This document shows positions 1-64,000 of a stretch of 64,000 nt of DNA, in pieces. Where the stretch lies: NCBI GenBank assembly GCA_046293175.1, contig JBKBPM010000001.1, positions 102,891 to 166,890 of the forward strand, read 5' to 3'. Positions within the stretch are counted from its first letter, which is position 1. Every line of letters begins with the position of its first letter. The stretch is from Minisyncoccia bacterium (lineage in GTDB: Bacteria > Patescibacteriota > Minisyncoccia > Phycocordibacterales > UBA918). Position numbers and translations under genes: made by a program. The notes beneath the pieces were generated by a model. That model was not told the origin of the DNA. It was given only the letters and a program-made list of their open reading frames with translations, and did not search any database.

Positions 1-1122
1 CTCACACGCACCCTTAACAACTACGCCAAGAAAGGCAACTTCTTTAGTGTCAAAGAAAAGGATGCTGGCTTCACGGGGGATGATGTACTCGAAGGTATCA
101 CCGCCGTAGTTTCGGTAAAGATGCCTGAAATCCAGTTTGAAGGTCAGACCAAAGCAAAGCTTGGATCAGTGGAAGCGCGGGGTGCGGTGGAGACCGTGTT
201 TGGTGAAGCTTTTGCGACATACCTTGAAGAAAATCCTGACGATGCCAAAGCCATCATCAATAAAGTGATTATTGCGGTGAAGGCGCGCAAGGCAGCAAAA
301 GCAGCCAAGGACAGTGTACTTCGTAAAGGTGCCCTTGAAGGGATGTCACTCCCTGGTAAACTCGCGGACTGTCAGAGTAAGAAGGCGAGTGATTCAGAAC
401 TGTTTATTGTAGAGGGAGATTCAGCGGGAGGAAGTGCCAAAATGGGTCGTGACCGTAAGACCCAGGCGATTCTGCCACTACGCGGTAAGATTTTAAATGT
501 TGAACGAGCGCGTATCGATAAGATGCTGGCTTCAGAACAAATTAAAAACCTTGTGATTGCGATGGGTACCGCTATCGGAGACGTGTTTGATATCGAACGC
601 CTTCGCTACCATAAGCTCATCATTGCGACTGATGCCGACGTGGACGGAGCGCACATACGTACGCTTCTTCTCACGCTGTTCTACCGGTACTTTAGGCCAC
701 TTATTGATGCCGGATATGTCTACATCGCGCAGCCGCCACTGTATAAGATTCAAAAAGGTAAGGAGATTCGCTATGCCTTCTCTGATGATGAAAAAATCCA
801 GGTACTCAAAGCTATGGGTGAGGAAGTCGTGGCTGATGTGGAAGTGGCCGAAGACGGAGAAGAAGAATCGGAAGACGATACTGAAGTCGCTACTAAGAAA
901 GGTGGTAAGGTCCGTATCCAGCGGTACAAGGGTCTTGGTGAAATGAACCCTGAAGAGCTCTGGGAAACCACCATGGATCCACAGAACCGAATTCTCATGC
1001 AGGTCACGATAGAGGATGCGGTACAGGCAGACCGGGTGTTTGATATCTTGATGGGGACGGATGTGAGTAACCGGAAGTCGTTTATTCAGTCGAATGCTCG
1101 TCTCGCCACATTGGATATTTAG
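1..1122 (+). CDS. gyrB: DNA gyrase subunit B, C-terminal part; gene begins upstream of the window
   Basis: Frame is open from position 1 (LTRTLNNYAKK...VSVKMPEIQFEGQTKAKLG). Toprim and C-terminal GyrB motifs are present (IVEGDSAGGSAKMGRDR, PLRGKILNVE, QRYKGLGEMNPEELWETTMDP). Confidence 0.9.
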   Translation, partial: LTRTLNNYAKKGNFFSVKEKDAGFTGDDVLEGITAVVSVKMPEIQFEGQTKAKLGSVEARGAVETVFGEAFATYLEENPDDAKAIINKVIIAVKARKAAKAAKDSVLRKGALEGMSLPGKLADCQSKKASDSELFIVEGDSAGGSAKMGRDRKTQAILPLRGKILNVERARIDKMLASEQIKNLVIAMGTAIGDVFDIERLRYHKLIIATDADVDGAHIRTLLLTLFYRYFRPLIDAGYVYIAQPPLYKIQKGKEIRYAFSDDEKIQVLKAMGEEVVADVEVAEDGEEESEDDTEVATKKGGKVRIQRYKGLGEMNPEELWETTMDPQNRILMQVTIEDAVQADRVFDILMGTDVSNRKSFIQSNARLATLDI

Positions 1123-1267
1123 CCAAATTTCTAGCATCTACTTTGTTATTCTTCGGTAAATATCTCTTCACCGTACCACTAGTACGGCTCACCAATATTT
1201 CCTCGAATGCCGCGTAGCTGCAGAAAAATTTGACTAAATATAATTCAGCAAACACTGAAGAAACACA

Positions 1268-1297
1268 AAACCCGCGCCATTGGCGCGGGTTTTGTGT
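1268..1297. terminator. Bidirectional rho-independent terminator hairpin between convergent gyrB and the surface protein gene
   Basis: aaaacccgcgccattggcgcgggttttgtg is a GC stem flanked by A and T runs. Confidence 0.6.
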
Positions 1298-1317
1298 TTC
1301 AGGTAAGTCGAGAGAGA

Positions 1318-2367
1318 TTAGTCGACAATCGCTACAGCAGTCTCAAACGAGTTGTTGTTACGGTTACTATCTGGAGTAACAGATACTTCGACGTTATAGC
1401 GCTTGGCGCCCGTATCATCTCCCATTGTAAAGCCGAGAGTGATAGTTGCTCGTTCGTTTGGTTTGAGGGCCGCCTGACTTGGTGAAGTATAGGTCTCACC
1501 ATTTGGAAGTTTAGCGGTATAGGTCCAAGTGCTTGAGGTCTTGGTACCAATGTTCTTCACCTCAAACTTGATAGCGCCAGTTTCGTCGTTGTCGATGATT
1601 CCAGTAGCCTTAAAGGTCTCTTGAACGAGGATACCACTACCCACAAAGGCAACCGAGAGATCAGTAAAGCCATTTGGATTTGAGGCTGGGATACTGTAGA
1701 CCGGCTTTTGGGTATACACTGGCTTGGTTGGGATTGCTGGCTGAGTCGGCTTAGCCGGAGTGGCAGGTTTGGCCGGTTCAGCTGGCTTTTCCGTCAGGAC
1801 TGGTGGAGTAGTAGTGGCAGGGGATGAAGTAGCTACCGGTGTACCGGCCGTACCAATCGTAGCGTTAACAATCGTGATTGAGTTATCGTCGGTCATGAGT
1901 GGCGCCTCTTTACCTGAAGGGATAAAGTCGATGCGGTAGTTGAGGTCGGTAAAGCGATTCTTTTCAGAGGTAGCGACAATATCAATGGCACTCACACTTC
2001 CGATATTGTAGTTGGTGTCACAGGAGAGCGACTTGATAGCCCCGAGACTGTCTCGCATATCAACGGCTAGACCTTCACTACACGCGTATGAAAAGGCGAA
2101 GGTACCGGTACGCTTTGGTACATTCCAACTGATAGTGACCGATTCACCATCACTGACCGTTCCCTTGGTACTTGTGGTCTCAAGACCACGGGTATCGTAG
2201 CTATAGACACTGTCGGCGAGGGAAGCGAGCGACGTGAAGGCGCTTGGTAATACCTTCACGAGTTGGATACCTAACCACGCAATTACAATAATCAGGCCAA
2301 TAAAACCCACAATAGCAAGCGACTTAATGATTCCGTCTTTCTGCTGCTGTTCACGATTGTTTGTCAT
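1318..2367 (-). CDS. Hypothetical membrane-anchored (type II) surface protein with a Pro/Thr/Lys-rich linker
   Basis: 349 aa. N-terminal transmembrane helix (IIKSLAIVGFIGLIIVIAWLGIQLV). Central linker TPPVLTEKPAEPAKPATPAKPTQPAIPTKP. No recognisable catalytic motif. Confidence 0.55.
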   Translation of the reverse strand: MTNNREQQQKDGIIKSLAIVGFIGLIIVIAWLGIQLVKVLPSAFTSLASLADSVYSYDTRGLETTSTKGTVSDGESVTISWNVPKRTGTFAFSYACSEGLAVDMRDSLGAIKSLSCDTNYNIGSVSAIDIVATSEKNRFTDLNYRIDFIPSGKEAPLMTDDNSITIVNATIGTAGTPVATSSPATTTPPVLTEKPAEPAKPATPAKPTQPAIPTKPVYTQKPVYSIPASNPNGFTDLSVAFVGSGILVQETFKATGIIDNDETGAIKFEVKNIGTKTSSTWTYTAKLPNGETYTSPSQAALKPNERATITLGFTMGDDTGAKRYNVEVSVTPDSNRNNNSFETAVAIVD

Positions 2368-2456
2368 AATGTGGTCATATTACCATATAATAATGCAAAA
2401 GTCAATAAAACGAAAGTTACAAATTGTCAACCTAAGCACAAATGAAATTCAACATC

Positions 2457-2481
2457 TTCCCTAGGCCTTGCCTAGGGAAGA
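2457..2481. repeat. Palindromic repeat element (CTTCCCTAGG-ccttg-CCTAGGGAAG), one member of a family
   Basis: 10-bp perfect inverted repeat. The same core CCCTAGG/CAAGG/CCTAGGG recurs at 9925-9975 and 27437-27467. Confidence 0.5.
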
Positions 2482-2556
2482 TGCTACACGATGCAAAGGG
2501 GCACCCTAGGCAATAGTCGAAGACCGGTCCCGGGAGAGGATTTCTAACGGGGTTAA

Positions 2557-2590
2557 TTGACAAATTAATATTTTATGATACTATATGACC
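2557..2590 (+). promoter_or_regulatory. Sigma70-like promoter upstream of the sortase gene
   Basis: TTGACAAAT at 2557, about 16-17 nt spacer, extended -10 TGaTACTAT; ATG at 2595. Confidence 0.4.
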
Positions 2591-2594
2591 ATCT

Positions 2595-3248
2595 ATGCAC
2601 GACGAATCTTCATTTTTTGATGCCTTGTGGGTTAAAAAAGTACCATTTTTGGTAGTCTTTTTTGTGATTTTTACTCTCACGTACGGTGTCCTTTTTGCGG
2701 TTGATTTCTTGCCAGAACCAAAAACCAGTGCCCCAGTTAAAGCTGTGGCAACTTCTACTTTTGCCACCACAACCAAAGAAGTAGAGGAGGTGTCTCCGGC
2801 AGCTATGGCCGAAGAGCCGGTGCAGCTCTCGATTCCGTCACTTGATCGGGTAGTGTCTGTCCTTAATCCTGAAACCCGCGATATTGTTGAGCTTGACCGC
2901 GAACTCCTCAAGGGTGTGGTACGTCACCCTGACTCAGCCCTTCTTGGTGAAGAGGGGAATGTGGTTATTTTGGGTCATTCAAGCTACCTGCCAAACGTGA
3001 TGAACAAGAACTTCCAGGCCCTCAATGGTATCCAAAAGATGAAATGGGGCGATATTATCACGCTCCAAAGTGATGGTACCGAATATACCTATCGGGTAGA
3101 AAAGGTCTATCAGGCCAAGGCCTCGGGAGTCACTATCCCAACTGAGGTAACAGGGAAGCGTCTGACGCTCGTGACCTGTAACAGTTTTGGTGCCAAGGAA
3201 GACCGGTTTATCGTTGAAGCGAAGCTCCTCTCTGAAAAAGCCCTCTAA
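2595..3248 (+). CDS. Sortase (transpeptidase, class A/E-like)
   Basis: 217 aa. N-terminal TM anchor. Catalytic His in VVILGHSSY and the TLxTC catalytic Cys motif (RLTLVTCNS). Confidence 0.8.
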   Translation: MHDESSFFDALWVKKVPFLVVFFVIFTLTYGVLFAVDFLPEPKTSAPVKAVATSTFATTTKEVEEVSPAAMAEEPVQLSIPSLDRVVSVLNPETRDIVELDRELLKGVVRHPDSALLGEEGNVVILGHSSYLPNVMNKNFQALNGIQKMKWGDIITLQSDGTEYTYRVEKVYQAKASGVTIPTEVTGKRLTLVTCNSFGAKEDRFIVEAKLLSEKAL

Positions 3249-3280
3249 TCCAGGGCTTTTTGCTGCCTTTTTAATACATT

Positions 3281-3330
3281 TGACAGAATCTCTAATGTAT
3301 TGACAAATACATTAGAGTGTGATAGTATAT
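3281..3330 (+). promoter_or_regulatory. Promoter whose -35 box is embedded in an 11-bp inverted repeat; candidate operator
   Basis: CTCTAATGTAT-TGACAA-ATACATTAGAG is a perfect IR centred on the TTGACA -35. TGtGATAGTAT -10-like follows 17 nt later. A related TTTGACA-N-TTGACAAATAC arrangement repeats at 3661-3714. Confidence 0.35.
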
Positions 3331-3384
3331 ACCCATAACCAGCAACCGCGGATATGATTCCGCAGCATGACAAAGGAGACCTCC

Positions 3385-3606
3385 ATGCAAAAGTTCCTTC
3401 TTCTGGCCGTTTTGGCTACGTCACTCGGCGGCTGTGTCGGTGGTTCCGGTGTTCCGGGCACCGGTGGCGGCGGTGGCTACTCCGGCGGGGAAACCCAGGC
3501 CGAAAGCCAGGCCAAGTCCGGTGAAACCAAACCGGGCGAAACCCAGGGTCCCGAAGGGACCATGGACGACGGCTCGGGGGCAGGCTTCGGACCGATCAGC
3601 GGCTAA
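3385..3606 (+). CDS. Small glycine-rich lipoprotein, in a GC-rich island
   Basis: RBS aggag at 3374-3378, then ATG at 3385. Signal peptide MQKFLLLAVLATSLGGC with lipobox L-G-G-C. Gly-rich body (GTGGGGGYSGGETQ). Local GC is about 65-68% against a backbone of about 47%. Confidence 0.5.
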   Translation: MQKFLLLAVLATSLGGCVGGSGVPGTGGGGGYSGGETQAESQAKSGETKPGETQGPEGTMDDGSGAGFGPISG

Positions 3607-3797
3607 GGCCGCGCAAGGGGTGGGAAGGGGCAAATTTACATGCCCTGACCCACCTTTTTCTATATTTGACATTCTGCTGGTTATGTTGACAAATACCGGC
3701 GGATATGATAAGATACTTGAGTGAACAGAACCTTTGCTCTTTGACGAAATTACTGTCAGAGCGAACCCAACGCGGTGTTACCGCAAGGAGACTCCAA

Positions 3798-4289
3798 ATG
3801 GACCGTCGCAACTTTCTTCTTAGCATGGGTGCTGCCGGTCTGGTGAGCACATTGCCGGACATGGCTGCTGCATGCCCAGCGAAAAAGGCAACCAACTGCG
3901 TCCTCGTGCCGGCGCCGAATCATCGGACTCTCGGAACGCTTGAGCAGGAGCTTGAGCATTGGGCATGGCTCTGCCATCCCGATTATGCCAAACTCAAGCA
4001 ACCTCGCTGGTGGTCGTACGTGATGGTCACCGACAAGAGCTATCCGGCAGCAGTTCAGAGGGTTCTCAACAATCCGAAGGCTCCGCTCCCGGATGAAGTC
4101 GAGGTGCATGGGCAAGAGTGCCGTCAGCAGTGGTTCAAACCGGGCTGGCGCGCTCTCACGGTCACCAACTGTCGTCGTGAAGACCGGCGTTGGACCTTCT
4201 TGCTCTCTCGGCGGTTGACTGCAAAAGATCAAGGTCAGCCGCTCAAGAAAGCGGACTGGCAAGATCTTGAACCGGTCTTCGACATCTGA
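3798..4289 (+). CDS. Secreted cysteine-rich protein with a twin-arginine (Tat)-type signal, in a GC-rich island
   Basis: RBS aaggag at 3785-3790, then ATG at 3798. MDRRNFLLSMGAAGLVSTLPDMAAA is a Tat-like RRxFL signal. 163 aa with 6 Cys. GC about 58%. Confidence 0.5.
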   Translation: MDRRNFLLSMGAAGLVSTLPDMAAACPAKKATNCVLVPAPNHRTLGTLEQELEHWAWLCHPDYAKLKQPRWWSYVMVTDKSYPAAVQRVLNNPKAPLPDEVEVHGQECRQQWFKPGWRALTVTNCRREDRRWTFLLSRRLTAKDQGQPLKKADWQDLEPVFDI

Positions 4290-4393
4290 CAGCTGCCGGG
4301 GCTTCGAAAGTAGTCCCGGCAACAAATCTTTGAATCAACTTGGATTCAGAGTAATCGTCTTTAGAGACGATTGCTTTAATCCGAAGAAATTCG

Positions 4394-6484
4394 GTGTTGG
4401 TAAATAAATTTAAAATTATGTTTAGCATTATAAATATCAAAAATATTTTCATTGCAGGTCTCTTTTTGACCGTGATGTTTTTTGCTACCCTTGCAACTGC
4501 TCCACAAGCTTTCGCGCTCGGAACAAGTGGTTGTGATGGTTGTGGTGGCAGTGGTAGTACTGGTGGCAGTAACGATGGTGGTAATGATACTCCACAGACT
4601 CCTACCTGTTCGCTTGAGCTTAATAAGCTCGAAGTAACCGCTATTGGTGAGACCTACCGACTTACGTGGTCAGGCGGTCCGGCTTCAGCTCAGTTCTACA
4701 TCAATGGTGCTGCAGTAGCCGACTCAGGCGCTGCGAACTTCACCTTTACTGGTCCAAACTATGACCGTTTTAAGATGGTCGGTAACAATGGAGGTGTGAC
4801 CTGTGAAAAGGAAGTGCGTATTATTAAGAAAGTCCAGGAAGTGCCAAAGTGTGAATCGTTTACCGCTTCACCGGCGACTCTTCCAGCTGGCGGTGGCAAT
4901 GTGACCCTTACTTGGGATACCACGAATGCTACCAACGCTTCAATTGATAACGGTGTTGGCACAGTAGCTGGCGACGGTAGTACTGTCATCAACAATGTGA
5001 CCTCAAACCGTACCTTTACCCTCACGCTCTCAAACGCGGTAGGAAGTGCAAGTTGTCAGGCTTCGGTGACGGTTACCCCAGTGGTACACGCTCCAATCTG
5101 TGACTTCATTACCGCTAGTCCAGTAACCATCACTCGTGGCCAGTCAAGTACTCTCTCATGGGGAACTACGAATGCTACTAGTGCCTTCATCAACAATGGT
5201 ATTGGTACGGTTGCAGTTGATGGTTCAACTTCAGTGTCACCACTTGAAACTACTACCTACACCCTCACCGCTACTGGTGCTGAGAACAAGACAGTATCTT
5301 GTTCAAAGACTATCGTGGTTGATCAGCCAGAAGTGAAGACTCCACGTTGTGAATACTTCAACGCATCTGCTACTACCATTAAGCGTGGCGACAATGTAAC
5401 TCTTACATGGGATACAACAAACGCAAATAGTGCAGTCATCAACCCAGGTGTTGGCTCAGTCGCTGCTGATGGTTCAACCACCGTTTCTCCATCTGAAACG
5501 ACTACCTACACCCTCACCATCACTGGTGACAACAACCAGACTTCATCATGTACTCGTACCGTGAATGTCGAAAGTGGTAGTAACGGCGGAGGTGGCGGTG
5601 GATCATCTTCACCAAAGTGTACCCTCAAGATTTCAGACACTAAGATTACTCGTGGCGATCGTATCACCCTGAAGTGGGATACCTCACGCGCTACTGAAGT
5701 AACGCTTAAGGATAGTCACGGCAAGACCCTTGTTACCACTGATGGTAAGAAGTCATCTGATAAGAAGGATCTCTACGACGGTGAAATCACCCTTCGTCCA
5801 GAAAAGGATACTACCTACACCTTGATGGCTGAACGTGGTTCAAAGGATCGAACCTGTAAGGTGTCAGTAGATGTGAAGGATGGTGTAACGGTTATCACTG
5901 ACCGTGATCAGAAGCCGGTCGTAACTGGTATCTCTCTTACACAGGTTCCATACACTGGTTTTGAAGCTGGTCCATTCCTCACGATGCTTTTCTACGGACT
6001 CTTGCTCCTCTGGGCTCTCTACCTCGCGTATGTACTCGTGGTACGCAAGAACGGTGGCGCAGGTGCCCTTGCTATAGCGACACCTACTCCTACTCCGGTA
6101 GCTCCAGTTGCTCCGGTAGCAGTAAGTACTATGAGTACTCCACGATTCGTGGCTCCAGTTGCAGAAGCTGTAGCTGCACCAGTAGTTGGGTACGCAGCAG
6201 CGACCTCTACTACTGATGCCGCCTACGAAGCGATCGCTGAGAAGGTAGAAGATGCAGCACACGCGCAACACGTCCTTATCTCAAGTGAAGCCATGCGTCA
6301 CTTTATCGGTGCCACGAGTGAAGAAACTCGTACCGAGACATTGACCGCAGTCCTCGCTAAGGCTAAGGCATCATATCCGGCGGAAGATGGTTGGGTAGTT
6401 CTCAACATCGACCGTATGAAGAGTGTGATGGCAGCGATGGCACCAGCCGTCTCAGTCTTCACTCCTCGTTCTGTAGCTGCGTAA
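4394..6484 (+). CDS. Large surface protein with five tandem Ig-like repeats of about 90 aa, a sortase-like VPYTGF motif, a TM segment and a 170-aa C-terminal domain
   Basis: Signal peptide. Repeats follow the pattern C-x-F-ASP-TL-GG-VTLTWDTTNAT-I-NGVGTVA-DGST-TTTYTLT...C. VPYTGF (5945-5962) is followed by a hydrophobic stretch and RKNGG, then an Ala/Pro/Val-rich tail. Confidence 0.75.
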   Translation: MLVNKFKIMFSIINIKNIFIAGLFLTVMFFATLATAPQAFALGTSGCDGCGGSGSTGGSNDGGNDTPQTPTCSLELNKLEVTAIGETYRLTWSGGPASAQFYINGAAVADSGAANFTFTGPNYDRFKMVGNNGGVTCEKEVRIIKKVQEVPKCESFTASPATLPAGGGNVTLTWDTTNATNASIDNGVGTVAGDGSTVINNVTSNRTFTLTLSNAVGSASCQASVTVTPVVHAPICDFITASPVTITRGQSSTLSWGTTNATSAFINNGIGTVAVDGSTSVSPLETTTYTLTATGAENKTVSCSKTIVVDQPEVKTPRCEYFNASATTIKRGDNVTLTWDTTNANSAVINPGVGSVAADGSTTVSPSETTTYTLTITGDNNQTSSCTRTVNVESGSNGGGGGGSSSPKCTLKISDTKITRGDRITLKWDTSRATEVTLKDSHGKTLVTTDGKKSSDKKDLYDGEITLRPEKDTTYTLMAERGSKDRTCKVSVDVKDGVTVITDRDQKPVVTGISLTQVPYTGFEAGPFLTMLFYGLLLLWALYLAYVLVVRKNGGAGALAIATPTPTPVAPVAPVAVSTMSTPRFVAPVAEAVAAPVVGYAAATSTTDAAYEAIAEKVEDAAHAQHVLISSEAMRHFIGATSEETRTETLTAVLAKAKASYPAEDGWVVLNIDRMKSVMAAMAPAVSVFTPRSVAA

Positions 6485-6594
6485 GCCTGACTGAAGAAGA
6501 AACATCAAAAACCGCCCGTATGGGCGGTTTTTGTTTTCCTGAAGTCGCTATCAAAAACAGCGTTTCGAAAGATCAGACACGGTATACTAAAGGG

Positions 6595-7803
6595 GTGAAA
6601 ACTTGGCCGGCATTTTTCGTACTCATATTGGTGGGCATTGGCTTTTTGGCAGTGTCCGTACCGGTTTATGCAGCAGTGTCTTGTGACAGCTTTACAGTGA
6701 CTCCAACCAGTGCTTTGCCCGGTGACTTTGTCACCCTTGATTGGACGACTACCGGTGCCACAGATGTCACGATTGATGCCATTGGAGCAGTCGCTACAAC
6801 AGGAAGTACCATTTTTGAGGTACCAAATAGTCCAGGAACGTTTACTTTTTCTATGGAAGTTTCCGGTGGAAGTATCTTTGAGCCAGAAACTGCATTTTGT
6901 TCGACCGATCTCACTATCAACAGTCTACCAGTTTGTGATGTATTTACCGCTACCCCGGACACCCTCACTGAGCCGGGTGAGGTGACGCTGACCTGGGATA
7001 CTGCATCCGCGACTACTTCAGTGACCATTGATAATGGGATAGGTGTCGTAGCGGAAGATGATTCAGTAGTGGTTAGTGTGGCTGGTGACACCACGTATAC
7101 GCTCACTGCCGTTAATGCGTTTGGAAGCACGCAGTGTACCGCATCGGTGACCTTTGCCGCGACAGATGTAGGTAGTCTGAGTAGCGGCGGGGGAGGCAAG
7201 AGTATCAATCCTCGCTGTGACCTTACAATCGATACTGCGAGTGTGATGGCTGGAGACACGGCACTTATTTCGTACGAAGCGGTAAACGCTACCAACCTTA
7301 TGCTGATTGAATCAACCGCTGGTGGATCAAAAACATTATTTAGTACTACTACGTCCCTCGGTGAACAAACGGGAACTTGGCCAGTCACCGTTTTGGCGGA
7401 TACGACATATACGCTCAAAGTTACAAGACCTCATCGCTCAAGTGAATGTACTGCCGTTGTAGCACTGGCAGACCTCAGCGGCCTTGGTTTGGGCGAAATG
7501 CAAGGTGCGTCTTCACTTGCACTCCGGAATCTACCGGATACGGGATTTTATCCAACTACCGGCTTTATAGTGATTATGAATGTGGTTCTCGTAGCGGCAG
7601 CGGCTTTTGTGGCGTATGTGATCGTAGTATTTGGACAGTTGGCACGGCGGGCAAAGACGGTACCGATACGAGATCGTCTATTTACCCCACAGACAGTTCT
7701 GTACCTGACTGAACGCACCACCCTCCAAACCAAATTATTATTGTGGCGCATTATTGCAGTGACTATCATCTTACTTTTGATAATCTGGTACGCATTTCGA
7801 TAG
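6595..7803 (+). CDS. Surface protein with three Ig-like repeats and a C-terminal LPDTG sorting signal; a sortase substrate
   Basis: Likely GTG start at 6595 after aaagggg; an alternative ATG at 6520 lies inside the upstream terminator hairpin. Signal peptide. Repeats are paralogous to the 4394 gene. LPDTGF (7531-7548) is followed by a TM segment and RRAK, then a second hydrophobic segment. Confidence 0.7.
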   Translation: MKTWPAFFVLILVGIGFLAVSVPVYAAVSCDSFTVTPTSALPGDFVTLDWTTTGATDVTIDAIGAVATTGSTIFEVPNSPGTFTFSMEVSGGSIFEPETAFCSTDLTINSLPVCDVFTATPDTLTEPGEVTLTWDTASATTSVTIDNGIGVVAEDDSVVVSVAGDTTYTLTAVNAFGSTQCTASVTFAATDVGSLSSGGGGKSINPRCDLTIDTASVMAGDTALISYEAVNATNLMLIESTAGGSKTLFSTTTSLGEQTGTWPVTVLADTTYTLKVTRPHRSSECTAVVALADLSGLGLGEMQGASSLALRNLPDTGFYPTTGFIVIMNVVLVAAAAFVAYVIVVFGQLARRAKTVPIRDRLFTPQTVLYLTERTTLQTKLLLWRIIAVTIILLLIIWYAFR

Positions 7804-7811
7804 AAACAAAA

Positions 7812-7845
7812 CCAGCGGCCTCAAGGCCGCCGGTTTTGATTTATA
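7812..7845. terminator. Bidirectional terminator hairpin
   Basis: aaaaccagcggcctcaaggccgccggtttt lies between the convergent surface protein gene and thrS. Confidence 0.6.
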
Positions 7846-7855
7846 GACGTCTCTC

Positions 7856-9622
7856 TTATGAGAGTGCGCGAGTATCGCGTTCGTGGGTGAGCTGCTTCAC
7901 AAGGTCATCAATCGTGAGTACCTCCTTGGTGCCATCACGTTTTTCAAGTGTGACCGTGTGACTATTCATTTCTTGGTCACCAAGGACGATGAAGTAGGGA
8001 AGTCGGTCGGTCTTTGCTTGGCGAATCTTCTTACCCATAGATTCGTTTTCTGCATCAAGGGTGGCGCGTAGACCTGCTATCTTGAGTGTTTGGAGCACAT
8101 CCTCAGCATAGGCGATATGCACTGCATTAACAGGGATGATACGCACCTGTTCAGGAGCGAGCCAGAGGGGGAAGTTGCCACCAAGGTGCTCAATGAGGAC
8201 GGCGAGGAAACGTTCGAGTGATCCAGCAATTGCGGCGTGAATCATCACAATTGGCTCCTTCTCACCCTTTTCATTCGTGCAGGTGAGGCCGAAGCGGACC
8301 GGCATGAGACGGTCGAGTTGGATGGTTGCAACCTGGTGGGTGCGACCAATTGAGTCCTTGGCCATGAAGTCGAGTTTCGGTGCATAAAAGGCCGCTTCAC
8401 CAACGCCTTCGAAGTAATCAGCCTCACGGTCTTGTGCAATTTGCTTCATGAGACTCTCGGTCTCTTCCCAGACGGCACTATCGCCAAGATACTTTTCTTT
8501 GTTCTTTGGGTCGTGGAAGGAGAGACGGACACGGAGTTTGAAGTTAAAGGCACCGTAGAACTCACTAATGATGTCCCAGATTTTTTCAATCTCTTCACGA
8601 AGCTGCGACTCACGGCAAAATACGTGTGCATCATCCTGAGTGATTGAGAGTACACGAGTGAGGCCGGTAAGCTCACCTGATTGTTCGGCGCGGTAGACCA
8701 TAGTGGTCTCGGCGTAGCGCTGCGGGAGGTCACGGTACGAACGGGGTACAGCATCATAAATCTGCGTGTGATGCGGACAGTTCATCGGCTTGAGCACATA
8801 CATCTCATGATCATCACCTTCCTTTGCCATAACCTTAAAGAGGTCCTCACTGTATTTGTTCCAGTGACCGGAGGTTTCGTAGAGAGACTTCTTGGCAATA
8901 TGTGGAATTGTCACGTGCTCATAACCACGAGCGTCACGGAGTTCTTGCACAAAAGCATCAAGCCGCTGCCGCAAGGCGGTACCCTTAGGCGACCAAAGCG
9001 GCAGTCCCACCCCGACGAGATCAGAGAATGAAAAGAGCCCCATCTCCTTACCAAGCTTCCGATGATCGCGCTTCTTCGCTTCCTCAAGTTGGGTCAGGTA
9101 AGCGTCAAGCTCGGCAGCTGAATCGAACGCAAGACCATAGACACGGGTCAACATCGGATTTTTTTCGTCACCACGCCAGTAGGCCCCGGCGACTTTGTCT
9201 AGTTTGAAACTATCCGCGTCAATTTCAGCTGAAGGGTTCTCCGAGTGGCCACCGCGACAGAGGTCGGTAAATTCACTCTTACCAGTACCACAGGTGTAGA
9301 GGGTGATGGTTTCGCCACGAGCAGCGATTTCTTCGATCAGTTCGAGCTTAAACCGATTGCCGGCAAAAATTTCACGAGCTTCTTCGACTGACACCTCGCG
9401 ATGGCTCCAAGCGGTCCAAGTATTGAGGAGCTTCTTCATAGCCTTCTGAATCTCCTTTAAGCCATCGTCACCAAGGGCCGGACCGTCACTAAAATCAACG
9501 TCGTAATAGAAGCCAGTGTCGATGGCCGGGCCAAGGGTGAGCTTGGCGTGGGGGTAGGCGTCGATGATGGCTTTGGCCATTAGGTGCGCCAGCGTATGTC
9601 TCTTATGATCTAAGTTACTCAT
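7856..9622 (-). CDS. thrS: Threonine--tRNA ligase lacking the N-terminal TGS domain; it starts at the N2 editing domain
   Basis: 589 aa from MSNLDHKRHTLAHLMAKAI. Class II aaRS motifs present (RDHRKLGKEMGLFSF, KPMNCPHHTQIY, FYAPKLDFMAKDSIGR). The ORF-track extension up to 9799 runs through a terminator hairpin and was rejected. Confidence 0.9.
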   Translation of the reverse strand: MSNLDHKRHTLAHLMAKAIIDAYPHAKLTLGPAIDTGFYYDVDFSDGPALGDDGLKEIQKAMKKLLNTWTAWSHREVSVEEAREIFAGNRFKLELIEEIAARGETITLYTCGTGKSEFTDLCRGGHSENPSAEIDADSFKLDKVAGAYWRGDEKNPMLTRVYGLAFDSAAELDAYLTQLEEAKKRDHRKLGKEMGLFSFSDLVGVGLPLWSPKGTALRQRLDAFVQELRDARGYEHVTIPHIAKKSLYETSGHWNKYSEDLFKVMAKEGDDHEMYVLKPMNCPHHTQIYDAVPRSYRDLPQRYAETTMVYRAEQSGELTGLTRVLSITQDDAHVFCRESQLREEIEKIWDIISEFYGAFNFKLRVRLSFHDPKNKEKYLGDSAVWEETESLMKQIAQDREADYFEGVGEAAFYAPKLDFMAKDSIGRTHQVATIQLDRLMPVRFGLTCTNEKGEKEPIVMIHAAIAGSLERFLAVLIEHLGGNFPLWLAPEQVRIIPVNAVHIAYAEDVLQTLKIAGLRATLDAENESMGKKIRQAKTDRLPYFIVLGDQEMNSHTVTLEKRDGTKEVLTIDDLVKQLTHERDTRALS

Positions 9623-10052
9623 ATCTATGGGCGGCAGCCAGGGTGAGCGTCTCGCTGTGTTGCGGAGCCTCATTGTCGAACTCATCGTATTGCAATACGT
9701 CTCGTTCGCCAATTTCTCCGCGCTTGCGATACATCTCACCGCAACTGCCGAATTGGTTACTGTATTAATAATTAAACGAAAAATCGCCCGAGCGAACATA
9801 TGACAGGATTCATATGTTCGCTCGGGCGTTCTTTTGGTAAAGTCGCGGTTCCACCGAGCTTTAGTAAGGGGTCAGACCCCTTACTTTCTTTTAGTACAGA
9901 TTAGGGAGAGGTTTCTCCACGTCTCCCTAGGCAAGGCCTCGGGACGTGTCCCGAGGCCTTGCCTAGGGAGACGTGACGTTGGTGGTTGGTAGCCACCACA
10001 ATCTCTGTGTTAGGTATCATCCTAGCGGATAGGGAGAAATTGGTCAACCATA
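9623..10052 (-). promoter_or_regulatory. Candidate T-box riboswitch leader of thrS: promoter, short stem I, antiterminator/terminator
   Basis: Minus-strand promoter TTGACC-17-TAGGAT (10047-10019). AGAGA box, then a hairpin whose loop reads cuACCAa (Thr codon ACC followed by A). T-box-like sequence AAAGCUCGGUGGAACCGCG with the canonical 7-nt bulge UGGAACC. Helix A1 (GCUCGG/CCGAGC) and helix A2 (GCG/CGC) compete with a 19-bp terminator hairpin (9785-9828) that is followed by a U tract. About 160 nt then run to the ATG. Confidence 0.6.
9925..9975. repeat. Long palindromic repeat element: 24-bp stem, an extended member of the CCCTAGGCAAGGCC family
   Basis: tctccctaggcaaggcctcgggac-gtg-tcccgaggccttgcctagggaga is a perfect inverted repeat. 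Confidence 0.55.
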
Positions 10053-10520
10053 ATTGTTTAACCCCGCGCCAGGAGTGGTATGGCGCGGAGCGTGGGTTTA
10101 CACCTGATAGTGTTCGATGGGTCCTTCAGGTCTCGCAGGATTTGGCTTATCTGCAAATAGTGCCAGCCAGCCCCTGAATTCTTGGAGGTCGTGTTTCTTG
10201 CGTTTCGGCACGCCCCTTTTCAGCAACAGGTCCAGGCAGGGCATTTCGAAAATCTGAGGATGCACTTCTATGAAATCGTCTCCGAAGATCTGTGAAGTCA
10301 TTGCAGCGATGCGGGGCTGTAGGCCGATCATAGTCTTGAATTCTTAAGTCGTCGTATACCGACTCTCGTTTGGTCCGGTGTAGATCATGATGTAGAAATT
10401 GGAAACGATAGTATCAGGTGCACCTCCGCCAAACCCAATCAATCTCAGTCGCATGTTCGTCCTCCTCTTTAAGGTTGTCGACTTACAATCAAGAATTACA
10501 GAGATAGTGACGAAAAACTA

Positions 10521-13500
10521 CTATGATTTAGATTCTGTGGATGCGATTGGGATGAGTGCCTTCACCCGATCAATGGCAATACTGGGTTCGTCGTTACGAA
10601 TGGTGAGCTTGCCCTTAATGGCCACACATTGGCCGGGGACAAAGAGCTCTTTTTGCTCTGTGTACGTAGATGGGAAGGCGACCATCTCAATCGTATCGTG
10701 TTGATCGCCAAGGACGACAAACGCCATCTTGTCACCTTTCTTGGTGATGAGTTCACGGACACTCACGATCATACCGGTGGTGACTAATTCGCCCTTGAGG
10801 CGGACAATAGTGATTTCTTCATTGTTGCGAACAGCGTTCAGAATCGTACCGATACGCGGTCGCTTGACCACTTCAGCTTCGTAGTCGTCAAGCGGGTGGC
10901 CAGAGACGTAGATTCCCAACAAGTCTTTCTCCCAAATGAGTTTTTCAGCCTTGCTCGCCGCGGGGGCGGGTAGGAGGGTGAGATTGGAGACACTATTACC
11001 ACCGAGGCCAAAGAGGGAATCTTGAGCGCTTTCGGCGTTGGCCACTTGCTCGCGGTTAAAGGACAGCATGAGGTCGACATTGGCGAGCAGATGTCCGCGT
11101 TCGTCCATACTATCAAACGCACCGACCATGATCAGGGCTTCAAGAGATTTTTTATTAAGATTGCGGTTCTTGACTCGGGTAAGAAAGTCTTGGAGAGACG
11201 CGAAGCGTCCGTTCTGCTTACGTTCTTCGATAATCGCTTCACTGATACCCTCACCAAAGTTCTTAATAGTTGTCAGTCCAAACCGAATCGTCTGTTTACC
11301 GGGTACTACTGAGAAGTCGGCAAAGGATTCATTGATATCAGGAGGTAATACCTCGATACCCATACGCTCACATTCATGAATGATTTCGGAGATTTTATCC
11401 GTATCGCCAGAATCGGCCGTGAGGACGGCAGACATGTATTCGACCGGATAGTTCGCCTTCATGTAGGCGGTTTGGTAGGCCACGCGACCATAAGAAGCAG
11501 CGTGTGCTTTGTTAAATCCATATGCGGCAAATGGTTCGATCAGGTGCCAGAGTTTTTCGGCCGTAGTAGGGGAGAGCTTACCGTACTCGAGGAAGCCTTT
11601 CATGAGCTTGTCTTTTTCGGCAGCCATGACCTCGGGAATCTTTTTACCCATCGCCTTACGAAGCATATCTGCTTCAAGCCAGCTGTAGCCGGCGAGCTCG
11701 CGTGCGACAGACATGACGTCGTCTTGGTAGGTAATCACCCCGTAACTTCGTTCGAGGATATTCTTAAGGCGGGGGTCGAGATAGGTGACGAGAGCCGGAT
11801 TATGTTTACGCTCAATGTAGGTTGGGATCATTTCCATTGGGCCAGGGCGGTAGAGAGCCACCATCGCATTGATATCGTGGATGGTGGTGGGGCGGAGTTG
11901 TTTCAAAAATGCGGTCATGCCCGAACCGTTGAGCTGGAAGAGCCCCATCGTCTGACCACTGGCGAGCACTGCAAAGGTTTTCGGATCATCGAGTGGAATG
12001 GCTTCAATATCAATTGCTACACCATGAATCTTTTTTACTCGTTTGACCGCATCGGCCAAAATGGCGAGGTTTTTGATACCCAAAAAGTCGAATTTGAGAA
12101 GTCCCACACCGTCTTCACCGACCGATTTCATTTCGTACTGGGTCACATACTTACCAGTCTTCGGGTCGGGTTGGATTGGTACAAATTGATTGAGAGGTGC
12201 AGGCGCAATTACCACACCGGCGGCGTGTACCCCGAGGTGGCGGACGCGCCCTTCGATCTTTTGGGCGAGGTCAATGACCTCACGCGCTTCAGCGTTGGTT
12301 TTGTATAACTTTTGGAGGTCAGGTTCGATTTCAAGTGCCTTCTTGATGGTCATGGGGAAGCCCTGACTACCCATTGGAATGAGCTTCGCTATGGTGTCCC
12401 CAACACTGTAGGGATGCCCAAGCGCTCGCGCCACGTCGCGTACAGCCGCTCGCGCCATCATCGTCCCGAAGGTGCCAATTTGCGCTACTTTATCTTCACC
12501 GTACTTACTCTTCGCGTATTCAATAATCTCATCACGCCGATTATCGGCGTAGTCCATATCGATATCAGGAGCCGATGGTCGCTCGGGGTTGAGGAATCGT
12601 TCAAAGGGAAGTTGGTATTCAAGGGGGTCTACGTTTGTAATTCCGAGTACATAGGTCGTAAGTGATCCTGCCACCGAACCTCGAATGGTGGTGAGAATAC
12701 CGCGTTCGCGCGCTTCGCGGAGGAGGTCTCCTACCACGAGGAAGTACTTAGCATAGCCTTTGTGCTTGATGACCTCCAGTTCGTAATCAAGACGCTCTTT
12801 CACCTCTGTTTGTTTGGTCAAATCAAAACCACGCCAGGTCGCTCCGCGGTACGCCATGTCCTGCAGTTCTTCGTCTGGTGCTTTGCCACTCTCGATTTGG
12901 TAGTCAGGGAAGTACCAGTGAGTACCAATCTCGAGTTCGACCGTACATTGTTCTGCAATTTTAACGGTGTTTAGAACAGCATCTGGAGTCCCCTTGAAAC
13001 GTTCGATCATATCGGCCTGAGTCAAGAACGAAAAGTCTTCTTCACCTTGACCATCGCCTGAGGTGTCAACGACGCCACCGCTTTGAATTTTGACCATAAT
13101 CTCGCGCGCGATGCGGTCCTCAGGATGGATGTAGTAGACATCGTGTGCGGCGACGAGTGGCGTGTTGGTCGTGCGAGCGAGGGTTATCAATTTGTTTTGC
13201 CATTTCTCATGCTCCACAATTTCGGGATGATGGGTAATTTCGAGGTAGCAGTCTTCACCAAAGACACTCTTGTACCAATCGAGTCGCTCCGCTGCCTTCT
13301 CATCATTTTCGTTTTTGAATTGTTGCACCACTTCGCCAGCAAAGGAGGGGATGATACAGATAAGATCCTTCGCGTAAGTGCGAATCAGCTCTTCGTCGAT
13401 GCGGGCCTTGTAATAAAATCCTTCGAGGTTCGAGAGCGTGACGAGCTTGATGAGGTTTTGGTAGCCCGCAAATGTTTTAGCAAGGAGAACGAGGCGTGAG

Positions 13501-13778
13501 CGTGGCTTATCGATCATAGCTTCTTTATTGTGGCGAGTGCGGGGAGCTAAGTAGGCATCAAGACCAATAATGGGTTTGATGCCTTCTTTGGTACAGGCTT
13601 TATAAAAATCGATAGCACCGTAGAGAGCACCAGCGTCTGTGATAGCAAGCGCATCTTGCCCATCCTCTTTGGCGGCTTTAGCCAGTTCCTTAGGGGTTGG
13701 GAGGGCATTAAGGAGAGAGTAGTGCGAGTGCACATGGAGATGGACGAACTGGGCAGACAGGGGTTTCGGGTCAGACAT
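10521..13778 (-). CDS. dnaE: DNA polymerase III alpha subunit
   Basis: 1085 aa. PHP domain (HLHVHSHYSLLNA), polymerase core (GLLKFDFLGIKNL, YQDDVM) and a C-terminal OB fold. Confidence 0.95.
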   Translation of the reverse strand: MSDPKPLSAQFVHLHVHSHYSLLNALPTPKELAKAAKEDGQDALAITDAGALYGAIDFYKACTKEGIKPIIGLDAYLAPRTRHNKEAMIDKPRSRLVLLAKTFAGYQNLIKLVTLSNLEGFYYKARIDEELIRTYAKDLICIIPSFAGEVVQQFKNENDEKAAERLDWYKSVFGEDCYLEITHHPEIVEHEKWQNKLITLARTTNTPLVAAHDVYYIHPEDRIAREIMVKIQSGGVVDTSGDGQGEEDFSFLTQADMIERFKGTPDAVLNTVKIAEQCTVELEIGTHWYFPDYQIESGKAPDEELQDMAYRGATWRGFDLTKQTEVKERLDYELEVIKHKGYAKYFLVVGDLLREARERGILTTIRGSVAGSLTTYVLGITNVDPLEYQLPFERFLNPERPSAPDIDMDYADNRRDEIIEYAKSKYGEDKVAQIGTFGTMMARAAVRDVARALGHPYSVGDTIAKLIPMGSQGFPMTIKKALEIEPDLQKLYKTNAEAREVIDLAQKIEGRVRHLGVHAAGVVIAPAPLNQFVPIQPDPKTGKYVTQYEMKSVGEDGVGLLKFDFLGIKNLAILADAVKRVKKIHGVAIDIEAIPLDDPKTFAVLASGQTMGLFQLNGSGMTAFLKQLRPTTIHDINAMVALYRPGPMEMIPTYIERKHNPALVTYLDPRLKNILERSYGVITYQDDVMSVARELAGYSWLEADMLRKAMGKKIPEVMAAEKDKLMKGFLEYGKLSPTTAEKLWHLIEPFAAYGFNKAHAASYGRVAYQTAYMKANYPVEYMSAVLTADSGDTDKISEIIHECERMGIEVLPPDINESFADFSVVPGKQTIRFGLTTIKNFGEGISEAIIEERKQNGRFASLQDFLTRVKNRNLNKKSLEALIMVGAFDSMDERGHLLANVDLMLSFNREQVANAESAQDSLFGLGGNSVSNLTLLPAPAASKAEKLIWEKDLLGIYVSGHPLDDYEAEVVKRPRIGTILNAVRNNEEITIVRLKGELVTTGMIVSVRELITKKGDKMAFVVLGDQHDTIEMVAFPSTYTEQKELFVPGQCVAIKGKLTIRNDEPSIAIDRVKALIPIASTESKS

Positions 13779-14285
13779 ACTGGCAGTATACCAAAAATCC
13801 CTGATTCAGTTATCTACATAGGAAAGGGCGTCTCGGGAGAGTATCGAAGGCGCCCGGCGGGCTTCATTTATTGATGGCTACGACACGTAACGTGCAGTAT
13901 CCGCACCGTCATAGTGGATCTCTCACGGGATTTTTACCTCGAGCAGCAAGTTCCTTGTCATCGACTGATAGACTCGATAGAAGTTTTCACCTGGCGTCCG
14001 GTCTCAATTCTGGCGGAATTCAATCTACATAGTCTTGACTGTCCAGAGCAGATTTCTGGTTATGGGTGTCGAGTATTTCGGCTGGACAAATGGCACTGCC
14101 AAGCTCCATGTAGGCATTCGGGAGTTCTTGCTTGGTGAGGATGCTGGCACTGAGAATATCAGCATCAGTCAGATTGTCGGCCGAGGTGAAAGTGGGGAGT
14201 ATTGAAAGTCTCTTGAGAGATGAGCGTTTCGCTCGAAATAATGCCATATTTATCATAAATAGTCAATTAGTGGTATACTGATCAA

Positions 14286-14963
14286 ATGATGAATTTCCGC
14301 TACGAAATCGGTATTGATGAGGCTGGGCGAGGCCCATTAGCTGGTCCGGTGGCGGTTGGGTTAGTGCTCGTGCCGGCTGGTTTTGATTGGTCATTGTTGC
14401 CGGGGGTGGGTGATAGTAAAAAGGTGAGTGAAAAGAATCGAGAGTGGATCTATAAAGAAGCTCTACAACTCGCTAAGGCTGGTAAGCTTTGGTGTACGGT
14501 GGAGATGGCGAGTGCCAAGGCGATTGATAAAAAGGGGATTGCGGTCGTGATCCGCTCGTGTATTGATAAGGGTCTACAAGAACTTAGTTCGAGGCAAGAC
14601 CTCGAATTAGATTGGGGCACGGTTGCAGTGAAGCTTGATGGGAGTCTGCGGGCCCCCGAGTACTGTCTCCAGCAAGAAACAATTATCAAAGGGGATGCAA
14701 AAGAAAAGGTGATAGGACTGGCGTCCATCCTCGCCAAAGTGACCCGCGATGCCTATATGTGCCGCCTGGCCAACAAACCGGCTTATGCGTCCTACCAACT
14801 CGCGAAGCATAAGGGTTACGGTACCGCCCTTCACCGTCGGACAATAACACAAAATGGCCTTTCCCCTGAGCATCGAGCGAGCTATTGTAAAAATATAAAG
14901 TTGTGTTATATTTCAAACCCCCTAAGTGGGGTAACAAAAGAAGAAAGAGGAAAGAATGCTTGA
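14286..14963 (+). CDS. rnhB: Ribonuclease HII
   Basis: GIDEAGRGPLAGPVAVG active-site motif; 225 aa. Confidence 0.9.
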   Translation: MMNFRYEIGIDEAGRGPLAGPVAVGLVLVPAGFDWSLLPGVGDSKKVSEKNREWIYKEALQLAKAGKLWCTVEMASAKAIDKKGIAVVIRSCIDKGLQELSSRQDLELDWGTVAVKLDGSLRAPEYCLQQETIIKGDAKEKVIGLASILAKVTRDAYMCRLANKPAYASYQLAKHKGYGTALHRRTITQNGLSPEHRASYCKNIKLCYISNPLSGVTKEERGKNA

Positions 14964-15561
14964 TCATCCCAAGAGCTCTGAGTTTGAAAACATGCACGCT
15001 GCTCCGGCTCAGAACGCGGTCAGTTCCTATCAAGTGCTACTTTCGCTCATGGTGACCGCCTTTGACCCGTTCGGGTTCTGGCGAGAGCATTTTATCGCCG
15101 GTAGGCACACCCGCATTTGCACTTGTGGTGAAAATGTCGTATAGTATAAAAGGTCTAATCAACCAAATTGTCCCGCTTCAATGTACTCAGAAAAGATGGA
15201 GAAAGAAGTTGAGGGACAACGAAGGTTTGAAAATGACCAAGCCGAGCGCGTGTGAAAAGTGTTTCGGCAATGAAAACGGCTGCAAGTTTGGTGGTGACAT
15301 CAAAAAGCCGCCACGGTCATGGAAGCAATGCGAGTATCGAGTCGCGCAAGCGAAAAAACTCATTCTCGAATCCAAGATTGCTCGTGGACAGGCATGTCCA
15401 TGGACGCCAACCTCTCTGGCAGTCTAAGTACAACGACAAGTGATGGTCTTCGAAGACATCTCTTGGCTGGATATTCCGGCAAACTGACCACCAGTCACGG
15501 TGGTCTTTCTTTTTGCTTTAGTATTGCATTTTTTTCTGTATCTGCTATAGTTTGCCCCATT

Positions 15562-15828
15562 ATGGTAGTACGAATGCGACATACGCGGTCCCACTCCGCC
15601 AATCGACGCTCTCACCACGCTCTTAAGAGCCCGGAGATGGCTGTCTGCAAAAACTGTGGTGCGATGCACCGTCCACATCACATGTGTTTGGCATGTGGCT
15701 TTTACAACGGTCGTATCGTGATTGATATGAAAGCTAAGGCAGAAGCCCGAGCAGCTCGCATGACCGCGAAGCGCGAAGCAATCCGCGCTGAGGCTGGTTT
15801 GCAAGCAGAAGCTCCGGCAACCAAGTAG
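15562..15828 (+). CDS. rpmF: 50S ribosomal protein L32 with a C-terminal Ala/Arg/Glu-rich extension
   Basis: MVVRMRHTRSHSANRRSHHALKSP...HRPHHMCLACGFYNGRIVI matches the L32 family (RRSHDAL, C-x2-C zinc ribbon). About 30 extra C-terminal residues. Confidence 0.75.
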   Translation: MVVRMRHTRSHSANRRSHHALKSPEMAVCKNCGAMHRPHHMCLACGFYNGRIVIDMKAKAEARAARMTAKREAIRAEAGLQAEAPATK

Positions 15829-15934
15829 TCACTCTCACACAAAGTCCCGCTTCGAAGCGGGACTTTGTGGATAATGCAGTAATGGTCTCTTTGGTGAGGC
15901 TATACTGATGGACAGTAGTAGTTAGTACATTTTT

Positions 15935-16837
15935 ATGGCAAATCGGCACCTTTCACGAAGTATCGTTCTTCAAACCATGTTTGAGTGGGATTTAAATGCA
16001 ATTGACCGCAAAGACGTCATCACTGTTTTAGATAGAAATATAGAAGAATTTGCGCCGAACAAAACTGATCGCCCATTCATGGAAAAGCTCCTTGATGGGG
16101 TTTTGAGTAAGCAACCGGAGCTTGACCTGGTCATAGAAAAAGCCGCTCCTGAGTGGCCAATTGATCGTATCTCTCCTGTCGATCGAAACATCCTTCGCCT
16201 TGGCCTCTTTGAGCTGTTGTTTGCTGATCGTAGTGAAGTACCGGCCAAAGTAGCAATTAATGAAGCGATTGAACTCGCGAAGCAATTTGGCGGAGAAAAC
16301 AGTAGTCGTTTTGTAAATGGTGTTCTCGGTGCGGTGTACAAAGAAATCGGTGAACCTGGCAAAGAAGAAATTGGTAAAAAGAAAAAGCGCGACATTCCAT
16401 TCCACGAAATGCCAGTGGAGCGCCTTGGTGGTGCGGTCGTGTATGCCGAAGACAATGGATCAATGTACCTCGCACTTGTGCATGACATTTTTGGTCACTG
16501 GACGCTCTCGAAGGGCAAAATAGAAGAAGGAGAAGAACTAGAAGCTGGGGCTGTGCGCGCCCTGAAGTCTGAGCTTGGACTTGATGTTACCATCGAAGCA
16601 CCACTGGGGATGAATGAATACGTAGCTAGTCACCCAGAAAAAGGTAAAGTTCGCAAGCAGGTCAACTATTTTCTGGCTTCTTCACCATATACTGAAATCA
16701 CTCTTGAACAAAAAGGTGGGCTTGATGATGGGCGCTGGTTTAAGGTGGCTGATATCCTCGACCTCAATTTTTATGAGGATATTCTGCCGATTGTGACTAA
16801 GGCTGTTACCATGCTTGTCGGTCGCCGAAGCAAATAG
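15935..16837 (+). CDS. nusB: Transcription antitermination factor NusB fused to a C-terminal Nudix-hydrolase-like domain
   Basis: The N-terminal 140 aa are NusB-like (LRLGLFELLF, VAINEAIELAKQFGGENSSRFVNGVLG). The C-terminal 150 aa carry a Nudix-box-like GKIEEGEELEAGAVRALKSELGL (G-x5-E-x7-R-A-L-x-S-E-L-G-L). Confidence 0.75.
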   Translation: MANRHLSRSIVLQTMFEWDLNAIDRKDVITVLDRNIEEFAPNKTDRPFMEKLLDGVLSKQPELDLVIEKAAPEWPIDRISPVDRNILRLGLFELLFADRSEVPAKVAINEAIELAKQFGGENSSRFVNGVLGAVYKEIGEPGKEEIGKKKKRDIPFHEMPVERLGGAVVYAEDNGSMYLALVHDIFGHWTLSKGKIEEGEELEAGAVRALKSELGLDVTIEAPLGMNEYVASHPEKGKVRKQVNYFLASSPYTEITLEQKGGLDDGRWFKVADILDLNFYEDILPIVTKAVTMLVGRRSK

Positions 16838-17030
16838 GACTTGATTTCTAGCCTCATATACTTTGTTGTCTTCGTCCTTCAAGCCTTCAATGTATACCAA
16901 CCATACACCTCAGGCTTTCAGTCCTCGACGCCGCGTCTCTGAGGCCATTAATCAAGCCCTTTGATTTCGAAGGAGAAGCGGCTGCGTTTTCAAATGCTTG
17001 TGAATACGCTATATTAGAAGATACTCATTT

Positions 17031-17747
17031 ATGGAAACACGAAACATAGCGGATGACTTACAGGCGCTGGAGAAAATTCTCGGTGTCACTTTTTCTGATT
17101 CGCTCCTTTTACTTACTGCTATAACTCACCGTTCATATCTCAACGAACACCGAGATGCACAACAGGATCACAACGAACGACTTGAGTTTCTTGGCGATGC
17201 TGTTCTTGAACTGATTGTGACTGATTATCTCTTTCGTACCTATAGCGACAAACCAGAAGGAGAACTCACAGCGATACGAGCAGCGTTGGTGAACACCGTC
17301 TCACTTTCAGCCGCTTCAGAGAAGCTTGGGGTTAATAAGTATCTCCTTATGTCTAAGGGTGAAGCCAAAGACGAAGGACGAGCTCGTCAGTACATCCTCG
17401 CTAATGTGTTTGAGGCATTTATTGGAGCGATATTTCTTGACCAAGGGTACGAGGCCGCGCGTGCTTTTGTTGCTCGTGAGCTTTTTCCAAAAACCGACGA
17501 AATTGTCCGCAAGCGCCTATGGCAGGACCCAAAAAGTCGTTTCCAAGAGCTCGCTCAAGATTACGCGTCAATCACTCCAACCTACAACTTGCTTGGACAA
17601 GAAGGTCCAGATCATGATCGGATGTTTACTATTGGTGTCTATCTTCGTCACGAATTAGTGGCTGAAGGGAAGGGACGTTCAAAACAGGAAGCTGAACAGC
17701 AAGCCGCCTTGCGTGCCATTGCAGTCAAGGGTTGGGATGCTGACTAA
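17031..17747 (+). CDS. rnc: Ribonuclease III
   Basis: ERLEFLGDAVLELIV signature plus a dsRBD at the C-terminus. Confidence 0.9.
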   Translation: METRNIADDLQALEKILGVTFSDSLLLLTAITHRSYLNEHRDAQQDHNERLEFLGDAVLELIVTDYLFRTYSDKPEGELTAIRAALVNTVSLSAASEKLGVNKYLLMSKGEAKDEGRARQYILANVFEAFIGAIFLDQGYEAARAFVARELFPKTDEIVRKRLWQDPKSRFQELAQDYASITPTYNLLGQEGPDHDRMFTIGVYLRHELVAEGKGRSKQEAEQQAALRAIAVKGWDAD

Positions 17748-17804
17748 ATATAGTGTCCACACAAAGATAAAGAGAGCTCTTGGTGCGTGGTACACTAAGA
17801 GTGC

Positions 17805-18476
17805 ATGCAGCGCAAGTACTCTGCCGGTTTTTCACTCATCGAACTAATGGTTACCATTACCATTATTGGTATTTTGGCATCAATTATTTATGCCAATTTT
17901 GGTGGTGGCAATGCTAAAGCCCGTGATGCTAAGCGTCAGTCTGATTTGCGCATCATGCAAACGGCACTTGCTCAGTACAAACAACAGAATGGCCGATATC
18001 CGGCGATGGGGACTGATAGTAATGGTGATGGCTACGCTAGTGAAGGGGAGTCAGCTGCTTTTATTGTTGGGCTAACCCCAACCTACATAAATCGTTTACC
18101 AACCGATCCTCGTCGAGGCAGTAATCCTGGCTATTCATATGCAGTGGATAGTACCGGTAGCGTGTACAAGCTGGTTGCTCTTCGTACCGTTGAAACTGAA
18201 GTAGTGACCCATGAGCACCCATTTAAGAGTTGTGATATACGGGTAGGTAACAGTAGTGGATCTCTCGTCAGTGGTTCGACCGATCGTGAGGTGATTGGTT
18301 GGTGTGGACGTACAGCACAAGCGGGTAATGGTCTTCCAAGTTCATGTAATGCAGCTCAAGCGCCGTTTAATAATACCTACGGTGTTTGGGGAGGCTTTTT
18401 GCCAAAGACATCAGAAACCTGCGCTAACAATCTTACCAACTGTGTGCAAGATACAACTGCTATAATTTGTCTATGA
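17805..18476 (+). CDS. Type IV pilin / pseudopilin-like protein
   Basis: Prepilin N-terminal cleavage/methylation motif G-FSLIELMVTITIIGILASIIYA, followed by a Cys-containing globular domain. Confidence 0.75.
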   Translation: MQRKYSAGFSLIELMVTITIIGILASIIYANFGGGNAKARDAKRQSDLRIMQTALAQYKQQNGRYPAMGTDSNGDGYASEGESAAFIVGLTPTYINRLPTDPRRGSNPGYSYAVDSTGSVYKLVALRTVETEVVTHEHPFKSCDIRVGNSSGSLVSGSTDREVIGWCGRTAQAGNGLPSSCNAAQAPFNNTYGVWGGFLPKTSETCANNLTNCVQDTTAIICL

Positions 18477-18477
18477 T

Positions 18478-19020
18478 ATGAAAACACTTTCTTCACGCTT
18501 TGGCTTCACTTTAGTTGAACTGATGGTGGTCGTATCCGTGATTGGTATTCTTTCGAGTATTATTTATGCCAGTTTTGGTGGAGCAAGAGCAGCTGCTCGA
18601 GATGATGTACGCAAATCTGCTTTGAAGGAAGTACAGCTCGCACTCGAGCGCTATAAGGCTCAGTATGGCGTTTACCCTGCTCAGGGATGTGGCTCGTACC
18701 CAATCTATGCCGGAAGGGGTCCACATCCTGCTTGGGGTTGTTCTGCCGATCAGTACATTACTGGATTAGTACCGGACTTTATTTCCGAATTACCAAAAGA
18801 CCCAAATCAAGAAGATATTGATGGGTACGGCTATCTCTACCTCTCGACTGGAACCGATTATAAGTTAATTGCTCATCTCACTGTTGAGAAAAAACTCATT
18901 CAATCTTACAGGGATGAATTTGCGCGGTGCCCAGCTTCTATTGGTGCGGATCCGTGCGGGCCTGATCATCCTAACCCAAACACGTACGCCGTTTATTCAG
19001 CGGGTGCCGCAGGTTGGTAA
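18478..19020 (+). CDS. Type IV pilin-like protein (paralog A)
   Basis: GFTLVELMVVVSVIGILSSIIYA prepilin motif. About 60% identical to the next gene. Confidence 0.8.
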   Translation: MKTLSSRFGFTLVELMVVVSVIGILSSIIYASFGGARAAARDDVRKSALKEVQLALERYKAQYGVYPAQGCGSYPIYAGRGPHPAWGCSADQYITGLVPDFISELPKDPNQEDIDGYGYLYLSTGTDYKLIAHLTVEKKLIQSYRDEFARCPASIGADPCGPDHPNPNTYAVYSAGAAGW

Positions 19021-19028
19021 TTTAATTA

Positions 19029-19580
19029 ATGTCCCATCGTATGTATCGCTTTTTCAGAAAAACTGGCTTCACACTTGTCGAACTTATGGTAGTGATGTCG
19101 GTAATCGGTATTCTTTCGAGTATTGTCTATGCTAACTATAGCAGCTCTCGCGCCGTCTCGCGAGATGAGGTGCGTAAATCTGCACTCAAATCAATGCAGG
19201 TAGCGATTGAACTCTACAAATCTCAGTACGGCGTATATCCACCTCAAGGTTGTGGGACTTCACCAACTTGGGCTGGACCAGGACCACAACCGGCGTATGG
19301 TTGCACTGCTGACACGTACGTCACTGGTCTCGTACCAGATTTTATTGCTGCCTTGCCTACCGATCCGCTATCAGAAAATACCAACGGACTTGGCTTTTTA
19401 TATCGATCAACTGGTACTGATTACAAGCTTATGGTGCATAACTCAGTTGAAACTAAAACAGTCACTACCTATGAAGATGAGTTCGCCCGCTGTCCGCAGT
19501 CATATGGTACCGCTAATTGTCCCGCCGTACCGATGCCGCGTGTGTATGCTGTTTATTCGCCCGGTGCTGTTGGTTGGTAG
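19029..19580 (+). CDS. Type IV pilin-like protein (paralog B)
   Basis: GFTLVELMVVMSVIGILSSIVYA; a tandem duplicate of 18478-19020 (shared ...YGVYP.QGCG...GLVPDFI..LP.DP...YKL..H...E....Y.DEFARCP). Confidence 0.8.
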   Translation: MSHRMYRFFRKTGFTLVELMVVMSVIGILSSIVYANYSSSRAVSRDEVRKSALKSMQVAIELYKSQYGVYPPQGCGTSPTWAGPGPQPAYGCTADTYVTGLVPDFIAALPTDPLSENTNGLGFLYRSTGTDYKLMVHNSVETKTVTTYEDEFARCPQSYGTANCPAVPMPRVYAVYSPGAVGW

Positions 19581-19583
19581 TAT

Positions 19584-21839
19584 ATGTATCTCAAGGAACT
19601 AACCATCAATGGCTTTAAGTCATTTGCCAAAAAAAGTGAACTCGAATTCTCGGCTCCGATTACTGCTATTGTTGGGCCAAATGGCTCTGGTAAAAGTAAC
19701 GTGGCCGAGTCATTCCGGTTTGTTCTTGGTGAACAATCAGTGAAGTCACTGCGTGGGAAAAAAGGCGAAGATCTTATTTGGGGCGGGAGCGAGGCGGTGT
19801 CCCGAGGGAACCGCGCCTCGGTAGTGGTTGAGCTCGATAACACAAAACGCGTCTTTGCGCTTGATTTTGATACTATAAAAATTGAACGAGTGGTCCATCG
19901 TGATGGGCAAAACGAATATCTTATTAACGATACCCAAGTACGTCTCAAAGATGTTCAAGAGCTTCTTGCGGCAGCTAATATCGGTTCTACCGGTCACCAT
20001 ATTATTTCTCAAGGTGAGGCAGATCGTATTCTCTCTGCTTCAAGTCGCGAGCGTCGGGAGATGATTGAGGATGCACTTGGCTTGAAAGTCTATCAATATA
20101 AAAAGACCGAAGCAGAAAAAAAACTCGAAAAAACCAAAGAAAATATTGCTCAAGTAGAATCACTTCGCCGTGAACTTGCGCCACACCTAAAATATCTCAA
20201 AAAGCAGGTTGAGCGGGTCGAAAAATCATTGGCGGTCCAACAAGAGTTAAAAACGCTGTATGTTACCTACCTCAAACGTGAGGATACCTACCTCGCTTAT
20301 CATGCTGACCGACTTGATCTCGCGCGCCGTGCGCCAGCAAAACTGCTCTCTGAATTACAAGAGAAATTGGTGGCCGCCAAAACATTTTTGCGCAACGTCG
20401 AAGCCGCCAAAGACACGAGTGCTATTATTGAAGCCGAGGAAGCACTCGCCAAGTCGCGTAAGGTGCGAGCTGATTTGCTGCGAACCCTCGGTGCAGTCGA
20501 AGGAGAGGTGACGTACATACAACGCAAAATTGCGGGAGCGAGCCAGCGCGAACAGTCTGTCACAAAACAAGTGATAAGTGTTGAAGCTCTAGAAGAGCTT
20601 GTGGTTTCAGTTGAACAAGAAACCGAAAAGGCGCTCGCACGAGGAGACGAAGCAACACTTCGCCGTGCTCTCCAGGACCTCGTCCATAGTCTTAAGGCTT
20701 TTTTAAAGCGTACTGAGCCAACGACTTTTTCAGACACATCGCAACTTGAAGCAGAACTGCGCGAGACTGAAGCCAAACAAGCGGCACTGGCTCGGGACTA
20801 CGAACAGGCGCTTGCTGTGGAGAAGGGAGCTGAAGCCCATTATAACCACCTCAAACAAGCAATTGAAACCGAGGCGGCCTCGAGTCGTCAGGCCGAGCGA
20901 GCGGTATTTGAGCTCGTAGGTGAGGTGCGTAAGGTTGAGGTAGAGTTAGAGGCGATTGATCGTGAGCGTGAGCAGATCGACCGCGATCGCGAGGAATTCA
21001 AGCGAGAATTGCAAGAAGCAGTGGCGTTGATCAAGGGTGCTGCGGCTCAGTACTTTAATCATGAAATTATAGAAAATGGTGTGGTAGTAAGTCAGGAGGC
21101 GATTGTTGCTGAAGATCGTAACCTTCAGCGTGAGCGACGACGTGAACTTGAGAAGCTCAAGATTCGTCTTGAGGAACTCGGACAGGGTGCAACTGAAGAT
21201 GTACTCGACGAATACAACAAAGCGCTGGAACGCGACCAATTCCTCGAGCGCGAAACGACTGACCTCACGACCTCGGTGGCAAATCTTGAGAATCTTATTC
21301 TTGAGCTCAACAAAGAACTTCATGATCGGTTTGTGGTTGGCATAGACAAAATCACAGTCGAGTTCAACCGTTTCTTTGTGCTTATGTTTGGTGGGGGGAG
21401 CGCAAGCCTCAAGCGCGTGAAGCCAAAGGTAAAGCGTGTCACAGAAGACGGCGAAGAGGTAGAAGAAGACGGTGAAGAAACTGCCGAAGGGGTAGAAATT
21501 GATGTTAATTTACCGAACAAACGAGTCCGCGGACTTGATATGCTCTCAGGCGGCGAGCGAGCGCTCACTTCAATTGCGCTTATTTTCGCGATGAGTCAGA
21601 TTAACCCGCCACTCTTTATCATTCTTGACGAAACCGACGCGGCTCTTGATGAGGCTAATAGTCGTCGCTATGGTGACATGATTACTGCCTTAGCTGAAAA
21701 GTCACAGCTGATTCTCATTACCCACAACCGTGAGACGATGAGTCGTGCCGGGATCCTCTACGGAGTAACGATGGGTAGCGATGGGGTATCAAAACTCCTC
21801 TCGGTGAAGTTTGAGGAGGCGGTGGCGGTGGCAAAATGA
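19584..21839 (+). CDS. smc: SMC-family chromosome condensation ATPase; short at 751 aa, with no obvious hinge domain
   Basis: N-terminal Walker A (GPNGSGKSNV, RGKKGEDLIWGGSE). C-terminal signature/Walker B (LSGGERALTSIALIFAM, FIILDETDAALD). About 430 aa of coiled coil between them. Confidence 0.8.
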   Translation: MYLKELTINGFKSFAKKSELEFSAPITAIVGPNGSGKSNVAESFRFVLGEQSVKSLRGKKGEDLIWGGSEAVSRGNRASVVVELDNTKRVFALDFDTIKIERVVHRDGQNEYLINDTQVRLKDVQELLAAANIGSTGHHIISQGEADRILSASSRERREMIEDALGLKVYQYKKTEAEKKLEKTKENIAQVESLRRELAPHLKYLKKQVERVEKSLAVQQELKTLYVTYLKREDTYLAYHADRLDLARRAPAKLLSELQEKLVAAKTFLRNVEAAKDTSAIIEAEEALAKSRKVRADLLRTLGAVEGEVTYIQRKIAGASQREQSVTKQVISVEALEELVVSVEQETEKALARGDEATLRRALQDLVHSLKAFLKRTEPTTFSDTSQLEAELRETEAKQAALARDYEQALAVEKGAEAHYNHLKQAIETEAASSRQAERAVFELVGEVRKVEVELEAIDREREQIDRDREEFKRELQEAVALIKGAAAQYFNHEIIENGVVVSQEAIVAEDRNLQRERRRELEKLKIRLEELGQGATEDVLDEYNKALERDQFLERETTDLTTSVANLENLILELNKELHDRFVVGIDKITVEFNRFFVLMFGGGSASLKRVKPKVKRVTEDGEEVEEDGEETAEGVEIDVNLPNKRVRGLDMLSGGERALTSIALIFAMSQINPPLFIILDETDAALDEANSRRYGDMITALAEKSQLILITHNRETMSRAGILYGVTMGSDGVSKLLSVKFEEAVAVAK

Positions 21840-21854
21840 AATAAGCCAAAGAGG

Positions 21855-21912
21855 CCTTACGGGCCGATAATGGCGAATTTCCGTGAGCAAAGGCTATTCT
21901 AAATGCCTTTGT
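21855..21912 (+). ncRNA. Conserved 3'-UTR RNA motif (copy 1): shared 20-mer plus a hairpin whose stem covaries with copy 2
   Basis: cgataATGGCGAATTTCCGTGAG followed by hairpin caaaggc-tattctaaat-gcctttg. Copy 2 at 56066-56125 has the identical 20-mer, a similar loop (gattcctaat) and a different stem (tggcc/ggcca). Confidence 0.4.
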
Positions 21913-21985
21913 CCACGTCTCTCAGAGTATTATTTTGTTCTAAGTCATCCATCTGCTCAATTTACTGTAATAATCTAAATGTACT

Positions 21986-22915
21986 ATGTTTGATAAGTTC
22001 CGCCAATCTACATTCAGAAAAGATGAAGCTCCCGTTGATCCAAAGCGCCGCACCCTCATGTTCGGTGCTGTTGCTGGTGCAGCTGCGGTAGGGCTTGGTC
22101 TCACCGGAAAAGAAGAGAGAGGAAATTTTGTTCAAAGTAGTAATAAAGAACCGTTACGAGAGATAGAAGACGACCTTGCTGGTAAAGAGATTGAAGGAGT
22201 TGTGGAGCGTATGAAGACTGATAGTGGGCATTTTTTTGCTGAACGAGATATGTTTGCAGAAGGGTACGTTTCGGAGTTGCAACTAATGGAGAATCCAAAG
22301 CAGTTGAAAAAGCTTCTCGACGAACATTTTGATATGAGTGCTATACCTGACACTACTCTTCGTAAAGAAGTGATGGATAATATCTATGGACTGGCTCTGG
22401 TTGAGTCACGTTTTGATGAGACACGGGTCAGTGAAGCTGGAGCCTTTGGACTTATGCAATTAATGCCTGAGACTTGGAACAAACTCTCCTTGCCCGACGA
22501 GGACCCCACGAATGTGATTGATCAAATTAAAGTAGCGGCCCGATTAGTTGTACAATCTTATGTGTATATTTCGCAGCAGTGTCAAAACGAGCTCGATGTC
22601 ATCACAATTAATCATTTTGATGGTAACCAAAAGGCAATGATGCAATATTTTTTTGGTCCAGTATTAATTGGCGCGTATAACAGTGGTATGGGTAATCTCG
22701 AAAAAATTATCAAGCATTTTGTAAAGCTATATCCGACAACGAAAGAGACGACAGATATGTTTGATGGAGTCGATATTCCGACGGGGTATGATGTTTATTT
22801 TGGTATGACTAAAGCGGCAATGTTTGAAGAATGGCGGCCTTCGTACAAAATCCACGGCAGTGAGTATACTACCAAGGTGTATGGAGCAACCTATGCGATG
22901 AAGGGTACCGCATAG
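21986..22915 (+). CDS. Lytic transglycosylase (SLT domain) with an N-terminal RR-type signal
   Basis: ES...GAFGLMQLMPETW is a family-1 lytic transglycosylase motif. N-terminal KRRTLMFGAVAGAAAVGL. Confidence 0.7.
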   Translation: MFDKFRQSTFRKDEAPVDPKRRTLMFGAVAGAAAVGLGLTGKEERGNFVQSSNKEPLREIEDDLAGKEIEGVVERMKTDSGHFFAERDMFAEGYVSELQLMENPKQLKKLLDEHFDMSAIPDTTLRKEVMDNIYGLALVESRFDETRVSEAGAFGLMQLMPETWNKLSLPDEDPTNVIDQIKVAARLVVQSYVYISQQCQNELDVITINHFDGNQKAMMQYFFGPVLIGAYNSGMGNLEKIIKHFVKLYPTTKETTDMFDGVDIPTGYDVYFGMTKAAMFEEWRPSYKIHGSEYTTKVYGATYAMKGTA

Positions 22916-22951
22916 TCAGAAAAGACAATAGTATAAGTGATGAATGAAAAA

Positions 22952-23000
22952 TGGCCGGCAGTCCATAATTGTTCCGCAAACAATTATGGACTGCCGGCCT
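22952..23000. terminator. Strong bidirectional terminator-like hairpin with a 20-bp stem
   Basis: ggccggcagtccataattgtt-ccgcaa-aacaattatggactgccggcc. Confidence 0.6.
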
Positions 23001-23412
23001 AAGCGCAGGGGATGTGTCGCTGATTTTTCCAGATCCGCTGTTTGTGCCGCCATTCGCGACCGAGCGTGGTCGCTAGGAAATCGCACAGTTTCTGCAGGGC
23101 TCGATCTGCTTCCTTATCGCTTCTGGCGAGTTGTGGACTTTTGGGTTTCCCGTAGCGCTTCGGGTAGAAGATTTCATTCAGCCCATCAGGGTTGGGTTCA
23201 GTTAATAAAAGCAACTTCAGACCCTGCTTTTTCAAACTAGCGAAGAAATACTTGACGTGAGTTTCGTCACGAAAAGTTTCGTCCCTAATTTGAACCAGAA
23301 CGAGATCCTCGTGAATCATCATTCCTCCGGCCATACCATACCCGCGGAAGATGAGCTCGAGCGCACTCGCTTTCATGGGCGATTTTGTTTGTAGAAGAGC
23401 GTAGAGTAGCAT
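22999..23412 (-). CDS. Hypothetical protein with a possible DUF559/Vsr-like endonuclease core
   Basis: 137 aa. FRGYGMAGGMMIHEDLVLVQIRDETF...RDETHVKYFFASLKKQGLKLLLL resembles the DUF559 pattern (F-R...I-D-F...LVIE-DG...D-RD..L...G..VLR). Weak; the 3' end overlaps the hairpin. Confidence 0.3.
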   Translation of the reverse strand: MLLYALLQTKSPMKASALELIFRGYGMAGGMMIHEDLVLVQIRDETFRDETHVKYFFASLKKQGLKLLLLTEPNPDGLNEIFYPKRYGKPKSPQLARSDKEADRALQKLCDFLATTLGREWRHKQRIWKNQRHIPCA

Positions 23413-23513
23413 TGGTCACCATCTTTCTGTTGCTGTCAGCTGGCGACACATTATCATAGTCAAGAAACAAAAGAAAGGACGTCTTTTTAGTGTCTTTTCG
23501 TTGTGATCGTTAG

Positions 23514-25475
23514 CTATTTTGTAACTACCAGTTCGAAATCAAGTTGGCGTTCTTCTGCATCAGCACGGGTCAGCTTCACACGTACGGTGTCACCGAGGCG
23601 GTAGACCTTACCGGTTTTTTGACCCTTAATTTGGTACTTGCTCGCTTCGTGCTCAAAGTAGTCGCTCTTGATGGTGGCGAGACGTACCATACCTTCACAG
23701 AGGGCTTCTTGTTCCTGGACGTAGATACCCCAGTCAGCCGTACCGGTAATCACCGCGTCAAATTCTTTGCCGACATTATTCATCATAAATTCTACTTGCT
23801 TAAACTTAATTGAATCCCGTTCAGCAGAGACGGCTTCCATTTCGCGTTTTGAGGATTGGATACTGACCGCTTCAAAAGCTGATACCTCGCCAGCGGCAAT
23901 CGGTTGGTTATCAAGGTGAAGGCGTAGTAGTCGGTGGGCGAGGAGGTCTGGGTAGCGACGAATTGGGGACGTGAAGTGCGTGTAAAACTTAAACGCGAGA
24001 CCAAAGTGTCCGATGTTTTTGGTCGAGTAGACGGCCTTGGCCATTGAGCGTATAGTCGCTGTCTTGATGAGGTTTTCTTCTGGGGTACCGGTAACTTCCT
24101 TAAGAAGCTTGTTGATGTCGGTGGCTTTGACGATGCCTTTGTGCGTCTCAAACTCGTACCCAAGTACCCGGAGAAAGAGAGACAATTCTTCAATCTTGTC
24201 TGGGTTTGGCATGTCGTGAATACGGTAAATGAAGGCATGGTCGCGTCCGCGCTTTTCGGCGAGGTTGTAGATATGCTGCGCGACGCGTTCATTGGCGAGG
24301 AGCATAAAGTCCTCAATCATCATCATCGTTTCGGTACGCGTCTTTTTAAACGCACGAATTGGCTTACCACGCTCATCAAGTTCAAATTTTACCTCCGGCT
24401 GTTCAAACGCAATAGCGCCATTAGTGTACCGGCGCTTGCGAAGGGTACGGCTAAGGTCCATCATGATAGTGAGTTCGGCGAAATAGTCGCCACGACCAGT
24501 ATCAAGGGTGGTCTGCGCGTCTTCGTACGTATACCGACGGTCACTATTGATGATGGTTTGCCCGTACCATTCATTGACCACCTTGGCGTCTTTGGTCATC
24601 TCAAACACAGCCGAGAAGGCGAGACGGTCTTCGTGGGGACGCAGTGAACAGAGGTCGTTACTCAGGACCTCAGGCAGCATCGGAATCACACGGTCAACGA
24701 GGTAGACCGATGTACCACGGTCTCTAGCTTCTTGATCAAGTAAACTGCCTTTGGTGACGTAGTGTGAGACGTCGGCAATATGGATACCAATTTCGTAGTT
24801 GCCGTTTGGAAGAGACTGAAGCGAGAGGGCGTCGTCAAAGTCCTTCGCGTCATGCGGGTCAATCGTCATGGTGGTCACACCACGCATATCGTGGCGCTTC
24901 GGGTCCTTGAGGGCCTCGGCAAAGATTTCTGCTTGCCGTTCGTAAAGAGCATGAGCTTCTTTTTGGACAACCTCCGGGAAGGTCTTAGAGAATCCACCAC
25001 TGCGGATAATGGCTTGCATTTCAGTTTCGTGGTCTCCCGCTCGACCGAGGGTTTCGGTGATGGTACCGACTGGGTCAGTGTGTTCACTCGTCCAACTAGA
25101 GATTTTAATCGCCACCTTCATACCCAGGTCGTTTACGGTTGCGGTGGGGAGGACTGGACGGACGTGGATACGGTGGTTATCAGGAGCGAAGTAGTACTGT
25201 TTTTTGCCTTCGACCTCACGCTCTTTGACAGTACCAATTAGTTCTTGCCAGGCGCGGGTAATGACGCGAATCACCTTACCTTCCTGGCGTTTGCCGGGGA
25301 TTTTCTTCTTCAGGCTAATTTCGACAATATCGCCATCAAGGCCAAAGCCAAGGGATTCACGTTCAATAACAATATCTTCCTCGTGGTCTGGTAACTTTAT
25401 AAAACCAGTCCCTTTACCGCGTACCATGAGTACGCCTTCAAATGTTTCGTTCATATTTATTGGCGAGTATAGCAC
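23514..25475 (-). CDS. rnr: Ribonuclease R / RNase II family exoribonuclease
   Basis: 653 aa. N-terminal cold-shock/OB domain, RNB catalytic domain (GIHIADVSHYV, DRVIPMLPE), C-terminal S1 domain. Confidence 0.9.
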   Translation of the reverse strand: MLYSPINMNETFEGVLMVRGKGTGFIKLPDHEEDIVIERESLGFGLDGDIVEISLKKKIPGKRQEGKVIRVITRAWQELIGTVKEREVEGKKQYYFAPDNHRIHVRPVLPTATVNDLGMKVAIKISSWTSEHTDPVGTITETLGRAGDHETEMQAIIRSGGFSKTFPEVVQKEAHALYERQAEIFAEALKDPKRHDMRGVTTMTIDPHDAKDFDDALSLQSLPNGNYEIGIHIADVSHYVTKGSLLDQEARDRGTSVYLVDRVIPMLPEVLSNDLCSLRPHEDRLAFSAVFEMTKDAKVVNEWYGQTIINSDRRYTYEDAQTTLDTGRGDYFAELTIMMDLSRTLRKRRYTNGAIAFEQPEVKFELDERGKPIRAFKKTRTETMMMIEDFMLLANERVAQHIYNLAEKRGRDHAFIYRIHDMPNPDKIEELSLFLRVLGYEFETHKGIVKATDINKLLKEVTGTPEENLIKTATIRSMAKAVYSTKNIGHFGLAFKFYTHFTSPIRRYPDLLAHRLLRLHLDNQPIAAGEVSAFEAVSIQSSKREMEAVSAERDSIKFKQVEFMMNNVGKEFDAVITGTADWGIYVQEQEALCEGMVRLATIKSDYFEHEASKYQIKGQKTGKVYRLGDTVRVKLTRADAEERQLDFELVVTK

Positions 25476-25680
25476 GCTATTGTTATTTAGGAATACAAAA
25501 ATGCCATTAATCCAGGCTCAAATAATTGCTGATATTCAAGGCGGCGAGGAAAAACATCATAAAACGTACGTATTTACTAAGTTACATGATGGTATGACAA
25601 AGCCAACAAAGAAGATAAGTGATTAGTGGATGGCTGGAGCTATTGACCAAATGACTGGTTTCTGCTACTCTTTCGCCACT

Positions 25681-26148
25681 ATGTTAATGATGCGTTTAAA
25701 GCGCGTAGGCCGCAAAAACAACCCAAGCTACCGTATTGTAGTCGTTGATAAGCGTACGAGCGTAAAAAGTAACAAAACTGTCGACCTCCTTGGCTCATAC
25801 GACCCAAAGCTCGGCCGTATTTCTATTAATGGTGATAAGGCTAAGCACTGGCTAGCTCACGGTGTTAAGCCATCAGTTACCGTGTACAATATGCTCGTCT
25901 CAGAGAAGATTGTCGACGGCAAGAAAAAGAATGCTTTGCCAAAAAAGTCACCAATCATTGACGAGGCGAAGCTCAAGGCTGAAGCCGAAGCTAAGGCTGC
26001 CGCTGAAAAAGCTGAAGCTGATGCTAAAGCAGCCGCTGAAGCTGCTAAAAAGGCTGAAGAAGAAGCGTCTGCCGTCCCAGCACCAGAGGTTGAAACACCA
26101 GTTGAGGCACCGGCTGAAACTCCAGTCGAAGAAGCAAAGGCTGAATAA
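25681..26148 (+). CDS. rpsP: 30S ribosomal protein S16 with a C-terminal Ala/Lys/Glu-rich tail
   Basis: MLMMRLKRVGRKNNPSYRIVVVDKRTS...LLGSYDP matches S16. The tail reads EAKLKAEAEAKAAAEKAEADAKAAAEAAKKAEEE. Start adjusted to an internal Met. Confidence 0.85.
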   Translation: MLMMRLKRVGRKNNPSYRIVVVDKRTSVKSNKTVDLLGSYDPKLGRISINGDKAKHWLAHGVKPSVTVYNMLVSEKIVDGKKKNALPKKSPIIDEAKLKAEAEAKAAAEKAEADAKAAAEAAKKAEEEASAVPAPEVETPVEAPAETPVEEAKAE

Positions 26149-26301
26149 CCTATTATTTTCATACAGCCCGTCTGGTGATTTGTTCAAGGCGGGCTGTTGA
26201 CGTACCTACAATACCCCCGTACCATATATATACGTCTACAGTGTCGCCGATTACCTCCGCGCAAACTGTGTGACATTTACACGATAGTATTCGAATACGA
26301 T

Positions 26302-26652
26302 ATGCACGAAGATCAGCAATTTCTAGAAACGGTAGTTAAGGCATTGGTCGATAATCCAGGTTCAATCCATATCAACCGGACGGTTGATGAGATGGGTGTA
26401 CTCTTGACGCTAGATGTTCACGCAGATGATATGGGTAAGATTATTGGTCGTTCTGGCAATACTGCCAAGGCCATCCGTACCCTCCTTCGGGTTGTGGGGA
26501 TGAAGCATGATGCTCGGGTGAACCTCAAGATCAATGAACCAGAAGGTGGTAAGGGAATGACTCGCGATATGAGTGAAGCGATGGAAGATGAGGGGATTGT
26601 CTCAAGTTCTGTGAAATCTCTTGATGAAGCAATTGATGATTTGAAGATTTAA
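26302..26652 (+). CDS. KH-domain RNA-binding protein (KhpA/YlqC-like) with a C-terminal extension
   Basis: VVKALVDNPGSIHINRTVDEMGVLLTLDVHADDMGKIIGRSGNTAKAIRTLLRVVG has a KH GxxG loop. Conserved position between rpsP and trmD. Confidence 0.7.
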   Translation: MHEDQQFLETVVKALVDNPGSIHINRTVDEMGVLLTLDVHADDMGKIIGRSGNTAKAIRTLLRVVGMKHDARVNLKINEPEGGKGMTRDMSEAMEDEGIVSSSVKSLDEAIDDLKI

Positions 26653-26654
26653 GA

Positions 26655-26700
26655 AAAACAAAAGCGGGCGGAACCTTCGGTTCCGCCCGCTTTTGTGATA
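26655..26700 (+). terminator. Rho-independent terminator
   Basis: aaaagcgggcggaaccttcggttccgcccgcttttgtg. Confidence 0.7.
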
Positions 26701-26710
26701 GGCTTCTGGT

Positions 26711-27397
26711 ATGCAATTTCACGTTATCACTATTTTCCCGGAGGTCTGCGCAGCATACACGAGTGCGAGTGTGCTTGGTCGCGCCCAGAAGGCAGAGAAG
26801 GGTAAGGGGGCAAAGGTAAAGGGGAAGCAGATTGATATCTCGTACTATAATCCACGGGACTTTGCGACCAATAAACACAAGAAGGTCGATGAGCGACCGT
26901 ATGGTGGCGGACCCGGTATGGTGATGTTGGCCGAACCAATCCTCAAAGCCTGGGAGAAAGCCGTGGGGAAGAAGACCGCTAGTTTGAAGAAGGGGAAGGT
27001 GAAGACGCTCATTATGTCGCCACGCGGGACCATGTTCACTAACGAACTGGCCAAACAGTGGGCAAGCAAGTACGACCACCTCGTCCTAATCTCTGGTCGC
27101 TACGAAGGGATTGATGCGCGGGTCAAAGAGATTCTTGAGGCCGAGGAAGTATCGGTTGGTGACTATGTCCTCACCGGTGGCGAACTACCCGCTCTCACCA
27201 TCATCGACTCAGTCTCACGACAGATTCCGGGTGTGCTCGGTACCTTTGAATCACTCGAAGATGAACGGTCAACCAGCGGTGTCACCTACACCCGTCCGGA
27301 GGTCCTCACCTACAAAAAGAAAAAGTACCCCGTGCCAGAGGTACTCCTCAACGGTAACCACGCTGAAATTGATAAGTGGCGTAGCGGTCTCAGCTAA
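26711..27397 (+). CDS. trmD: tRNA (guanine37-N1)-methyltransferase
   Basis: MQFHVITIFPE, the SPOUT knot region (ISGRYEGIDARV, LTGGELPAL) and SIGDYVLTGG-like motifs. Confidence 0.9.
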   Translation: MQFHVITIFPEVCAAYTSASVLGRAQKAEKGKGAKVKGKQIDISYYNPRDFATNKHKKVDERPYGGGPGMVMLAEPILKAWEKAVGKKTASLKKGKVKTLIMSPRGTMFTNELAKQWASKYDHLVLISGRYEGIDARVKEILEAEEVSVGDYVLTGGELPALTIIDSVSRQIPGVLGTFESLEDERSTSGVTYTRPEVLTYKKKKYPVPEVLLNGNHAEIDKWRSGLS

Positions 27398-27545
27398 ACC
27401 AAAACCAAGGACATCCGATGTCCTTGGTTTTGGTTTAGTATTCTCCCTAGGCAAGGCCTAGGGAGAATACTTCATTTAAATGAAGTATTCGATTTTATAA
27501 AAATGAAGAACCCCCGAATCGCTCCGGGGAGCCTTCGGGGGTTAT
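27397..27545. repeat. Cluster of four consecutive perfect hairpins/palindromes
   Basis: H1 27397-27436: aaaccaaaaccaaggacatc-cg-atgtccttggttttggttt. H2 27437-27467: REP-like ttctccctagg-caagg-cctagggagaa. H3 27463-27484: atacttcatttaaatgaagtat, the same family as the palindromes around 61500-62080. H4 27508-27540: acccccgaa-tcgctccggggagcc-ttcgggggt. Confidence 0.6.
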
Positions 27546-27913
27546 GCTGCGTCATGGAGGCGCCCGCTGTCATCGCAGGGCAGCCAGCCATTCGAAGAAA
27601 GGTATGCCGAGATTTGCTCAGCCAACACTTCGGGCTCGACAATCAGCTTGGTCGCCGCGAGGTCGATCTGCTTGAACCTGACGAAGGGGAACTTGTCGGA
27701 CAAGTCCTCCTCGACCATGTCCATTTCGAGAGCGAGACCGTGGCAGTCGACGTCGCAGGGCAGTCAACACAACGTAAGTATATGGCCCACCTTGGGCTCG
27801 CGAATGAAACTTCCGCGAGCGTTCACGGTGTACACCGTGTTGTCTTCGCTGGTGGGAATGGTGACGAAAAGCACGGATTCGTAGTTCATGTCATACTCCA
27901 TGCCTGGATTTAA
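27503..27913 (-). pseudogene. GC-rich segment carrying a disrupted minus-strand ORF; likely a degraded foreign gene
   Basis: Minus-strand pieces MEYDMNYESVLFVTIPTSEDNTVYTVNARGSFIREPKVGHI...stop (27901..27764) and MDMVEEDLSDKFPFVRF...SSNGWLPCDDSGRLHDAA (27724..27542) sit in different frames. Local GC about 57%. Confidence 0.3.
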
Positions 27914-27980
27914 CTCGTACTACTAAATCAAATTATTACCAAATTGTCATAGTATTATATAGCTTTCCAACATTAATAGC

Positions 27981-28009
27981 TTGCCAAAATCAGAGAAATC
28001 CGTATAATA
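27981..28009 (+). promoter_or_regulatory. Sigma70 promoter upstream of rpoB, with a 160-nt leader
   Basis: TTGCCA-17nt-TATAAT. The leader contains a small hairpin gcacg-gaca-cgtgc followed by TTTTT (28119-28141), a possible attenuator. Confidence 0.5.
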
Positions 28010-28172
28010 CCCCCACAAACGCAATCTCGGGTGAGTTCTGATTGAGAGATGTCGCGGAGGTAAATCACAGTCGTAATGACCATTTTACAAGTGCACCTCT
28101 AACATCCATATAAGTAGCACGGACACGTGCCGCTTTTTGTGTGTTTAAGATGCTAATAAGTTTAAAAACCTT

Positions 28173-31100
28173 ATGAAGTTAAAGTACGAAGACTACGCCT
28201 CAGTTGGTGCGATGGAGCAAAAGACCTTTGCCATCTCACCAGCGCCAATGATTGAAGTGCCGGACCTCATCGAACCACAACGCGATTCGTTTAAGTGGTT
28301 TGTCGAGACAGCGCTTAAGGAGATTTTTACCGAATTTTCTCCAATCACCGACTACTCAGAAAAGAAGTTTGAACTCCGCTTCAAGAAGTACGAGCTTGGT
28401 GAAGCCAAGTGTACTCCTGAGTATGCTAAGGAAAACAAGCTTACCTACGATGCACCGCTTCGTGCCCAGGTGATTTTGAAAAACAAGACTTTTGAATCTG
28501 AGAAGGATCAAGAGATGTTCCTCGCTGATATGCCGATCATGACCGAAAACGGTACCTTCATCATCAATGGTGTGGAGCGTGTTATCGTGCCACAACTCGC
28601 GCGTAGTTACGGTATTTTCTTTACTGCCAACGAAGTAAAGGGTCGCACCCTCTTTGGTGCGAAGATTATCCCAGCCCGTGGTGCTTGGGTAGAAATCGAA
28701 TCAGATGCTGACGGTGTGATTTACGTCAAAATCGATCGTAAGAAGAAGTTTCCAATCTCATCACTGCTCCGTGTCCTTGGTCTTGAGAAAGATAAGGAGA
28801 TTATTGACCTCATGAAGGGAGTAGAGCGTGGTGAAGAATACATGAAGGCAACTATAGCCAAGGATGGAGCGAAGACCACGGATGATTCGTTTATCGAAAT
28901 CTATAAGCGTCTGCGTGATGGTGATCTCGCGACAGTAGAAAACGCCCGTGAATTCGTTCGTTCACTTTTTGCGCCAGAACGATATGACCTTTCAGAAATT
29001 GGTCGTCACCACTTCAATGAGCGGTACGGTCTTCCAACTGATGCAAAGGCGACTGCGGTCCGCACCGTGTCTATCGAGGACATGAAGCTGATCTTGAAGA
29101 ACATCATTGAGATGAATCATGATCCTTTGGCGATGCCAGACGACATCGACCACCTCGGTTTCCGTCGAGTACGCTACTTTGGTGAAATGCTCCAACAGCG
29201 TGTCCGTGTTGGTATGACTCGCATGAAGCGAAACATTCAGGATCGTATGTCAACCATTGAAGCCGAAACCTCACTCCCAATGCAGATCTTGAATCCTCGT
29301 CCACTCCAGGCCGCTATTAAGGAGTTCTTCAGTACGAACCAACTCTCACAATTCTCTCAGCAGCAAAATAATCTCGCTGAAATCGAGCACCTCCGCACAC
29401 TTTCAGCGCTTGGCCCCGGTGGTCTTACCCGTGAACGAGCCGGTTTTGAAGTGCGTGACGTACACACCTCACACTATGGGCGACTTTGTCCAATTCATAC
29501 TCCAGAAGGTCCAAACATCGGTCTTATCTTGCGTCTTTCAATGTACGCCAAGGTTAACCGCTTTGGTATCATCGAAACCCCATACGTGAAGGTAGAAAAG
29601 GGTCGTGTCACTGGTGAAGTGGTATACATGAATGCGCACGAAGAAGAGAAGTACACCATTGCACATGCAGCTATCGAACTCGATAAAGATGGCAAGATTA
29701 AAGACAGGTTCGTTGACGCGCGAAAGCGCGGGGACGCACTCACAGTAAAGCGAGAGGATGTTGAGTATATGGACGTCGCAACCAACCAAGGTTTCTCAAT
29801 TGCAACCTCAATGATTCCATTCCTTAACCACGATGACGCCAACCGTACCCTCATGGGTTCTAACATGCAGAAGCAGGCCACTCCGTGTCTCATCACTGAG
29901 GCGCCGATTGTGGCGACCGGCGTAGAAGGTGTTGCTGCTCGTGACAGTGGACGGGTGGTGTACGCTCTGGAAGCTGGTGAAGTTGTTGAATGTGATGCCA
30001 ATCACATCGTGGTGAAGAACAAAGAAGGAAAGAAGAAGGAGTACCCACTGACGACCCTCCAGCGCACTAACGACTTCTCTGCTTTTTACCACCGTCCAGC
30101 GGTAACGCTTGGTGATAAGGTAAAGCGTGGCGATCTCCTTGCTGATACGACTTCAACTGATCAGGGACAGCTTGCTGTAGGGCAAAACGCTCTTGTGGCC
30201 TTTATGTCATGGAATGGTGCAAACTACGAAGACGCGATTGTTATCTCTGAACGTCTCGTGAAAAATAGTAAGTTTGCGAGCATTCACCTCGATGAGCTCG
30301 AAGTATCGGTTCGTGATACGAAGCTTGGACCAGAGGTTACTACCCCAGACATTCCAAACGTCAGTGAGTTAAAACTCCGCAACCTCGATGAAAACGGTAT
30401 CATTCGCATCGGTGCTGAAGTCCGTCCGGGCGACATTCTTGTTGGTAAGGTAACGCCAAAGGGTGAAACCCAGCTCACGCCAGAGGAACGACTACTGCGC
30501 AGTATCTTTGGTGAAAAGGCCAAGGATGTGAAAGATACCTCACTTCGTCTTGAGGCGGGCAAGCGTGGACGTGTAATCGGCGTCAAAGTATTCTCACGTG
30601 AGAATGGTGATCAGCTCGAAAGTGGTGTGATCAAGCGAATCCACGTGACTGTTGCTCAGATACGTAATGTATCAGTGGGAGACAAGCTCGCTGGACGTCA
30701 CGGTAACAAGGGCGTTATTTCTCGCATCTTGCCAGAAGAAGATATGCCGTACACCGAAGATGGTCGTCCAATTGATATTCTCCTTACACCACTTGGTGTG
30801 CCATCACGTATGAACCTCGGTCAGATTCTTGAGCTTCACCTTGGTATGGCCGCTGGTACCCTCGGCTATCAAGCCGTTGTGCCTCCATTTGCCGGAGCAA
30901 ATGAAAACCATGTGAAAGCAGAGCTCAAGGCTGCCGGATTCCCTGAAGATGGTAAGATCCAGCTCCGTGATGGGCGTACGGGTGAACGGTTCGCCCAGAA
31001 GACTGCGGTTGGTATCATGTATATCCTCAAGCTTCACCACATGGTGGAAGACAAAATCCACATGCGTTCGATTGGTCCGTACTCACTTATTACCCAGCAG

Positions 31101-31412
31101 CCGCTTGGTGGTAAGGCGCAGATTGGTGGTCAGCGCTTTGGAGAAATGGAAGTGTGGGCACTCCTTGGCTATGGTGCTGCTCACACCCTGCGCGAAATGC
31201 TTACTATCAAGTCTGACGACATTGTCGGTCGTTCGGCCGCCTTTGACGCGATTGTTCGTGGTGAAAAGATTCCGCATCCACATACACCAGCCGCGTTTAA
31301 CGTGCTCGTGAATCAGCTCCGTGGTCTCTCACTCGATGTAAAGCTCGAGAAGGAAGAAGGAGAAGCGCGACCACGCCGCAGTCGAGACGAGTCAATTTAT
31401 GAGACCAATTAA
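28173..31412 (+). CDS. rpoB: DNA-directed RNA polymerase subunit beta
   Basis: 1079 aa with canonical beta-subunit motifs (GRHGNKGV, NMQRQA-like, rifampicin cluster regions). Confidence 0.97.
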   Translation: MKLKYEDYASVGAMEQKTFAISPAPMIEVPDLIEPQRDSFKWFVETALKEIFTEFSPITDYSEKKFELRFKKYELGEAKCTPEYAKENKLTYDAPLRAQVILKNKTFESEKDQEMFLADMPIMTENGTFIINGVERVIVPQLARSYGIFFTANEVKGRTLFGAKIIPARGAWVEIESDADGVIYVKIDRKKKFPISSLLRVLGLEKDKEIIDLMKGVERGEEYMKATIAKDGAKTTDDSFIEIYKRLRDGDLATVENAREFVRSLFAPERYDLSEIGRHHFNERYGLPTDAKATAVRTVSIEDMKLILKNIIEMNHDPLAMPDDIDHLGFRRVRYFGEMLQQRVRVGMTRMKRNIQDRMSTIEAETSLPMQILNPRPLQAAIKEFFSTNQLSQFSQQQNNLAEIEHLRTLSALGPGGLTRERAGFEVRDVHTSHYGRLCPIHTPEGPNIGLILRLSMYAKVNRFGIIETPYVKVEKGRVTGEVVYMNAHEEEKYTIAHAAIELDKDGKIKDRFVDARKRGDALTVKREDVEYMDVATNQGFSIATSMIPFLNHDDANRTLMGSNMQKQATPCLITEAPIVATGVEGVAARDSGRVVYALEAGEVVECDANHIVVKNKEGKKKEYPLTTLQRTNDFSAFYHRPAVTLGDKVKRGDLLADTTSTDQGQLAVGQNALVAFMSWNGANYEDAIVISERLVKNSKFASIHLDELEVSVRDTKLGPEVTTPDIPNVSELKLRNLDENGIIRIGAEVRPGDILVGKVTPKGETQLTPEERLLRSIFGEKAKDVKDTSLRLEAGKRGRVIGVKVFSRENGDQLESGVIKRIHVTVAQIRNVSVGDKLAGRHGNKGVISRILPEEDMPYTEDGRPIDILLTPLGVPSRMNLGQILELHLGMAAGTLGYQAVVPPFAGANENHVKAELKAAGFPEDGKIQLRDGRTGERFAQKTAVGIMYILKLHHMVEDKIHMRSIGPYSLITQQPLGGKAQIGGQRFGEMEVWALLGYGAAHTLREMLTIKSDDIVGRSAAFDAIVRGEKIPHPHTPAAFNVLVNQLRGLSLDVKLEKEEGEARPRRSRDESIYETN

Positions 31413-31427
31413 TCTTTTGTTCTGAAT

Positions 31428-34400
31428 ATGTCTACATTTTCACCAAAGAAGCCGGCCCTCACGCCAAACCAGTTCACAGAGATTGGTCTCAAGCTCGCCT
31501 CACCAGAAACCATTCTTGAATGGTCATACGGCGAGGTGACTAAACCAGAAACCATCAACTACCGCACCCAGCGTCCAGAAAAGCATGGTCTGTTCGACGA
31601 GCGTATCTTTGGACCGGTAGAAGACTACGAATGTAGTTGTAAGAAGTACCGCGGTATTCGCTATAAGGGAATTGTTTGTGAGAAGTGTGGCGTTGAAATC
31701 ACTCGCGCTATCGTGCGGCGTGAACGGATGGGTCACATCGAACTCTGTGTACCAGTGTCACACATCTGGTTTCTCCGTGGTGTGCCAAGTCGTATTGCAC
31801 TCCTGACTGGTATCACTGCGTCTGCTATCGAGAAGGTAGTGTACTTTGCCGGGTATATTGTAACCAAAGTACGTGAGGATGAACGCTCACGTCTCCTTAA
31901 GGAACTTGATACTGAGTTTAAGGTTAAGTACAAGGAACTTCAGAACGAAGATGCTCGTGAGGCACTCAAGGCTCGCATGGAAGATATGAAACGCGAGATT
32001 GAAGGTGTCGCGGTTGGAACAGTACTTGATGAAACAACCTTCCACAAGTTCTCAATAAAGTACTCGACACTTTTTGAGGCGAAGATTGGTGCTGAATCAA
32101 TTTACGAACTCTTTAAGAACCTCGACCTTAATAAACTCCAGGCACAGCTCGAAGGTGAGCGCGAAAAGGCAGGTGCCATGGAGCGAGCGAAGCTCGATAA
32201 GCGTCTCTCACTCGTGAAGGGGATGATCCATGCCGGCGTGAAGCCTGAGTGGATGTTCCTCACTCGTATTCCAGTGATTCCGCCAGCGATTCGTCCAATG
32301 GTAGCACTCGAAGGTGGTCGTCATGCCTCTTCTGACCTCAACGACCTCTACCGTCGCGTGATCAACCGAAACAATCGTTTAAAGAAGCTTATTGATATTA
32401 TGGCACCAGACGTTATCTTGCGTAACGAAAAGCGTATTCTCCAGGAAGCGGTGGATGCTCTTATCGATAACTCGATTCGTCACGGCAATGCTGCCTACTC
32501 AGCGCTTGGTCAGGCGCAGCGTCGTCCACTGAAGTCTCTCTCAGACTACCTCAAGAGTAAGCAAGGATATTTCCGCCAGAACCTCCTTGGTAAGCGTGTC
32601 GACTACTCAGGACGTTCAGTGATTGTGATTGGTCCAGACCTCGCGCTTGACCAGTGTGGTCTGCCGAAGCACATGGCCCTTGAACTCTTCCGTCCATTTG
32701 TGATTGCTGAGCTCCTCAAGCAGGAACTCGCGTACAACATCCGTGGTGCAGGTCGTCTTATCGAAGACGGAGTGCCAGAGGTATGGGCAATTCTTGAAAA
32801 TATCATCAAGAACAAGCATGTACTTCTTAACCGTGCACCGACGCTCCACCGTCAAGGTATTCAGGCGTTTCGTCCGGTCCTTATTGAAGGTAACGCTATC
32901 CAGGTACACCCACTCGTTTGTCGTGCGTTTAACGCTGACTTTGACGGTGACCAGATGGCGGTACACGTACCACTTGGTGAAGAAGCCCAGATGGAAGCCC
33001 AAGAGATTATTTCTGCGAACAAGAATATTCTCAAGCCTGGTTCAAGTGAGCCGGTAGTTTCAGAAAAACTTCTCGATCTCGCGCTTGGTGCCTACTGGAT
33101 GACTAAAGAAGTCCCAGGAGCACTTGGTGAGGGTAAGTTCTTCTCGTCACCAAACGATGCGATCAACGCGTTTGACTACGGCATTATCGATTTCCGCGCC
33201 AAGGTGAAAGTCCTTGCTACGTCAACCGAGAAGTATCAGCAGTTTGAAGGGAAGGTGTTTGAGACTACCGTTGGTCGTCTTCTCTTCAACTCAGTACTGC
33301 CAAGTGATCACGCCTTCGTGAACACTCAGGTGACGCAGAAGATGCTCTTTAAGGTCATTATCGACATCATCGACGAGCGTGGACCAGAAGCGGTGCCAGC
33401 CATTGTCGACAAACTCAAGAAGCTTGGTTTCAAGTATGCAACGGTGTCAGGTACAACTTGGGGCATTGATGAAGTTAAAGTGCCGGAAGGCAAGGCAAAA
33501 ATCATCGAAGAATCTCGTGCCGAAGAACAGAAGGTATTTGCCTTCTATAACGAAGGACTTATCTCGCGTGACGAACGTCGTCGGATGATTGTTGAAATTT
33601 GGCACCGTGCCAAGACTCGTCTTGAAAAGCTCCTTCCTGAAACGCTTGACCACAACGGTTCAGCTTTCGAAATGTGGGACTCTGGTGCTCGAGGTTCACT
33701 TGGACAAATTGCACAGATGGCGGGTATGAAGGGTCTTATCGTGAACACCCGAGGTGAAACTCTCGAGTTCCCAATCCTTTCTTCTATGAAGGAAGGTATG
33801 ACGCCACTGGAGTACTTCAACACGACCCACGGTTCACGTAAGGGTCTTGCCGACACCGCCTTGCAGACTGCGAAGGCTGGCTACCTCACCCGTCGTCTCT
33901 TCGTAGTTGCTCAGGATGCGATTGTGACCGAAGAAGACTGTAAGACGAAGGAAGGAACTCGTATCAGCCGCATTAGTGCTTCAGGTATCGAGATTGCTTT
34001 CAGTAAAGCGATTAAAGGTCGTATTCTCGCCGAGGATGCAGTTGATAGCAAGGGTGCGGTGATTTTCCCGAAGGGACACTTACTCTCACGTCTGGATGCG
34101 ATTGCGGTTGAAGAATCAACTTGTAGCGAAGTGATCGTACGTTCACCAATGACCTGTAAGACACTGCGTGGTGTCTGTCAGAAGTGTTACGGTATTGACC
34201 TTACCACGAACAAGCTTGTTGATATCGGAGAGGCGGTTGGTACCGTGGCAGCCCAAGCGATTGGTGAACCAGGTACCCAGCTCACGATGAACACAAAACA
34301 CGCAGGTGGAGCGGCGTCAGCGGGAGGAGACGTGACCTCAGGTCTTCCACGTGTAGAAGAAGTCTTTGAAAAGCGGGCACCAAAGATTCCGGCCGTGGTC

Positions 34401-35090
34401 TCAAAGTGTGAGGGTGTCGTCGTGGACATTCGTCGCGATGGTCGCGAATCAGTGATTGTGGTTGCTCCAGATATGGGCGCCAAAGGTGCACCAAAGAAGA
34501 AGGAAAACATCGAATATGTAGTGCCATACCGGCGTGTGGTAACGGTTAGTAAGGGTGAGACGGTCCGGGCTGGTCAGATTATGACCGACGGTTCGGCACT
34601 CCTCCCTGAACTCTTCAAGTTTGGCGGTCAAGAAGTGGCTCAGGAATACATCATTTCTGAAGTAAACAAAATCTACGAGCTCCAGGGTGTGACGATTGCG
34701 CGCAAGCACATCGAACTCATCGTGAAGCAGATGATGTCACGCGTGAAGGTGACTGCTCCAGGTGATAGTCACTTCACGGTTGGGGACGTGGTTGAAGAAT
34801 GGATCTTCATTGATACAAACAACAAGCTCAAGGAAGAAGGGAAGGAGAGTGCTAAGGCCGAACGCCTTATCCTCGGTATCACCGAGACCTCGCTCTCTCG
34901 TAAGAGCTTCCTTTCCGCGGCCTCATTCCAGAATACCACTCGCGTACTTATCAACGCTGCCGTAAAGGGTAGTAGCGATAACCTCGCTGGTCTCATGGAA
35001 AACGTGATCATTGGTAAGTTGATTCCAGCGGGATCAGGATTTAAGGGGTCACGCAAGCACACAATGATCGAATCACTCAAGCAGGAGTAG
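31428..35090 (+). CDS. rpoC: DNA-directed RNA polymerase subunit beta'
   Basis: 1220 aa. Zinc-binding CxxC..CxxC, NADFDGD catalytic motif, trigger loop and bridge helix regions. Confidence 0.97.
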
Positions 35091-35238
35091 TCGGCTTCCA
35101 AAACGCACGCATCTGCTTTGTTGGTCGGCAAAAATATTGTTCAATGTGCAATCAGCACACCTCACAATATTTTCCACCGCCCGCCTCGCATCTCCATACG
35201 TTTTGAAACCCTCCGGTAGAGGTAACTGATACAACAAA

Positions 35239-35272
35239 AGCCGGCCCCTTCGGGGCCGGCTTTTGTTGTATT
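35239..35272 (+). terminator. Rho-independent terminator after rpoC
   Basis: aaaagccggccccttcggggccggcttttgttg. Confidence 0.8.
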
Positions 35273-35319
35273 AAAAAAGTAGACCCCCGACCCAGTATTG
35301 CCGGGTCGGGGGGTCGCAG

Positions 35320-35427
35320 TCAGAACTTGCGTCCTGCCTGCTCTTCGTCGGTGATGGGTTGGTTTACGTCCCGCCACATCTTGAGTTCGCGGCGGTACCA
35401 CGAAAGCAGTGCTTGCAGAAATTTCAT
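35320..35427 (-). CDS. Small ORF (35 aa), hypothetical
   Basis: MKFLQALLSWYRRELKMWRDVNQPITDEEQAGRKF. RBS ggaggcg upstream. Its own GC-rich terminator hairpin lies at 35282-35316 (gacccccgacc...ggtcgggggg). Not in the ORF track because it is under 60 aa. Confidence 0.3.
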   Translation of the reverse strand: MKFLQALLSWYRRELKMWRDVNQPITDEEQAGRKF

Positions 35428-35602
35428 TTCGCCTCCATTGCTGCGATAATTATACACATAATAGCGGTTATGTCAATACTACGCGGATGGTTGGATTCAG
35501 GTTCTGGTCGTTGATAGTAAGGCACATGGTAGGGAAGTGGAAAACATAGAACGACCCCCGTGCGCGAAGCGGCGGGGGGTCGTGGGGTGAGGCTTTTCGA
35601 CC

Positions 35603-35776
35603 TCATTCTTGGGGCTTGTTGATGCCCATATGTTCCGCGATAGCCTCGATTTTTTCCGCCATGGTCTTCACATATTTCAGGGTCTCGTAGGCGACCGGGA
35701 TGAAGACGATAATGAAGATAATCAAGGCTGATTTCACAAGGTTACCAAAACCCTGATTTGAACGATGCGACGACAT
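35603..35776 (-). CDS. Small membrane protein (57 aa), hypothetical
   Basis: MSSHRSNQGFGNLVKSALIIFIIVFIPVAYETLKYVKTMAEKIEAIAEHMGINKPQE. RBS gggag. Downstream hairpin cgacccccg...cggggggtcg at 35540-35575. Confidence 0.35.
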   Translation of the reverse strand: MSSHRSNQGFGNLVKSALIIFIIVFIPVAYETLKYVKTMAEKIEAIAEHMGINKPQE

Positions 35777-35899
35777 GCAGTGTGCTCCCGTACTGATTTA
35801 TTATATAATATCACAAAAATATGTATAAGTCAATATATCTATAAAAAAGTGATTTTGGCAATGAAAAACCCCGCCATTTTCAGGTGGGGTAAGGTTCTC

Positions 35900-36560
35900 G
35901 GGCGACGGGGCAGGTATTAGCCGTTTTTGGCCAAGATGGGGCGCCGAATCACGTTGGCCTGCATCCAGCAACCCGCCACGAGTTCTGGAGCCGATAGTTC
36001 CCCCGGATGGAGAGTCAAATCATAGTTGCCCCCGGGCGTCATTAGCGTCAGGGCGATTGATGCTGTTTTTGCCCACTGCGTCACACGGTACCGAAGTCGA
36101 TCTCCTGGCCAGTACCGTCGGAGATCTTTATCGACGTGCCGGCCCTGTAACAGGACAGGCCGGTGGCATTGAAGACTTCCAGGAGCGATGTCGAGTACTC
36201 GAAACGACGGTTGAGTTTCTGCTGGCAGGCCTGATTAATTCTTCGGCCGACTGGCCTTTCTGCTCGCTTGAACGAGCGAACTCGCCAATCACCCCATTTC
36301 GTTTCTGATCCGGATGCCCCCTTCATTGGTGTCCGCCGCCGTCAACCGTCCCGGCCCAGCGATCGCATGATCCGGGGAATGCCAAAAGTAGAGCATCCCT
36401 CCGGTTGCAGTGCAATCGAAGCTGAGCTTCTCTTTCGGCGTTTCGGCGATTGCCGCGTTGGGAAGAGGGTAGAGAGAAGAATAAGTAGGTACCGCATCGG
36501 TAGTCCATTCTGGACAAGTTGGCTACCGTGGACTATATATTACAAACGTCAATGAGTCAA
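35900..36560. pseudogene. GC-rich (about 58%) segment with only fragmented ORFs; probable decayed foreign gene
   Basis: The longest clean reading is a minus-strand frame of about 105 aa ending at 35919 (...HRPVLLQGRHVDKDLRRYWPGDRLRYRVTQWAKTASIALTLMTPGGNYDLTLHPGELSAPELVAGCWMQANVIRRPILAKNG*). It has no start codon. The other frames are broken. Confidence 0.3.
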
Positions 36561-36593
36561 TAGCTCACCAAAAAGTGTTGAATCGGGTATACT

Positions 36594-38360
36594 GTGGCTA
36601 CTTTTATTCTTATGGCCTCGGGTGACTCAGTACAACAAATCAAAGATCGTCTCAACATCCTCGATATAGTCGGGCAATACGTTGAACTCCAGCGAGCCGG
36701 AAAGCACTTCAAAGGTCGCTGTCCTTTTCATAATGAAAAGTCACCGAGCTTCCACGTCTCTCCAGATCGCGGGACGTACCACTGCTTTGGCTGTGGTGTC
36801 GGAGGTGATATCTTCTCCTTTGTACAGGCGATTGATGGAGTGGAGTTCAAGGAAGCACTGAAGACTCTCGCACAAAAGGCCGGTGTCGAACTCGTACCCG
36901 AAAATCCTGAGCGGCGCACAGAGCGTGATACCCTCTACAGTATCCTCGAAGCCGCGACCGCCTTTTATGAAGCCGAACTTGCAAAGAACAGCGAAGCATT
37001 GGCTTATCTTGAAAAGCGGGGAGTAAGCAAAGAGACTATCAAAAAGTGGCGTATCGGTTTTGCACCTGGTCCACCTGTCGGTGGTTGGCGAGAAGTGAAG
37101 AATCATCTGAATACCATTGGACACCCGGATGCGCTCATTATCAAAGCGGGCTTAGCGAAAACTGCTGATCAGGGCAAGGAGCCATTTGATGTATTTCGAG
37201 ACCGGATTATGTTCCCGCTCCGTGATGCCAATGGAAAAGTGGTAGCGTTCTCTGGTCGCATCCTTCATCCTGACGATAAGGCACCGAAGTACGTGAATAG
37301 TCCCGAGACCGAGCTTTTCCATAAATCAGATTTGCTCTATGGGTATGATTTTGCAAAGCATCATATCAGGCAGTTACCATTTTGGCTTTTGGTCGAAGGA
37401 CAGTTTGATGTGGTGATGAGTCACCAATGTGGCTATGCTACGGCAGTAGCTGTATCTGGCACTGCTTTGACCGTACATCACGTACAGCAGCTCGAGCGGC
37501 TCTCTCGTAATGTAGTCTTGGGACTTGATACCGACCAGGCGGGGATTAATGCGATGAAGAAGTCAGCCGATATTATGCTCAGGCGGGGACTGGATGTAAA
37601 AGTAGCGCGCTTTGCCGAAGGAGCCGACCCAGCTGATATGGTGCAAAAGGATCTCGCTGGTTTTAAGACGGCTATCAAGGACTCGGTCCATATCATTGAG
37701 TTTTTGCTTGCACACTTGAGACGTGATATCACGGACGAGCGCGCCTACAAACTCAAAGTACGAGAAGAAGTGATTCCATTTGTAACCCTCATTCCCAATC
37801 GCATTGACCAAGAGCACTTTGAAGGGGTGATAGCGGAAGCGCTCGGTACGACCAAAGATGCAATTCACTTTGAAGTACTGCGACTGATAGACACACAAGC
37901 CAAAACACCAACTGCGAGCTTTGAAAAACCAAAGACACCAAATATGCCACCAGCTGAAACTCGCGACCAGCGCGAGAAGACCCTCGCGTATCTCGTCGCT
38001 GCACTGGCTATTGTGGATGAGCATGAAGCCAATGTCATCCGCCGCTGCCTCAGACAAATACATGATACACAATTCGAGGATGTATTAAGTAGTGTTGATC
38101 AATTGCTTGTCTCAAAACTCACCTTCTCACTTGAGCGAGAATTTGATGCAGTAGCAGGGAAGGTACGGCGGGATGAAATCCTCCACAAGCTCAATCGCTA
38201 CCGTGACCTCGTTTGCAAAGAGGCGATTCAACAACAACGTGCGAAGCTTGGTACAGTATCGAGTGACGAGGAAGCCGTCCTACTGCAGACGATTGCGCAT
38301 TATACGAATCAACTTCGGCGACCTCCTTATGGTGACGACATCTTCTTAAAAACATCGTAA
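36594..38360 (+). CDS. dnaG: DNA primase
   Basis: Zinc ribbon (CPFHNEKSPSFHVSPDRGTYHCFGCGVGGD), RNA polymerase domain and Toprim (LLVEGQFDVV, LGLDTDQAG). Confidence 0.9.
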   Translation: MATFILMASGDSVQQIKDRLNILDIVGQYVELQRAGKHFKGRCPFHNEKSPSFHVSPDRGTYHCFGCGVGGDIFSFVQAIDGVEFKEALKTLAQKAGVELVPENPERRTERDTLYSILEAATAFYEAELAKNSEALAYLEKRGVSKETIKKWRIGFAPGPPVGGWREVKNHLNTIGHPDALIIKAGLAKTADQGKEPFDVFRDRIMFPLRDANGKVVAFSGRILHPDDKAPKYVNSPETELFHKSDLLYGYDFAKHHIRQLPFWLLVEGQFDVVMSHQCGYATAVAVSGTALTVHHVQQLERLSRNVVLGLDTDQAGINAMKKSADIMLRRGLDVKVARFAEGADPADMVQKDLAGFKTAIKDSVHIIEFLLAHLRRDITDERAYKLKVREEVIPFVTLIPNRIDQEHFEGVIAEALGTTKDAIHFEVLRLIDTQAKTPTASFEKPKTPNMPPAETRDQREKTLAYLVAALAIVDEHEANVIRRCLRQIHDTQFEDVLSSVDQLLVSKLTFSLEREFDAVAGKVRRDEILHKLNRYRDLVCKEAIQQQRAKLGTVSSDEEAVLLQTIAHYTNQLRRPPYGDDIFLKTS

Positions 38361-38545
38361 CGCCCGTCCAAAAGCCCTAATGCTTCGTTGTATTTCGCTC
38401 AGAAACATTCATCGTATAGCTAATTCGCTTCATATTTCTTCACTCGTACACTTTGCCTGATGACTTTTTGACCAGGCTCTGGATGAGGTGTCTGAAACTT
38501 AGGAATATAACGGGGGACTGGACAATTTCCCATTTTTCTGTATAG

Positions 38546-39967
38546 TTGTCCACATCTATGGCAACTGCCAAAAAAGTAGCGAAAAAAGCCAATACACCAA
38601 AGAAAAAAGCGGCAAAAGCCGTCAAGCCATTCACTAAAAAGAAAGTAATCAAAGGAGCAAAAAAGACTGTCAAAAAAGTCGCCGCTCCAAAGAAGAACGT
38701 CGTCAAGCCCACCAAAAAAGCTATTTCAAAAAAACTAACCAAAAAGGTCATCAAACCCGCTAAGAAAGCAGCAGTCAAAAAAGTCGTGCCAAAAAAGATG
38801 AAGAAGCCAGTAACTAAAAAAGTCGCCGCTAAAAAAGTGGTAGCAAAAAAAGTCGCTCCAATCAAAGTACTCCCTGTGAAGGCGCCGACAAAGAGTGAAA
38901 AGATTTTAGAACTTAAAGCCGCCGAACTCATGAAGAGTGGTCGCGAGCGTGGTTATGTAACATACGACGAGCTCTTACGCTCTTTTCCAGAAATTGAAAA
39001 GGATATCATGTTCCTCGATGAACTCTACGAGCGCTTTTCGAATGCTGGGGTTGATGTGCTGAAGAGTGGTGGTATGCTTGGTGCCGATCCAGCCGAAGAG
39101 CTTTTGGCTCAAAAGAATGCCTTTCGTCGTAATGATTCAAGTTATGACTCAATCCAGATGTACCTCCGTGAAATTGGTCAGTATCCACTCCTCTCCGCAC
39201 ACGAAGAGCGTACCCTCGCAAAGCGTATCGTTGATGGTGACGAAGAAGCACGTAACCTCCTTGCGCGTGCGAACCTCCGTCTTGTGGTTTCAATTGCGAA
39301 GAAGTACGTCGGACGTAGTCCAGACCTTACCCTCCTTGACTTGATTCAAGAAGGGAATCTTGGTCTCTTTAAAGCAGTTGATAAATTCGACTTCACCAAG
39401 GGCTTTAAGTTCTCAACCTACGCTACCTGGTGGATTCGCCAGGCGATTACCCGTGCGCTTGCTGACCAGTCTCGAACTATCCGTATCCCGGTACACATGG
39501 TAGAAACCATGGCGAAGTACAAACAGGTAGCTCGTCGTCTTTCCCAGGACCTCGGCCGTGACCCAATGCCAGAAGAAATCGCTACCGAAATGGGTGTTGA
39601 AGTTGAAAAGATTTACCAAATTGAAAAAATCAGTCAGGACACCATTTCACTCGAACTCCCAATTGGTGACGAAGATGATCATTCTCGCCTCTCAGACTTT
39701 ATTGCTGATGATAAGATTATCGCTCCTGACCAAGAAGTATCTCACAGTATCCTGACCGATCAGATTACCGAAATCCTCGATACCCTTTCAGAGAAAGAGC
39801 GCAAGATTCTCGAGATGCGTCATGGACTTCTCGATGGTACCTACCATACCCTTGAAGAAGTAGGAAAGGAGTTTGGAGTAACCCGCGAACGTATCCGCCA
39901 GATCGAAGCCAAGGCACTCGAAAAAATCCGCAGCCATGAGAAGGCTCGTCGTCTCAAGAGTTACTAA
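38546..39967 (+). CDS. rpoD: Primary sigma factor (sigma-70 family) with a lysine-rich, histone-H1-like N-terminal extension
   Basis: Regions 1.2-4.2 present ([57 protein letters not shown]). The first 115 aa are KKxA/KKV repeats. Confidence 0.9.
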
Positions 39968-39981
39968 TATCAAATATGAAG

Positions 39982-40020
39982 AAAGGGCGGCCCTGCTATA
40001 GGGTCGCCCTTTTTTTCTTC
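39982..40020. terminator. Bidirectional terminator after rpoD
   Basis: aaagggcggccctgctatagggtcgccctttttttc. Confidence 0.7.
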
Positions 40021-40511
40021 TTGCTGCGCTGCTGGCGACTTTTCCGAGGGCGGTCAAAGGCTATATATCCGCGTGTTAGAGTGATGAGCACTGATTGTGG
40101 TAGTCCGTCCTTGGTAACGTAGACAGATTCGATAGTGAGAAGCTTCTCATGCGCCCTCCAGGCGGAGGGTGGTCCATCGACCGGTCTCCCTCTTGCGGTA
40201 AAGCGCTGCTCGCTGGTGAGGAGTTTGGCGTCGGGGTGCAGCCATTTGATTGGTCCTCTGCGTCCCCAGCCCTTGTCCTCTTTGGCGGTGAGGTGTCCCC
40301 AGAGCAAAATAGTCTCGTCATCGAGGAGTCTCTGTAGCACTGCTCTGAAGAGATTTTCTTCTATGACTGGAATAATCGCCGCCAGCAGTGTATCGAAAGC
40401 GAGGCCCCGATAGCAGATGCCTTTTACACCAGGTATTGGGGCACGACGGAGACGACGAATCATGTCGACTACCAGCTGCGCGGCACGCGCATCAGGAGAT
40501 GTGTCTGTCAT
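39996..40511 (-). CDS. GC-rich ORF resembling a degenerate calcineurin-like metallophosphoesterase; possibly a pseudogene
   Basis: 171 aa. DDETILLWGHLTAKEDKGWGRRGP aligns loosely to phosphoesterase motif II (DxLxLxGDxVDRG) with the metal ligands substituted. No GNHE. The 3' end runs into the rpoD terminator. GC about 56%. Confidence 0.25.
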   Translation of the reverse strand: MTDTSPDARAAQLVVDMIRRLRRAPIPGVKGICYRGLAFDTLLAAIIPVIEENLFRAVLQRLLDDETILLWGHLTAKEDKGWGRRGPIKWLHPDAKLLTSEQRFTARGRPVDGPPSAWRAHEKLLTIESVYVTKDGLPQSVLITLTRGYIAFDRPRKSRQQRSKKKKRATL

Positions 40512-40657
40512 TGGTCCACCTTTGGGTTTGATTAAAAGAGCGGCAGGAAGGTACAGGGTGTTGTGTCTATTAAACTACCGCTCGCGTGTACCGTCAAACA
40601 TATAACCACAAGTTTGACCACATTTTACCTTATGTCTTGTTACAATAGAGACGTCAT

Positions 40658-41431
40658 ATGGACGTTCCTTCACAGAGTTGGCACATACTCACTATTACGC
40701 TGTATTCAGCGTTAGTGACTTTGGCTGCGGTCATGTTTGCATGGCCGGTGCCCTTGGCACTCTTTTTTCTCTGTGGTGTGCCGCTTATTGTTCTTCTCTA
40801 TGAGACAGATTTACCACTCGGTCGACTACTTGGTCTCGTGGGTATTTTGTCGGTCGTAGTGGTGGTGCTTGATGCGGTTGCTCATACCACAGGGAGTTGG
40901 TATACGGTTGTTGGTTCCCCGTGGCGATTCTTGGGAGTGACGTTTGAGTCGGCACTCTTCGCTTTTATACATACCTTGTACTTCCTTGTTCTGTATGAGT
41001 TCATGTTTGATGACACCAAAGTCAGAGGAATAGCCCGCCGGGGGGTGGCTGGTATGGCTGCTGTGATTGCTACCCTCGTCATAGCCGGTTTTTATCTCTT
41101 TTCGGTTTGGTTGGTAACATTTGCTTTTTTGTGGATGATTGTCCTGTTGTTTGTGCTGGTGCTCGCTCTTATGTGGCTCGCACATCCAGGGAACTCGACA
41201 CACTTGGTCAACAAAGCCTTTCTCTTTGGTATTCTTGTCTATCCACTGTCGTTACTCTTTGAGTTGGTTGCCCAGGCCGGGGAAGTCAGAATATTTGCAT
41301 TCACCAACGAGTATCTGTTTATGGTACCCCTTGCTCAGTATGCTGTTCCTGTTGAAGAACTTCTCCTCCTCATCCTGTGGCCAACATTACTCGTATTTCT
41401 CTACGAGTGTTTCATTGATGATGGGATATAA
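40658..41431 (+). CDS. Polytopic integral membrane protein, hypothetical
   Basis: 257 aa with about 7 predicted TM helices. PVEELLLL-type motif faintly reminiscent of lycopene-cyclase-domain proteins. Confidence 0.55.
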   Translation: MDVPSQSWHILTITLYSALVTLAAVMFAWPVPLALFFLCGVPLIVLLYETDLPLGRLLGLVGILSVVVVVLDAVAHTTGSWYTVVGSPWRFLGVTFESALFAFIHTLYFLVLYEFMFDDTKVRGIARRGVAGMAAVIATLVIAGFYLFSVWLVTFAFLWMIVLLFVLVLALMWLAHPGNSTHLVNKAFLFGILVYPLSLLFELVAQAGEVRIFAFTNEYLFMVPLAQYAVPVEELLLLILWPTLLVFLYECFIDDGI

Positions 41432-41462
41432 AAAATCACGACGATGTCGTGATTTTTTTATA
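41432..41462. terminator. Bidirectional terminator
   Basis: aaaaaatcacgacgatgtcgtgatttttttat. Confidence 0.7.
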
Positions 41463-41468
41463 CTGAGT

Positions 41469-43550
41469 TTACGAATGGCGGACTAATTCTTCTTGCAATG
41501 TTACGTAGAGCTTTGGCGTAATGAGTTGCCGCTCAAAAAGTTCAGTGAGCATCACTTCTTCAATTTTTGATACACCACGGAGAGCAAGGGTATGGGCAAG
41601 TGCTTCGTAGCGAACTTTGTGTCCGATGGCAATTTCCCGCATCTTTTGCTCAGATTGTTCTTTGAAGGTAGTGTAGAGGGCTGTCACATGTTCAAGAGCG
41701 TCTTTGGTGAAAATGTGCGCAGCTTGTTCGGTACCAATATCACCAATCTCTTTTACCACTTTTCGAGAGATAATCGCTTGGGCTCGGTAGTACATAAAGA
41801 GATGGTCGACATCTTCTTCATGGGTTCGAGGACTTACGAGATTACGGATACTGTTGGCAATCCGATCAAAGATATCTTTACCATCGGTGTGAAGAGACAT
41901 GTCGGGTTTGAGGTTGCCTGATTCAATGGCTTCTTGCTGCAATTGCAATTTACCGTACAGGTGTCGGTAGACCGCCTCATCAACCTCATTGTGATGATAT
42001 AGCTCCTTGAGGTGCCGCAGTTCAATACCAATAGCAAACATGCGTAATACTCGCTTTGCGAGTGCTTTAGTATCTGGCGCAGTAAGTTTTTCACAAGCAG
42101 CACGAAAGGCTGTTTCGTGATGCTGAAGAAGGTTTTCTGCTACGGCACTTTCAATGTAACCACGTTCGGCATATCTAGTAATACGTTCGGTGACTTCATG
42201 ATGGATGAGAGCTCTCGCTTCAAGTGATTCGACTTCCTCAATTGGGGTGAGCGTGTCTAGCTTGAGGCGACGCATGAAGTATTGGATAGTTGGCGCCTTT
42301 ATAAACAGTGTCGCGACAATGCATCCAACTGTCAAAGAGAGGAGAAACTCTTTTGGAGAGAGGGGTAGTGTCCAACCAGCAAAGGCAAGATCGTTTGGAA
42401 TGAGGAGCACCATCGTAACCGCGAGCGCACCACGGAGTGACCCCCATGACAGGAGGTGTTGCCACGAGAGCGGAATGTAGCGATCTTTTTGACTGAATAG
42501 GTTATATGTTGATACGACTGGGTAGATAGAGATGGCCCGAGCGATGGCAACGATAATAATCGTCAAAAGTACAATCAATAAGGTGGCAGGTGTCACTGGT
42601 GGCATATTTGCTACCAAGAGACCGATAAGAATGAAGATGAGGGAGTTGGCAATAAAGGCCAGTTCACTCCAGAGCTTCTCAACGAACTCTTCAGCGCGGG
42701 GATGGATTTTGCTACGACCATAATTACCCATGAGAAGAGCGGCCACCGTGGTGGCAATAATTGGTGATAGCGGCAAATGTGTGTCACCGATGTGGAGATG
42801 GTGTGAAGCAATCTCAGCGCCAATAAAAGTGATGTGCGCGAGGGCAATCGTGAGCGTGATGCTCGCTACCTCGTTTTCACGGGTGAAGCCAATTAATTGA
42901 GCAAAAATACCACCAACCACTACACCAAAGATGACACCTCCAACCATCATCGAGGTAAACGCTATGGTGCCGTCGAGGACAGTGTCAAACCCCTGGTAGC
43001 CGAATCGTGCCACTTCAAGAAGAACTAAAAAGAGTGCCACTGCGGTTGCGTCATTAAAAAGACTCTCACCTTCAAAGATGAGTGACAACCGACGTGGTGC
43101 ACCGTACTCCTTAAAGAGTGCCAGTACCGCCACTGGGTCGGTAGCAGAGATGAGTGCGCCAAAGATAAGGGTTACTATGAACGGTACCCCAAGACCGAGG
43201 AATAAGAGTGCGTAATAGAGGCCGGCTGCGATAATAACAGTTGAAACCAGTAAGCCGACTACTGATAAAATGAGAATAATCCAGGCGTCTTCTACCATGC
43301 GACGAACATTGATGTTGTACGCTGATTCAAAAATGAGTGTCGGTAGAAGGAGGTAAAAAAGTAGTTCTGGGGTGAGTTGAAACTCGCCAAAAAAGTGAAA
43401 GGTTGGTGTATGCGATAAAATGCCGAGAACAAGTCCAACAATTACTAAAAATACGGTATGGGGCAGCTTGACTCGTTTCGCCCAAAAAATAGCGAGACTC
43501 GAGATGGCGAGCATAGCAAAGATGGCGAGTGTAGCGTTGGCAGTAAGCAT
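41469..43550 (-). CDS. Na+/H+ antiporter (CPA1/NhaP-type) with a C-terminal cytoplasmic domain of about 280 aa
   Basis: 693 aa. 10-12 TM helices with the cation/H+ exchanger signature (ATDPVAVLALFKEYGAP, SLFNDATA). Soluble C-terminal domain. Confidence 0.85.
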   Translation of the reverse strand: MLTANATLAIFAMLAISSLAIFWAKRVKLPHTVFLVIVGLVLGILSHTPTFHFFGEFQLTPELLFYLLLPTLIFESAYNINVRRMVEDAWIILILSVVGLLVSTVIIAAGLYYALLFLGLGVPFIVTLIFGALISATDPVAVLALFKEYGAPRRLSLIFEGESLFNDATAVALFLVLLEVARFGYQGFDTVLDGTIAFTSMMVGGVIFGVVVGGIFAQLIGFTRENEVASITLTIALAHITFIGAEIASHHLHIGDTHLPLSPIIATTVAALLMGNYGRSKIHPRAEEFVEKLWSELAFIANSLIFILIGLLVANMPPVTPATLLIVLLTIIIVAIARAISIYPVVSTYNLFSQKDRYIPLSWQHLLSWGSLRGALAVTMVLLIPNDLAFAGWTLPLSPKEFLLSLTVGCIVATLFIKAPTIQYFMRRLKLDTLTPIEEVESLEARALIHHEVTERITRYAERGYIESAVAENLLQHHETAFRAACEKLTAPDTKALAKRVLRMFAIGIELRHLKELYHHNEVDEAVYRHLYGKLQLQQEAIESGNLKPDMSLHTDGKDIFDRIANSIRNLVSPRTHEEDVDHLFMYYRAQAIISRKVVKEIGDIGTEQAAHIFTKDALEHVTALYTTFKEQSEQKMREIAIGHKVRYEALAHTLALRGVSKIEEVMLTELFERQLITPKLYVTLQEELVRHS

Positions 43551-43659
43551 AAAATAACCATTATTTTCTAAAAACAGGTTGACACTATACTCCTCTAGTC
43601 GATTGGCGGCAAGCCCTCACGATGCGTCAAGTGCGAGGTGAAATGGTATACTAGAGTCC

Positions 43660-46600
43660 ATGAAGAATCTCCATGACGATGCCTATCAGACTGCCTACAA
43701 ACGCCTCAATGCCAAGCAAAAGGAAGCGGTAGACGCTATTGAAGGGCCGGTGATGGTGATAGCAGGACCGGGAACAGGTAAGACGCAGATTCTGACGTTG
43801 CGGATTGCGAATATCCTCAGACAAACCCAGATGAATCCGGAAAACATCCTCGCTCTCACGTTTACCAAGTCTGGCGCCAAAGCCATGCGCGAGCGTCTCT
43901 TCCAGTTTATCGGGAACGCTGCCTATCGTGTTTCTATCAATACCTTCCATGGACTGGCCGAACGGCTTATTCGTGAGTATCCTGAAGCGTATACAAAAAT
44001 TATTGGAGGGAAAGCCGTCACCGAAATTGAAAAAATCGACATTATCGAAACGATTCTTGAAGCACCTGACTTGCGACTCCTTCGTCCGACCGGTGCACCT
44101 GAGTTTTATGTAGCGCCACTGTTGTCGATTATCAGTCATATGAAGCAGGAGAATATATCGCCTGATGGTTTGGCAGAACTCATTACGATACAGGAGTGTG
44201 AACTTAAAGCTACTCCTCAGTATCATGAAAAAGGCGCCTACAAAGGTAAAGAGCGTGGTGAATATACAAAAATGGCTGGATATATCGAAAAGCAACGAGC
44301 GCTTCTGGTAGTCTATCGACAGTACGAAACCTTGCTGCGCGAGCGGCAGCGCTACGACTTTGACGACATGATTGTGGAGACGGTGCGCGTGCTTACTCAA
44401 AACGAGACCGTGCGCCTTAATCTCCAAGAAACCTACCAGTATATCTTGGCTGACGAACATCAAGATGTGAACGGTGCCCAAAACGAAATTTTGGTACAAC
44501 TGACCTCCTTTCATGAAAATCCCAATCTCTTTGTGGTAGGTGATGAGAAGCAAGCCATCTACCGTTTTCAAGGCGCCTCTTTGGAGAACTTTCTCCATTT
44601 TGAAAAGTTGTACCCGCAAACCAAAGTGATTGTCTTGACTTCCAACTATCGATCGACTCAGCCAATCCTTGATGTGGCACACGAATTAATTAAGGTAGAG
44701 GAGGGGCCATTGATTGATTACCGTATCGCACTTGAAGCACATACTGATATAGCGACAGCACCAACACTCACTACCTACAGTAACGAGCAACACGAACACG
44801 CAGCACTTTTGGTAAAGATCAGAGCTGCATTAGCTCTAGGTGTTGCACCAAACGATATAGCGGTAATTGTCCGGTCCAACCGTGAAGTTGAAACTATTGC
44901 TGAATTGCTGACGGGAGCTGGTATTGCTGTTGAGGCTAGTGCCGACGCTGATGTCCTTGAACATCCACTCTTTTTGGCAGTAATTGATTTGCTCGAGACC
45001 ATTTTGAACCCTGCTGATATGACACGTCTCACCCGAGTGTTTATGGCGCCGTATTCCGGTGTACCAGCGTCTGATATGGCCCGTATTATGGCCAACCTTT
45101 CTTATGATACACCTTTGGTTGTTCGCCTCGGGGATGAAAAATGGCTTTTGAGTGTTGGTGTTGAAAACATAGCTGCTTGTACACGTCTAGTAACGCTCCT
45201 TGAGGAAATTCGGGGTAAAGTACTCACTGCTCCGCCACATCGGCTTTTAGCTTCACTTTTGACAGAGAGTGGACTCTTTAAGGAGGCATTTGGTGCTCTG
45301 CCGCAAGAGAGTACGAGAGTACTACGACGACTTTATGATGAAGTGGAGGGGTTTGTGCGTAATGGCGAAGCGCTCACGCTGGCTGATGTCGTGCGGCTGT
45401 TGCGTCGGCGAATGGAGTATCGAGTACCGCTTTCAGCGCCATTTGTGTCGGGAGGCGCTGAAGCGGTGCAGGTGATGACTGCTCACAAATCAAAAGGTCT
45501 CGAATTTGATACTGTCTTTATTCCTCATCTTACTGAGGGTAGTTGGGGGAAAGGCAGTCAGGCTGATTACTTCAAGGTGCCACTGGTTGCGACGGCGAGC
45601 CTCAAGCTCGAAGCTAATGAAGACGAACGACGACTCCTCTACGTGGCGATGACACGCGCGAAGCGAGCACTTTCTCTATCGTATGCCGAGCAAAGTAGTG
45701 ATGGTAAGGTACTCATGCCAGCGCCATTTACGGCTAGTATTGGCGAACTGCTGCCAACAATCACCGATGATACAGTCGTCTCTCATGATTCACTACCGTT
45801 GCCAAAAATTGAGTCACCAACCATAACAGTACTGAGGGGTATCCTGCTTCGTTCACTGACTGATCGCGGACTCTCAGCGACGTCACTAAATAACTGCATC
45901 AAAAACCCATGGCAGTACCTCTACCGGAATGTGTTCCATGTACCTGAAGTACAGGCGCTCCCAATGCTCTATGGTACGGCGATGCACGGCGTCCTTGAGA
46001 TGGCAACCAAACACCATACTGTTCATGGTTCACTCCCATCCATAAGCCAGCTCCGCGATGTGCTCATTCGTGAGCTCGGACGTTTACCGTTAAGTACGGT
46101 GGAGTTCAGCGATCTCCTCGAAAAAGGCCAAGAGACACTCGTGGTGTACCGCGAACATCTGGCGGAGACATTGCCACCAGCTTCCAGAGCTGAATTGTCT
46201 GTGAAAGTACTTCTCCCAACAAAACATCCTCAGGTACCATTGTTACCACTGACTGGGAAGCTCGACCGCATTGATCTAAACCCTGACGGTACCGCCTTGC
46301 GAGTAGTTGATTATAAGACCGGCAAGGCCAAGACCCGCAATGATATCGAAGGCAAAACCGCCAAAGCTGATGCCTCGTACCGCCGCCAGCTATCATTTTA
46401 CTCACTCCTCTTATCACTCCATGACGATGAGCGGTATCGAACTGATGAGGGTGTATTGTCATTTATCGAACCTGATAGTAAAGGTCGTATACATGATGAG
46501 TCATATACAAGCGGGGAAGTCGAGCGAGCTGCCTTACTAGAAGAAATTGAAGCAGCTATTGCGACGATTGTCTCTGGTGATTTCTTATACGATGAAGTGC

Positions 46601-46662
46601 TCCTTGAAGCGAGTGATTACGCTCACTTGGGACGACTCTTATTTAAGCAGTTACATTCGTAG
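43660..46662 (+). CDS. UvrD/PcrA-like superfamily-1 helicase fused to a C-terminal PD-(D/E)XK (RecB/AddB-type) nuclease domain
   Basis: Walker A AGPGTGKTQ, motif II LADEHQDVNG, motifs III-VI (FVVGDEKQAIYRFQGA, TSNYRST, MTAHKSKGLEFDTVF, LLYVAMTRAK). C-terminal nuclease motifs GK-LDRIDL ... VVDYKTGKAK. Confidence 0.85.
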   Translation: MKNLHDDAYQTAYKRLNAKQKEAVDAIEGPVMVIAGPGTGKTQILTLRIANILRQTQMNPENILALTFTKSGAKAMRERLFQFIGNAAYRVSINTFHGLAERLIREYPEAYTKIIGGKAVTEIEKIDIIETILEAPDLRLLRPTGAPEFYVAPLLSIISHMKQENISPDGLAELITIQECELKATPQYHEKGAYKGKERGEYTKMAGYIEKQRALLVVYRQYETLLRERQRYDFDDMIVETVRVLTQNETVRLNLQETYQYILADEHQDVNGAQNEILVQLTSFHENPNLFVVGDEKQAIYRFQGASLENFLHFEKLYPQTKVIVLTSNYRSTQPILDVAHELIKVEEGPLIDYRIALEAHTDIATAPTLTTYSNEQHEHAALLVKIRAALALGVAPNDIAVIVRSNREVETIAELLTGAGIAVEASADADVLEHPLFLAVIDLLETILNPADMTRLTRVFMAPYSGVPASDMARIMANLSYDTPLVVRLGDEKWLLSVGVENIAACTRLVTLLEEIRGKVLTAPPHRLLASLLTESGLFKEAFGALPQESTRVLRRLYDEVEGFVRNGEALTLADVVRLLRRRMEYRVPLSAPFVSGGAEAVQVMTAHKSKGLEFDTVFIPHLTEGSWGKGSQADYFKVPLVATASLKLEANEDERRLLYVAMTRAKRALSLSYAEQSSDGKVLMPAPFTASIGELLPTITDDTVVSHDSLPLPKIESPTITVLRGILLRSLTDRGLSATSLNNCIKNPWQYLYRNVFHVPEVQALPMLYGTAMHGVLEMATKHHTVHGSLPSISQLRDVLIRELGRLPLSTVEFSDLLEKGQETLVVYREHLAETLPPASRAELSVKVLLPTKHPQVPLLPLTGKLDRIDLNPDGTALRVVDYKTGKAKTRNDIEGKTAKADASYRRQLSFYSLLLSLHDDERYRTDEGVLSFIEPDSKGRIHDESYTSGEVERAALLEEIEAAIATIVSGDFLYDEVLLEASDYAHLGRLLFKQLHS

Positions 46663-46728
46663 GTATCCATCATGAAAAGAAACACCCGGTGTGGAGTGTT
46701 TCTTTTGATTGCTTTTTACGACTTGAGG

Positions 46729-47493
46729 TTAAGTACCGGCCTCGGCGGTTCCCCCTTCAAGCTGTGTGATCAAACGTTCGATAATTTGTTTTACTACAGG
46801 GTATGGCTGGGCACCATTGATGACGGCCTTTTGGTCACCTACTGTTACAACTGAGTATGGTGTACCCTGTGCGCCAGCTTTCACACCGTCTTCAAGACTT
46901 GCTTCAACGGTGGCAGTATGACGGCCACTTGAAAGACAGGTATTAAAATCAGCACGTGAGACACCGGCCTTTTCAGCAAACTCTGGGAGCTTCGTCATAT
47001 TGGTTGGTTCGTTGACATCACGTTCACTGAAGACTAAGTCTGAGAAGGTCCAGAATGCTCCATCTCCTCCAAGTTCACCAACACAATAGGCAGCTTCAGA
47101 AATACGTGGTGCGTTTGGGTGAAGCTGGGCGAGCGGGAACTGACGGTACACCCAGGCGACTTTACCAGTTACCCCATAATCATCCATGATGAGCTTCATA
47201 GTATCGTGGAAGTTCTTACAAAATGGACAATCGTAGTCAGAATACTCGACAATCGTGATTGGTGCATTTGGGTTACCACGAATAAAGTCCTTTTCAGTTA
47301 CTGGCGAGAGCTCAATCGCTTTTTCAGCCTCTGGTGTTTGCACAACAGTGTTTGGTGTGTTCGTTGTTTTTCCACCACTAAAGTAAATGGCAATAGCAAT
47401 AAATGCGAATCCAACTACAATCGCAAAGGGAATTCCCATATTTGCAGCTGGTCTTGGTGTAGGGGCAAAATTTTGGTTTGTCTCTTCTGGCAT
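46729..47493 (-). CDS. DsbA-family thiol:disulfide oxidoreductase, membrane-anchored
   Basis: Start adjusted to MPEETNQ.... TM anchor, then a thioredoxin fold with the CPFC active site (YSDYDCPFCKNFH). Confidence 0.8.
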   Translation of the reverse strand: MPEETNQNFAPTPRPAANMGIPFAIVVGFAFIAIAIYFSGGKTTNTPNTVVQTPEAEKAIELSPVTEKDFIRGNPNAPITIVEYSDYDCPFCKNFHDTMKLIMDDYGVTGKVAWVYRQFPLAQLHPNAPRISEAAYCVGELGGDGAFWTFSDLVFSERDVNEPTNMTKLPEFAEKAGVSRADFNTCLSSGRHTATVEASLEDGVKAGAQGTPYSVVTVGDQKAVINGAQPYPVVKQIIERLITQLEGGTAEAGT

Positions 47494-47584
47494 ACACAAT
47501 AATATCAATAACGAATATGGACACAGTATACCATGGCATTTAGGGAAATAAATCGTATGGTATACTCTTGGGGATTGGCTACAT

Positions 47585-48394
47585 ATGACATTTATTGAAT
47601 CGATTGCACTTGGTGTACTACAAGGACTAACAGAATTTTTACCGATTTCTTCATCTGGACACCTCGTCCTGGCCCATGATTTTTTAGGTGTAGTAGGGGA
47701 AGGGTCGCTCGCTTTTGATGCCGTTTTACACCTTGCGACCGCTACCGCTGTCCTCATCTATTTTAAAAAAGACTTCTGGATACTGTTTCAGGCCTTGCTG
47801 CGTAAGCTCGGTCGACTCCCGGTTCATACCCCTGACCTTACCTTAGCCTACGCGCTCCTCATCGGTACCATCCCAGCGGTAATCATTGGTATCTTCCTCG
47901 AAGATATCATGGCCACCCTATTTCGGAACCCACTTTTGGTCGCGGGTTCCCTCATTGCTGGATCGCTTTTGTTTATCTATGCCGAGTGGTTTTACTACAA
48001 CTCTACCCCACAAAATGATATGACTATCAGCAAAGCTGTGAAGATTGGCCTCTTCCAGTGTCTAGCCTTTGTACCGGGCTTCTCCCGCTCCGGTGCGACT
48101 ATTGCCGGCGGTATGCTCATGGGGCTGTCACGCAGTGAAGCGGCGCGCTTTGGGTTTTTGCTCGCGGTACCGCTTCTCATGGGGGCGGGTGGGAAGAAGC
48201 TCCTTGAACTTATCTCTACCGGCGGTGACTTTGCCTGGGCTACTATCTTTGCGGGTGCAATTGCGGCCTTTGTGGTGGGACTCGCGGCTATTCATTTTAT
48301 GCTTTCATTTGTCCGGAAGTATTCGCTGTGGCCGTTTGTGTGGTATCGACTGTTTCTCGCACTTCTTGTTATCTATATATTTGCACTAAGTTAG
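47585..48394 (+). CDS. uppP: Undecaprenyl-diphosphate phosphatase
   Basis: ALGVLQGLTEFLPISSSGHLVL and GFSRSGATI motifs; 8 TM helices. Confidence 0.9.
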   Translation: MTFIESIALGVLQGLTEFLPISSSGHLVLAHDFLGVVGEGSLAFDAVLHLATATAVLIYFKKDFWILFQALLRKLGRLPVHTPDLTLAYALLIGTIPAVIIGIFLEDIMATLFRNPLLVAGSLIAGSLLFIYAEWFYYNSTPQNDMTISKAVKIGLFQCLAFVPGFSRSGATIAGGMLMGLSRSEAARFGFLLAVPLLMGAGGKKLLELISTGGDFAWATIFAGAIAAFVVGLAAIHFMLSFVRKYSLWPFVWYRLFLALLVIYIFALS

Positions 48395-48570
48395 AGAACG
48401 CACTTCTAAATGCGCACAGACTTTGTTGCGCTACAGTCAACACAATTCATCGTACAGGCCAGTACGCCTCATCATGTCTCCCTTGCGCGCTTCGTCTTTG
48501 CATCATTTATAAACGCGTTGTGATGTAGTAGCTTTAGGATTTCAAAAAACCGCACACGGTTTTGTGGCGG

Positions 48571-49146
48571 TTAAAAGAGGAGAGAGTGAGTCATGGCGGC
48601 GTCTTCCTTGATCATCCAAGTGGAGATATCCAGAGGGATTTCACGTTTTCGGCTGCCGTCTTTGAACTTCACATGACCGTGAGCGAGGGCATAGTCAAAG
48701 ACCTTCTTGGTGACTTTTACATCCTGTTCGCAGTACTTTTTGATCTCATCAATTTTACCTTCTTTCCACCAGCGAACGGCTTGGAGACCATGGGCAGATT
48801 TTTTGGCTCCGACGGTAGCTTCGGCCACACTATCGAGGCGTAGGCGGCGACCAAGTGACTGACGGATACTCTCTAGAAGATCAATACTCTTGATATGGGA
48901 GAGATCGCCTGGATAGTACTTATTGAGGAGGGGAATATCAAAGTGGTTACTGTTGTAGCCAACGAGCGCATCAGCTTGCTCGACAATTGGCCAGGCCTGG
49001 TCAAGCTCATCAACCGTGAAGGTGGAGTACTTGTCAGTGCCACTATCGTAGAAGGTGGCGACAGAGATATCGAGCGCTGCCGGATCATTTGAACCAACTT
49101 CCTCAAAGATATTTTGCGTTTCTAAGTCGAAGATAATGTACCGCAT
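48571..49146 (-). CDS. DEDD-family 3'-5' exonuclease
   Basis: FDLET (exo I), YNSNHFDIPLL (exo II), YCEQDVKVT (exo III, Y-x3-D). Confidence 0.7.
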   Translation of the reverse strand: MRYIIFDLETQNIFEEVGSNDPAALDISVATFYDSGTDKYSTFTVDELDQAWPIVEQADALVGYNSNHFDIPLLNKYYPGDLSHIKSIDLLESIRQSLGRRLRLDSVAEATVGAKKSAHGLQAVRWWKEGKIDEIKKYCEQDVKVTKKVFDYALAHGHVKFKDGSRKREIPLDISTWMIKEDAAMTHSLLF

Positions 49147-49315
49147 AGATAGAGCGACATTGTAACATTGTAGGGTTTATTGTGGAAATTTTTAAAACAA
49201 GGTAGAGTATTTTTAGATTCATGTAGATGGAGGCTTTGATGCTCGATATTCCCAATAACTGCGATGAAAAAACCCGATCTACATCCACAAGCAGCAACTC
49301 ATTGATAAACATCAG

Positions 49316-49618
49316 TTGCCGCACCAATTTGGGAGTGTTGATTTGGTGCCCGCGCAGAACGAAGACGAACACAGTCGCCTGCGCGACGCGATGTTTGAAG
49401 TGCAGCTTGCCATTATGGTTGGTGAGGTTTATCTTCAGGTTTACACACGCGAAGTGGAAGAAATCGAGCCTAAGGTGGCAGAGCTGCGTGAAGGAGTAAG
49501 GCTTTGTAAGCTGCTAGAACAGTGGCTTGAACCATTTGTTACCAAGAGCGCAGAAACGCACTTGTCTATCGAAGCAGTGCACCGTCATGAGCATGGACGA
49601 AAACCCCCGTCAGGTTAG
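49316..49618 (+). CDS. Hypothetical small protein
   Basis: 100-aa ORF followed by a hairpin cccccgtc-aggtta-gacggggt (49595-49626). No homology recognised. Confidence 0.25.
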   Translation: MPHQFGSVDLVPAQNEDEHSRLRDAMFEVQLAIMVGEVYLQVYTREVEEIEPKVAELREGVRLCKLLEQWLEPFVTKSAETHLSIEAVHRHEHGRKPPSG

Positions 49619-49637
49619 ACGGGGTTCATCGGTTATA

Positions 49638-50906
49638 CTACTCGCTCTTTGTAATGTGAGTGATGAGTTCTTCAAGTGTGCCTTTGAGCTCAGTTTCTTC
49701 AATGAGGTTTTTGAGGGTGTAGGTACCTGAGGCAAGTTCGTTTTCACCGACCACAATGATATATTCGACGAGGCGTTCGGCGGCGTCACTGATTTTTTTG
49801 CCAAGCTTACGGGTACCGATATCGGTCGCCACACTGATTTCTTTTTTGCGGATAGCCATAGCAATTTTTTGGGCAGCGAGATTGTGGCTTGCTTCCATCG
49901 GAATCACCATCACGGTTGGGGCGGTGATACTTGAGGTCAAAAGGTCGTGCGTCTCTAGGAAATCTCGCATCGTGACATCGCCCATCCCAAAACCAATACC
50001 AGAAATTGGGTCGGCGCTAAACATACCGGTGAGGTTGTCGTAGCGACCACCGCCAAGCATTGAACGGTTGTTCTCACCTGAAACATCGAAGATTTCGAAA
50101 ATGGTTCCGGTGTAGTAATTAAAGCCACGAGCGATAGAACGATCAATTTTTACGTTCTCGATTCCAAGTTCACGAAGTCCATCAACAACTTTGTTTGTGT
50201 CAGTCGTATCACCACCTGAAATGAGTGTGTAAACATCATCGACAATAGCATCTTCAACCACAATTTCTTTGAGTGCTGTTTTGTATTCGTCAGTGCTAAT
50301 CTTGTGGAAGCGGTCATTAAGACGAGTAATGGCATCTTGCTTTTCAATGTCGGTAACACCAAAGACTGTGTATTTGGTGCGCATCTCTGCTCGGTCATTG
50401 ATACGGATTTCAAAAAGATTGGCTTCGGCACCAAAGTTCATGATAATTTGGTAGGCGAGCGCTATAATCTCGACGTCGGCGGTGTAATCGTCCGCGCCAA
50501 AAATGTCGCAGTTAAGCTGCCAGTGTTCACGCAAGCGACCACGCTGTGGGCGCTCGTAGCGGAAGAGGTTTGGGATACTGTACCAACGGACGGGAAGAGA
50601 CAGTTCACGACGGCGACCAGCGACCATCCGAGCGACGGTAGGGGTCATCTCAGGGCGCAGTGTCACTTCACGTTCGCCACGATCAATAAAGGTGTAGGTC
50701 TGCTCGTTCACCATCTCTTCGTTTTCGGCCCCTTTGCTCTTGTAGAGGATAGACGGTTCGAGGACTGACGCATCATAGCGCTCAAAGCCAAAGCTTTCGG
50801 CGGTCGCTGCCCAAACATCAAAAATATAGCGTTGGATCGCCATATCTTCTGGATAAAAGTCACGGACACCTTTGTATGGGTCGGTGGAGAGGTAGTTGTC
50901 TGCCAT
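49638..50906 (-). CDS. hisS: Histidine--tRNA ligase
   Basis: Class II aaRS. HisRS motifs (YKGVRDFYPED, RYERPQRGRLREHWQ, GGGRYDNL) and the anticodon-binding domain. Start adjusted to MADNYL. Confidence 0.9.
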   Translation of the reverse strand: MADNYLSTDPYKGVRDFYPEDMAIQRYIFDVWAATAESFGFERYDASVLEPSILYKSKGAENEEMVNEQTYTFIDRGEREVTLRPEMTPTVARMVAGRRRELSLPVRWYSIPNLFRYERPQRGRLREHWQLNCDIFGADDYTADVEIIALAYQIIMNFGAEANLFEIRINDRAEMRTKYTVFGVTDIEKQDAITRLNDRFHKISTDEYKTALKEIVVEDAIVDDVYTLISGGDTTDTNKVVDGLRELGIENVKIDRSIARGFNYYTGTIFEIFDVSGENNRSMLGGGRYDNLTGMFSADPISGIGFGMGDVTMRDFLETHDLLTSSITAPTVMVIPMEASHNLAAQKIAMAIRKKEISVATDIGTRKLGKKISDAAERLVEYIIVVGENELASGTYTLKNLIEETELKGTLEELITHITKSE

Positions 50907-50947
50907 GCGCTTGATTCTAGGGGAAAAAACGGCCGATAGCAAGCATT

Positions 50948-51511
50948 TTAATCGGCGGCAATTGGCTTATCACCAAGCGATTGGAGTCGTGCATCCATGG
51001 CTGTCTGGATGAGGGATTGTAGTCCGCGTGGGTCAGGCAAAGCTGGTGAGGTGAAGTTGCTTTCGGCGGCACTGGCTGTCTGGGCACGAATGGTGCCAAA
51101 ATTGAGCAAGGTTGGGATAATACCACTAATAGTTACTTTGATATCCTGCATCCGCTCGAGACGGAAGTTACTGACCTTACGATTAAAGAAACTAATCTGT
51201 TCAATCACAATGATACGACGGTCAGTAATGACCCACAGGTCAAGGTAGTAGTGTGTCCATGATACGGTCGCGGCCATCACAGAGAGGAGAAGCCAGGTAC
51301 AAAGCATAAACATAATGACGGCCATATTGTCTGCAAACAGGTTCGCGATATCAAGATTAAATGGGAGATTGAGAAGGGCAATACAACCAATCACTGGCAA
51401 AAAGCCCATCATGACAATTGATAGGAGTTCAACGGTAATGACAAACCAGTGTTTGCGGACGGTACGAAGTACTTGCTCATCAGGTTCAAGTTCAATTTTG
51501 TCGTAAAGCAT
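50948..51511 (-). CDS. Membrane protein with a bacterial PH domain (bPH_2, YdbS/YdbT-like)
   Basis: Two TM helices followed by a PH-like domain (ITDRRIIVIEQISFFNRKVSNFRLERMQDIKV). Start adjusted. Confidence 0.6.
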   Translation of the reverse strand: MLYDKIELEPDEQVLRTVRKHWFVITVELLSIVMMGFLPVIGCIALLNLPFNLDIANLFADNMAVIMFMLCTWLLLSVMAATVSWTHYYLDLWVITDRRIIVIEQISFFNRKVSNFRLERMQDIKVTISGIIPTLLNFGTIRAQTASAAESNFTSPALPDPRGLQSLIQTAMDARLQSLGDKPIAAD

Positions 51512-51512
51512 A

Positions 51513-51731
51513 TTATAAGAAAGCGATACCAGCCATGATGGCAAGGAGTGGTAATGAGAAAACGGCAAAGGCAATGTAGGTCTGCGCCGTCACGGTTGCT
51601 GATATTGAATAGTTTTGCCAGTGATAAAATAGGATGGCACTAAAAATCGCGTAGACGATAGCCGTGAGGTAAAACCCGATTTGGAGGAGGGGAGTAATAG
51701 AGAAAGCTTCCATACGTTTATTCTGCCACAA
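51513..51731 (-). CDS. Small 2-TM membrane protein
   Basis: 72 aa, hydrophobic. Co-oriented between prmC and the PH-domain gene. Confidence 0.4.
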   Translation of the reverse strand: MWQNKRMEAFSITPLLQIGFYLTAIVYAIFSAILFYHWQNYSISATVTAQTYIAFAVFSLPLLAIMAGIAFL

Positions 51732-52530
51732 GAGGCTTCATGATGCTATAGCGGTATGTGTCGTATTGGTCCTGGTGGTGGGTGACCGCAAGGTGGTGCT
51801 CTGCGGCCAGAGTAGCGATGGCTTCGCACTGAAAGGGTTCGTGTTCAATCCAAAGCTGACCGTTTGGTGTGAGGTAAGTAGAAGCTTCAGCAATAATACG
51901 AGCAATAATCTCCATGCCACCGACTCCACCAAAGAGAGCAAGCGCCGGTTCGTGTGCAACGACCGAGTCCTCGACAGTGTCTGCTGCTTTATCAATATAG
52001 GGAGGATTGGTGAGAATAAAATCAAACGTACCAGTCGCGTTTGCAAATAGGTCACTTTGAACACAGTGGTAGTACCCCAACCGATTGGGGTACTCGGTGA
52101 TATTCGCAGTGAGATTCTTTGTGATGGTGGGGAGGTGATTTTGGTCAATTTCAGCAAAAGTGACCATTGCTTCAGGAGTAGCTTTGGCGACCGCGACCCC
52201 AATTGCGCCACTACCAGCGCAGAGGTCGAGGATTTTAGGGGTCCGACCCCGAGACTCTAAGTTCGAGGCAAGACCTCGTATTACCAGGTCTTGCCTTAAA
52301 CTTCTGGACCTGATTTCTGTAATCGCTTGCTCGACCCAGTACTCAGTCTCTGGGCGGGGGATGAGCGGGTGGGAATCAAGCGAGATCTGGCAGTCAAGAA
52401 AGGGAATCGAACCGATGAGGTAAGCCAGCGGTTCACCAGCTTCGAGCCGGGCACAGTCGGCGAAAAAAGCGTCGCTTTTTTCGCCGTGATATTTCTCCTT
52501 AAGGAGCCACTCGATTTCTTGATTTTTCAT
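51718..52530 (-). CDS. prmC: Release factor glutamine methyltransferase
   Basis: NPPY motif (FDFILTNPPYI) and SAM-binding motif I (ILDLCAGSGAIG). Confidence 0.85.
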   Translation of the reverse strand: MKNQEIEWLLKEKYHGEKSDAFFADCARLEAGEPLAYLIGSIPFLDCQISLDSHPLIPRPETEYWVEQAITEIRSRSLRQDLVIRGLASNLESRGRTPKILDLCAGSGAIGVAVAKATPEAMVTFAEIDQNHLPTITKNLTANITEYPNRLGYYHCVQSDLFANATGTFDFILTNPPYIDKAADTVEDSVVAHEPALALFGGVGGMEIIARIIAEASTYLTPNGQLWIEHEPFQCEAIATLAAEHHLAVTHHQDQYDTYRYSIMKPLVAE

Positions 52531-53161
52531 GAAATTTATGGCATGGTACTACACGGAAGCTTGGAAAACAAGCATGCATTTTGGCATAGGGAGCCACAAC
52601 ATGACCGATACGAAATTTGTTGAATCGACCTGCGCTTTGAAGCATGTCGTGCTTACCAGTGAGGGCGTATTGGAGCAAATAGCCGGGTCGAGACTGGCTG
52701 CTTTCGTGGCCGAGATTAATGCTCATTAGGAGCAACTTCGTCAGGCCTGTCTCGGCTACCGTGCATCGATTCCGGAACGTCCGACTGAGGAGAAGTTCTA
52801 TGAGCTCGTCGATCTCCTGCGTGAAATGACCTACAGTTTCCACCCCTCACGGATGAATACCCAGCTCCTTGAAGCATCGACATTTATGAGTTGGAGAGAG
52901 CGCTCTAAAGCACCGACGCTGACGACACGGCGCAACATCATGCTCGTCCTTCTTGATGATGCTATGGAGAAGGCAATTCTATCGGGCGTTAAAGTTTTGC
53001 GCGAAATGCTGCGCAACCACGATGGTTCTTCCTTCCCCGTGAGCTGGTGCCTGGGGCCGCTGAAGATGACAACCTAATGAAGGAGGGGAAAAAGATAGGG
53101 GTGGTGCTTCGGCGCCGCCCTTTCTACGTATACGGAGGGCAAATCTGCTATACTACTGCCT

Positions 53162-53899
53162 ATGTCAGATACACCAATGTTAGAGATAAAAGACCTTGTG
53201 AAGGTCTATGGAAGTGGGGCGAAGGCGAAGCGAGCCGTTGATGGGATTTCACTCTCAATTCCGCGCGGGGCTTTTTTTGGTCTTTTGGGCCCCAATGGCG
53301 CCGGGAAGTCGACCACCATTCACTGTATTACTGGTATTGCGCAGCCAACTTCAGGCACCATTACGATTGACGGTGCTGATGTTGTGAAAGATTACAAGCT
53401 CGCTCGCACCAAAGTGGGTCTCTCGCCACAGGAGTTTAATGTCGACATTTTTTCTACCCCTGAACAACTGATGGACTTTATGGGTGGGTATTATGGCATT
53501 CCCCACGAGGAGCGCATGAAGCGAGTGAATGAACTCATCAAGCGTTTTGATCTTGAAGCGCATCGTGATGTGAAGTTTCAAAAACTCTCCGGCGGTCTCA
53601 AGCGTCGGGCGATGCTCGGCCGAGCCCTCGTCCATATGCCGGGACTCCTCATCCTCGATGAGCCAACCGCCGGGGTAGACGTTGAGCAGCGTCGTGACCT
53701 TTGGGCTTATCTTAAAGAGCTTAATGACGCTGGGACAACCATTATTCTCACCTCCCACTACCTCGAAGAAATTCAACAGCTTTGTAATCACATTGCGGTC
53801 ATTAATCACGGACAGATTATCTGGAACGGTACCAAGGCAGACTTTATGGATGGCGGGAAGTCGGTTGAAGATAAATATTTAGAACTCCTCAAAAAATAA
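53162..53899 (+). CDS. ABC transporter ATP-binding protein
   Basis: Walker A GPNGAGKST, signature LSGGLKRR, Walker B LLILDEPT. Confidence 0.9.
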   Translation: MSDTPMLEIKDLVKVYGSGAKAKRAVDGISLSIPRGAFFGLLGPNGAGKSTTIHCITGIAQPTSGTITIDGADVVKDYKLARTKVGLSPQEFNVDIFSTPEQLMDFMGGYYGIPHEERMKRVNELIKRFDLEAHRDVKFQKLSGGLKRRAMLGRALVHMPGLLILDEPTAGVDVEQRRDLWAYLKELNDAGTTIILTSHYLEEIQQLCNHIAVINHGQIIWNGTKADFMDGGKSVEDKYLELLKK

Positions 53900-53903
53900 T
53901 ATT

Positions 53904-54671
53904 ATGTATACGAATTGGATAGGACTCTATACGATGGTCCGTCGTGAAGTGAAACGGACAATGCGCGTGATGGTACAGACACTCATCGCTCCCGCTGTCT
54001 CAGCTGCGCTCTACATTTTTATTTTTGGCACCGTTATTGGGAGCAAGATTGAAGATTTTGCCGGTGTACCATACATATCATTTGTCTTCCCGGGCGTGCT
54101 CATGCTTTCAATCATCAATGCGTCGTTTGGGAGCGCATCGTCCGCACTCTACTTCATGCGCTTTACCCGCGGAATTGAAGAAATTCTCATCACCCCATTT
54201 TCGTATGTGGAGATGCTCATTGGGTTTGTCGGGAGTGCCGTGGCGCGTGCGGTGATGGTAGCGTGTCTCATTCTCCTCGTTGGACTCGCTTTTGGAGCGG
54301 TGACGCTCGTGTCGCCACTTGGGTTCCTTCTCTACATCAGTGCGATTGCGGCCATCTTTGCCATGCTTGGTATTATTGTGGCGCTCTGGGCGGAGAGCTT
54401 TGAACAACTCCAGGTCCTTAATACCTTTGTGATTACGCCACTGACCTACCTCGGGGGTATCTTTTACTCTATCACCATGTTGCCACCGCTTGCTGCTGCC
54501 ATTACCCGCTATAATCCATTTTTCTACTTTGCTGATGGGGTGCGCGGAAGCATGATTGGATACCATGAGGCGAATACGACAGTTGGCTTCTTGGTGATTG
54601 GAGGATTAGTAGTGGGACTTGGCATCATCGTAACCACTTTGTTTCGTCGCGGCTGGAAGATACGAGCATAA
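53904..54671 (+). CDS. ABC-2 type transporter permease
   Basis: 255 aa with 6 TM helices, immediately downstream of the ATPase. Confidence 0.8.
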   Translation: MYTNWIGLYTMVRREVKRTMRVMVQTLIAPAVSAALYIFIFGTVIGSKIEDFAGVPYISFVFPGVLMLSIINASFGSASSALYFMRFTRGIEEILITPFSYVEMLIGFVGSAVARAVMVACLILLVGLAFGAVTLVSPLGFLLYISAIAAIFAMLGIIVALWAESFEQLQVLNTFVITPLTYLGGIFYSITMLPPLAAAITRYNPFFYFADGVRGSMIGYHEANTTVGFLVIGGLVVGLGIIVTTLFRRGWKIRA

Positions 54672-54727
54672 GCTATTTACATTTACCGCCAATTCGTGTT
54701 TTATAGCTTAAGTAACGGGAGGAAAAG

Positions 54728-54955
54728 ATGGAGCAAATCTGTTGGTTCTTTAGTAAAGTCCGGCAGTATCTTAAGTGGTTGGTGGTACGGTGGCATATCA
54801 GCTACATCTCGATTGGCTTTTACGGAGTTGCCGTCAAACACGTCAGGGAAAACCCCGACCAGATGATGGCCTTCATTGAAACTAATGCCCACTACTATCT
54901 GGTAGGGGTATTGATCGAGATTTTTGTTTTGCGGAGAAAGCTCCTTCCGAGCTGA
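54728..54955 (+). CDS. Small hypothetical protein
   Basis: Strong RBS gggagg 8 nt upstream. 75 aa. Downstream hairpin agcccgagcgcacttagcgttcgggct. Confidence 0.4.
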   Translation: MEQICWFFSKVRQYLKWLVVRWHISYISIGFYGVAVKHVRENPDQMMAFIETNAHYYLVGVLIEIFVLRRKLLPS

Positions 54956-55016
54956 GCCACCATCCCCATAGAGCCCGAGCGCACTTAGCGTTCGGGCTGT
55001 TATACTTTAAGGTAGT

Positions 55017-56042
55017 ATGAACACACAAGCAAAACTGTACGAAACAGTGGCTGCCATGATGGCACCAGGTAAAGGAATTTTAGCAGCGGACGAAAGTGAT
55101 GCGACCGCGGGGAAGCGTCTTGAGATGGTGCATCTCCCGAATAGTCCTGAGAATCGTCAGGATTTCCGCGAACTATTATTTACCGCCCCTGGTATTGAAG
55201 AATACCTCTCTGGCGTCATTATGTACGACTCATCAATGCGTACTAGTACCGATGCTGGTGTCCCATTCCCTGACGTGCTCACCGCCAAGGGCATTGTGCC
55301 AGGTATCAAAGTTGACCTCGGTACCAAGGATCTTGATGGCTTCCCAGGCGAGGTGGTGACCCAAGGTCTTGATGGTCTTGAAGACCGCTTTCTCGAATAC
55401 TATGACCTTGGTGCTCGCTTTGCGAAGTGGCGCGCGGTGGTAACGATTGATAAAGGTCTCCCGACCGACGCTTGTCTTGAAATCAATGCCGTGATGCTTG
55501 CCCGTTACGCGCAGATTGCGCAACGTTGTGGCATTGTCCCAATGGTAGAACCAGAAGTGATTTTTGCGGGGGACCACTCAATTATTGAAGCCGAACAGGT
55601 GACGACCCGAACGCTCCAAATTTTGTTCCAGACTCTCATGAAGTACCGCGTTGACCTCGGTGGTCTTATCCTCAAGTCGTCGATGGTACTGGCTGGTGAT
55701 CTTAATCGTGACCAATCAACTCCCGCTGAAGTAGCGAATGCTACGTTGCGGACTTTCCACATGTCGGTGCCGCACGAGGTCGGAGGCATTGTCTTCCTCT
55801 CGGGCGGTCAGTCACCAAAGCGTTCAACCGAGAATCTCAATGCGATTGGCAAGATGGGTCCTCAGCCATGGGCAATTACGTACTCGTACTCCCGCGCTAT
55901 TGAAGAGCCGTTCCTCCTTGCTTGGCAGGGTAAGCCAGAGAACACCGAAGAAGCCCAGAAGGTCCTTCTCCATGCCTGTAAGATGAATAGTTTGGCTACG
56001 GAAGGGAAATATGAAGTCACCCTTGATCAGATTCTGAAGTGA
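55017..56042 (+). CDS. fba: Fructose-bisphosphate aldolase, class I
   Basis: GKGILAADES, the Schiff-base lysine region (LEGTLLKP-like ILKSSMVLAG) and the C-terminal aldolase fold; 341 aa. Confidence 0.9.
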   Translation: MNTQAKLYETVAAMMAPGKGILAADESDATAGKRLEMVHLPNSPENRQDFRELLFTAPGIEEYLSGVIMYDSSMRTSTDAGVPFPDVLTAKGIVPGIKVDLGTKDLDGFPGEVVTQGLDGLEDRFLEYYDLGARFAKWRAVVTIDKGLPTDACLEINAVMLARYAQIAQRCGIVPMVEPEVIFAGDHSIIEAEQVTTRTLQILFQTLMKYRVDLGGLILKSSMVLAGDLNRDQSTPAEVANATLRTFHMSVPHEVGGIVFLSGGQSPKRSTENLNAIGKMGPQPWAITYSYSRAIEEPFLLAWQGKPENTEEAQKVLLHACKMNSLATEGKYEVTLDQILK

Positions 56043-56065
56043 AATGAGCCACAGAGCACGTAGCG

Positions 56066-56125
56066 CGACAATGGCGAATTTCCGTGAGTGTGGCCGATTC
56101 CTAATGGCCAGATCAATGTCTCAAA
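56066..56125 (+). ncRNA. Conserved 3'-UTR RNA motif (copy 2)
   Basis: cgacAATGGCGAATTTCCGTGAG followed by hairpin tggcc-gattcctaat-ggcca; see copy 1 at 21855-21912. Confidence 0.4.
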
Positions 56126-56204
56126 GATGTCTGCCTGCTTGGATGAAGTTACATTCCTCGCCTCGTCTTCGCTAGATTTTGAATCTCAATTAAAACAGCG
56201 ACAC

Positions 56205-56245
56205 CTGAAGTAAAACAAAACCCCGAATGGGGCTTTGTTTTACTT
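56205..56245. terminator. Bidirectional terminator between fba and rpmG
   Basis: gtaaaacaaaaccccgaatggggctttgttttac. Confidence 0.7.
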
Positions 56246-56419
56246 CTTCTGCTTGTACTTTGTGTGCTTTCGGGCAATTGGGTTGAACTTGACCGTTTCG
56301 TACTTCTTACTTGGGTCCTTCTTTACCTTGTTATTGTAGCGGGTGTAGTAAACATGACCTTTACCAACGCCATTTTCGTCGCCGACTGATACGAGTTTTA
56401 CGAGTAAATCTTGTGACAT
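56240..56419 (-). CDS. rpmG: 50S ribosomal protein L33
   Basis: MSQDLLVKLVSVGDENGVGKGHVYYTRYNNKVKKDPSKKYETVKFNPIARKHTKYKQKK resembles L33 (YTTTKNKRN...LELKKY.P...KHT.HKE). Start adjusted from the ORF track. Confidence 0.65.
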   Translation of the reverse strand: MSQDLLVKLVSVGDENGVGKGHVYYTRYNNKVKKDPSKKYETVKFNPIARKHTKYKQKK

Positions 56420-56585
56420 AGTGGGACTGATTGTAGCAGAAAATGGATTTTTCGTCAATTTACCCATTACATACTAGTCTAAATCAGGCTCCTATCAACA
56501 GCCTTTTGACCTTTCTTGAGGCCCTCGCGAAGCTCTGCGTGCTACTATGAGGACGAGTACGCGGGGTGGCTCGTGTTGTGTGTGT

Positions 56586-57803
56586 ATGCGTGTATTAACC
56601 TTTGGTTGGGACTTTCCTCCGATGAAAAACGGCGGACTTGGTGTTGCATGTTTCGGTCTCACTCGCGAGCTCGTCGGGCAAGGAGTTGAGGTTCTCTTTG
56701 TCCTTCCGAAAAAGCAGGTAACTATCGGTGAACCAAAATTTATCTTCGCTGACCAAGCGGAAAAGATTACTATACGACCTGTTGAATCATCCCTCCTCCC
56801 GTACCAATCGACCGATACGTACGTGGAAAGTCTTGAGTATGATCCGACGACTGGAACACCCATCAAGCATCGGCGCACTATCCTTGAGGAGATACACCGC
56901 TTCGCGCACCAAGCGTCCTTGATTGCGCAGACTGAACAGTTTGATCTTATTCATGCGCACGATTGGACATCGTACCTTGCTGGGGTGGCTGCCAAACGGG
57001 CGTCAGGAAAGCCTCTCATGCTTCATGTACATGCCACGTCATTTGATCAGGCAGCGAGTGTACATGTTGATCCAGCGATGTATCAGATTGAATGTGAGGG
57101 ATTTGCATTTGCGGACATTATTGTCGCGGTCAGTGAGTTTACAAAGCGTATTCTCATTGAACGGCACGGTGTTGATCCGCGGAAGATTGCTGTTGTGTAC
57201 AACGGCTGTGATACCTCCACACCACCAACTTTGGCACCGAGCTTAGCAGGACTCAAGGCACAGGGTAAAAAGATTGTGCTCTATCACGGACGTATCACCA
57301 TCCAAAAAGGAGTGGATTATTTTGTGAAAGCAGCTAGGCGCGTGGTTGATGTGGATCCAAATGTTGTGTTTGTTATTTCCGGTTGGGGTGATATGACTAC
57401 CCAAATTATCGAACAAGTTGGACGTGAACGGTTATCAGGAAATGTGATTTTTGCCGGTGCACTTTGGGATGAAGACCGCGATCGGATGTATCAATCTGCC
57501 GACCTCGTGGTGATGCCGTCAGTGTCGGAGCCATTTGGCCTTGTGCCACTTGAGGCACTGCAACAGGGGACTCCGTCTCTTATCTCAAAGCAATCAGGTG
57601 TGGCTGAAGTATTACAGCATGCACTGAAGGTAGATTTTTGGGATGTGGATGAGATGGCTAATCAGATACTCGCAGCACTGCGATATGATGCACTGCGTCG
57701 ACAGCTTACCAATCACGGTCGTGACGAATTAAAGAAATTATCGTGGAAAGACGCAGCGGTAAAAGTGGCACAGCTTTACCAACGTCTGGTACACTACACA
57801 TAG
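56586..57803 (+). CDS. Glycosyltransferase, glycogen/starch-synthase-like (GT4/GT5)
   Basis: MRVLTFGWDFPPMKNGGLGVA matches the K-x-GGL donor-binding motif of glycogen synthases. C-terminal GT1 domain (EPFGLVPLEALQQGTP). Start adjusted. Confidence 0.8.
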   Translation: MRVLTFGWDFPPMKNGGLGVACFGLTRELVGQGVEVLFVLPKKQVTIGEPKFIFADQAEKITIRPVESSLLPYQSTDTYVESLEYDPTTGTPIKHRRTILEEIHRFAHQASLIAQTEQFDLIHAHDWTSYLAGVAAKRASGKPLMLHVHATSFDQAASVHVDPAMYQIECEGFAFADIIVAVSEFTKRILIERHGVDPRKIAVVYNGCDTSTPPTLAPSLAGLKAQGKKIVLYHGRITIQKGVDYFVKAARRVVDVDPNVVFVISGWGDMTTQIIEQVGRERLSGNVIFAGALWDEDRDRMYQSADLVVMPSVSEPFGLVPLEALQQGTPSLISKQSGVAEVLQHALKVDFWDVDEMANQILAALRYDALRRQLTNHGRDELKKLSWKDAAVKVAQLYQRLVHYT

Positions 57804-57805
57804 TT

Positions 57806-59161
57806 ATGTTATCGGTCTGTCCTTATTTTCATGTACATCAACCATACCGGGTAAAACGGTATCGGGTTTTTGATATTGGACATGACCCAGAGTATTTTAA
57901 TGATGATGGATTCAGTGATCTCAATAATCGTAAAATTATTGAGAAGGTAGCGGATAAATCGTATCGACCAACCAATCGTATCCTCAAAGAACTGCTTGAA
58001 ACGCATCCAGAATTTCGCTTCGCACTCTCTTTTTCTGGCACTGCCCTTGATCAATTTGAAGCCTATGCGCCTGATGTATTAAAGTCTTTTCAAGAATTGG
58101 TGGATACTGGTCGTGTGGAGATTTTAGCTGACACCTATTACCACTCACTAGCGTTCTTTTATTCACGATCAGAGTTCGAGCGACAGGTGGCCTATCATGC
58201 TCGTCGTATCAAAGAACTTTTTGGGGTGACGCCGCGGGTATTTCGTAATACTGAGATGTCCTACCGCAACGATCTAGCTAAGTGGTGTGAAGATCATGGT
58301 TACCTCGGTATTCTTGCTGAAGGTTGGGATAAGTACCTCGGGTGGCGCAGTCCAAACTACGTGTACCGACCAACCGGCACTGAGAAGATCAAGGTCTTAC
58401 TCAAAAATTACAAACTCTCTGACGACGTCGCGTTTCGGTTTGGTAATCGAGAGTGGGCGAGTTGGCCGCTTTCGGCCGAGACCTATGCCGGCTGGATCCA
58501 TAGTCACCACGGGGACGGACAGACTATTAATCTCTTTATGGACTATGAGACCTTTGGTGAGCATCAATGGGAAGATACCGGTATATTTGACTTCCTTCGC
58601 GTGTTACCGAAGAATTTGATGCGCCATCCTGAGACCACGTTTAAAACACCGTCCGAGACCATTCTTACCTATGATGCTATAGGTGAATACGATGTACCTG
58701 ATATTCTCACGTGGGCTGACACTGACCGTGATCTGACCGCTTGGACAGGTAATGATATTCAACAAGATGCACTTCATAAGACCTATGCACTTGAAGATGC
58801 TGTTTTAGCGACTAATGATGCAGAGCTTATTGAGCGCTGGCGAAAACTCCAAACCTCCGATCACTTCTACTACATGTGTACCAAGTGGTCAAACGATGGT
58901 GATGTCCATGCGTATTTTAGTCCTTATCAATCTCCATACGACGCGTACATTTCGTTTATGAATGCTCTCTCAGACTTGAAGGCTCGCGTTGACCAGAAAC
59001 AACCACAACCAGAAGCATCGGTGGCAGTGCCTGAAACGGTTGAGCTTGATATCACTCTTGGCATGCTCATGAAGGCGTCCTGGCGACACTTTGTCACCGC
59101 CTCAGTATTCGGGAAGCTTTGGCAGCGCGCCAAGCGAGCAATTTATAAGTTAGTAACGTAA
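57806..59161 (+). CDS. Glycoside hydrolase family 57 protein (alpha-amylase / branching-enzyme-like)
   Basis: N-terminal FHVHQPYR (GH57 HQP motif) and a conserved Glu/Asp catalytic region (WDKYLGWRSPNYVY... FMDYETFGEH). Start adjusted. Confidence 0.8.
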   Translation: MLSVCPYFHVHQPYRVKRYRVFDIGHDPEYFNDDGFSDLNNRKIIEKVADKSYRPTNRILKELLETHPEFRFALSFSGTALDQFEAYAPDVLKSFQELVDTGRVEILADTYYHSLAFFYSRSEFERQVAYHARRIKELFGVTPRVFRNTEMSYRNDLAKWCEDHGYLGILAEGWDKYLGWRSPNYVYRPTGTEKIKVLLKNYKLSDDVAFRFGNREWASWPLSAETYAGWIHSHHGDGQTINLFMDYETFGEHQWEDTGIFDFLRVLPKNLMRHPETTFKTPSETILTYDAIGEYDVPDILTWADTDRDLTAWTGNDIQQDALHKTYALEDAVLATNDAELIERWRKLQTSDHFYYMCTKWSNDGDVHAYFSPYQSPYDAYISFMNALSDLKARVDQKQPQPEASVAVPETVELDITLGMLMKASWRHFVTASVFGKLWQRAKRAIYKLVT

Positions 59162-59165
59162 TCTT

Positions 59166-59495
59166 ATGCCAACTAAAACCAAAACCACTGCTACACCAAA
59201 AAAGGCAGCAGTCAAACCAAAAAGCAAGGCTGCACCAGTTGTTGTAGTACCAGCAGAACTAGCCTTCTGGACTATTAACGGTGTTGTGTATCACTCGCTT
59301 TCTGAGTTAGCGGATGGGTTTGCTACTATGGAAGGACGAGTATATCGGTACCATGCCGACAAAGACCATCAAGATTTTGCCGTCTGGGTAAGTAGTGTCT
59401 TTATGAATAAACAACTTTCAACACTTCTCAAAAAAGCCGCTACACCGAAAGCTGCCGAGAAAGTCATTCGTACCCATCTTAAAGCTTCCAAGTAA
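59166..59495 (+). CDS. Small protein with a lysine-rich histone-like N-terminus, hypothetical
   Basis: MPTKTKTTATPKKAAVKPKSKAAPVVV followed by a globular part. Embedded in the glucan locus. Confidence 0.5.
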   Translation: MPTKTKTTATPKKAAVKPKSKAAPVVVVPAELAFWTINGVVYHSLSELADGFATMEGRVYRYHADKDHQDFAVWVSSVFMNKQLSTLLKKAATPKAAEKVIRTHLKASK

Positions 59496-59501
59496 ATTTA
59501 T

Positions 59502-61475
59502 ATGGCACGCGCAATCACGCTCGGAAATGGCAATATGCTCGTTGGTCTCGACTACCGTGGCCAGGTGCGTGATTTGTATTACCCGTACGTTGGGCAAACC
59601 AATCATGTCAGTGGCGCCAGCGGCAGCTACGTTCATCGGATTGGTGTCTTTGTTGATGGTGAGACCTCATGGCTTGATGATGGTGAGTGGGTGGTCACTA
59701 TTGGTACCAATAGCGATAGTGTGATTGGGCATGTGACAGCTGTTAATGAGAGGAGAGGTGTGACGCTCGTGACTCGTGATGCTGTTCATAACGAGCATGA
59801 TGTTTTTTTACGACATGTTGTCGTCCATAATGATCGTAGCGAAGTGCGCGAGATAAAAGTATTTTTTGCTCAACAATTTCGGATTGCGGAGTCTCGTCGT
59901 GGGGATACAGCGTTGTTTGATCCGCGGGTGAGCGCCATCATCCACTACAAAGGCAAAGACACGTTTTTGGTTAATGCCATGATTAATGATGTGCAATTTA
60001 CCGAATACAATATTGGGTTATTTGGTATCGAAGGAAAAGAGGGTACCTGGCACGATGCATTTGATGGGGTGCTTGAAAAAAATCCCATTGAACACGGATC
60101 GGTTGATTCAATTATTGCTCTCTCGCACATCTACGACGCGAAGGCGAGTGCTGATATCTACTACTGGGTGGTTTGTGCTGATTCGATCCCGAAAGCCCAC
60201 ACTTTAGATGAAATAGTCATTGATGAGACTCCAAAACGACTCATTGTTTCGACCGATGCCTACTGGAAGGCATGGCTTGAAAAAGAGAATCGTGACTTCA
60301 GTGCGTTGCCCACTGAACTCACCAAACTCTACCGGCAATCACTTGCTACCATTCGGGTTCATACGGATAATCGTGGCGGGATTATTGCTTCTTCTGATAC
60401 AGACATGTTGCACCACGGGCGCGATACGTATAGCTACGTCTGGCCGCGCGATGGGGCTATGATTGCCCGTGCGCTCGATAAGGTTGGGTACCAAGATGTA
60501 GCGGAACGCTTCTTTGAATTTGTTGCGCGCTGCCAAGAACCTGGAGGTTACCTTATGCATAAGTACCTCACTGATGGATCGCTCGGTAGTTCGTGGCATC
60601 CCTGGCTCCAACACGGAAAGCCATATCTCCCGATTCAGGAAGATGAAACCGCTTCAATTTTGTTTGCCTTGTGGGAACACTATGAAATTAGTCGTGACCT
60701 CGAATTTGTCGAAACACACTACAACAGTTTTATTGAACCGGCCGCTAAATTTATTTCCGAATACATCGAGGCAACAACCGGTCTCCCACAGGCTTCCTTT
60801 GACCTTTGGGAAGAGAAGTATGGTACGTCTACCTACACGGCGGCGTCGGTCTACGGAGGACTTATGGCAGCAACCCGCTTCGCTGGACTTCTCGGTAAAG
60901 ATAATGATGCGCGCACGTACCAGGCGATAGCGCAGCGGCTAGCGTCTGCGATTGTGACGTACCTCTACAAGCCAGAGCTCAAAATGTTTGTGAAGCAGGT
61001 CTTTCATACTGACGATGGACTCTCGTACGATGATACCCTTGATATTTCAAGCTTCCATGGCATAGTCCTTTTTGGCGTATTGCCGGTTGATGATGAACGA
61101 GTCAAAACCTCACTCAAAACTATCGAAGCGAAGCTTGCGGTGAACGCTATAAGTCAGGGCTTTGTCCGCTACGAACGAGATACCTACTACACGATGCAAG
61201 AAGCAGGGAGTCCAAATCCTTGGGTGATTACGACTTTGTGGGTAGCACAGTATTATATTGCCACAGCGACGAAAGCCGCTGATCTCAAGACTGCTCTGGA
61301 AATCCTCGAGTGGACCGCTTCCCATGCTGGTGCTGGTGGTACTTTAGCCGAGCAAATGCACCCACATACCCGCGAGCACAAATCTGCTGCGCCACTCATT
61401 TGGAGCCATGCGGAATTTGTGTTGGCAGTTGATGCGTACCTCAAGAAACTAGAATCGTTTAAAACCAAAAAATAA
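59502..61475 (+). CDS. Glycoside hydrolase family 15 protein (glucoamylase / glucodextranase-like)
   Basis: 657 aa. N-terminal beta-sandwich plus an (alpha/alpha)6 barrel. Conserved region FDLWEEKYGTSTYTAASVYGGL (catalytic E in WEE). Confidence 0.8.
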   Translation: MARAITLGNGNMLVGLDYRGQVRDLYYPYVGQTNHVSGASGSYVHRIGVFVDGETSWLDDGEWVVTIGTNSDSVIGHVTAVNERRGVTLVTRDAVHNEHDVFLRHVVVHNDRSEVREIKVFFAQQFRIAESRRGDTALFDPRVSAIIHYKGKDTFLVNAMINDVQFTEYNIGLFGIEGKEGTWHDAFDGVLEKNPIEHGSVDSIIALSHIYDAKASADIYYWVVCADSIPKAHTLDEIVIDETPKRLIVSTDAYWKAWLEKENRDFSALPTELTKLYRQSLATIRVHTDNRGGIIASSDTDMLHHGRDTYSYVWPRDGAMIARALDKVGYQDVAERFFEFVARCQEPGGYLMHKYLTDGSLGSSWHPWLQHGKPYLPIQEDETASILFALWEHYEISRDLEFVETHYNSFIEPAAKFISEYIEATTGLPQASFDLWEEKYGTSTYTAASVYGGLMAATRFAGLLGKDNDARTYQAIAQRLASAIVTYLYKPELKMFVKQVFHTDDGLSYDDTLDISSFHGIVLFGVLPVDDERVKTSLKTIEAKLAVNAISQGFVRYERDTYYTMQEAGSPNPWVITTLWVAQYYIATATKAADLKTALEILEWTASHAGAGGTLAEQMHPHTREHKSAAPLIWSHAEFVLAVDAYLKKLESFKTKK

Positions 61476-61482
61476 TTACAAG

Positions 61483-61516
61483 ATAAAATACTCCATTTAA
61501 ATGGAGTATTTTATCG
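61483..61516. promoter_or_regulatory. 34-bp perfect palindrome overlapping the 3' end of the TrpR-like gene
   Basis: gataaaATACTCCATTTAAATGGAGTATtttatc. Confidence 0.6.
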
Positions 61517-61933
61517 CTTCCGTTTTGCTTTAATAATATAGTTTCGGCGTGGCATGATGCCACCCACAGTGAGAATTGAGTCGATTAATATGAGCAAATC
61601 AGTGTAGTTCTTTTTGCTTTTAGTTAATGATTCGATGATGTTAGAAAACTCTTTTCTCTCATACCTCTCAAATAATTTTGCTACGGTAGTTTCGCTCACT
61701 TTGAGCCGCTGTGCAATTGAGTAGCAAGATCTCCCTTCATTGAGCATTAATACAATTGCTAATCTTTTAGCGAAGATTTCTTTTTCTTCATACCCAAATA
61801 GTTCTTCATAAAACATTCGCGCTTGATTTCCATTTAACTTTCCAAGTACATCAGTAAATTGCGAGATAAGATGTTCGCGTTGAACCTCTGAGAGACGATC
61901 TTTGGATAACCTCATACCAACAATATACTCCAT
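61511..61933 (-). CDS. TrpR-family (YerC/YecD-like) helix-turn-helix protein
   Basis: 140 aa. ...LMLNEGRSCYSIAQRLKVSETTVAKL... is a TrpR/YerC-type HTH. The first ATG lies inside a palindrome; the real start may be the Met at 61915 (MRLSKDRL). Confidence 0.7.
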   Translation of the reverse strand: MEYIVGMRLSKDRLSEVQREHLISQFTDVLGKLNGNQARMFYEELFGYEEKEIFAKRLAIVLMLNEGRSCYSIAQRLKVSETTVAKLFERYERKEFSNIIESLTKSKKNYTDLLILIDSILTVGGIMPRRNYIIKAKRKR

Positions 61934-61953
61934 TTAAATGGAGTATATTGTTG
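61916..61953. promoter_or_regulatory. 38-bp perfect palindrome overlapping the start codon of the TrpR-like gene
   Basis: ccaacaatATACTCCATTTAAATGGAGTATattgttgg. Confidence 0.6.
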
Positions 61954-62036
61954 GTAGGCGTGGATTAGTTAATCTACCCATAACAGTTTTGGCTGCACAC
62001 CTTATTAAATTTTTATTTGTGAAATTATTAATACTG

Positions 62037-62080
62037 ATACTCCCCAATACTCCATTTAAATGGAGTATTGGGGAGTATCA
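62037..62080. promoter_or_regulatory. 44-bp perfect palindrome with duplicated ATACTCC half-sites
   Basis: GATACTCCccaATACTCCATTTAAATGGAGTATtggGGAGTATC. Lies between truB (3' end) and the TrpR-like gene. Confidence 0.6.
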
Positions 62081-62098
62081 AATAGTATTTGCTTGGGG

Positions 62099-62926
62099 TT
62101 AGAATTTTTTGCGCCAAAAGCCGCCAATGATGGGAAGTGGGACAAATTTTCCGATGGTGGTGCGATGGATATGGTACGCAAGCGCCGGTACACCGAGGTC
62201 TTTGCCGATGGCGGGGGCGAGGCTGCGGATATAGGTACCGCTGCTCACAGTAGCTCGGAAGTAGGCAATAGTAAAGCGGTCGCTAGGTGCACCACCTTTT
62301 TTGAAGATATCCCAATCAGCCCGAACGTTGGTTCGCCTGAAGTCATTACCAAGCGCTTTGCGTAGGTCGGTGACTGGAGGGATGCTATTGATTTTTTGAA
62401 GCGCGTCTTTTACGACTTCAGCCCGCATCTTGGTCTCAACTTTAGTTAATATGAGTTGATGAATAGTTGAGGTCTGGACTGGTATTTCAATTTCATTAAG
62501 ACGTCCTTCGACGGCCCAGGTGTGTAGTGGTTTACCTTTCACTGTACGAGAAGAAAAAGCCGGGAAGGTGAGATTGATGGTGTCTTTAAAATACGGCAGG
62601 ACATGGCTGAGGCGCTTTTTTGTTACCACTACTTGAGGGTACGGTGGTGGAGTAAGGCGACCCATGACATCCCCGGTATCACTGCCAACACCAAATAGAA
62701 TCGAGAACTCGTACGCCTTATCGAGGCTATGGTACTGCTCTTGTACTTTGCAGGTGTCACCAATAAGGATAAGGAGTTTGCCCGACGCTAGTGGATCGAG
62801 TCGGCCGGCGTAGGCTAAGGGGAGTTTTGTATACTCACTTGATTGTTTCCTACGCCACGTTTCCATTGCCTCAAGCGGCGTTTCACCAACTCGTTTTTCG
62901 ATAACGACGTACCGAGGGATGTTCAT
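62099..62926 (-). CDS. truB: tRNA pseudouridine(55) synthase
   Basis: AGRLDPLASGKLLILIGDTCK (the TruB catalytic Asp motif) and a PUA-like C-terminus. Confidence 0.85.
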   Translation of the reverse strand: MNIPRYVVIEKRVGETPLEAMETWRRKQSSEYTKLPLAYAGRLDPLASGKLLILIGDTCKVQEQYHSLDKAYEFSILFGVGSDTGDVMGRLTPPPYPQVVVTKKRLSHVLPYFKDTINLTFPAFSSRTVKGKPLHTWAVEGRLNEIEIPVQTSTIHQLILTKVETKMRAEVVKDALQKINSIPPVTDLRKALGNDFRRTNVRADWDIFKKGGAPSDRFTIAYFRATVSSGTYIRSLAPAIGKDLGVPALAYHIHRTTIGKFVPLPIIGGFWRKKF

Positions 62927-63033
62927 GTATATATTGTAGCAGATTCAACTAGTAAGAATTCCGGCGGTCTGCAACAGTTACCGTTTAGAAATGATTGTAT
63001 GAAAAATAAAAAACTTTAAATGCTAAAGAAAGG

Positions 63034-63058
63034 AAAGGGCGACCCGAAGGTCGCCCGG
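63034..63058. terminator. Terminator hairpin
   Basis: aaagggcgacccgaaggtcgccc. Confidence 0.6.
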
Positions 63059-63065
63059 CTCCATC

Positions 63066-63452
63066 TTATGCTGTCGGCGGAAAACAAATCCCTTTCGCCC
63101 AGATCTCGACTTCTTCGAGGGTGGCGAATTGGCCGCCTGGACTCACCACGTCATCACTCCTGAAGATGATGATTTGTCCGTATTCGGCATCGTCAGCGAC
63201 GAATGTTGCCATCGGCTCTCCCGACATATATGCCTCGAAGTTCTCGACGTAGCATTCGCCCCCTTCGTTCAGGGTGACCATGCCCGGGTAAACAAATGCT
63301 GTGTACCCGTATTCAACTTCGACGAGAGGATTGTCTGCAAAGACAACTCCACCAGCACCGATGGTATCGCAGTCACAGCTGATATCTTCAGCCATCGCGA
63401 CCGAAGAGAGAAGAATCGAAACTGCCAGTCCAACTTTTGCCCCAAAGTACAT
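63066..63452 (-). CDS. Secreted hypothetical protein
   Basis: 128 aa. Signal peptide MYFGAKVGLAVSILLSSVAMA, acidic Cys-containing mature part. GC about 53%. Confidence 0.45.
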   Translation of the reverse strand: MYFGAKVGLAVSILLSSVAMAEDISCDCDTIGAGGVVFADNPLVEVEYGYTAFVYPGMVTLNEGGECYVENFEAYMSGEPMATFVADDAEYGQIIIFRSDDVVSPGGQFATLEEVEIWAKGICFPPTA

Positions 63453-63740
63453 TAAAGCACCTCCATGTGCATTTTTACCGACGGGTTGATTCCTGTCGAT
63501 TCTTTACACTATACCATAGATTAAGGTAAAAATCAATGAATTATTATTAATCACCAGGTTTTAAGCCTTAAATTAAACACAACAACTACCAACCAGATCC
63601 TAACGTCTTAGTTGGCCGTTATGGCAACAAACAGGCATTAAAACGGACTACCGCCGAGGAAGCTATTGAGAATAGCGAGACCAATAAAGAGGGCAAGCGC
63701 CATGACAACGTATTTCATATGCAAATATAGTAACACAAAG

Positions 63741-63772
63741 GGCCGCCCTTCGTTTTACGAAGGGCGGCCCTT
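63741..63772. terminator. Bidirectional terminator
   Basis: aagggccgcccttcgttttacgaagggcggccctt. Confidence 0.7.
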
Positions 63773-63787
63773 TGGAAATTTTTTAGG

Positions 63788-64000
63788 TTACTGTTTCGGT
63801 ACAAATGTTAGGGCTGTGCCGGTCTTATCAGCCCGACCAGTACGACCAATACGGTGAACATAATCTTCAAACGTGTTTGGGAGGTCGTAGTTGATTACGT
63901 GTGAGACGTTGTCGACGTGGATACCACGGGCAGCGACGTCAGTGGCGACGAGGATATTCACCCGACCAGATTTGAAGTTCTGGAGTGAGCGCTGACGCTG
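63788..64000 (-). CDS. DEAD-box RNA helicase, C-terminal part; gene continues beyond the window
   Basis: Minus-strand translation ...[54 protein letters not shown]... carries helicase motifs V/VI ([13 protein letters not shown]). Confidence 0.8.

What the first reader, a model, noticed from the sequence alone, without database searches (positions are those of the whole stretch)
1318..7803. Sortase-centred surface locus: sortase plus two multi-Ig-repeat proteins with [LV]PxTGF sorting signals
The locus runs membrane-anchored surface protein, sortase (TLVTC motif), then two paralogous secreted proteins. Those two are built from five and three tandem Ig-like repeats of about 90 aa, each framed by two Cys (repeat consensus C-x-F-ASP-TL-GG-VTLTWDTTNAT-I-NGVG-VA-DGST-TTTYTLT-C). 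Both end in a sortase-like signal: VPYTGF or LPDTGF, then a hydrophobic helix, then basic residues. The first substrate is atypical. After its TM helix it carries about 170 more residues (Ala/Pro/Val-rich, then a folded domain), so sortase cleavage would leave a separate membrane-anchored cytoplasmic fragment. In a reduced-genome organism, sortase-displayed Ig-repeat proteins are prime candidates for host- or substrate-attachment adhesins.
Basis: partly seen in the sequence, partly recalled or inferred. Interest (0 to 1): 0.7.

Follow-up and report, generated by a model that had tools for sequence, protein, structure and literature searches.

The report
Dedicated sortase with tail-bearing Ig-repeat substrate
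In this ultra-small (Paceibacteria/CPR) bacterium a sortase enzyme sits next to two surface proteins that carry its recognition motif. The main one also has a conserved folded domain on the cytoplasmic side of its membrane anchor, which ordinary sortase substrates lack.

Summary
2595-3248 encodes a true sortase (Pfam E=6.8e-21; catalytic His/Cys/Arg conserved). S1 (4394/4418-6484) and S2 are secreted proteins built from Cys-framed Ig-like repeats (AF2 pLDDT 96). Each carries [LV]PxTGF, then a TM helix, then basic residues.

Corrections:
- The S1 tail is 145 aa.
- S2 most likely starts at GTG 6595. A terminator hairpin at 6506-6533 follows S1.
- S2 also has a post-helix extension with a second TM helix.
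- Two small secreted ORFs lie between the sortase and S1, in a GC-rich island.

The window comes from a Candidatus Paceibacteria MAG. The order gyrB / protein A(-) / sortase / S1 / thrS / dnaE recurs in other species. All 69 species-level loci with enough upstream sequence have the sortase upstream of S1. S2 is a rare add-on.

S1 defines an unannotated family (998 clusters at 50% identity). Its motif-plus-helix segment is its most conserved part. The tail holds an AAA+-lid-like domain, and most relatives add a second domain.

A sub-clade splits the gene at a conserved A9 tract. The 0 frame then ends in a canonical short tail (KKKVS*), and the tail domains continue in the -1 frame.

Best reading: a dedicated sortase/substrate module of the cell envelope, whose cleavage would leave a conserved membrane-tethered cytoplasmic stub. 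The adhesin role is untested.

The parts
1318..2367 (-). Protein A: 349 aa, N-terminal TM anchor, a Cys-pair domain, a Pro/Thr/Ala-rich linker and a C-terminal CARDB/NEW3-like beta-sandwich. It is transcribed divergently from the sortase.
   Evidence: tblastn finds it in 62 of 80 related loci; in the loci listed it lies on the opposite strand just upstream of the sortase. Conserved features: LASLA after the helix, the Cys pair, KN.GTKTS and LKPNE.
2557..2584 (+). Promoter-like site (TTGACA-16-TACTAT with an upstream TG), 11 nt before the sortase start.
   Evidence: This is a consensus match only.
2595..3248 (+). Sortase: 217 aa with an N-terminal TM anchor. Catalytic His is in ILGHSS, Cys in TLVTC and Arg in DRFIVEAK.
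   Evidence: PF04203, 74.7 bits, E=6.8e-21. Best PDB hits are 4d70 ('sortase family protein') and 2kw8 and 2ln7 ('LPXTG-site transpeptidase family protein'). H, C and R are >=95% conserved in 70 sequences. No NCBIfam class model reaches its cutoff. The NCBI name is 'sortase domain-containing protein'.
3235..3261 (+). Terminator-like hairpin overlapping the sortase stop codon.
3367..3606 (+). Small lipoprotein-like ORF (79 aa, LGGC lipobox-like, Gly-rich) inside the GC-rich island.
   Evidence: (LPAM_1, weak). Positional analogues occur in L002 and L004. L001's gene call starts it later (73 aa).
3798..4289 (+). 163-aa ORF with a twin-arginine-like signal (MDRRNFLLSMGAAG) inside the GC-rich island.
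   Evidence: TAT_signal E=0.009; gene call in L001. Twin-arginine-signal analogues sit at the same position in L002 and L088.
4394..6484 (+). S1, the main putative sortase substrate. The ORF runs from GTG 4394; ATG 4418 gives the 688-aa NCBI product ACK4SL_00465.
4418..4516 (+). S1 signal peptide (MFSIINIKNIFIAGLFLTVMFFATLATAPQAFA).
   Evidence: Hydrophobic core followed by an AxA-type site.
4607..5857 (+). Five Cys-framed Ig-like repeats of S1: 4607-4804, 4850-5056, 5099-5302, 5348-5551, 5618-5857.
5945..5962 (+). VPYTGF, an LPXTG-type motif. The predicted sortase cleavage is between T and G.
   Evidence: In the unbiased HMMER hits P, T and G are invariant, position 1 is V/I/L/T and x is Y/H/Q/E.
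5966..6046 (+). S1 TM helix (AGPFLTMLFYGLLLLWALYLAYVLVV) ending in R, followed by K. Together with the motif it is the most conserved segment of the family.
6047..6202 (+). Ala/Pro/Val/Thr-rich cytoplasmic linker, predicted disordered.
   Evidence: (pLDDT 53-65).
6203..6445 (+). Compact cytoplasmic tail domain (S1 residues ~604-684) with an alpha/beta AAA+-lid-like fold.
6506..6533 (+). Strong terminator-like hairpin (12-bp stem, 7 GC pairs, T-run) after S1. It contains the ATG at 6520.
6595..7803 (+). S2, the accessory putative substrate (402 aa from GTG 6595). It has a signal peptide and three Cys-framed repeats (6682-6900, 6934-7137, 7216-7449).
7531..7566 (+). LPDTGF-YPTTGF, a doubled LPXTG-type motif in S2.
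   Evidence: In orthologs the motif reads [LV]P[DEAQV]TG[FL].
7567..7800 (+). S2 C-terminal membrane hairpin: TM1, a basic loop (RRAKTVPIRDRLFTPQ...), then TM2 at the extreme C-terminus.
   Evidence: The same architecture occurs in the L004 S2-like protein.
7807..7838 (.). Hairpin (14-bp stem called on the minus strand, shorter stem on the plus strand) between convergent S2 and thrS; likely a bidirectional terminator.

Best explanation
This is a dedicated sortase/substrate module of the Paceibacteria cell envelope.

Shown:
- The sortase is membrane-anchored and has an intact catalytic triad.
- S1 has a Sec-type signal peptide, disulfide-framed Ig-like repeats, a [VIL]PxTG-F motif directly before a single TM helix, basic residues, and a cytoplasmic tail with a folded domain.
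- The sortase and S1 are syntenic across species.

Inferred:
- S1 is exported and held in the membrane by its C-terminal helix.
- The sortase cleaves between T and G of VPYTGF. It transfers the Ig-repeat ectodomain to an amine nucleophile, most likely a peptidoglycan precursor, so the ectodomain becomes wall-linked.
- The fragment GFEAGP-helix-linker-domain stays in the membrane as a conserved cytoplasmic stub.
- The tail either holds or positions the precursor for processing, or acts after cleavage as a read-out of surface assembly.
- S2 is a lineage-specific paralog processed the same way. Its cleavage would leave a two-helix hairpin.
- Protein A, with its conserved TM segment, is probably a partner of the same machinery.
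For: 1. Sortase identity and active site.
2. The motif has the LPXTG logic in two paralog families. P, T and G are fixed, position 1 is hydrophobic and x varies: S2 has D/E/A/Q/V, S1 has Y/H/Q/E.
3. In S2 the motif is kept although the S1-type helix residues (FY..LL..W) are not.
4. Only these two sites exist in the 64 kb.
5. Sortase lies upstream of S1 on the same strand in all 69 loci that have at least about 1.3 kb upstream. In most of them sortase identity to the window is only 41-54%. L003, L004 and L007 show the same order.
6. In four divergent assemblies the 0-frame product ends ...VPYTGF-helix-KKKV[SF]*. That is a textbook tripartite sorting signal.
7. Topology fits: N-terminal signal peptide, RK/RR after the helix, nearly invariant Cys pairs in the repeats. 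Meheust et al. 2019 report a sortase family in more than half of CPR genomes and thiol-disulfide oxidoreductase/VKOR families in CPR (PMC6744442).
8. There is precedent that the C-terminal remnant left by sortase cleavage can itself be functional (S. gordonii C-peptide, as summarised in PMC11502775).
Against: - No biochemical evidence of cleavage or wall linkage exists.
- The signal is not at the extreme C-terminus. S1 has a 145-aa tail and S2 has a second helix. The curated LPXTG-anchor models are absent from the hit lists at E<=1.
- The motif-plus-helix segment is much more conserved (median 68% identity) than the ectodomain (44%) or the tail domain (47%). A simple sorting signal does not explain that.
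- One Kaiserbacteria locus (L002) has S1 without an adjacent sortase.
- Loci were retrieved with the pattern [VL]PYTGF[EDA]AG, so invariance of those nine residues is by construction.
- The nucleophile and the cell-wall chemistry of these organisms are unknown.
Confidence: 0.55

Rival explanations
1. S1 is a permanent, uncleaved single-pass membrane protein: Ig-repeat ectodomain, conserved helix, cytoplasmic domains. VPYTGFEAGP-helix would then be a juxtamembrane/transmembrane interaction module. It could assemble with protein A and the sortase's own anchor, or transmit a signal from the surface to the cytoplasm. The sortase would act on other proteins, or only on S2.
For: - The motif-plus-helix is the most conserved part of the protein. 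Invariant residues G-6, I-5, L-3, T+12, F+15, Y+16, L+19, W+22 and Y+28 all lie outside the search pattern.
- In S1 even x (Y) and the +1 to +4 residues (F[ED]AG) are nearly fixed.
- Conserved folded cytoplasmic domains make most sense if they stay attached to the ectodomain.
- The sortase and A also have conserved TM segments.
Against: - The sortase is adjacent in 69 of 69 informative loci.
- S2 keeps the same motif while the rest of its helix has diverged.
- The A9 clade makes a 0-frame product with a canonical short sorting tail.
- P, T and G are exactly the residues that never vary.
Confidence: 0.2
2. The sortase is a protein-protein ligase here. It would join S1 through its VPYT carboxyl to a lysine or N-terminal amine of another envelope protein (S1 itself, S2 or protein A). 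The result would be a covalent fibre or surface lattice, pilus-like or S-layer-like, whose base stays membrane-anchored through uncleaved tail-bearing copies.
For: - Tandem Ig-like domains plus a sortase is the design of Gram-positive pili (established knowledge).
- Protein A is a conserved, N-terminally anchored partner encoded next to the sortase.
- In the A9 clade most product would be short-tailed and a minority tail-bearing. That suits a base/shaft stoichiometry (inference).
Against: - The sortase scores no better against the class C (pilin-polymerising) model than against classes D and E. All are far below cutoff.
- It has only an N-terminal anchor.
- I did not search for a pilin-type Lys motif or an isopeptide-forming CnaA/CnaB domain. 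The repeats are disulfide-framed I-set/PKD-like.
- Most loci have S1 as the only motif-bearing gene.
Confidence: 0.12
3. One reading: an ordinary sortase-displayed adhesin locus for attachment to a host cell or substrate. The C-terminal extensions would be incidental.
For: - Ig-like repeat surface proteins are often adhesins, and CPR bacteria are thought to live attached to hosts (general knowledge; PMC5220378, notes many CPR surface proteins with sortase motifs).
- The distal repeat number varies widely among orthologs, from 1 to 11 detected repeats.
Against: - The tail is not incidental. It is conserved over 998 clusters at 50% identity and folds confidently.
- The locus sits in fixed housekeeping synteny with one copy per locus.
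- No binding domain or ligand evidence was found.
Confidence: 0.1

Closest known systems
Housekeeping sortase with the LPXTG cell-wall sorting signal (e.g. S. aureus SrtA and protein A)
   Same: Membrane-anchored Cys transpeptidase with His/Cys/Arg. The substrate has an N-terminal signal peptide, a hydrophobic-P-x-T-G motif, a hydrophobic helix and basic residues.
   Different: - The motif is [VIL]PxTG with a fixed aromatic +1 residue.
- The helix is sequence-conserved.
- S1 continues for 145 aa (up to about 285 aa in relatives) with folded cytoplasmic domains, and S2 has a second helix.
- The curated anchor HMMs do not match.
- The enzyme fits none of the NCBIfam class models A-F/GN.
Dedicated single-target sortase systems (class GN 'marine' sortase TIGR03784 with its adjacent target protein; class B and class D with cognate substrates)
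   Same: One sortase encoded next to one cognate substrate, with a family-specific motif variant and conserved adjacency. The dedicated-pair concept itself is recalled from memory, not tested here.
   Different: The phylum (Patescibacteria), the sequence family (32 bits to TIGR03784 against a cutoff of 158) and the substrate type (Ig-repeat protein with a cytoplasmic tail) all differ.
C-peptide signalling after sortase cleavage (S. gordonii adhesin remnants sensed by a histidine kinase)
   Same: The membrane-embedded remnant left after LPXTG cleavage has a function of its own (PMC11502775).
   Different: There the remnant is only the helix plus a few residues. Here it would carry one or two conserved folded cytoplasmic domains. 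No kinase or other partner has been identified.
Class D/E sortases (best-scoring NCBIfam models); 4d70 'sortase family protein' (best PDB hit)
   Same: These are the best HMM and PDB matches. The alignment covers the His, Cys and Arg motifs.
   Different: Scores of 42-44 bits against cutoffs of 140-165. Class D and E recognise LPxTA and LAxTG (from memory), not [VIL]PxTGF.
Two-product genes made by -1 frameshifting or transcriptional slippage on A-runs (dnaX tau/gamma, IS-element orfAB)
   Same: The sub-clade relatives (L006, L007, L090, L091) have a conserved A9 (A_AAA_AAG or A_AAA_AAA) with a 0-frame stop two codons later. The conserved tail continues in the -1 frame. Slippage on runs of this length is documented (PMC1088944, PMC5009743).
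   Different: Not present in the window's S1 (longest A-run there is <=5). No expression data exist. The feature decides whether a surface protein carries a cytoplasmic domain.
AAA+ lid-type small helical domains (Pol epsilon subunit B N-terminal domain 2v6z, PCP_red 2kru, Lon/RuvB lids)
   Different: Sequence identity is 10-15%. There is no ATPase core and no sequence-level match to PDB or Pfam. This is a resemblance of fold only.

Membership tests
Sortase (PF04203, Cys transpeptidase) | Match to the sortase domain model above the curated cutoff | tested here: met
   74.7 bits against a cutoff of 26.6, E=6.8e-21, covering residues 78-211.
Sortase (PF04203, Cys transpeptidase) | Catalytic His, Cys (TLxTC) and Arg present and conserved | tested here: met
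   GHSS, TLVTC and DR..VEA align to 4d70. Each is >=95% conserved in 70 sequences.
Sortase (PF04203, Cys transpeptidase) | Membrane anchor that places the catalytic domain outside the cell | tested here: met
   One N-terminal hydrophobic helix at residues ~7-40, preceded by the charged MHDESS.. segment. The topology itself is inferred.
Sortase classes A-F / GN (NCBIfam) | Score above the class-specific curated cutoff | tested here: not met
   Best scores are SrtD 43.7 (cutoff 140), class E 42.2 (160), class D 41.8 (165), class C 31.4 (160), class GN 32.1 (158) and class F 17.9 (166). The general TIGR01076 model scores 39.3 against a cutoff of 39.35.
LPXTG-type cell-wall sorting signal | Hydrophobic-P-x-T-G pentapeptide conserved in orthologs | tested here: met
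   S1 family: VPYTGF 77, IPYTGF 9, LPYTGF 3, TPYTGF 2, [VI]PHTGF 4, LPQTGF 1, IPETGF 1, from a search with no word index. S2 family: [LV]P[DEAQV]TG[FL].
LPXTG-type cell-wall sorting signal | Hydrophobic helix directly after the motif, then basic residues | tested here: met
   S1 helix at 525-551 followed by RK. S2 helix followed by RRAK. R/K at +33/+34 in 78 and 67 of 84 orthologs.
LPXTG-type cell-wall sorting signal | The signal lies at the extreme C-terminus, with only a short charged tail after the helix | tested here: not met
   S1 has 145 aa after the helix, and relatives have 120-285 aa. S2 has a loop plus a second helix. The feature is met only by the 0-frame product of the A9 clade, which ends KKKVS*.
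LPXTG-type cell-wall sorting signal | Match to the curated anchor models (PF00746 Gram_pos_anchor; TIGR01167) | tested here: not met
   Neither model appears among the hits for S1 or S2 at E<=1.
LPXTG-type cell-wall sorting signal | Cleavage between T and G, and amide linkage to peptidoglycan | not testable with these tools
   Needs biochemistry or mass spectrometry.
Ig-like (I-set/PKD-type) beta-sandwich repeats | Beta-sandwich fold of one repeat | tested here: met
   AF2 pLDDT 96.4 with 8 strands. Foldseek finds titin/obscurin Ig, ColG PKD and SoxYZ with TM 0.64-0.72. The repeat profile hits titin Ig at E=0.0023. Homologs carry PF07679 and PF24528.
Sortase-assembled pilus (class C sortase plus pilins) | Class C sortase; pilin Lys motif; CnaA/CnaB isopeptide domains | tested here: inconclusive
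   The class C model scores 31.4 against a cutoff of 160. The repeats are disulfide-framed I-set/PKD-like. I did not search specifically for a pilin Lys motif.
AAA+ ATPase (lid domain) | P-loop ATPase core preceding the lid | tested here: not met
   The tail has only a disordered linker before the domain. There is no Pfam or PDB sequence match. The fold resemblance is limited to the lid.

The most novel reading that the evidence does not exclude
Sortase cleavage would be used here as a maturation step that splits one precursor into two working parts. One is a wall-linked Ig-repeat ectodomain. The other is a conserved, membrane-tethered cytoplasmic module (an AAA+-lid-like domain, plus a second domain in most relatives). 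That module would report or organise surface assembly from the inside, which would make it a folded-domain version of C-peptide signalling. The conserved helix would serve as the docking site for the sortase, protein A or both. One sub-clade would tune the ratio of tail-less to tail-bearing precursor by -1 frameshifting or transcriptional slippage on a conserved A9 tract.
Probability: 0.22. Interest if true: 0.8.

Novelty: new variant of a known kind. Interest (0 to 1): 0.6.

Why it matters
The cell envelope of Patescibacteria (CPR) is poorly understood, as PMC5220378 notes for CPR in general.

- **A conserved envelope module.** This locus is syntenic in at least 69 species-level genomes, and the S1 family spans about 1,000 clusters at 50% identity. 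Its main protein is annotated only as 'hypothetical'.
- **A testable pairing.** It offers a concrete enzyme-substrate pair: a defined peptide and a 217-aa sortase.
- **An extension of the sortase paradigm.** If the pair is confirmed, it would be a substrate whose post-cleavage remnant carries conserved folded cytoplasmic domains. That opens a possible route by which these small cells couple surface assembly to the cytoplasm.
- **A candidate recoding event.** The A9 site in relatives would be a new case of recoding that controls protein architecture.
- **The ordinary case.** If S1 is merely a classical wall-anchored protein, the result is still a useful annotation of a large uncharacterised family and of an unclassified sortase clade.

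Tried and rejected
1. **Curated models.** Pfam and NCBIfam scans of S1, S2, protein A and the small ORFs found no anchor, adhesin or tail-domain family. There were only weak beta-sandwich hits.
2. **Literature.** 'VPYTGF' gave 0 papers. CPR/Parcubacteria plus sortase gave only general statements that CPR encode sortases.
3. **Tail as a stand-alone protein.** About 24 of the 150 best HMMER hits are tail-only ORFs. I rejected this as a general idea. Of those examined, L088 is a 100-N scaffold gap and L089 has an in-frame stop in a 1.2-kb contig. Three others (L006, L090, L091) are downstream ORFs of the A9 frameshift, and L007, reached from P0120, shows the same A9 split. In L007 the tail frame has no ATG upstream of the domains.
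4. **S2 start.** I rejected TTG 6391 and ATG 6520. ATG 6520 lies inside the terminator hairpin at 6506-6533.
5. **PDB by sequence.** A profile of the tail found nothing (OSCP at E=0.32).
6. **afdb50 fold search.** Not available on the machine.
7. **S2 as a core part of the module.** Rejected. A second motif-bearing gene occurs in only 2 of the 80 retrieved loci, and S2 has only 11 close orthologs.
8. **Small ORFs as a conserved family.** By tblastn they match only 1-2 of 80 loci. Analogues exist by position and signal type only.
9. **tRNA scan.** None in the window.
10. **Rest of the window.** The ten large ORFs scanned are housekeeping or metabolic: SMC, RNase R, rpoB/C, dnaG, rpoD, an AddA-like helicase, a Na/H exchanger, GH57 and GH15.

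Full report
**Source and layout.** S1, S2 and the sortase of the window are identical to proteins of a Candidatus Paceibacteria MAG: ACK4SL_00465, ACK4SL_00470 and 'sortase domain-containing protein', on a 676-kb contig. The window is about 48% GC. Away from the locus it encodes housekeeping genes: gyrB, thrS, dnaE, SMC, RNase R, rpoB/C, dnaG and rpoD.

Gene order in the region:
- gyrB 3' end (121-1122, +)
- protein A (1318-2367, -)
- sortase (2595-3248, +)
- a lipoprotein-like ORF (3367-3606, +)
- a twin-arginine-like secreted ORF (3798-4289, +)
- S1 (4394/4418-6484, +)
- S2 (6595-7803, +)
- thrS (7856-9799, -)
- dnaE (10521-13778, -)

**Checking the observation.** The sortase matches PF04203 at 74.7 bits (E=6.8e-21). 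It aligns to the solved sortase-family chain 4d70 through the His (ILGHSS), Cys (TLVTC) and Arg (DRFIVEAK) motifs. It has one N-terminal hydrophobic helix.

S1 has a signal peptide ending AFA and five Cys-framed repeats. VPYTGF sits at residues 518-523, a helix at 525-551, then RK and 145 further residues. S2 has three Cys-framed repeats and LPDTGF-YPTTGF, then a helix, RRAK, a basic loop and a second helix that ends the protein.

The repeats are related. The central ones are 46-58% identical. The first repeat of S1 and the membrane-proximal repeats of both proteins are divergent. A profile built from them finds 1,022 copies in 222 homologs, with the two Cys nearly invariant.

One repeat, modelled with a 50-sequence alignment, gives an 8-strand beta-sandwich at pLDDT 96.4. 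Its best structural matches are titin/obscurin Ig, PKD and SoxYZ domains, with TM about 0.65-0.72. 'Ig-like' is therefore correct.

A six-frame scan of the whole window finds the motif-plus-helix combination only at these two sites.

- The S1 tail is 145 aa, not about 170.
- S2 cannot start at 6391. A 12-bp-stem terminator hairpin at 6506-6533 follows the S1 stop and includes the ATG at 6520. GTG 6595, the NCBI start, is the first start after it.
- S2 also has an atypical C-terminus.
- Two small secreted ORFs in a GC-rich island (0.59 against about 0.48) were overlooked.

**Comparative evidence for a sortase-S1 pairing.** S1 has more than 2,750 word-index homologs. In 119 of the top 120, a near-invariant GI[SA]LTQVPYTGFEAGP-helix-RR is followed by a tail of either about 120-150 or about 240-285 residues.

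An exhaustive HMMER search used a profile of motif, helix and tail. It finds 998 cluster representatives (50% identity level) at E<=1e-3, and 275 at E<=1e-30. Because this search uses no word index, its motif spectrum is unbiased:
- VPYTGF 77
- IPYTGF 9
- LPYTGF 3
- TPYTGF 2
- [VI]PHTGF 4
- LPQTGF 1
- IPETGF 1

P, T and G never change, position 1 is hydrophobic or Thr, and x varies a little. S2 orthologs read [LV]P[DEAQV]TG[FL]. This is the logic of an LPXTG signal.

A scan of one genome per species found 147 genomes with a confirmed relative. Nearly all are labelled Paceibacteria, Parcubacteria, Kaiserbacteria, Nomurabacteria or Patescibacteria. One submitter's series is labelled Saccharibacteria, and a few look mis-binned.

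In the 80 loci retrieved, tblastn finds the sortase in 69. The other 11 are all cut off within about 1.3 kb upstream of the S1 ORF. So 69 of 69 informative loci carry the sortase upstream on the same strand. In the loci listed, protein A lies on the opposite strand, gyrB further upstream, and thrS and dnaE downstream. This holds although sortase identity to the window is mostly 41-54%.

Independent look-ups give the same order. One Kaiserbacteria locus has S1 without an adjacent sortase. The catalytic His, Cys and Arg are >=95% conserved in the 70 sequences compared.

S2-like second substrates occur in only 2 of the 80 retrieved loci, and S2 has 11 close orthologs. The core module is therefore A + sortase + S1.

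**What does not fit an ordinary sorting signal.**
- The signal is not C-terminal.
- The motif-plus-helix segment is the most conserved part of S1. Median identity to the window is 68%, against 44% for the ectodomain and 47% for the tail domain.
- Residues outside the retrieval pattern (G-6, I-5, L-3, T+12, F+15, Y+16, L+19, W+22, Y+28) are invariant or nearly so in 84 genomes.
- The tail is real. With a 27-sequence alignment, AF2 predicts the helix, a disordered Ala/Pro/Val linker and a compact alpha/beta domain (S1 ~604-684) at pLDDT 94-98.
- There is no Pfam, NCBIfam or PDB sequence match.
- Most relatives add a second, about 110-residue helical domain (GSLAEAIVTGN...RPM.ALADAA.DLD...ALT.ALDGTYTDE..AVKMAI.KA). 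The window's S1 lacks it.
- The curated LPXTG-anchor models do not hit S1 or S2. The sortase reaches no NCBIfam class cutoff.

**A recoding site in relatives.** Some tail-only ORFs from the HMMER search begin MGTLHR..KK.FLGF. Their contigs show why. Four assemblies come from four samples (L006, L007, L090, L091), and three of their tail proteins are representatives of different 50%-identity clusters.

In all four, the codons after the helix are an exact A9 run. The 0 frame then ends KKKV[SF]* two codons later, and both tail domains continue intact in the -1 frame. L007 is a 125-kb contig with the full gyrB-A-sortase-S1-thrS-dnaE synteny. Its tail frame has no upstream ATG.

The sequence reads A_AAA_AAG or A_AAA_AAA. 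Slippage-prone runs of this kind are discussed in PMC1088944 and PMC5009743. Among 90 loci, 82 have runs of <=4 at this place. The window's own run is at most 5.

I infer, without expression data, that this clade makes two products. One is a short form with a textbook sorting signal. The other is a longer, tail-bearing form made by -1 frameshifting or by insertion of one A during transcription.

This supports two points. The C-terminus is a sortase signal, and the tail is a separable, dosage-controlled module. Two other tail-only ORFs were artefacts: a 100-N gap and an in-frame stop in a short contig.

**Mechanism.** The best-supported model is a dedicated sortase/substrate pair.
1. S1 is exported.
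2. Its disulfide-framed Ig-like repeats fold outside the cell.
3. The helix holds S1 next to the membrane-anchored sortase.
4. The sortase cleaves VPYT|GF and transfers the ectodomain to a wall precursor.
5. The conserved helix-plus-tail stub remains in the membrane.

The sequence features and the synteny are shown. Cleavage, the acceptor and any role of the stub are inferred.

The unusual conservation of the helix suggests intramembrane contacts among the three proteins, because the TM segments of the sortase and protein A are also conserved. A functional remnant has a precedent in streptococcal C-peptide signalling (PMC11502775).

Rivals are listed separately with refutation tests: S1 as an uncleaved receptor-like protein, sortase-mediated protein-protein ligation into a fibre or lattice, and a plain adhesin.

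**Comparison and novelty.** That CPR bacteria often encode sortases, and surface proteins with sortase motifs, is known (PMC6744442; PMC5220378). The public record already names this sortase as a sortase. The literature I could search does not mention any of the following:
- the S1 family
- its fixed pairing and synteny with the sortase
- its conserved helix and cytoplasmic domains
- the A9 site

I class it as a new variant of a known kind. It works like a sortase/LPXTG system but fails the 'extreme C-terminal tripartite signal' criterion, and the enzyme falls outside the curated classes.

**Limits.**
- The locus set was retrieved with the motif itself.
- Record titles, not a phylogeny, give the taxonomy.
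- I could not survey whole genomes for other sortases or substrates.
- All functional statements about cleavage, wall linkage, adhesion and the tail are untested.

Noticed in passing
L006 ~666-674; L007 ~11605-11613; L090 and L091 (related loci, not the window): There is a conserved A9 tract immediately after the S1 TM helix in four divergent assemblies. The 0 frame ends KKKV[SF]*, and the two cytoplasmic tail domains continue intact in the -1 frame. This is a likely programmed -1 frameshift or transcriptional slippage that decides whether the surface protein carries its cytoplasmic tail. L023 has an in-frame A9 at the same place.
   Followed up: partly
window 3301-4200: This is a GC-rich island (0.59 against about 0.48 in the flanks). 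It holds a Gly-rich lipoprotein-like ORF (3367-3606) and a 163-aa ORF with a twin-arginine-like signal (3798-4289), each preceded by a TTGACA-type promoter-like site. Secreted ORFs of the same signal types sit at this position in L002, L004 and L088. They have almost no sequence similarity to the window's ORFs (tblastn hits in 1-2 of 80 loci).
   Followed up: partly
window 6506-6533: A strong hairpin terminator lies directly after S1. Its loop and 3' arm contain the ATG (6520) that would otherwise look like the S2 start. The database ortholog P0247 begins with the same 'MGGFCFP' residues as the ATG-6520 reading, so it may be mis-started in the same way.
   Followed up: yes
window 1318-2367 (-): Protein A is as tightly syntenic with the sortase as S1 is (62 of 80 loci). 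It has a conserved TM/juxtamembrane segment (W...P.A..SLASLA) and a conserved C-terminal beta-sandwich (KN.GTKTS...LKPNE). No family assignment passes a cutoff, and its role in the module is unknown.
   Followed up: partly
L007 1654-5064: The gyrB gene of this related Paceibacteria contig is 1,136 aa long and carries an intein (a PF14890 Intein_splicing hit). The window's gyrB is cut by the window edge, so it could not be compared.
   Followed up: no
relatives of S1 (e.g. P0068, P0016; alignment A1 columns ~200-300): Most S1 relatives have a second conserved cytoplasmic domain of about 110 aa (GSLAEAIVTGN...RPMxALADAAxDLD...ALTxALDGTYTDExxAVKMAIxKA). It has no Pfam or PDB sequence match. The window's S1 belongs to the minority short-tail class that lacks it.
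   Followed up: partly
L044, L036, L080 (record titles): Three contigs with the full Paceibacteria-type synteny are deposited in MAGs labelled Patiriisocius, Acidimicrobiales and Azotimanducaceae. This is probably binning contamination. Many others are labelled 'uncultured Candidatus Saccharibacteria' by one submitter.
   Followed up: no

What the first reader, a model, noticed from the sequence alone, without database searches (positions are those of the whole stretch)
9623..10052. T-box riboswitch-like leader upstream of thrS with a textbook antiterminator but a minimal stem I
The minus-strand leader contains AAAGCUCGGUGGAACCGCG. This folds as antiterminator helix A1 (GCUCGG with CCGAGC), the canonical 7-nt bulge UGGAACC (UGGNACC, which pairs with the tRNA NCCA end) and helix A2 (GCG/CGC). 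It is mutually exclusive with a 19-bp terminator hairpin plus U tract at 9785-9828. Upstream lie a TTGACC-17-TAGGAT promoter, an AGAGA box, and a short hairpin whose loop displays ACC (a Thr codon) followed by A. Stem I is far shorter than in classical T-boxes. A 24-bp palindromic repeat element (9925-9975) sits where stem II would be. The gap from terminator to ATG is about 160 nt. This could be an unusually compact T-box variant in a reduced genome.
Basis: partly seen in the sequence, partly recalled or inferred. Interest (0 to 1): 0.6.

Follow-up and report, generated by a model that had tools for sequence, protein, structure and literature searches.

The report
Compact threonine T-box riboswitch variant
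The leader of the threonyl-tRNA synthetase gene in this ultra-small (candidate phyla radiation) bacterium looks like a real tRNA-sensing T-box switch, but the half that reads the tRNA has a very small, unusual architecture that about twenty related genomes share and the standard T-box model does not detect.

Summary
On the minus strand, 10047 to 9774, lie a promoter, a structured 5' domain, a T-box discriminator (Stem III, helix A1, UGGAACC bulge, helix A2) and an overlapping 19-bp terminator with a U tract. thrS starts at 9622.

Rfam's T-box model matches only the 3' half, far below threshold (17.4 vs 93 bits).

The whole leader recurs upstream of thrS in about 20 other Patescibacteria/CPR genomes:
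- 96% of cells pair in the four tested helices, and 15 of 20 pairs show compensatory changes.
- ACC+A is invariant in a 7-nt apical loop.
- UGGA is invariant in the 13 aligned leaders.
- Every leader has a terminator, each with a different distal stem.
- A covariance model built without the window finds it at 80 bits, the only hit in 64 kb.

The decoding domain is a small multi-helix junction with an anticodon-loop-like specifier hairpin. I found no elbow-binding platform, K-turn or Stem II.

The palindrome and the 160-nt spacer are lineage-specific insertions at variable sites.

Verdict: a tRNA-Thr-sensing transcriptional T-box of a distinct, apparently undescribed architecture. Function is inferred. 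The tRNA-Thr discriminator base could not be checked.

The parts
10064..10088 (-). Hairpin CCGCGCC...GGCGCGG just after the stop codon of the upstream 77-aa ORF. It is the likely terminator of the upstream unit (dnaE plus a small ORF), which would make thrS a separate transcription unit.
   Evidence: Sequence read. The same hairpin, with different loop sequences, is present in L173, L174 and L176. Its role is inferred.
10019..10047 (-). Sigma-70-type promoter TTGACC-17-TAGGAT.
   Evidence: A TTGAC(A/C/T)-17/18-TAnnnT match lies 7-13 nt upstream of P1 in 7 of 13 orthologous leaders. The transcription start is inferred.
10004..10008 (-). P1, 5' strand (ACAGA). It pairs with 9900-9896.
   Evidence: All 5 pairs show changes on both sides across 13 leaders.
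9999..10003 (-). Conserved junction J1/2, GAUUG.
   Evidence: Present in 11 of 13 leaders, with single-base variants in the other two. Its structure is unresolved.
9980..9998 (-). P2, the specifier hairpin: a 6-bp stem and the 7-nt apical loop CUACCAA (9992-9986). The Thr codon ACC is at 9990-9988, followed by A at 9987.
   Evidence: All 6 stem pairs covary, while ACC is invariant in 13 of 13 leaders.
9918..9975 (-). P3, here a 58-nt perfect palindrome (28-bp arms, 2-nt loop) built from a CCTAGG-type hairpin unit.
   Evidence: I3. P3 is a short hairpin in L173, L174, L001 and L002. Other long palindromes occupy the same site in L175, L176, L184 and L187.
9906..9917 (-). P4, a short hairpin: GAGA-AACC-UCUC.
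   Evidence: A short hairpin is predicted at this position in most orthologs, but it is not conserved in sequence.
9901..9905 (-). Conserved junction J4/1, CCUAA.
   Evidence: CUAA is present in 12 of 13 leaders.
9896..9900 (-). P1, 3' strand (UCUGU).
9886..9895 (-). Purine-rich linker ACUAAAAGAA. Together with A9885 and G9884, the first two bases of Stem III as annotated, it gives an RRRxG-like 5' flank (GAAAG, 9888-9884).
   Evidence: AAAG(C/U)G-type flanks are seen in most orthologs. The motif definition comes from PMC7583486.
9863..9885 (-). Stem III (AGUAAGGGG-UCUGA-CCCCUUACU), followed by AAA at 9862-9860.
   Evidence: It aligns to Stem III of RF00230. L174 shows compensatory differences.
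9820..9859 (-). The antiterminator. A1 is 9859-9854 with 9825-9820. The T-box bulge UGGAACC is 9853-9847. A2 is 9846-9844 with 9828-9826, and its base pair is G9846-C9826 rather than a G.U wobble.
9785..9828 (-). Intrinsic terminator hairpin, 19 bp. Its 5' strand contains the 3' strands of A2 and A1, so it excludes the antiterminator.
9774..9784 (-). U tract AUUUUUCGUUU.
9633..9749 (-). Long imperfect hairpin filling the spacer between the terminator and the start codon. It is a lineage-specific insertion, not part of the conserved switch.
   Evidence: The fold has z = -3.5. The spacer is shared with L174, differs in L173 and L176, and is absent in L175.
7856..9622 (-). thrS, a threonyl-tRNA synthetase of 588 aa without the N-terminal TGS domain. 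This is the regulated gene.
   Evidence: Pfam finds a class II core, an HGTP anticodon-binding domain and SAD. The start codon agrees with the orthologs.

Best explanation
This is a transcriptional T-box riboswitch that senses uncharged tRNA-Thr and controls thrS, built with a non-canonical decoding domain.

1. Transcription starts about 10 nt upstream of P1.
2. The nascent 5' domain folds into a small multi-helix junction. P1 closes it. P2 carries a 7-nt loop shaped like a tRNA anticodon loop, which presents the Thr codon ACC followed by a purine. P3 and P4 are variable hairpins.
3. The anticodon GGU of tRNA-Thr pairs with ACC in a loop-loop interaction.
4. Downstream lies a standard T-box discriminator: a purine-rich flank, Stem III, AA, A1, the UGGAACC bulge and A2. 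It pairs its UGGA with the free 3' end of the tRNA, predicted to be UCCA. Uncharged tRNA stabilises the weak antiterminator, so RNA polymerase reads through into thrS.
5. With charged tRNA or no tRNA, the far more stable 19-bp terminator forms and transcription stops at the U tract.

Shown here: the elements, their mutual exclusivity, and their conservation and covariation upstream of thrS. Inferred: tRNA binding, charge sensing, and antitermination itself.
For: - The gene is thrS.
- The discriminator half aligns to RF00230 positions 146-219, covering Stem III, AAA, GGUGGAACCGCG and the A2/A1 3' strands (L002).
- The terminator conformer scores -51.1 kcal/mol and the antiterminator conformer -24.8, and the two share 9828-9820.
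- TGGAACCGCG lies 93-322 nt upstream of thrS in 12 of the fetched CPR loci, and five more have GGTGGAACC.
- On 13 leaders, P1, P2, A1 and A2 pair in 96.2% of cells. 15 of 20 pairs change on both sides, 0 of 500 shuffles reach this, and slid controls pair at 32-40%.
- ACC followed by a purine is the only invariant triplet of the P2 loop, while every P2 stem pair covaries.
- ACC is the commonest Thr specifier in known T-boxes, at 60% (PMC7778990).
- All 17 leaders examined have a 12-20 bp terminator that starts at the A2 3' strand and is followed by a U tract. The distal stems are unrelated in sequence.
- Covariance model R1, built without the window, hits the window at 9818-10011(-) with 80 bits and E = 9e-18, the only hit in 64 kb. 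It also finds the held-out leaders L039, L048, L056, L175, L176, L180, L182, L184 and L187.
Against: - No experiment supports it.
- No tRNA-Thr gene could be reached. So neither the GGU isoacceptor nor the predicted U73 discriminator base is verified.
- The G.U wobble at the base of A2 is described as the primary steric sensor of the aminoacyl group (PMC7583486). It is G-C in the window and in 6 of the 13 leaders.
- Transcriptional T-boxes are reported to need the elbow-binding platform of a long Stem I (PMC7583486). That platform is absent here, so it is unclear how tRNA is captured fast enough.
- RF00230 scores only 17.4 bits against a gathering score of 93.
- The helix registers of P1' and A1' were chosen partly by best pairing, which slightly inflates the pair counts.
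Confidence: 0.85

Rival explanations
1. The window's copy is a decaying T-box. The 58-nt palindrome in P3, the G-C at the base of A2 and the 160-nt spacer have disabled tRNA sensing, leaving a constitutive terminator or a leaky leader.
For: The palindrome is absent from the 91-92% identical relatives L173 and L174. The window has G-C instead of the G.U wobble. In the minimum-free-energy fold the terminator forms.
Against: Every helix and conserved junction is intact in the window, and R1 matches it over its full length at 80 bits. P3 varies in length in all orthologs, and four other relatives carry long palindromes there while keeping the rest. G-C at A2 is shared by the whole close clade and by 6 of 13 leaders, so it is not a private lesion. 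thrS is expected to be essential, as the gene for threonyl-tRNA synthetase, so a constitutive 19-bp terminator upstream of it would be harmful.
Confidence: 0.06
2. The 3' half is a T-box discriminator, but the conserved 5' junction is not a codon-presenting specifier domain. It binds something else, for example ThrRS itself as in the E. coli thrS operator, or another protein. The ACC would then be conserved for a different reason.
For: The 5' domain has no similarity to Stem I of RF00230. Its cloverleaf-like shape and 7-nt loop recall tRNA mimicry. A metagenome scan found no version of this domain with a non-NCN codon.
Against: The loop shows the Thr codon ACC, not a Thr anticodon (GGU, UGU or CGU), which is what ThrRS recognises in the E. 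coli operator (established knowledge). ACC followed by a purine in an apical loop is exactly how short Stem I T-boxes present their specifier (PMC7583486). ACC is the preferred Thr specifier. A discriminator needs a tRNA delivered by some anticodon contact.
Confidence: 0.05
3. It is an ordinary canonical T-box that Rfam misses only because of the inserted palindrome and unusual base composition.
For: The discriminator is textbook.
Against: 21 CPR thrS leaders, most without any insertion, give no RF00230 hit at the gathering score. In L002, which has no insertion, only model positions 124-219 align. The codon sits in an apical loop 5' of the other hairpins, inside a closing helix. That topology differs from the internal specifier loop of Stem I.
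Confidence: 0.03

Closest known systems
Transcriptional T-box riboswitches of Firmicutes (Rfam RF00230; e.g. B. subtilis tyrS, thrS, glyQS)
   Same: Leader of an aminoacyl-tRNA synthetase gene. Codon matches the gene's amino acid and is followed by a purine. Purine flank, Stem III and AA. A1, the UGGNACC bulge and A2. A mutually exclusive terminator with a U tract. The 3' half aligns to the Rfam model.
   Different: No long Stem I. No internal specifier loop with an S-turn, no AG bulge and distal loop platform for the tRNA elbow, and no recognisable K-turn. No Stem II or IIA/B pseudoknot. The codon sits in a 7-nt apical loop inside a multi-helix junction closed by P1. G-C replaces the G.U wobble in the window. 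The score is 17 bits against a gathering score of 93.
Translational ileS T-boxes of Actinobacteria with a short ('ultrashort') Stem I (Sherwood et al. 2015; structures 6UFG and 6UFM, as summarised in PMC7583486)
   Same: The specifier is mounted in an apical loop of a short hairpin. There is no elbow-binding platform. The discriminator core is the same.
   Different: Those act on translation by sequestering the Shine-Dalgarno sequence. They depend on a K-turn, a Stem II S-turn and the IIA/B pseudoknot to clamp the codon-anticodon helix. Here the output is an intrinsic terminator. The linker to Stem III is only about 10 nt. The specifier hairpin is nested with two other hairpins inside helix P1. 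The amino acid is Thr and the hosts are Patescibacteria.
E. coli thrS translational operator (ThrRS autoregulation by tRNA-Thr anticodon-arm mimicry)
   Same: A thrS leader with a hairpin that has a 7-nt, anticodon-loop-like loop.
   Different: The E. coli operator shows anticodon-like bases and binds the synthetase to block the ribosome (established knowledge). Here the loop shows the codon, and it is coupled to a T-box discriminator and a terminator.

Membership tests
T-box riboswitch (RF00230, transcriptional) | Lies in the 5' leader of an aminoacyl-tRNA synthetase or amino-acid gene. | tested here: met
   The downstream gene is thrS (Pfam). A promoter lies upstream and an upstream-gene hairpin lies before it.
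T-box riboswitch (RF00230, transcriptional) | T-box sequence forming A1, a 7-nt UGGNACC bulge and A2. | tested here: met
   GCUCGG-UGGAACC-GCG...CGC-CCGAGC. A1 covaries. It aligns to the model.
T-box riboswitch (RF00230, transcriptional) | Mutually exclusive intrinsic terminator that uses the 3' strands of A1 and A2, plus a U tract. | tested here: met
   Present in 17 of 17 leaders, with unrelated distal stems.
T-box riboswitch (RF00230, transcriptional) | Stem III flanked by 5'-RRRxG and 3'-AA, the discriminator purine string. | tested here: met
   The window has GAAAG overlapping the base of Stem III, then AAA. AAGCG, AAGUG or AAGAG plus AA is seen in most orthologs. Stem III is missing in L012, L029 and L044.
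T-box riboswitch (RF00230, transcriptional) | G.U wobble pair at the base of helix A2, the steric sensor. | tested here: not met
   The window has G9846-C9826. Across 13 leaders there are 7 G.U and 6 G-C.
T-box riboswitch (RF00230, transcriptional) | Specifier codon for the cognate amino acid, followed by a purine. | tested here: met
   ACC plus a purine is invariant in 13 of 13 leaders (A in 12, G in L010), while the stem covaries.
T-box riboswitch (RF00230, transcriptional) | Specifier housed in an internal loop of a long Stem I with an S-turn. | tested here: not met
   The codon is in a 7-nt apical loop. RF00230 positions 1-145 do not align.
T-box riboswitch (RF00230, transcriptional) | Distal Stem I platform (AGAGA bulge and UGxRA loop) that stacks on the tRNA elbow. 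| tested here: not met
   The P3 and P4 loops are not conserved. The AGAGA at 10007-10003 is part of covarying P1.
T-box riboswitch (RF00230, transcriptional) | K-turn (GA motif) at the base of Stem I. | tested here: inconclusive
   By inspection, GAUUG and CUAA next to P1 do not fit the pattern of C-stem, 3-nt bulge and tandem G.A. The distant leader L019 has a plausible K-turn. There is no structural test.
T-box riboswitch (RF00230, transcriptional) | The N of UGGN is complementary to the tRNA discriminator base. | not testable with these tools
   N is A in all 13 aligned leaders and in the five divergent ones, which predicts U73. No tRNA-Thr gene lies in the window or in any fetched locus.
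T-box riboswitch (RF00230, transcriptional) | Reaches the Rfam gathering score. | tested here: not met
   17.4 bits against 93. There are no hits at the gathering score in 21 related leaders.
T-box riboswitch (RF00230, transcriptional) | Antitermination dependent on uncharged tRNA. | not testable with these tools
   This needs in vitro transcription or reporter assays.
Actinobacterial translational T-box (short Stem I, ileS) | Specifier in the apical loop of a short Stem I. | tested here: met
   The definition comes from PMC7583486.
Actinobacterial translational T-box (short Stem I, ileS) | Stem II with an S-turn and a IIA/B pseudoknot between Stem I and Stem III. | tested here: not met
   Only 8-14 mostly purine nucleotides separate P1 from Stem III. 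P3 and P4 lie inside P1 and are not conserved.
Actinobacterial translational T-box (short Stem I, ileS) | The output is a Shine-Dalgarno sequestrator. | tested here: not met
   The output is an intrinsic terminator with a U tract, about 30 to 290 nt before the ATG.
E. coli-type thrS operator (ThrRS autoregulation) | Hairpin loop that mimics the tRNA-Thr anticodon (xGU) and overlaps the ribosome-binding site. | tested here: not met
   The loop is CUACCAA, which shows the codon, and lies about 365 nt upstream of the ATG.

The most novel reading that the evidence does not exclude
These leaders define a third architectural class of T-box riboswitch. It is confined to thrS of Patescibacteria/CPR and acts on transcription, yet it recognises tRNA at only two points: an anticodon-loop-like heptaloop that kisses the tRNA anticodon, and the discriminator that holds the NCCA end. 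It has no elbow platform, K-turn or Stem II clamp. Some members also lack Stem III and span only about 135 nt, which would put them among the shortest transcriptional T-boxes I know of. That would contradict the current view that transcriptional T-boxes need the Stem I platform.
Probability: 0.55. Interest if true: 0.75.

Novelty: new variant of a known kind. Interest (0 to 1): 0.66.

Why it matters
T-boxes are the textbook case of one RNA reading the identity and charge of another. The current view is that transcriptional T-boxes need a long Stem I whose tip stacks on the tRNA elbow, and that short-Stem-I versions need a Stem II clamp and act on translation (PMC7583486).

A conserved transcriptional T-box with neither feature would:
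1. Show a new, minimal solution for decoding tRNA.
2. Extend T-box regulation to Patescibacteria/CPR. I found no report of T-boxes there, and databases built on RF00230 would miss these leaders.
3. Provide a small natural scaffold for structural work and for engineering tRNA-responsive switches.
4. Show that these reduced genomes keep feedback control of at least one aminoacyl-tRNA synthetase.

Tried and rejected
- **Rfam at gathering score.** The window and 21 related leaders gave nothing. At E <= 10 on 601 nt there was still no T-box hit. Only the discriminator given alone produced a truncated hit.
- **Metagenome scan for other codons.** I searched for the same 5' domain with a non-NCN codon, using GATTG-N6-CTNDNAA...CTAA...GGTGGNACC. 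It gave 91 hits. None had P1 and P2 pairing together with a GCG after the bulge. The best, L122, lies inside a 1626-aa repeat protein. So there is no evidence for other specificities. NCN codons (Ala, Pro, Ser) were excluded by design, and that single scan is now spent.
- **tRNA-Thr discriminator.** There is no tRNA in the window and no tRNA-Thr in any of the roughly 70 thrS-centred loci scanned. Only Ser, Val and Leu tRNAs turned up. The +/-10 kb loci of close homologs are all syntenic with the window. The window's own contig is held only as a 4.4-kb fragment.
- **K-turn reading of GAUUG/CUAA.** Rejected by inspection.
- **Alternative register AGAUUG/UAAUCU instead of P1.** RNAfold prefers it in five leaders. 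It fails in L037, L039, L048 and L056, where P1 covaries. Only a 3-bp UUG/UAA extension of P2 remains possible.
- **ORF from ATG 9799 as the true thrS start.** Rejected. That ATG lies inside the terminator stem, and the orthologs start at the equivalent of 9622.
- **Other T-boxes in the window.** None were found by pattern or by R1. hisS (49638-50942) has no such leader.
- **Literature.** No paper in the searchable library links T-boxes to CPR, Patescibacteria, Saccharibacteria or Parcubacteria.

Full report
**What is there**

Read on the minus strand, the region contains the following elements, in order.
- A hairpin at 10088-10064 lies just after the stop codon of a 77-aa ORF that follows dnaE (10521-13778, Pfam).
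- A promoter-like TTGACC-17-TAGGAT lies at 10047-10019.
- A structured 5' domain spans 10008-9896.
- A purine-rich linker follows at 9895-9886.
- Stem III is at 9885-9863, followed by AAA.
- Helix A1 is GCUCGG 9859-9854.
- The 7-nt bulge UGGAACC is at 9853-9847.
- Helix A2 is GCG 9846-9844, a 15-nt loop, then CGC 9828-9826.
- The A1 3' strand is CCGAGC 9825-9820.
- A 19-bp hairpin at 9828-9785 starts with those same A2 and A1 3' strands and is followed by AUUUUUCGUUU.
- The thrS start codon is at 9622.

The protein has 588 aa, with a class II core, an HGTP anticodon-binding domain and SAD, and no TGS domain. The longer ORF from ATG 9799 is an artefact. That ATG lies inside the terminator stem, and the orthologs start at the position equivalent to 9622. 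The palindrome arms are 28 bp (9918-9945 and 9948-9975). The 'AGAGA' is not the T-box AG box.

**Host**

The closest ThrRS proteins are 85-92% identical and come from metagenome-assembled genomes labelled Candidatus Paceibacteria or Patescibacteria group. The species-representative genomes reach 74% identity. So this is a CPR/Patescibacteria genome of about 48-50% G+C.

**Rfam**

- The T-box model RF00230 gives no hit at its gathering score in the window. It gives none at E <= 10 on 601 nt either.
- When only the discriminator part is searched (9770-9900), a 5'-truncated match appears. It scores 17.4 bits (gathering score 93) with E = 0.03, and covers model positions 146-219 of 219. It aligns Stem III, AAA, GGUGGAACCGCG and the closing strands.
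- The ortholog L002, which has no palindrome, behaves the same way: 16.3 bits over positions 124-219.
- Across 21 related leaders there is no hit at the gathering score.

The 3' half is therefore homologous to the T-box discriminator. The 5' 145 model positions (Stem I, Stem II, IIA/B) have no counterpart.

**Conservation**

TGGAACCGCG lies 93-322 nt upstream of thrS in 12 of the fetched CPR loci and in none of the Bacteroidota loci. Five more CPR loci have GGTGGAACC. The 13 leaders share one architecture:
- P1 of 5 bp, then GAUUG.
- P2, a 6-bp hairpin with a 7-nt loop, usually CUACCAA.
- A variable hairpin P3 and a short hairpin P4.
- (C)CUAA, then the P1 3' strand.
- A purine-rich linker of AAAG(C/U)G type, then Stem III, then AA.
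- A1, UGGAACC, GCG...CG(U/C), the A1 3' strand, a terminator and a U tract.

I counted pairs on cores with the variable parts excised (alignment A2).
- The 20 pairs of P1, P2, A1 and A2 are standard pairs in 96.2% of cells.
- 15 pairs show changes on both sides.
- No shuffle out of 500 reaches any of the measures.
- Sliding the partners by 1-3 columns drops pairing to 32-40%.
- One caveat applies. The 3' registers of P1 and A1 were picked by best pairing next to the CUAA and CG anchors.

ACC is the only invariant triplet in the P2 loop, and the next base is a purine (A in 12 leaders, G in L010). Every P2 stem pair varies. All 17 leaders examined have a 12-20 bp terminator that begins at the A2 3' strand and is followed by a U tract. 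Their distal stems are unrelated in sequence.

A covariance model built from 11 orthologs without the window finds the window at 9818-10011(-) with 80 bits and E = 9e-18, over the full model length. It is the only hit in the 64 kb. The model also finds held-out leaders at 60-106 bits and weak, divergent ones: L028 with bulge UGGAAAC, L018, L019, L030, L031 and L053. In total about 20 distinct leaders besides the window share the full architecture.

**Mechanism**

For the discriminator segment, the terminator conformer scores -51.1 kcal/mol and the antiterminator conformer -24.8 kcal/mol. The two compete for 9828-9820. This is the usual T-box arrangement, in which the default state is termination and the antiterminator needs outside stabilisation.

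By analogy with solved T-box-tRNA complexes (PMC7583486), I propose three steps.
1. The anticodon of tRNA-Thr(GGU) pairs with ACC in the P2 loop.
2. The free NCCA end pairs with UGGA of the bulge and stacks on A1.
3. An aminoacyl group prevents that, so the terminator forms.

ACC is the commonest Thr specifier in catalogued T-boxes (60%; PMC7778990). The promoter is conserved 7-13 nt upstream of P1 in 7 of 13 leaders. The RNA therefore starts right at the 5' domain. The tRNA steps are inferred, not shown.

**How it differs from known T-boxes**

The review PMC7583486 states three relevant points.
- Transcriptional T-boxes generally require a long Stem I whose interdigitated T-loop platform binds the tRNA elbow.
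- An apical-loop specifier is known from the short Stem I of the mostly actinobacterial translational class.
- That class depends on a K-turn, a Stem II S-turn and the IIA/B pseudoknot.

Here the output is a terminator, yet several expected features are missing.
- There is no platform. The P3 and P4 loops are not conserved.
- There is no room for a Stem II domain. Only 8-14 nt separate P1 from Stem III.
- No K-turn pattern fits GAUUG/CUAA.
- The specifier hairpin is nested with two other hairpins inside helix P1, a topology unlike Stem I.

The P2 loop, pyrimidine-U-ACC-A-A, has the format of a tRNA anticodon loop. The contact may therefore resemble an anticodon-anticodon kissing complex (inference). 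The conserved GAUUG and CUAA may form a 3-bp UUG/UAA extension of P2 with a GA bulge, or a UAA/GAN-type junction motif (and inspection). This is unresolved.

One discriminator feature departs from the consensus. The G.U wobble at the base of A2, described as the main steric sensor, is G-C in the window and in 6 of 13 leaders. Three leaders (L012, L029, L044) lack Stem III, and L044 spans only about 135 nt from P1 to the U tract.

**The palindrome and the spacer**

- The 91-92% identical relatives L174 and L173 have short P3 hairpins (GCCuuuGGC and GUCCuuacGGAC). The window's 58-nt palindrome is therefore a recent insertion or expansion at a variable site.
- L175, L176 and L184 carry different CCTAGG-rich long palindromes at the same site, and L187 carries an unrelated one.
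- The window has related CCTAGG hairpins at 2453-2481 and 27440-27466.
- The 160-nt spacer folds into a long hairpin with z = -3.5. It is shared with L174, replaced by a different inverted-repeat element in L173, L176 and L003, and absent in L175.
- Neither element belongs to the conserved switch.

**Is the domain used for other amino acids?**

One metagenome scan for the same junction with a non-NCN codon gave only chance-like matches. The window has no other T-box, although it also encodes HisRS. With the data available, the domain looks specific to thrS. Ala, Pro and Ser codons were not covered.

**What could not be done**

No tRNA-Thr gene is present in the window or in any fetched locus. 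The homolog loci are all syntenic with the window. The prediction that tRNA-Thr has a GGU anticodon and a U73 discriminator base therefore remains untested.

**Novelty**

Four full-text searches found no paper that links T-boxes with CPR, Patescibacteria, Saccharibacteria or Parcubacteria, or that describes such a thrS leader. TBDB collects T-boxes with RF00230, plus a class II model that it applied to Actinobacteria and to sequences the class I model had already detected. It would therefore miss these leaders (inference). Papers outside the searchable library cannot be excluded.

I rate this a new variant of a known kind: a T-box by mechanism and by its discriminator, with a decoding domain that fails several Stem I membership features.

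Noticed in passing
window 9918-9975; also 2453-2481 and 27440-27466; L175, L176, L184 and L187 at the P3 position: CCTAGG-rich perfect palindromes recur in this lineage. In the thrS leader, long and mutually different palindromes occupy the same P3 hairpin in five related genomes (in L187 the palindrome is not CCTAGG-rich), while two close relatives have a short P3. It is unclear whether this reflects a mobile palindromic element, hairpin expansion, or selection for a long P3.
   Followed up: partly
window 9633-9749; L173, L176 and L003 spacers; L030 upstream region: The spacer between the terminator and the thrS start is a variable insertion site. The window and L174 share one hairpin-forming spacer (z = -3.5). 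Other genomes carry a different inverted-repeat element of the type GTCATTGCGAAGAGG...CCTCCTCGCAAAGAC, which looks like a dispersed miniature repeat.
   Followed up: partly
window 4394-6484 (+) and 6391-7803 (+): Two large ORFs (696 and 470 aa) converge on thrS and have no Pfam match. Syntenic ORFs of 695-1169 aa, mostly without Pfam hits, sit at the same place in relatives.
   Followed up: no
window 7856-9622 (-): This ThrRS lacks the N-terminal TGS domain and starts directly at the editing/SAD region. The CPR homologs retrieved are of similar length, about 560-650 aa.
   Followed up: no
window 61485-62080 and 27464-27491: A second family of perfect palindromes, AATACTCCATTTAAATGGAGTATT, has three copies within 600 nt near 62 kb and one next to the CCTAGG hairpin at 27.4 kb (families D3, I5, I7, I9, I14, I16).
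   Followed up: no
L028 95-280; L018 2778-2895; L019, L030, L031, L052 and L053 upstream of thrS: More divergent CPR thrS leaders keep a GGUGGAACC-like bulge, with variants (UGGAAAC in L028, CGGAACC in L018). L019 (CUACCAA), L031 and L052 keep an ACC-A hairpin loop but have other 5' arrangements. L019 looks like a simple hairpin with a possible K-turn. The family is wider and more varied than the core set.
   Followed up: partly
window 38546-39967 (+), repeats at 38579-38868: The sigma-70 gene has an N-terminal region made of short tandem AAAAAAGT(C)GC-type repeats, which would encode a Lys/Ala-rich low-complexity stretch.
   Followed up: no
L187 9875-10044 against the called gene start at 10001; window ORF 7856-9799: Gene callers extend thrS upstream into the leader in some genomes (634-aa and 647-aa ORFs). 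This hides the riboswitch inside an annotated coding sequence.
   Followed up: partly

What the first reader, a model, noticed from the sequence alone, without database searches (positions are those of the whole stretch)
15935..16837. NusB fused to a Nudix-hydrolase-like domain
The N-terminal 140 aa are a normal NusB. The C-terminal 150 aa contain a Nudix-box-like G-x5-E-x7-R-A-L-x-S-E-L-G-L with a Glu-rich catalytic helix (EEGEELEAG). A transcription antitermination factor fused to a nucleotide-diphosphate hydrolase is not a standard architecture. It could couple rRNA antitermination to alarmone or cap-like nucleotide hydrolysis, or the Nudix domain could be a degenerate RNA-binding module (RE to RA).
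Basis: partly seen in the sequence, partly recalled or inferred. Interest (0 to 1): 0.55.

Follow-up and report, generated by a model that had tools for sequence, protein, structure and literature searches.

The report
NusB fused to eroded Ap4A-hydrolase domain
This gene is a genuine fusion, conserved across a lineage of ultra-small (Paceibacteria/CPR) bacteria, of the rRNA antitermination factor NusB to an Ap4A-hydrolase-type Nudix domain that keeps its nucleotide-binding pocket but, in this genome, has lost two of its catalytic glutamates, so it probably binds rather than cleaves a nucleotide.

Summary
Window 15935-16837 (+) is one uninterrupted 300-aa ORF. It has a full-length NusB domain (Pfam 2.7e-36; above the cut-off of NCBI's nusB model TIGR01951), a disordered Lys/Glu linker and a true Nudix fold (Pfam 1.6e-12).

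It is not an artefact. The best 80 species-level matches, all Paceibacteria/Parcubacteria, encode the same fusion, as do about 55 clusters at 50% identity, almost always in the order rpmF, nusB::nudix, rnc.

By sequence and fold the Nudix domain belongs with the asymmetrical Ap4A/ApnA hydrolases (Aquifex aq_158, Ndx1, human NUDT2).

The new point is how it evolves. The adenine-stacking and P1-phosphate residues (W189, K193, Y229, K241, Y280) are 84-96% conserved. The catalytic box is complete in only 43 of 132 fusions and changes state at least 26 times on the tree. Once the Glu of 'RE' is lost, the rest of the box decays but the pocket does not. This window's protein reads RALKSE and belongs to the decayed class.

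Best reading: NusB carrying a tethered nucleotide-binding or 5'-end-binding pseudo-hydrolase, working alongside RNase III. The ligand and its effect are inferred, not shown. I found no paper describing the fusion. It is a new variant of known kinds, of moderate interest.

The parts
15935..16837 (+). nusB::nudix fusion gene (300 aa plus stop)
   Evidence: Single ORF. Both Pfam domains present. An identical protein is in NCBI. The best 80 species-level loci encode the same full-length fusion.
15935..16348 (+). NusB domain (residues 1-138)
   Evidence: PF01029 E=2.7e-36. TIGR01951 scores 128.9 bits against a cut-off of 88.35. Full-length matches to all solved NusB structures: 1tzt 1.4e-19, Aquifex 3r2c, E. 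coli 3d3b/3imq. Foldseek 3imq TM 0.85, rmsd 1.6. E93, F126 and G129 are invariant in the family.
16349..16414 (+). Flexible Lys/Glu-rich linker (residues 139-160, GEPGKEEIGKKKKRDIPFHEMP)
   Evidence: pLDDT about 41 for residues 141-151 and pTM 0.56. This is the least conserved segment, 7-41 aa long in the family.
16415..16825 (+). Nudix-fold domain of the asymmetrical Ap4A/ApnA-hydrolase type (residues 161-297)
   Evidence: PF00293 E=1.6e-12. Foldseek: Aquifex Ap4A hydrolase 3i7u TM 0.88, then Ndx1, CT771, MutT1/Rv2985 and NUDT2. Family profile against PDB: 3i7u 8e-20, CT771 3e-15, Ndx1 8e-13, NUDT2 6e-12, Dcp2 1e-9. Pocket residues W189, K193, Y229, K241, Y245, W268 and Y280 are 84-96% conserved.
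16514..16582 (+). Degenerate Nudix box G194..L216 (GKIEEGEELEAGAVRALKSELGL); A209 and S212 replace catalytic/metal-binding Glu
   Evidence: Read directly. In the family E209 is at 31%, E212 at 60% and E200 at 67%. The full box is present in 43 of 132 fusions, with at least 26 state changes on the tree.
17031..17747 (+). rnc (RNase III), conserved downstream partner
   Evidence: Pfam Ribonucleas_3_3, Ribonuclease_3 and dsrm. It lies directly downstream in 77 of 80 related loci, with a median gap of 11 nt, and also in fusions only 32-42% identical, with gaps of 4 nt, 9 nt or an 11-nt overlap.
15562..15828 (+). rpmF (ribosomal protein L32), conserved upstream neighbour; the exact start is uncertain (15562 or 15574)
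   Evidence: PF01783 at residues 87-136 of the 169-aa maximal ORF. It lies upstream in 79 of 80 loci.
15838..15869 (+). Hairpin after rpmF (perfect 15-nt complementary arms around a 2-nt centre; the fold gives a 14-bp stem with a 4-nt loop), terminator-like. It separates rpmF from a TATACT -10-like box at 15901-15906 ahead of nusB::nudix.
   Evidence: The intergenic RNA folds at -41.4 kcal/mol, z=-5.1. Close relatives have equivalent GC hairpins followed by a T-run and a TA(T/C)ACT box.

Best explanation
The gene encodes this organism's NusB. NusB is the factor that, with S10/NusE, binds boxA RNA and nucleates the rRNA antitermination complex. Here it carries, on a flexible linker of about 20 residues, a Nudix domain descended from the asymmetrical Ap4A/ApnA hydrolases.

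Shown:
1. The N-domain meets NCBI's NusB equivalog model and the NusB fold.
2. The two domains are joined by a disordered linker with no fixed orientation.
3. The C-domain is a Nudix fold closest to Ap4A hydrolases.
4. The residues that in Ap4A hydrolases stack the adenine (human Tyr82 and Phe128 = Y229 and Y280) and hold the P1 phosphate (Lys42, Tyr82 and Lys89 = K193, Y229 and K241) are under strong constraint across the whole fusion family.
5. The metal-binding/catalytic Glu residues of the Nudix box have been lost repeatedly. Once the 'RE' Glu is gone, the rest of the box decays.
6. This window's protein (R-A-L-K-S-E) is in the decayed class.
7. The gene sits immediately upstream of rnc throughout the lineage.

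Inferred: in this genome the domain is a pseudo-hydrolase. It still binds an adenine nucleoside 5'-polyphosphate but hydrolyses it poorly or not at all. The ligand could be free Ap4A/ApnA/ATP, or the 5'-ppp/Np4-capped end of the boxA-bearing nascent pre-rRNA to which NusB is bound. It therefore acts as a tethered ligand sensor or 5'-end holder within the antitermination/RNase III processing pathway. In the roughly one third of orthologues with an intact box, the same domain probably still hydrolyses that ligand.
For: - One ORF with both domains.
- Structure and fold.
- Ap4A-hydrolase affinity by profile: 3i7u 8e-20, NUDT2 6e-12.
- Residue mapping: the alignment gives K193=Lys42, Y229=Tyr82, K241=Lys89 and Y280=Phe128. 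PMC4734340 describes Lys42 and Tyr82 (with a His) as coordinating the P1-site sulphate in the human enzyme; the Plasmodium residue equivalent to human Lys89 also contacts it, though human Lys89 itself does not. The same paper describes the adenine ring as stacked by a conserved Tyr and a second Tyr/Phe. PMC5389931 and PMC2425470 describe the conserved ApnA-hydrolase tyrosine.
- Conservation in 132 fusions: K193 96%, W189 95%, W268 95%, Y280 92%, Y229 84% and K241 85%, against E209 31%, E212 60%, E200 67% and R208 67%.
- Full box in 43 of 132 with at least 26 changes on an NJ tree, against 4 changes each for K193, Y229 and Y280.
- Two classes. With E209 (n=49) the box is 92-100% conserved. Without E209 (n=83) E200, R208 and E212 fall to 54-59% (E213 to 84%) while the pocket stays at 86-96%.
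- Among relatives at least 83% identical, REUxEE reads RELKEE, RSLKDE, RALKSE, RALKAE and others, while the pocket is 119-120 of 120. E212 is lost only where E209 is already lost.
- Purifying selection persists in a clade without the canonical box: omega 0.13-0.16.
- Synteny with rnc.
- Precedents: CFIm25 lacks 2 of the 4 box Glu, binds but does not hydrolyse Ap4A/ATP, and works in RNA processing (PMC2425470). [quoted passage not shown]
- Some relatives add a C-terminal Rho_N/HeH nucleic-acid-binding motif.
Against: - No biochemistry exists for any member. Loss of two box glutamates predicts low activity but does not prove it. E200, R208 and E213 remain, and some Nudix enzymes use a catalytic base outside the box.
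- The pocket residues could be conserved partly for fold stability.
- The ligand is unknown.
- The domain is acidic (net charge about -6, pI about 5.1), which does not favour binding an RNA body.
- The class statistics are not phylogenetically corrected, and the tree is a simple NJ tree.
- dS is near saturation, so the dN/dS values are rough.
- I could not check whether the genome has a second NusB or other Nudix genes. There are none in the 64-kb window.
- In this window the nusB-rnc gap is 193 nt with a promoter-like site, so co-transcription with rnc is less certain here than in relatives.
Confidence: 0.6

Rival explanations
1. Active tethered hydrolase. Despite A209 and S212, the domain in this genome still works as an RppH-, Dcp2- or ApaH-like enzyme. 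It would remove pyrophosphate or an Np4 cap from the 5' end of boxA-containing nascent rRNA, or clear Ap4A locally, and so prime leader removal together with RNase III.
For: - The family descends from Ap4A hydrolases, and the next-closest sequence family is the Dcp2 decapping enzymes.
- 43 of 132 orthologues keep a perfect box, including relatives 84% identical to the query.
- E200, R208 and E213 are retained here.
- Np4 and NpnN caps exist in bacteria and are removed by RppH, which is a Nudix enzyme, and by ApaH (PMC7044304, PMC8833179).
- Adjacency to rnc is conserved.
Against: - The 'RE' Glu and the first 'EE' Glu are replaced.
- Family-wide, loss of E209 is followed by decay of the other box residues, the signature of lost catalytic constraint.
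- CFIm25, which also lacks two box Glu, shows no hydrolysis (PMC2425470).
- The domain is acidic.
Confidence: 0.22
2. Pure protein scaffold. The Nudix fold has been co-opted as a structural subunit of the antitermination complex, like the enzyme-fold protein SuhB, the hub of the E. coli rrnTAC, or as a docking site for RNase III. It would have no nucleotide ligand, and the conserved aromatic residues would be an interface or the fold core.
For: - SuhB is an enzyme-fold protein that acts as the structural hub of the rrnTAC (PMC10250234).
- Catalytic residues are dispensable in most of the family.
- Pairing with rnc is conserved, often with gaps of 4-11 nt or an overlap.
- Non-catalytic Nudix domains can mediate protein interactions (PMC5389931).
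Against: - The best-conserved residues coincide one-for-one with the adenine-stacking and P1-phosphate residues of Ap4A hydrolases rather than with a new surface (PMC4734340).
- A third of the family keeps a complete catalytic box.
- No inter-domain or partner interface could be tested with these tools.
Confidence: 0.12
3. Unrelated functions fused by accident of gene order. A housekeeping Ap4A hydrolase gene became fused to nusB with no functional coupling, and the Nudix part is decaying towards loss.
For: - The box decays repeatedly.
- The Nudix domain is somewhat less conserved than the NusB domain: 63% against 71% identity to the query.
Against: - The domain has been kept at full length in every one of the 132 fusions compared, down to about 30% identity, with no real split or truncated forms. 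The one apparent split, L082, is a single in-frame TAA at a conserved Tyr codon.
- Omega is well below 1, even in clades without the canonical box.
- Pocket residues are 86-96% conserved in the decayed class.
Confidence: 0.05
4. Annotation or assembly artefact: two separate genes joined by a missed stop or frameshift.
For: None found.
Against: - The frame is continuous.
- An identical protein is in NCBI, and there are hundreds of 298-300-aa homologues.
- The best 80 loci, each from a different species-level genome, all have the same architecture.
Confidence: 0.01

Closest known systems
NusB (transcription antitermination factor; E. coli NusB in the NusB-S10-boxA complex and the rrnTAC)
   Same: The N-terminal 138 residues are a complete NusB by the curated equivalog model, by full-length sequence matches to all solved NusB structures, and by fold.
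   Different: Canonical NusB is a single-domain protein of about 140 aa. This one has a linker and a 140-aa Nudix domain. Its gene context is rpmF-nusB-rnc.
Asymmetrical Ap4A/ApnA Nudix hydrolases (Aquifex aq_158 3i7u, T. thermophilus Ndx1, Chlamydia CT771, human NUDT2, the N-domain of mycobacterial MutT1/Rv2985)
   Same: Same fold (TM 0.84-0.88). Best profile hits (8e-20 to 6e-12). The WT-x-x-KG motif, the adenine-stacking aromatic pair and the P1-phosphate Lys/Tyr are shared (PMC4734340).
   Different: Those are free-standing active enzymes, or fused to a histidine-phosphatase domain in MutT1, with an intact REUxEE. Here the domain is fused to NusB and the box is RALKSE. In the family as a whole the box is intact in only about one third of members.
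CFIm25 / NUDT21 (eukaryotic pre-mRNA 3'-processing factor)
   Same: [quoted passage not shown] It binds Ap4A and ATP without hydrolysing them and works inside an RNA-processing machine (PMC2425470). This is the closest functional analogy.
   Different: It is a eukaryotic protein. It is not among the listed sequence or fold matches of this domain. It binds Ap4A at a different site and recognises UGUA RNA.
NrtR / AraR (Nudix-related transcriptional regulators)
   Same: A Nudix domain fused to a nucleic-acid-binding domain. [quoted passage not shown] NrtR and AraR appear among the weaker fold and profile hits.
   Different: The partner there is a winged-helix DNA-binding domain and the ligand is ADP-ribose or arabinose. 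They are repressors of initiation, not elongation/antitermination factors.
RsmB/Sun 16S rRNA m5C967 methyltransferase
   Same: It is the established case of a NusB-like N-terminal domain fused to a catalytic domain that acts on rRNA. The query's N-domain also hits the RsmB models weakly.
   Different: Its partner domain is a SAM methyltransferase. The RsmB N-domain is a paralogue, not the organism's NusB.
SuhB in the E. coli rrnTAC
   Same: An enzyme-fold protein that serves as a structural hub in the rRNA antitermination complex (PMC10250234).
   Different: It has an inositol-monophosphatase fold, is a separate polypeptide and shows no homology to this protein.

Membership tests
NusB (TIGR01951 / PF01029) | Score above the curated equivalog cut-off over the full model length | tested here: met
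   TIGR01951 scores 128.9 bits against a cut-off of 88.35, model positions 2-130 of 131. PF01029 scores 125 bits, positions 3-133 of 133.
NusB (TIGR01951 / PF01029) | All-helical NusB fold | tested here: met
   AF2 predicts seven helices with pLDDT mostly above 85. Foldseek: 3imq TM 0.85 with rmsd 1.6; 1eyv TM 0.85.
NusB (TIGR01951 / PF01029) | Binds S10/NusE and boxA RNA and supports rRNA antitermination | not testable with these tools
   There is no rRNA operon or boxA in the window and no complex prediction is available. This is inferred from orthology only.
NusB (TIGR01951 / PF01029) | Is the genome's only NusB | tested here: inconclusive
   There is no second NusB in the 64-kb window.
Nudix superfamily (PF00293) | [quoted passage not shown] | tested here: met
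   48 bits against 21.1. Foldseek TM 0.88 to 3i7u.
Nudix pyrophosphohydrolases (active enzymes) | Complete Nudix box GX5EX7REUXEEXGU with the metal-binding/catalytic glutamates | tested here: not met
   The box is G-x5-E-x7-R-A-L-K-S-E-L-G-L: the 'RE' Glu is Ala209 and the first 'EE' Glu is Ser212. In the family the box is intact in 43 of 132.
Nudix pyrophosphohydrolases (active enzymes) | Mg2+/Mn2+-dependent hydrolysis of a nucleoside diphosphate-X substrate | not testable with these tools
   This requires an enzyme assay.
Asymmetrical Ap4A/ApnA hydrolase subfamily (NUDT2-like) | Closest sequence and fold relatives are ApnA hydrolases | tested here: met
   Profile hits: 3i7u 8e-20, CT771, Ndx1, NUDT2, C. 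elegans Ap4A hydrolase. Foldseek gives the same ranking.
Asymmetrical Ap4A/ApnA hydrolase subfamily (NUDT2-like) | Conserved Tyr downstream of the box that stacks on adenine, a second aromatic residue, and the P1-phosphate Lys | tested here: met
   Y229=Tyr82, Y280=Phe128, K193=Lys42 and K241=Lys89 by the alignment. Their roles are taken from PMC4734340, PMC5389931 and PMC2425470. They are 84-96% conserved.
Asymmetrical Ap4A/ApnA hydrolase subfamily (NUDT2-like) | Ap4A hydrolysis to ATP + AMP | not testable with these tools
   No assay was possible. Low or no activity is predicted for this protein because of the box defects.
RppH (RNA pyrophosphohydrolase, NF001936) | Score above the curated cut-off | tested here: not met
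   19.1 bits against a cut-off of 118.
MutT / 8-oxo-dGTPase (NF008044; MutT1 NF052459) | Score above the curated cut-off | tested here: not met
   18.4 bits against 148, and 27.4 bits against 475.

The most novel reading that the evidence does not exclude
In Paceibacteria the rRNA antitermination factor itself carries a receptor for dinucleoside polyphosphates or 5'-polyphosphate/Np4-capped RNA ends. rRNA transcription and RNase III processing would then be coupled directly to Ap4A-type alarmone levels, or to the chemical state of the 5' end of the pre-rRNA. The family would toggle repeatedly in evolution between a 'hydrolyse' form (intact box) and a 'bind only' form (eroded box, as here). This would be a natural series of enzyme-to-pseudoenzyme switches inside a core transcription factor.
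Probability: 0.25. Interest if true: 0.75.

Novelty: new variant of a known kind. Interest (0 to 1): 0.55.

Why it matters
NusB is a core, normally single-domain transcription factor. A version carrying a nucleotide-binding Nudix module throughout a major CPR lineage suggests these minimal-genome bacteria wire rRNA synthesis and processing to nucleotide signalling, or to 5'-end chemistry, in a way model organisms do not.

The family also offers dozens of independent, recent transitions from an intact to an eroded catalytic box with the ligand pocket preserved. That makes it a ready-made natural experiment on how enzymes become pseudo-enzymes, testable with a handful of recombinant proteins.

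In practical terms, these proteins are annotated only as 'NusB' and the second domain goes unmentioned.

Tried and rejected
1. Missed stop or frameshift: rejected.
2. Naturally split versions: the apparent stand-alone Nudix P0240 next to a 133-aa NusB (L082) is the same gene with a single in-frame TAA at the conserved Tyr135 codon. P0221 is cut by a contig end. P0249 sits on a 695-bp contig that gives no context.
3. A NusB-Nudix-RNase III triple fusion in L073 was an error in my ORF extension. A stop is present.
4. A boxA-like autoregulatory element ahead of nusB: CTCTTT occurs in only 13 of 80 rpmF-nusB intergenic regions, which shows no sign of conservation.
5. A stand-alone-NusB CPR relative (P0190) has no Nudix neighbour and no rpmF/rnc context, so no intermediate with adjacent separate genes was found.
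6. dN/dS for the query's own clade: dS is saturated for almost all species pairs. Only 9 pairs were usable, and none includes the query.
7. Taxon names for the most divergent fusions: the clusters carry no names.
8. Foldseek against AFDB50: the library was not available.
9. Literature: four searches for NusB with Nudix, CPR, Parcubacteria or Patescibacteria found no description of this fusion.
10. Rfam and tRNA scans of the window: no hits, so no rRNA leader or boxA is available here.
Full report
**1. The observation**

Window 15935-16837 (+) is a single ATG-to-TAG ORF of 300 codons with no interruption.
- Pfam finds NusB (PF01029, residues 7-136, E=2.7e-36) and NUDIX (PF00293, residues 167-281, E=1.6e-12, 48 bits against a gathering score of 21.1).
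- NCBIfam's nusB equivalog TIGR01951 scores 128.9 bits against a cut-off of 88.35. The specific Nudix equivalogs (RppH, MutT, MutT1, NudI and others) all fall far below their cut-offs.
The 'RE' Glu is Ala209 and the first Glu of 'EE' is Ser212.
- The only slip is that 'EEGEELEAG' is mostly the loop before the Nudix helix. The predicted helix is 202-214.

**2. It is a real, conserved gene**

- An identical protein is deposited from a Candidatus Paceibacteria MAG on a 676-kb contig, named only 'transcription antitermination factor NusB'. The 120 best database hits are 286-324-aa proteins (mostly 298-300 aa) carrying both Pfam domains.
- A search without a word index against 1.84 billion 50%-identity representatives found about 55 full-length fusion clusters, down to about 30% identity.
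- A scan of one genome per GTDB species kept the best 80 loci. All encode the full fusion at 59-87% identity. All come from Paceibacteria/Parcubacteria lineages: Kaiser-, Adler-, Nomura-, Yonath-, Lloyd- and Taylorbacteria.
- The one apparent 'split' (L082) is a single in-frame TAA at the conserved Tyr135 codon.

**3. Anatomy**

- AlphaFold2 on a 66-sequence alignment gives mean pLDDT 88.7. There are two confident domains and a disordered Lys/Glu-rich linker (141-151, pLDDT about 41). pTM is 0.56, so the domains are beads on a string.
- Foldseek against the PDB matches the N-domain to NusB (M. tuberculosis 1eyv; E. coli NusB-S10 3imq, TM 0.85, rmsd 1.6).
- It matches the C-domain best to Aquifex Ap4A hydrolase 3i7u (TM 0.88). 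Next come M. tuberculosis Rv2985 and M. smegmatis MutT1, Chlamydia CT771, T. thermophilus Ap6A hydrolase Ndx1, and the C. elegans and human Ap4A hydrolases.
- A profile of the C-domain alone ranks the same proteins: 3i7u 8e-20, CT771 3e-15, Ndx1 8e-13, NUDT2 6e-12. Dcp2 decapping enzymes follow at 1e-9.
- The N-domain matches every solved NusB over its full length.

**4. Context**

- The window is a housekeeping region. In order it holds gyrB, a sortase, thrS, dnaE, rnhB, rpmF, nusB::nudix, rnc, three pilin-like genes, smc, an SLT-domain gene, RNase R, rpsP, khpA, trmD, rpoB, rpoC, dnaG and rpoD.
- In the 80 related loci rpmF is upstream in 79 and rnc directly downstream in 77. The median nusB-rnc gap is 11 nt.
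- Fusions only 32-42% identical keep (yceD-)rpmF-nusB::nudix-rnc, with gaps of 4 nt and 9 nt and an 11-nt overlap.
- In the window the gap is 193 nt and contains a promoter-like site.
- rpmF is followed by a strong hairpin (15838-15869; z=-5.1) and a TATACT box (15901-15906). Close relatives have the same layout. In this clade nusB::nudix therefore probably starts its own transcript.

**5. How the Nudix domain evolves**

I aligned 132 fusions and weighted the sequences.
- The best-conserved C-domain positions are K193 (96%), W189 (95%), W268 (95%), Y280 (92%), T190 (90%), G166 (88%), Y245 (88%), D184 (87%), K241 (85%) and Y229 (84%).
- The catalytic box is much less conserved: E209 31% (rank 78 of 143 positions), E212 60%, E200 67%, R208 67% and E213 82%.
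- The HMMER alignment to human NUDT2 gives W189-T190 = Trp38-Thr39, K193 = Lys42, Y229 = Tyr82, K241 = Lys89 and Y280 = Phe128.
- In Ap4A hydrolases the P1-site sulphate is held by Lys42 and Tyr82 (with a His) in the human enzyme. The Plasmodium equivalent of Lys89 also contacts it, although human Lys89 does not. The adenine ring is stacked by the conserved Tyr and a second Tyr/Phe (PMC4734340; also PMC5389931 and PMC2425470).
- So the nucleotide pocket is under strong constraint and the hydrolytic machinery is not.
- A complete box occurs in 43 of 132 sequences and needs at least 26 state changes on an NJ tree. K193, Y229 and Y280 need 4 each.
- The decay is nested. With E209 present (n=49), E200, R208, E212 and E213 are 92-98% conserved. 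With E209 absent (n=83), E200, R208 and E212 drop to 54-59% and E213 to 84%. The pocket stays at 86-96%.
- The variation reaches very close relatives. Among the 120 proteins at least 83% identical to the query, REUxEE reads RELKEE (58), RSLKDE, RALKSE (13, including the query), RALKAE, RSLQEE, RGIKEE and others. E212 is lost only where E209 is already lost. Pocket residues are 119-120 of 120.
- In the few species pairs where dS is not saturated, the Nudix domain has omega 0.09-0.32, against 0.07-0.20 for NusB. This includes 0.13-0.16 within a clade that lacks E200 and E209.
- Caveats: the counts are not phylogenetically independent, the tree is crude, and dS is high.

**6. Interpretation**

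- The pattern fits a family that began as NusB plus an active ApnA-type hydrolase and has lost catalysis repeatedly while keeping ligand binding. This window's protein is in the catalytically eroded class.
- The closest working analogy is CFIm25/NUDT21. It is a Nudix protein lacking two of the four box glutamates. It binds Ap4A (Kd about 2.4 uM) and ATP without hydrolysing them, and it acts in RNA processing (PMC2425470).
- In the E. coli rrnTAC, NusB anchors boxA next to the RNA exit channel, so that the leader can later pair with the trailer to form the RNase III substrate. An enzyme-fold protein, SuhB, is the structural hub of that complex (PMC10250234).
- A nucleotide-pocket domain tethered to NusB, encoded next to rnc, is therefore well placed for one of two roles. 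It could sense a free adenine nucleoside polyphosphate. Ap4A-type alarmones are also precursors of Np4 RNA caps (PMC7044304, PMC8833179). Or it could hold, and in members with an intact box process, the 5'-polyphosphate or capped end of the same nascent pre-rRNA.
- I cannot discriminate between these two roles. The domain's acidity (net about -6) argues mildly against extensive RNA contacts. An extra C-terminal Rho_N/HeH motif in some relatives (P0150, 28.8 bits against a gathering score of 24.9) argues for proximity to nucleic acid.

**7. Membership**

- It is a NusB by every sequence and fold criterion I could test. S10/boxA binding and uniqueness in the genome could not be tested.
- It is a Nudix-fold protein of the ApnA-hydrolase branch.
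- It fails the defining box of active Nudix hydrolases, so it should not be filed as a hydrolase.

**8. Novelty and verdict**

- Both domains are known, and the fused sequences are already in public databases, named only NusB.
- Four full-text searches found no description of the architecture.
- The fusion and the evolutionary behaviour of its box make it a new variant of known kinds.
- Interest is moderate (0.55). It would be a real surprise for people who work on antitermination and on CPR biology, and it is directly testable. But the mechanism is inferred, and both domains are ordinary families.

Noticed in passing
window 15829-15934: A strong hairpin lies 10 nt after the rpmF stop (15838-15869; perfect 15-nt complementary arms; the intergenic RNA folds with z=-5.1). 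A TATACT -10-like box follows at 15901-15906, about 29 nt before the nusB ATG. Close relatives have equivalent GC hairpins with a T-run and a TA(T/C)ACT box, so rpmF and nusB::nudix look like separate transcription units in this clade.
   Followed up: partly
window 16838-17030: The nusB::nudix-rnc spacer is 193 nt here and contains a promoter-like site (16987-17015). The median in 77 related genomes is 11 nt, and the two genes overlap in some. Coupling to rnc may be looser in this genome.
   Followed up: partly
window 17805-19580: Three tandem genes for pilin-like proteins with an N-terminal methylation motif (type IV pilin/pseudopilin) sit between rnc and smc. Matches to them lie between rnc and smc in only about 8 of the 80 related loci (L001-L004, L006-L009) and elsewhere or nowhere in the rest; most loci show rnc followed by smc with no pilin match. 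The block looks like a variable insertion into a conserved junction.
   Followed up: partly
window 1-64000: There are no tRNA genes (ARAGORN) and no Rfam hit at gathering threshold in the whole 64 kb, although the region is dense in housekeeping genes (rpoB/C, rpoD, dnaE, dnaG, thrS, hisS, rpsP, rpmF).
   Followed up: no
window 1318-2367 (-), 3705-4289 (+), 4394-6484 (+), 6666-7418 (-), 27503-27913 (+): Five sizeable ORFs (136-696 aa) have no Pfam match at E<=1e-5. Four of them cluster near a sortase gene (2595-3248), so they may be lineage-specific surface proteins.
   Followed up: no
window 15319-15828: The longest rpmF ORF is 169 aa, but the L32 domain covers only residues 87-136. The true start is probably the ATG at 15562 or 15574. 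The 5' part of the ORF overlaps other spurious ORFs.
   Followed up: no
P0150, P0124 (relatives, not in the window): Some NusB::Nudix proteins carry a third, C-terminal Rho_N/HeH-type motif after a low-complexity spacer (P0150 28.8 bits against a gathering score of 24.9; P0124 18.8 bits, below threshold). This gives a NusB-Nudix-HeH architecture.
   Followed up: partly
L083 (protein P0176): In the most eroded members (box positions read G-L-A-I-D-K-N) the precomputed Pfam annotation no longer lists NUDIX, although the domain is kept at full length and the gene still sits between rpmF and rnc. Surveys based on domain annotation will undercount this fusion.
   Followed up: partly
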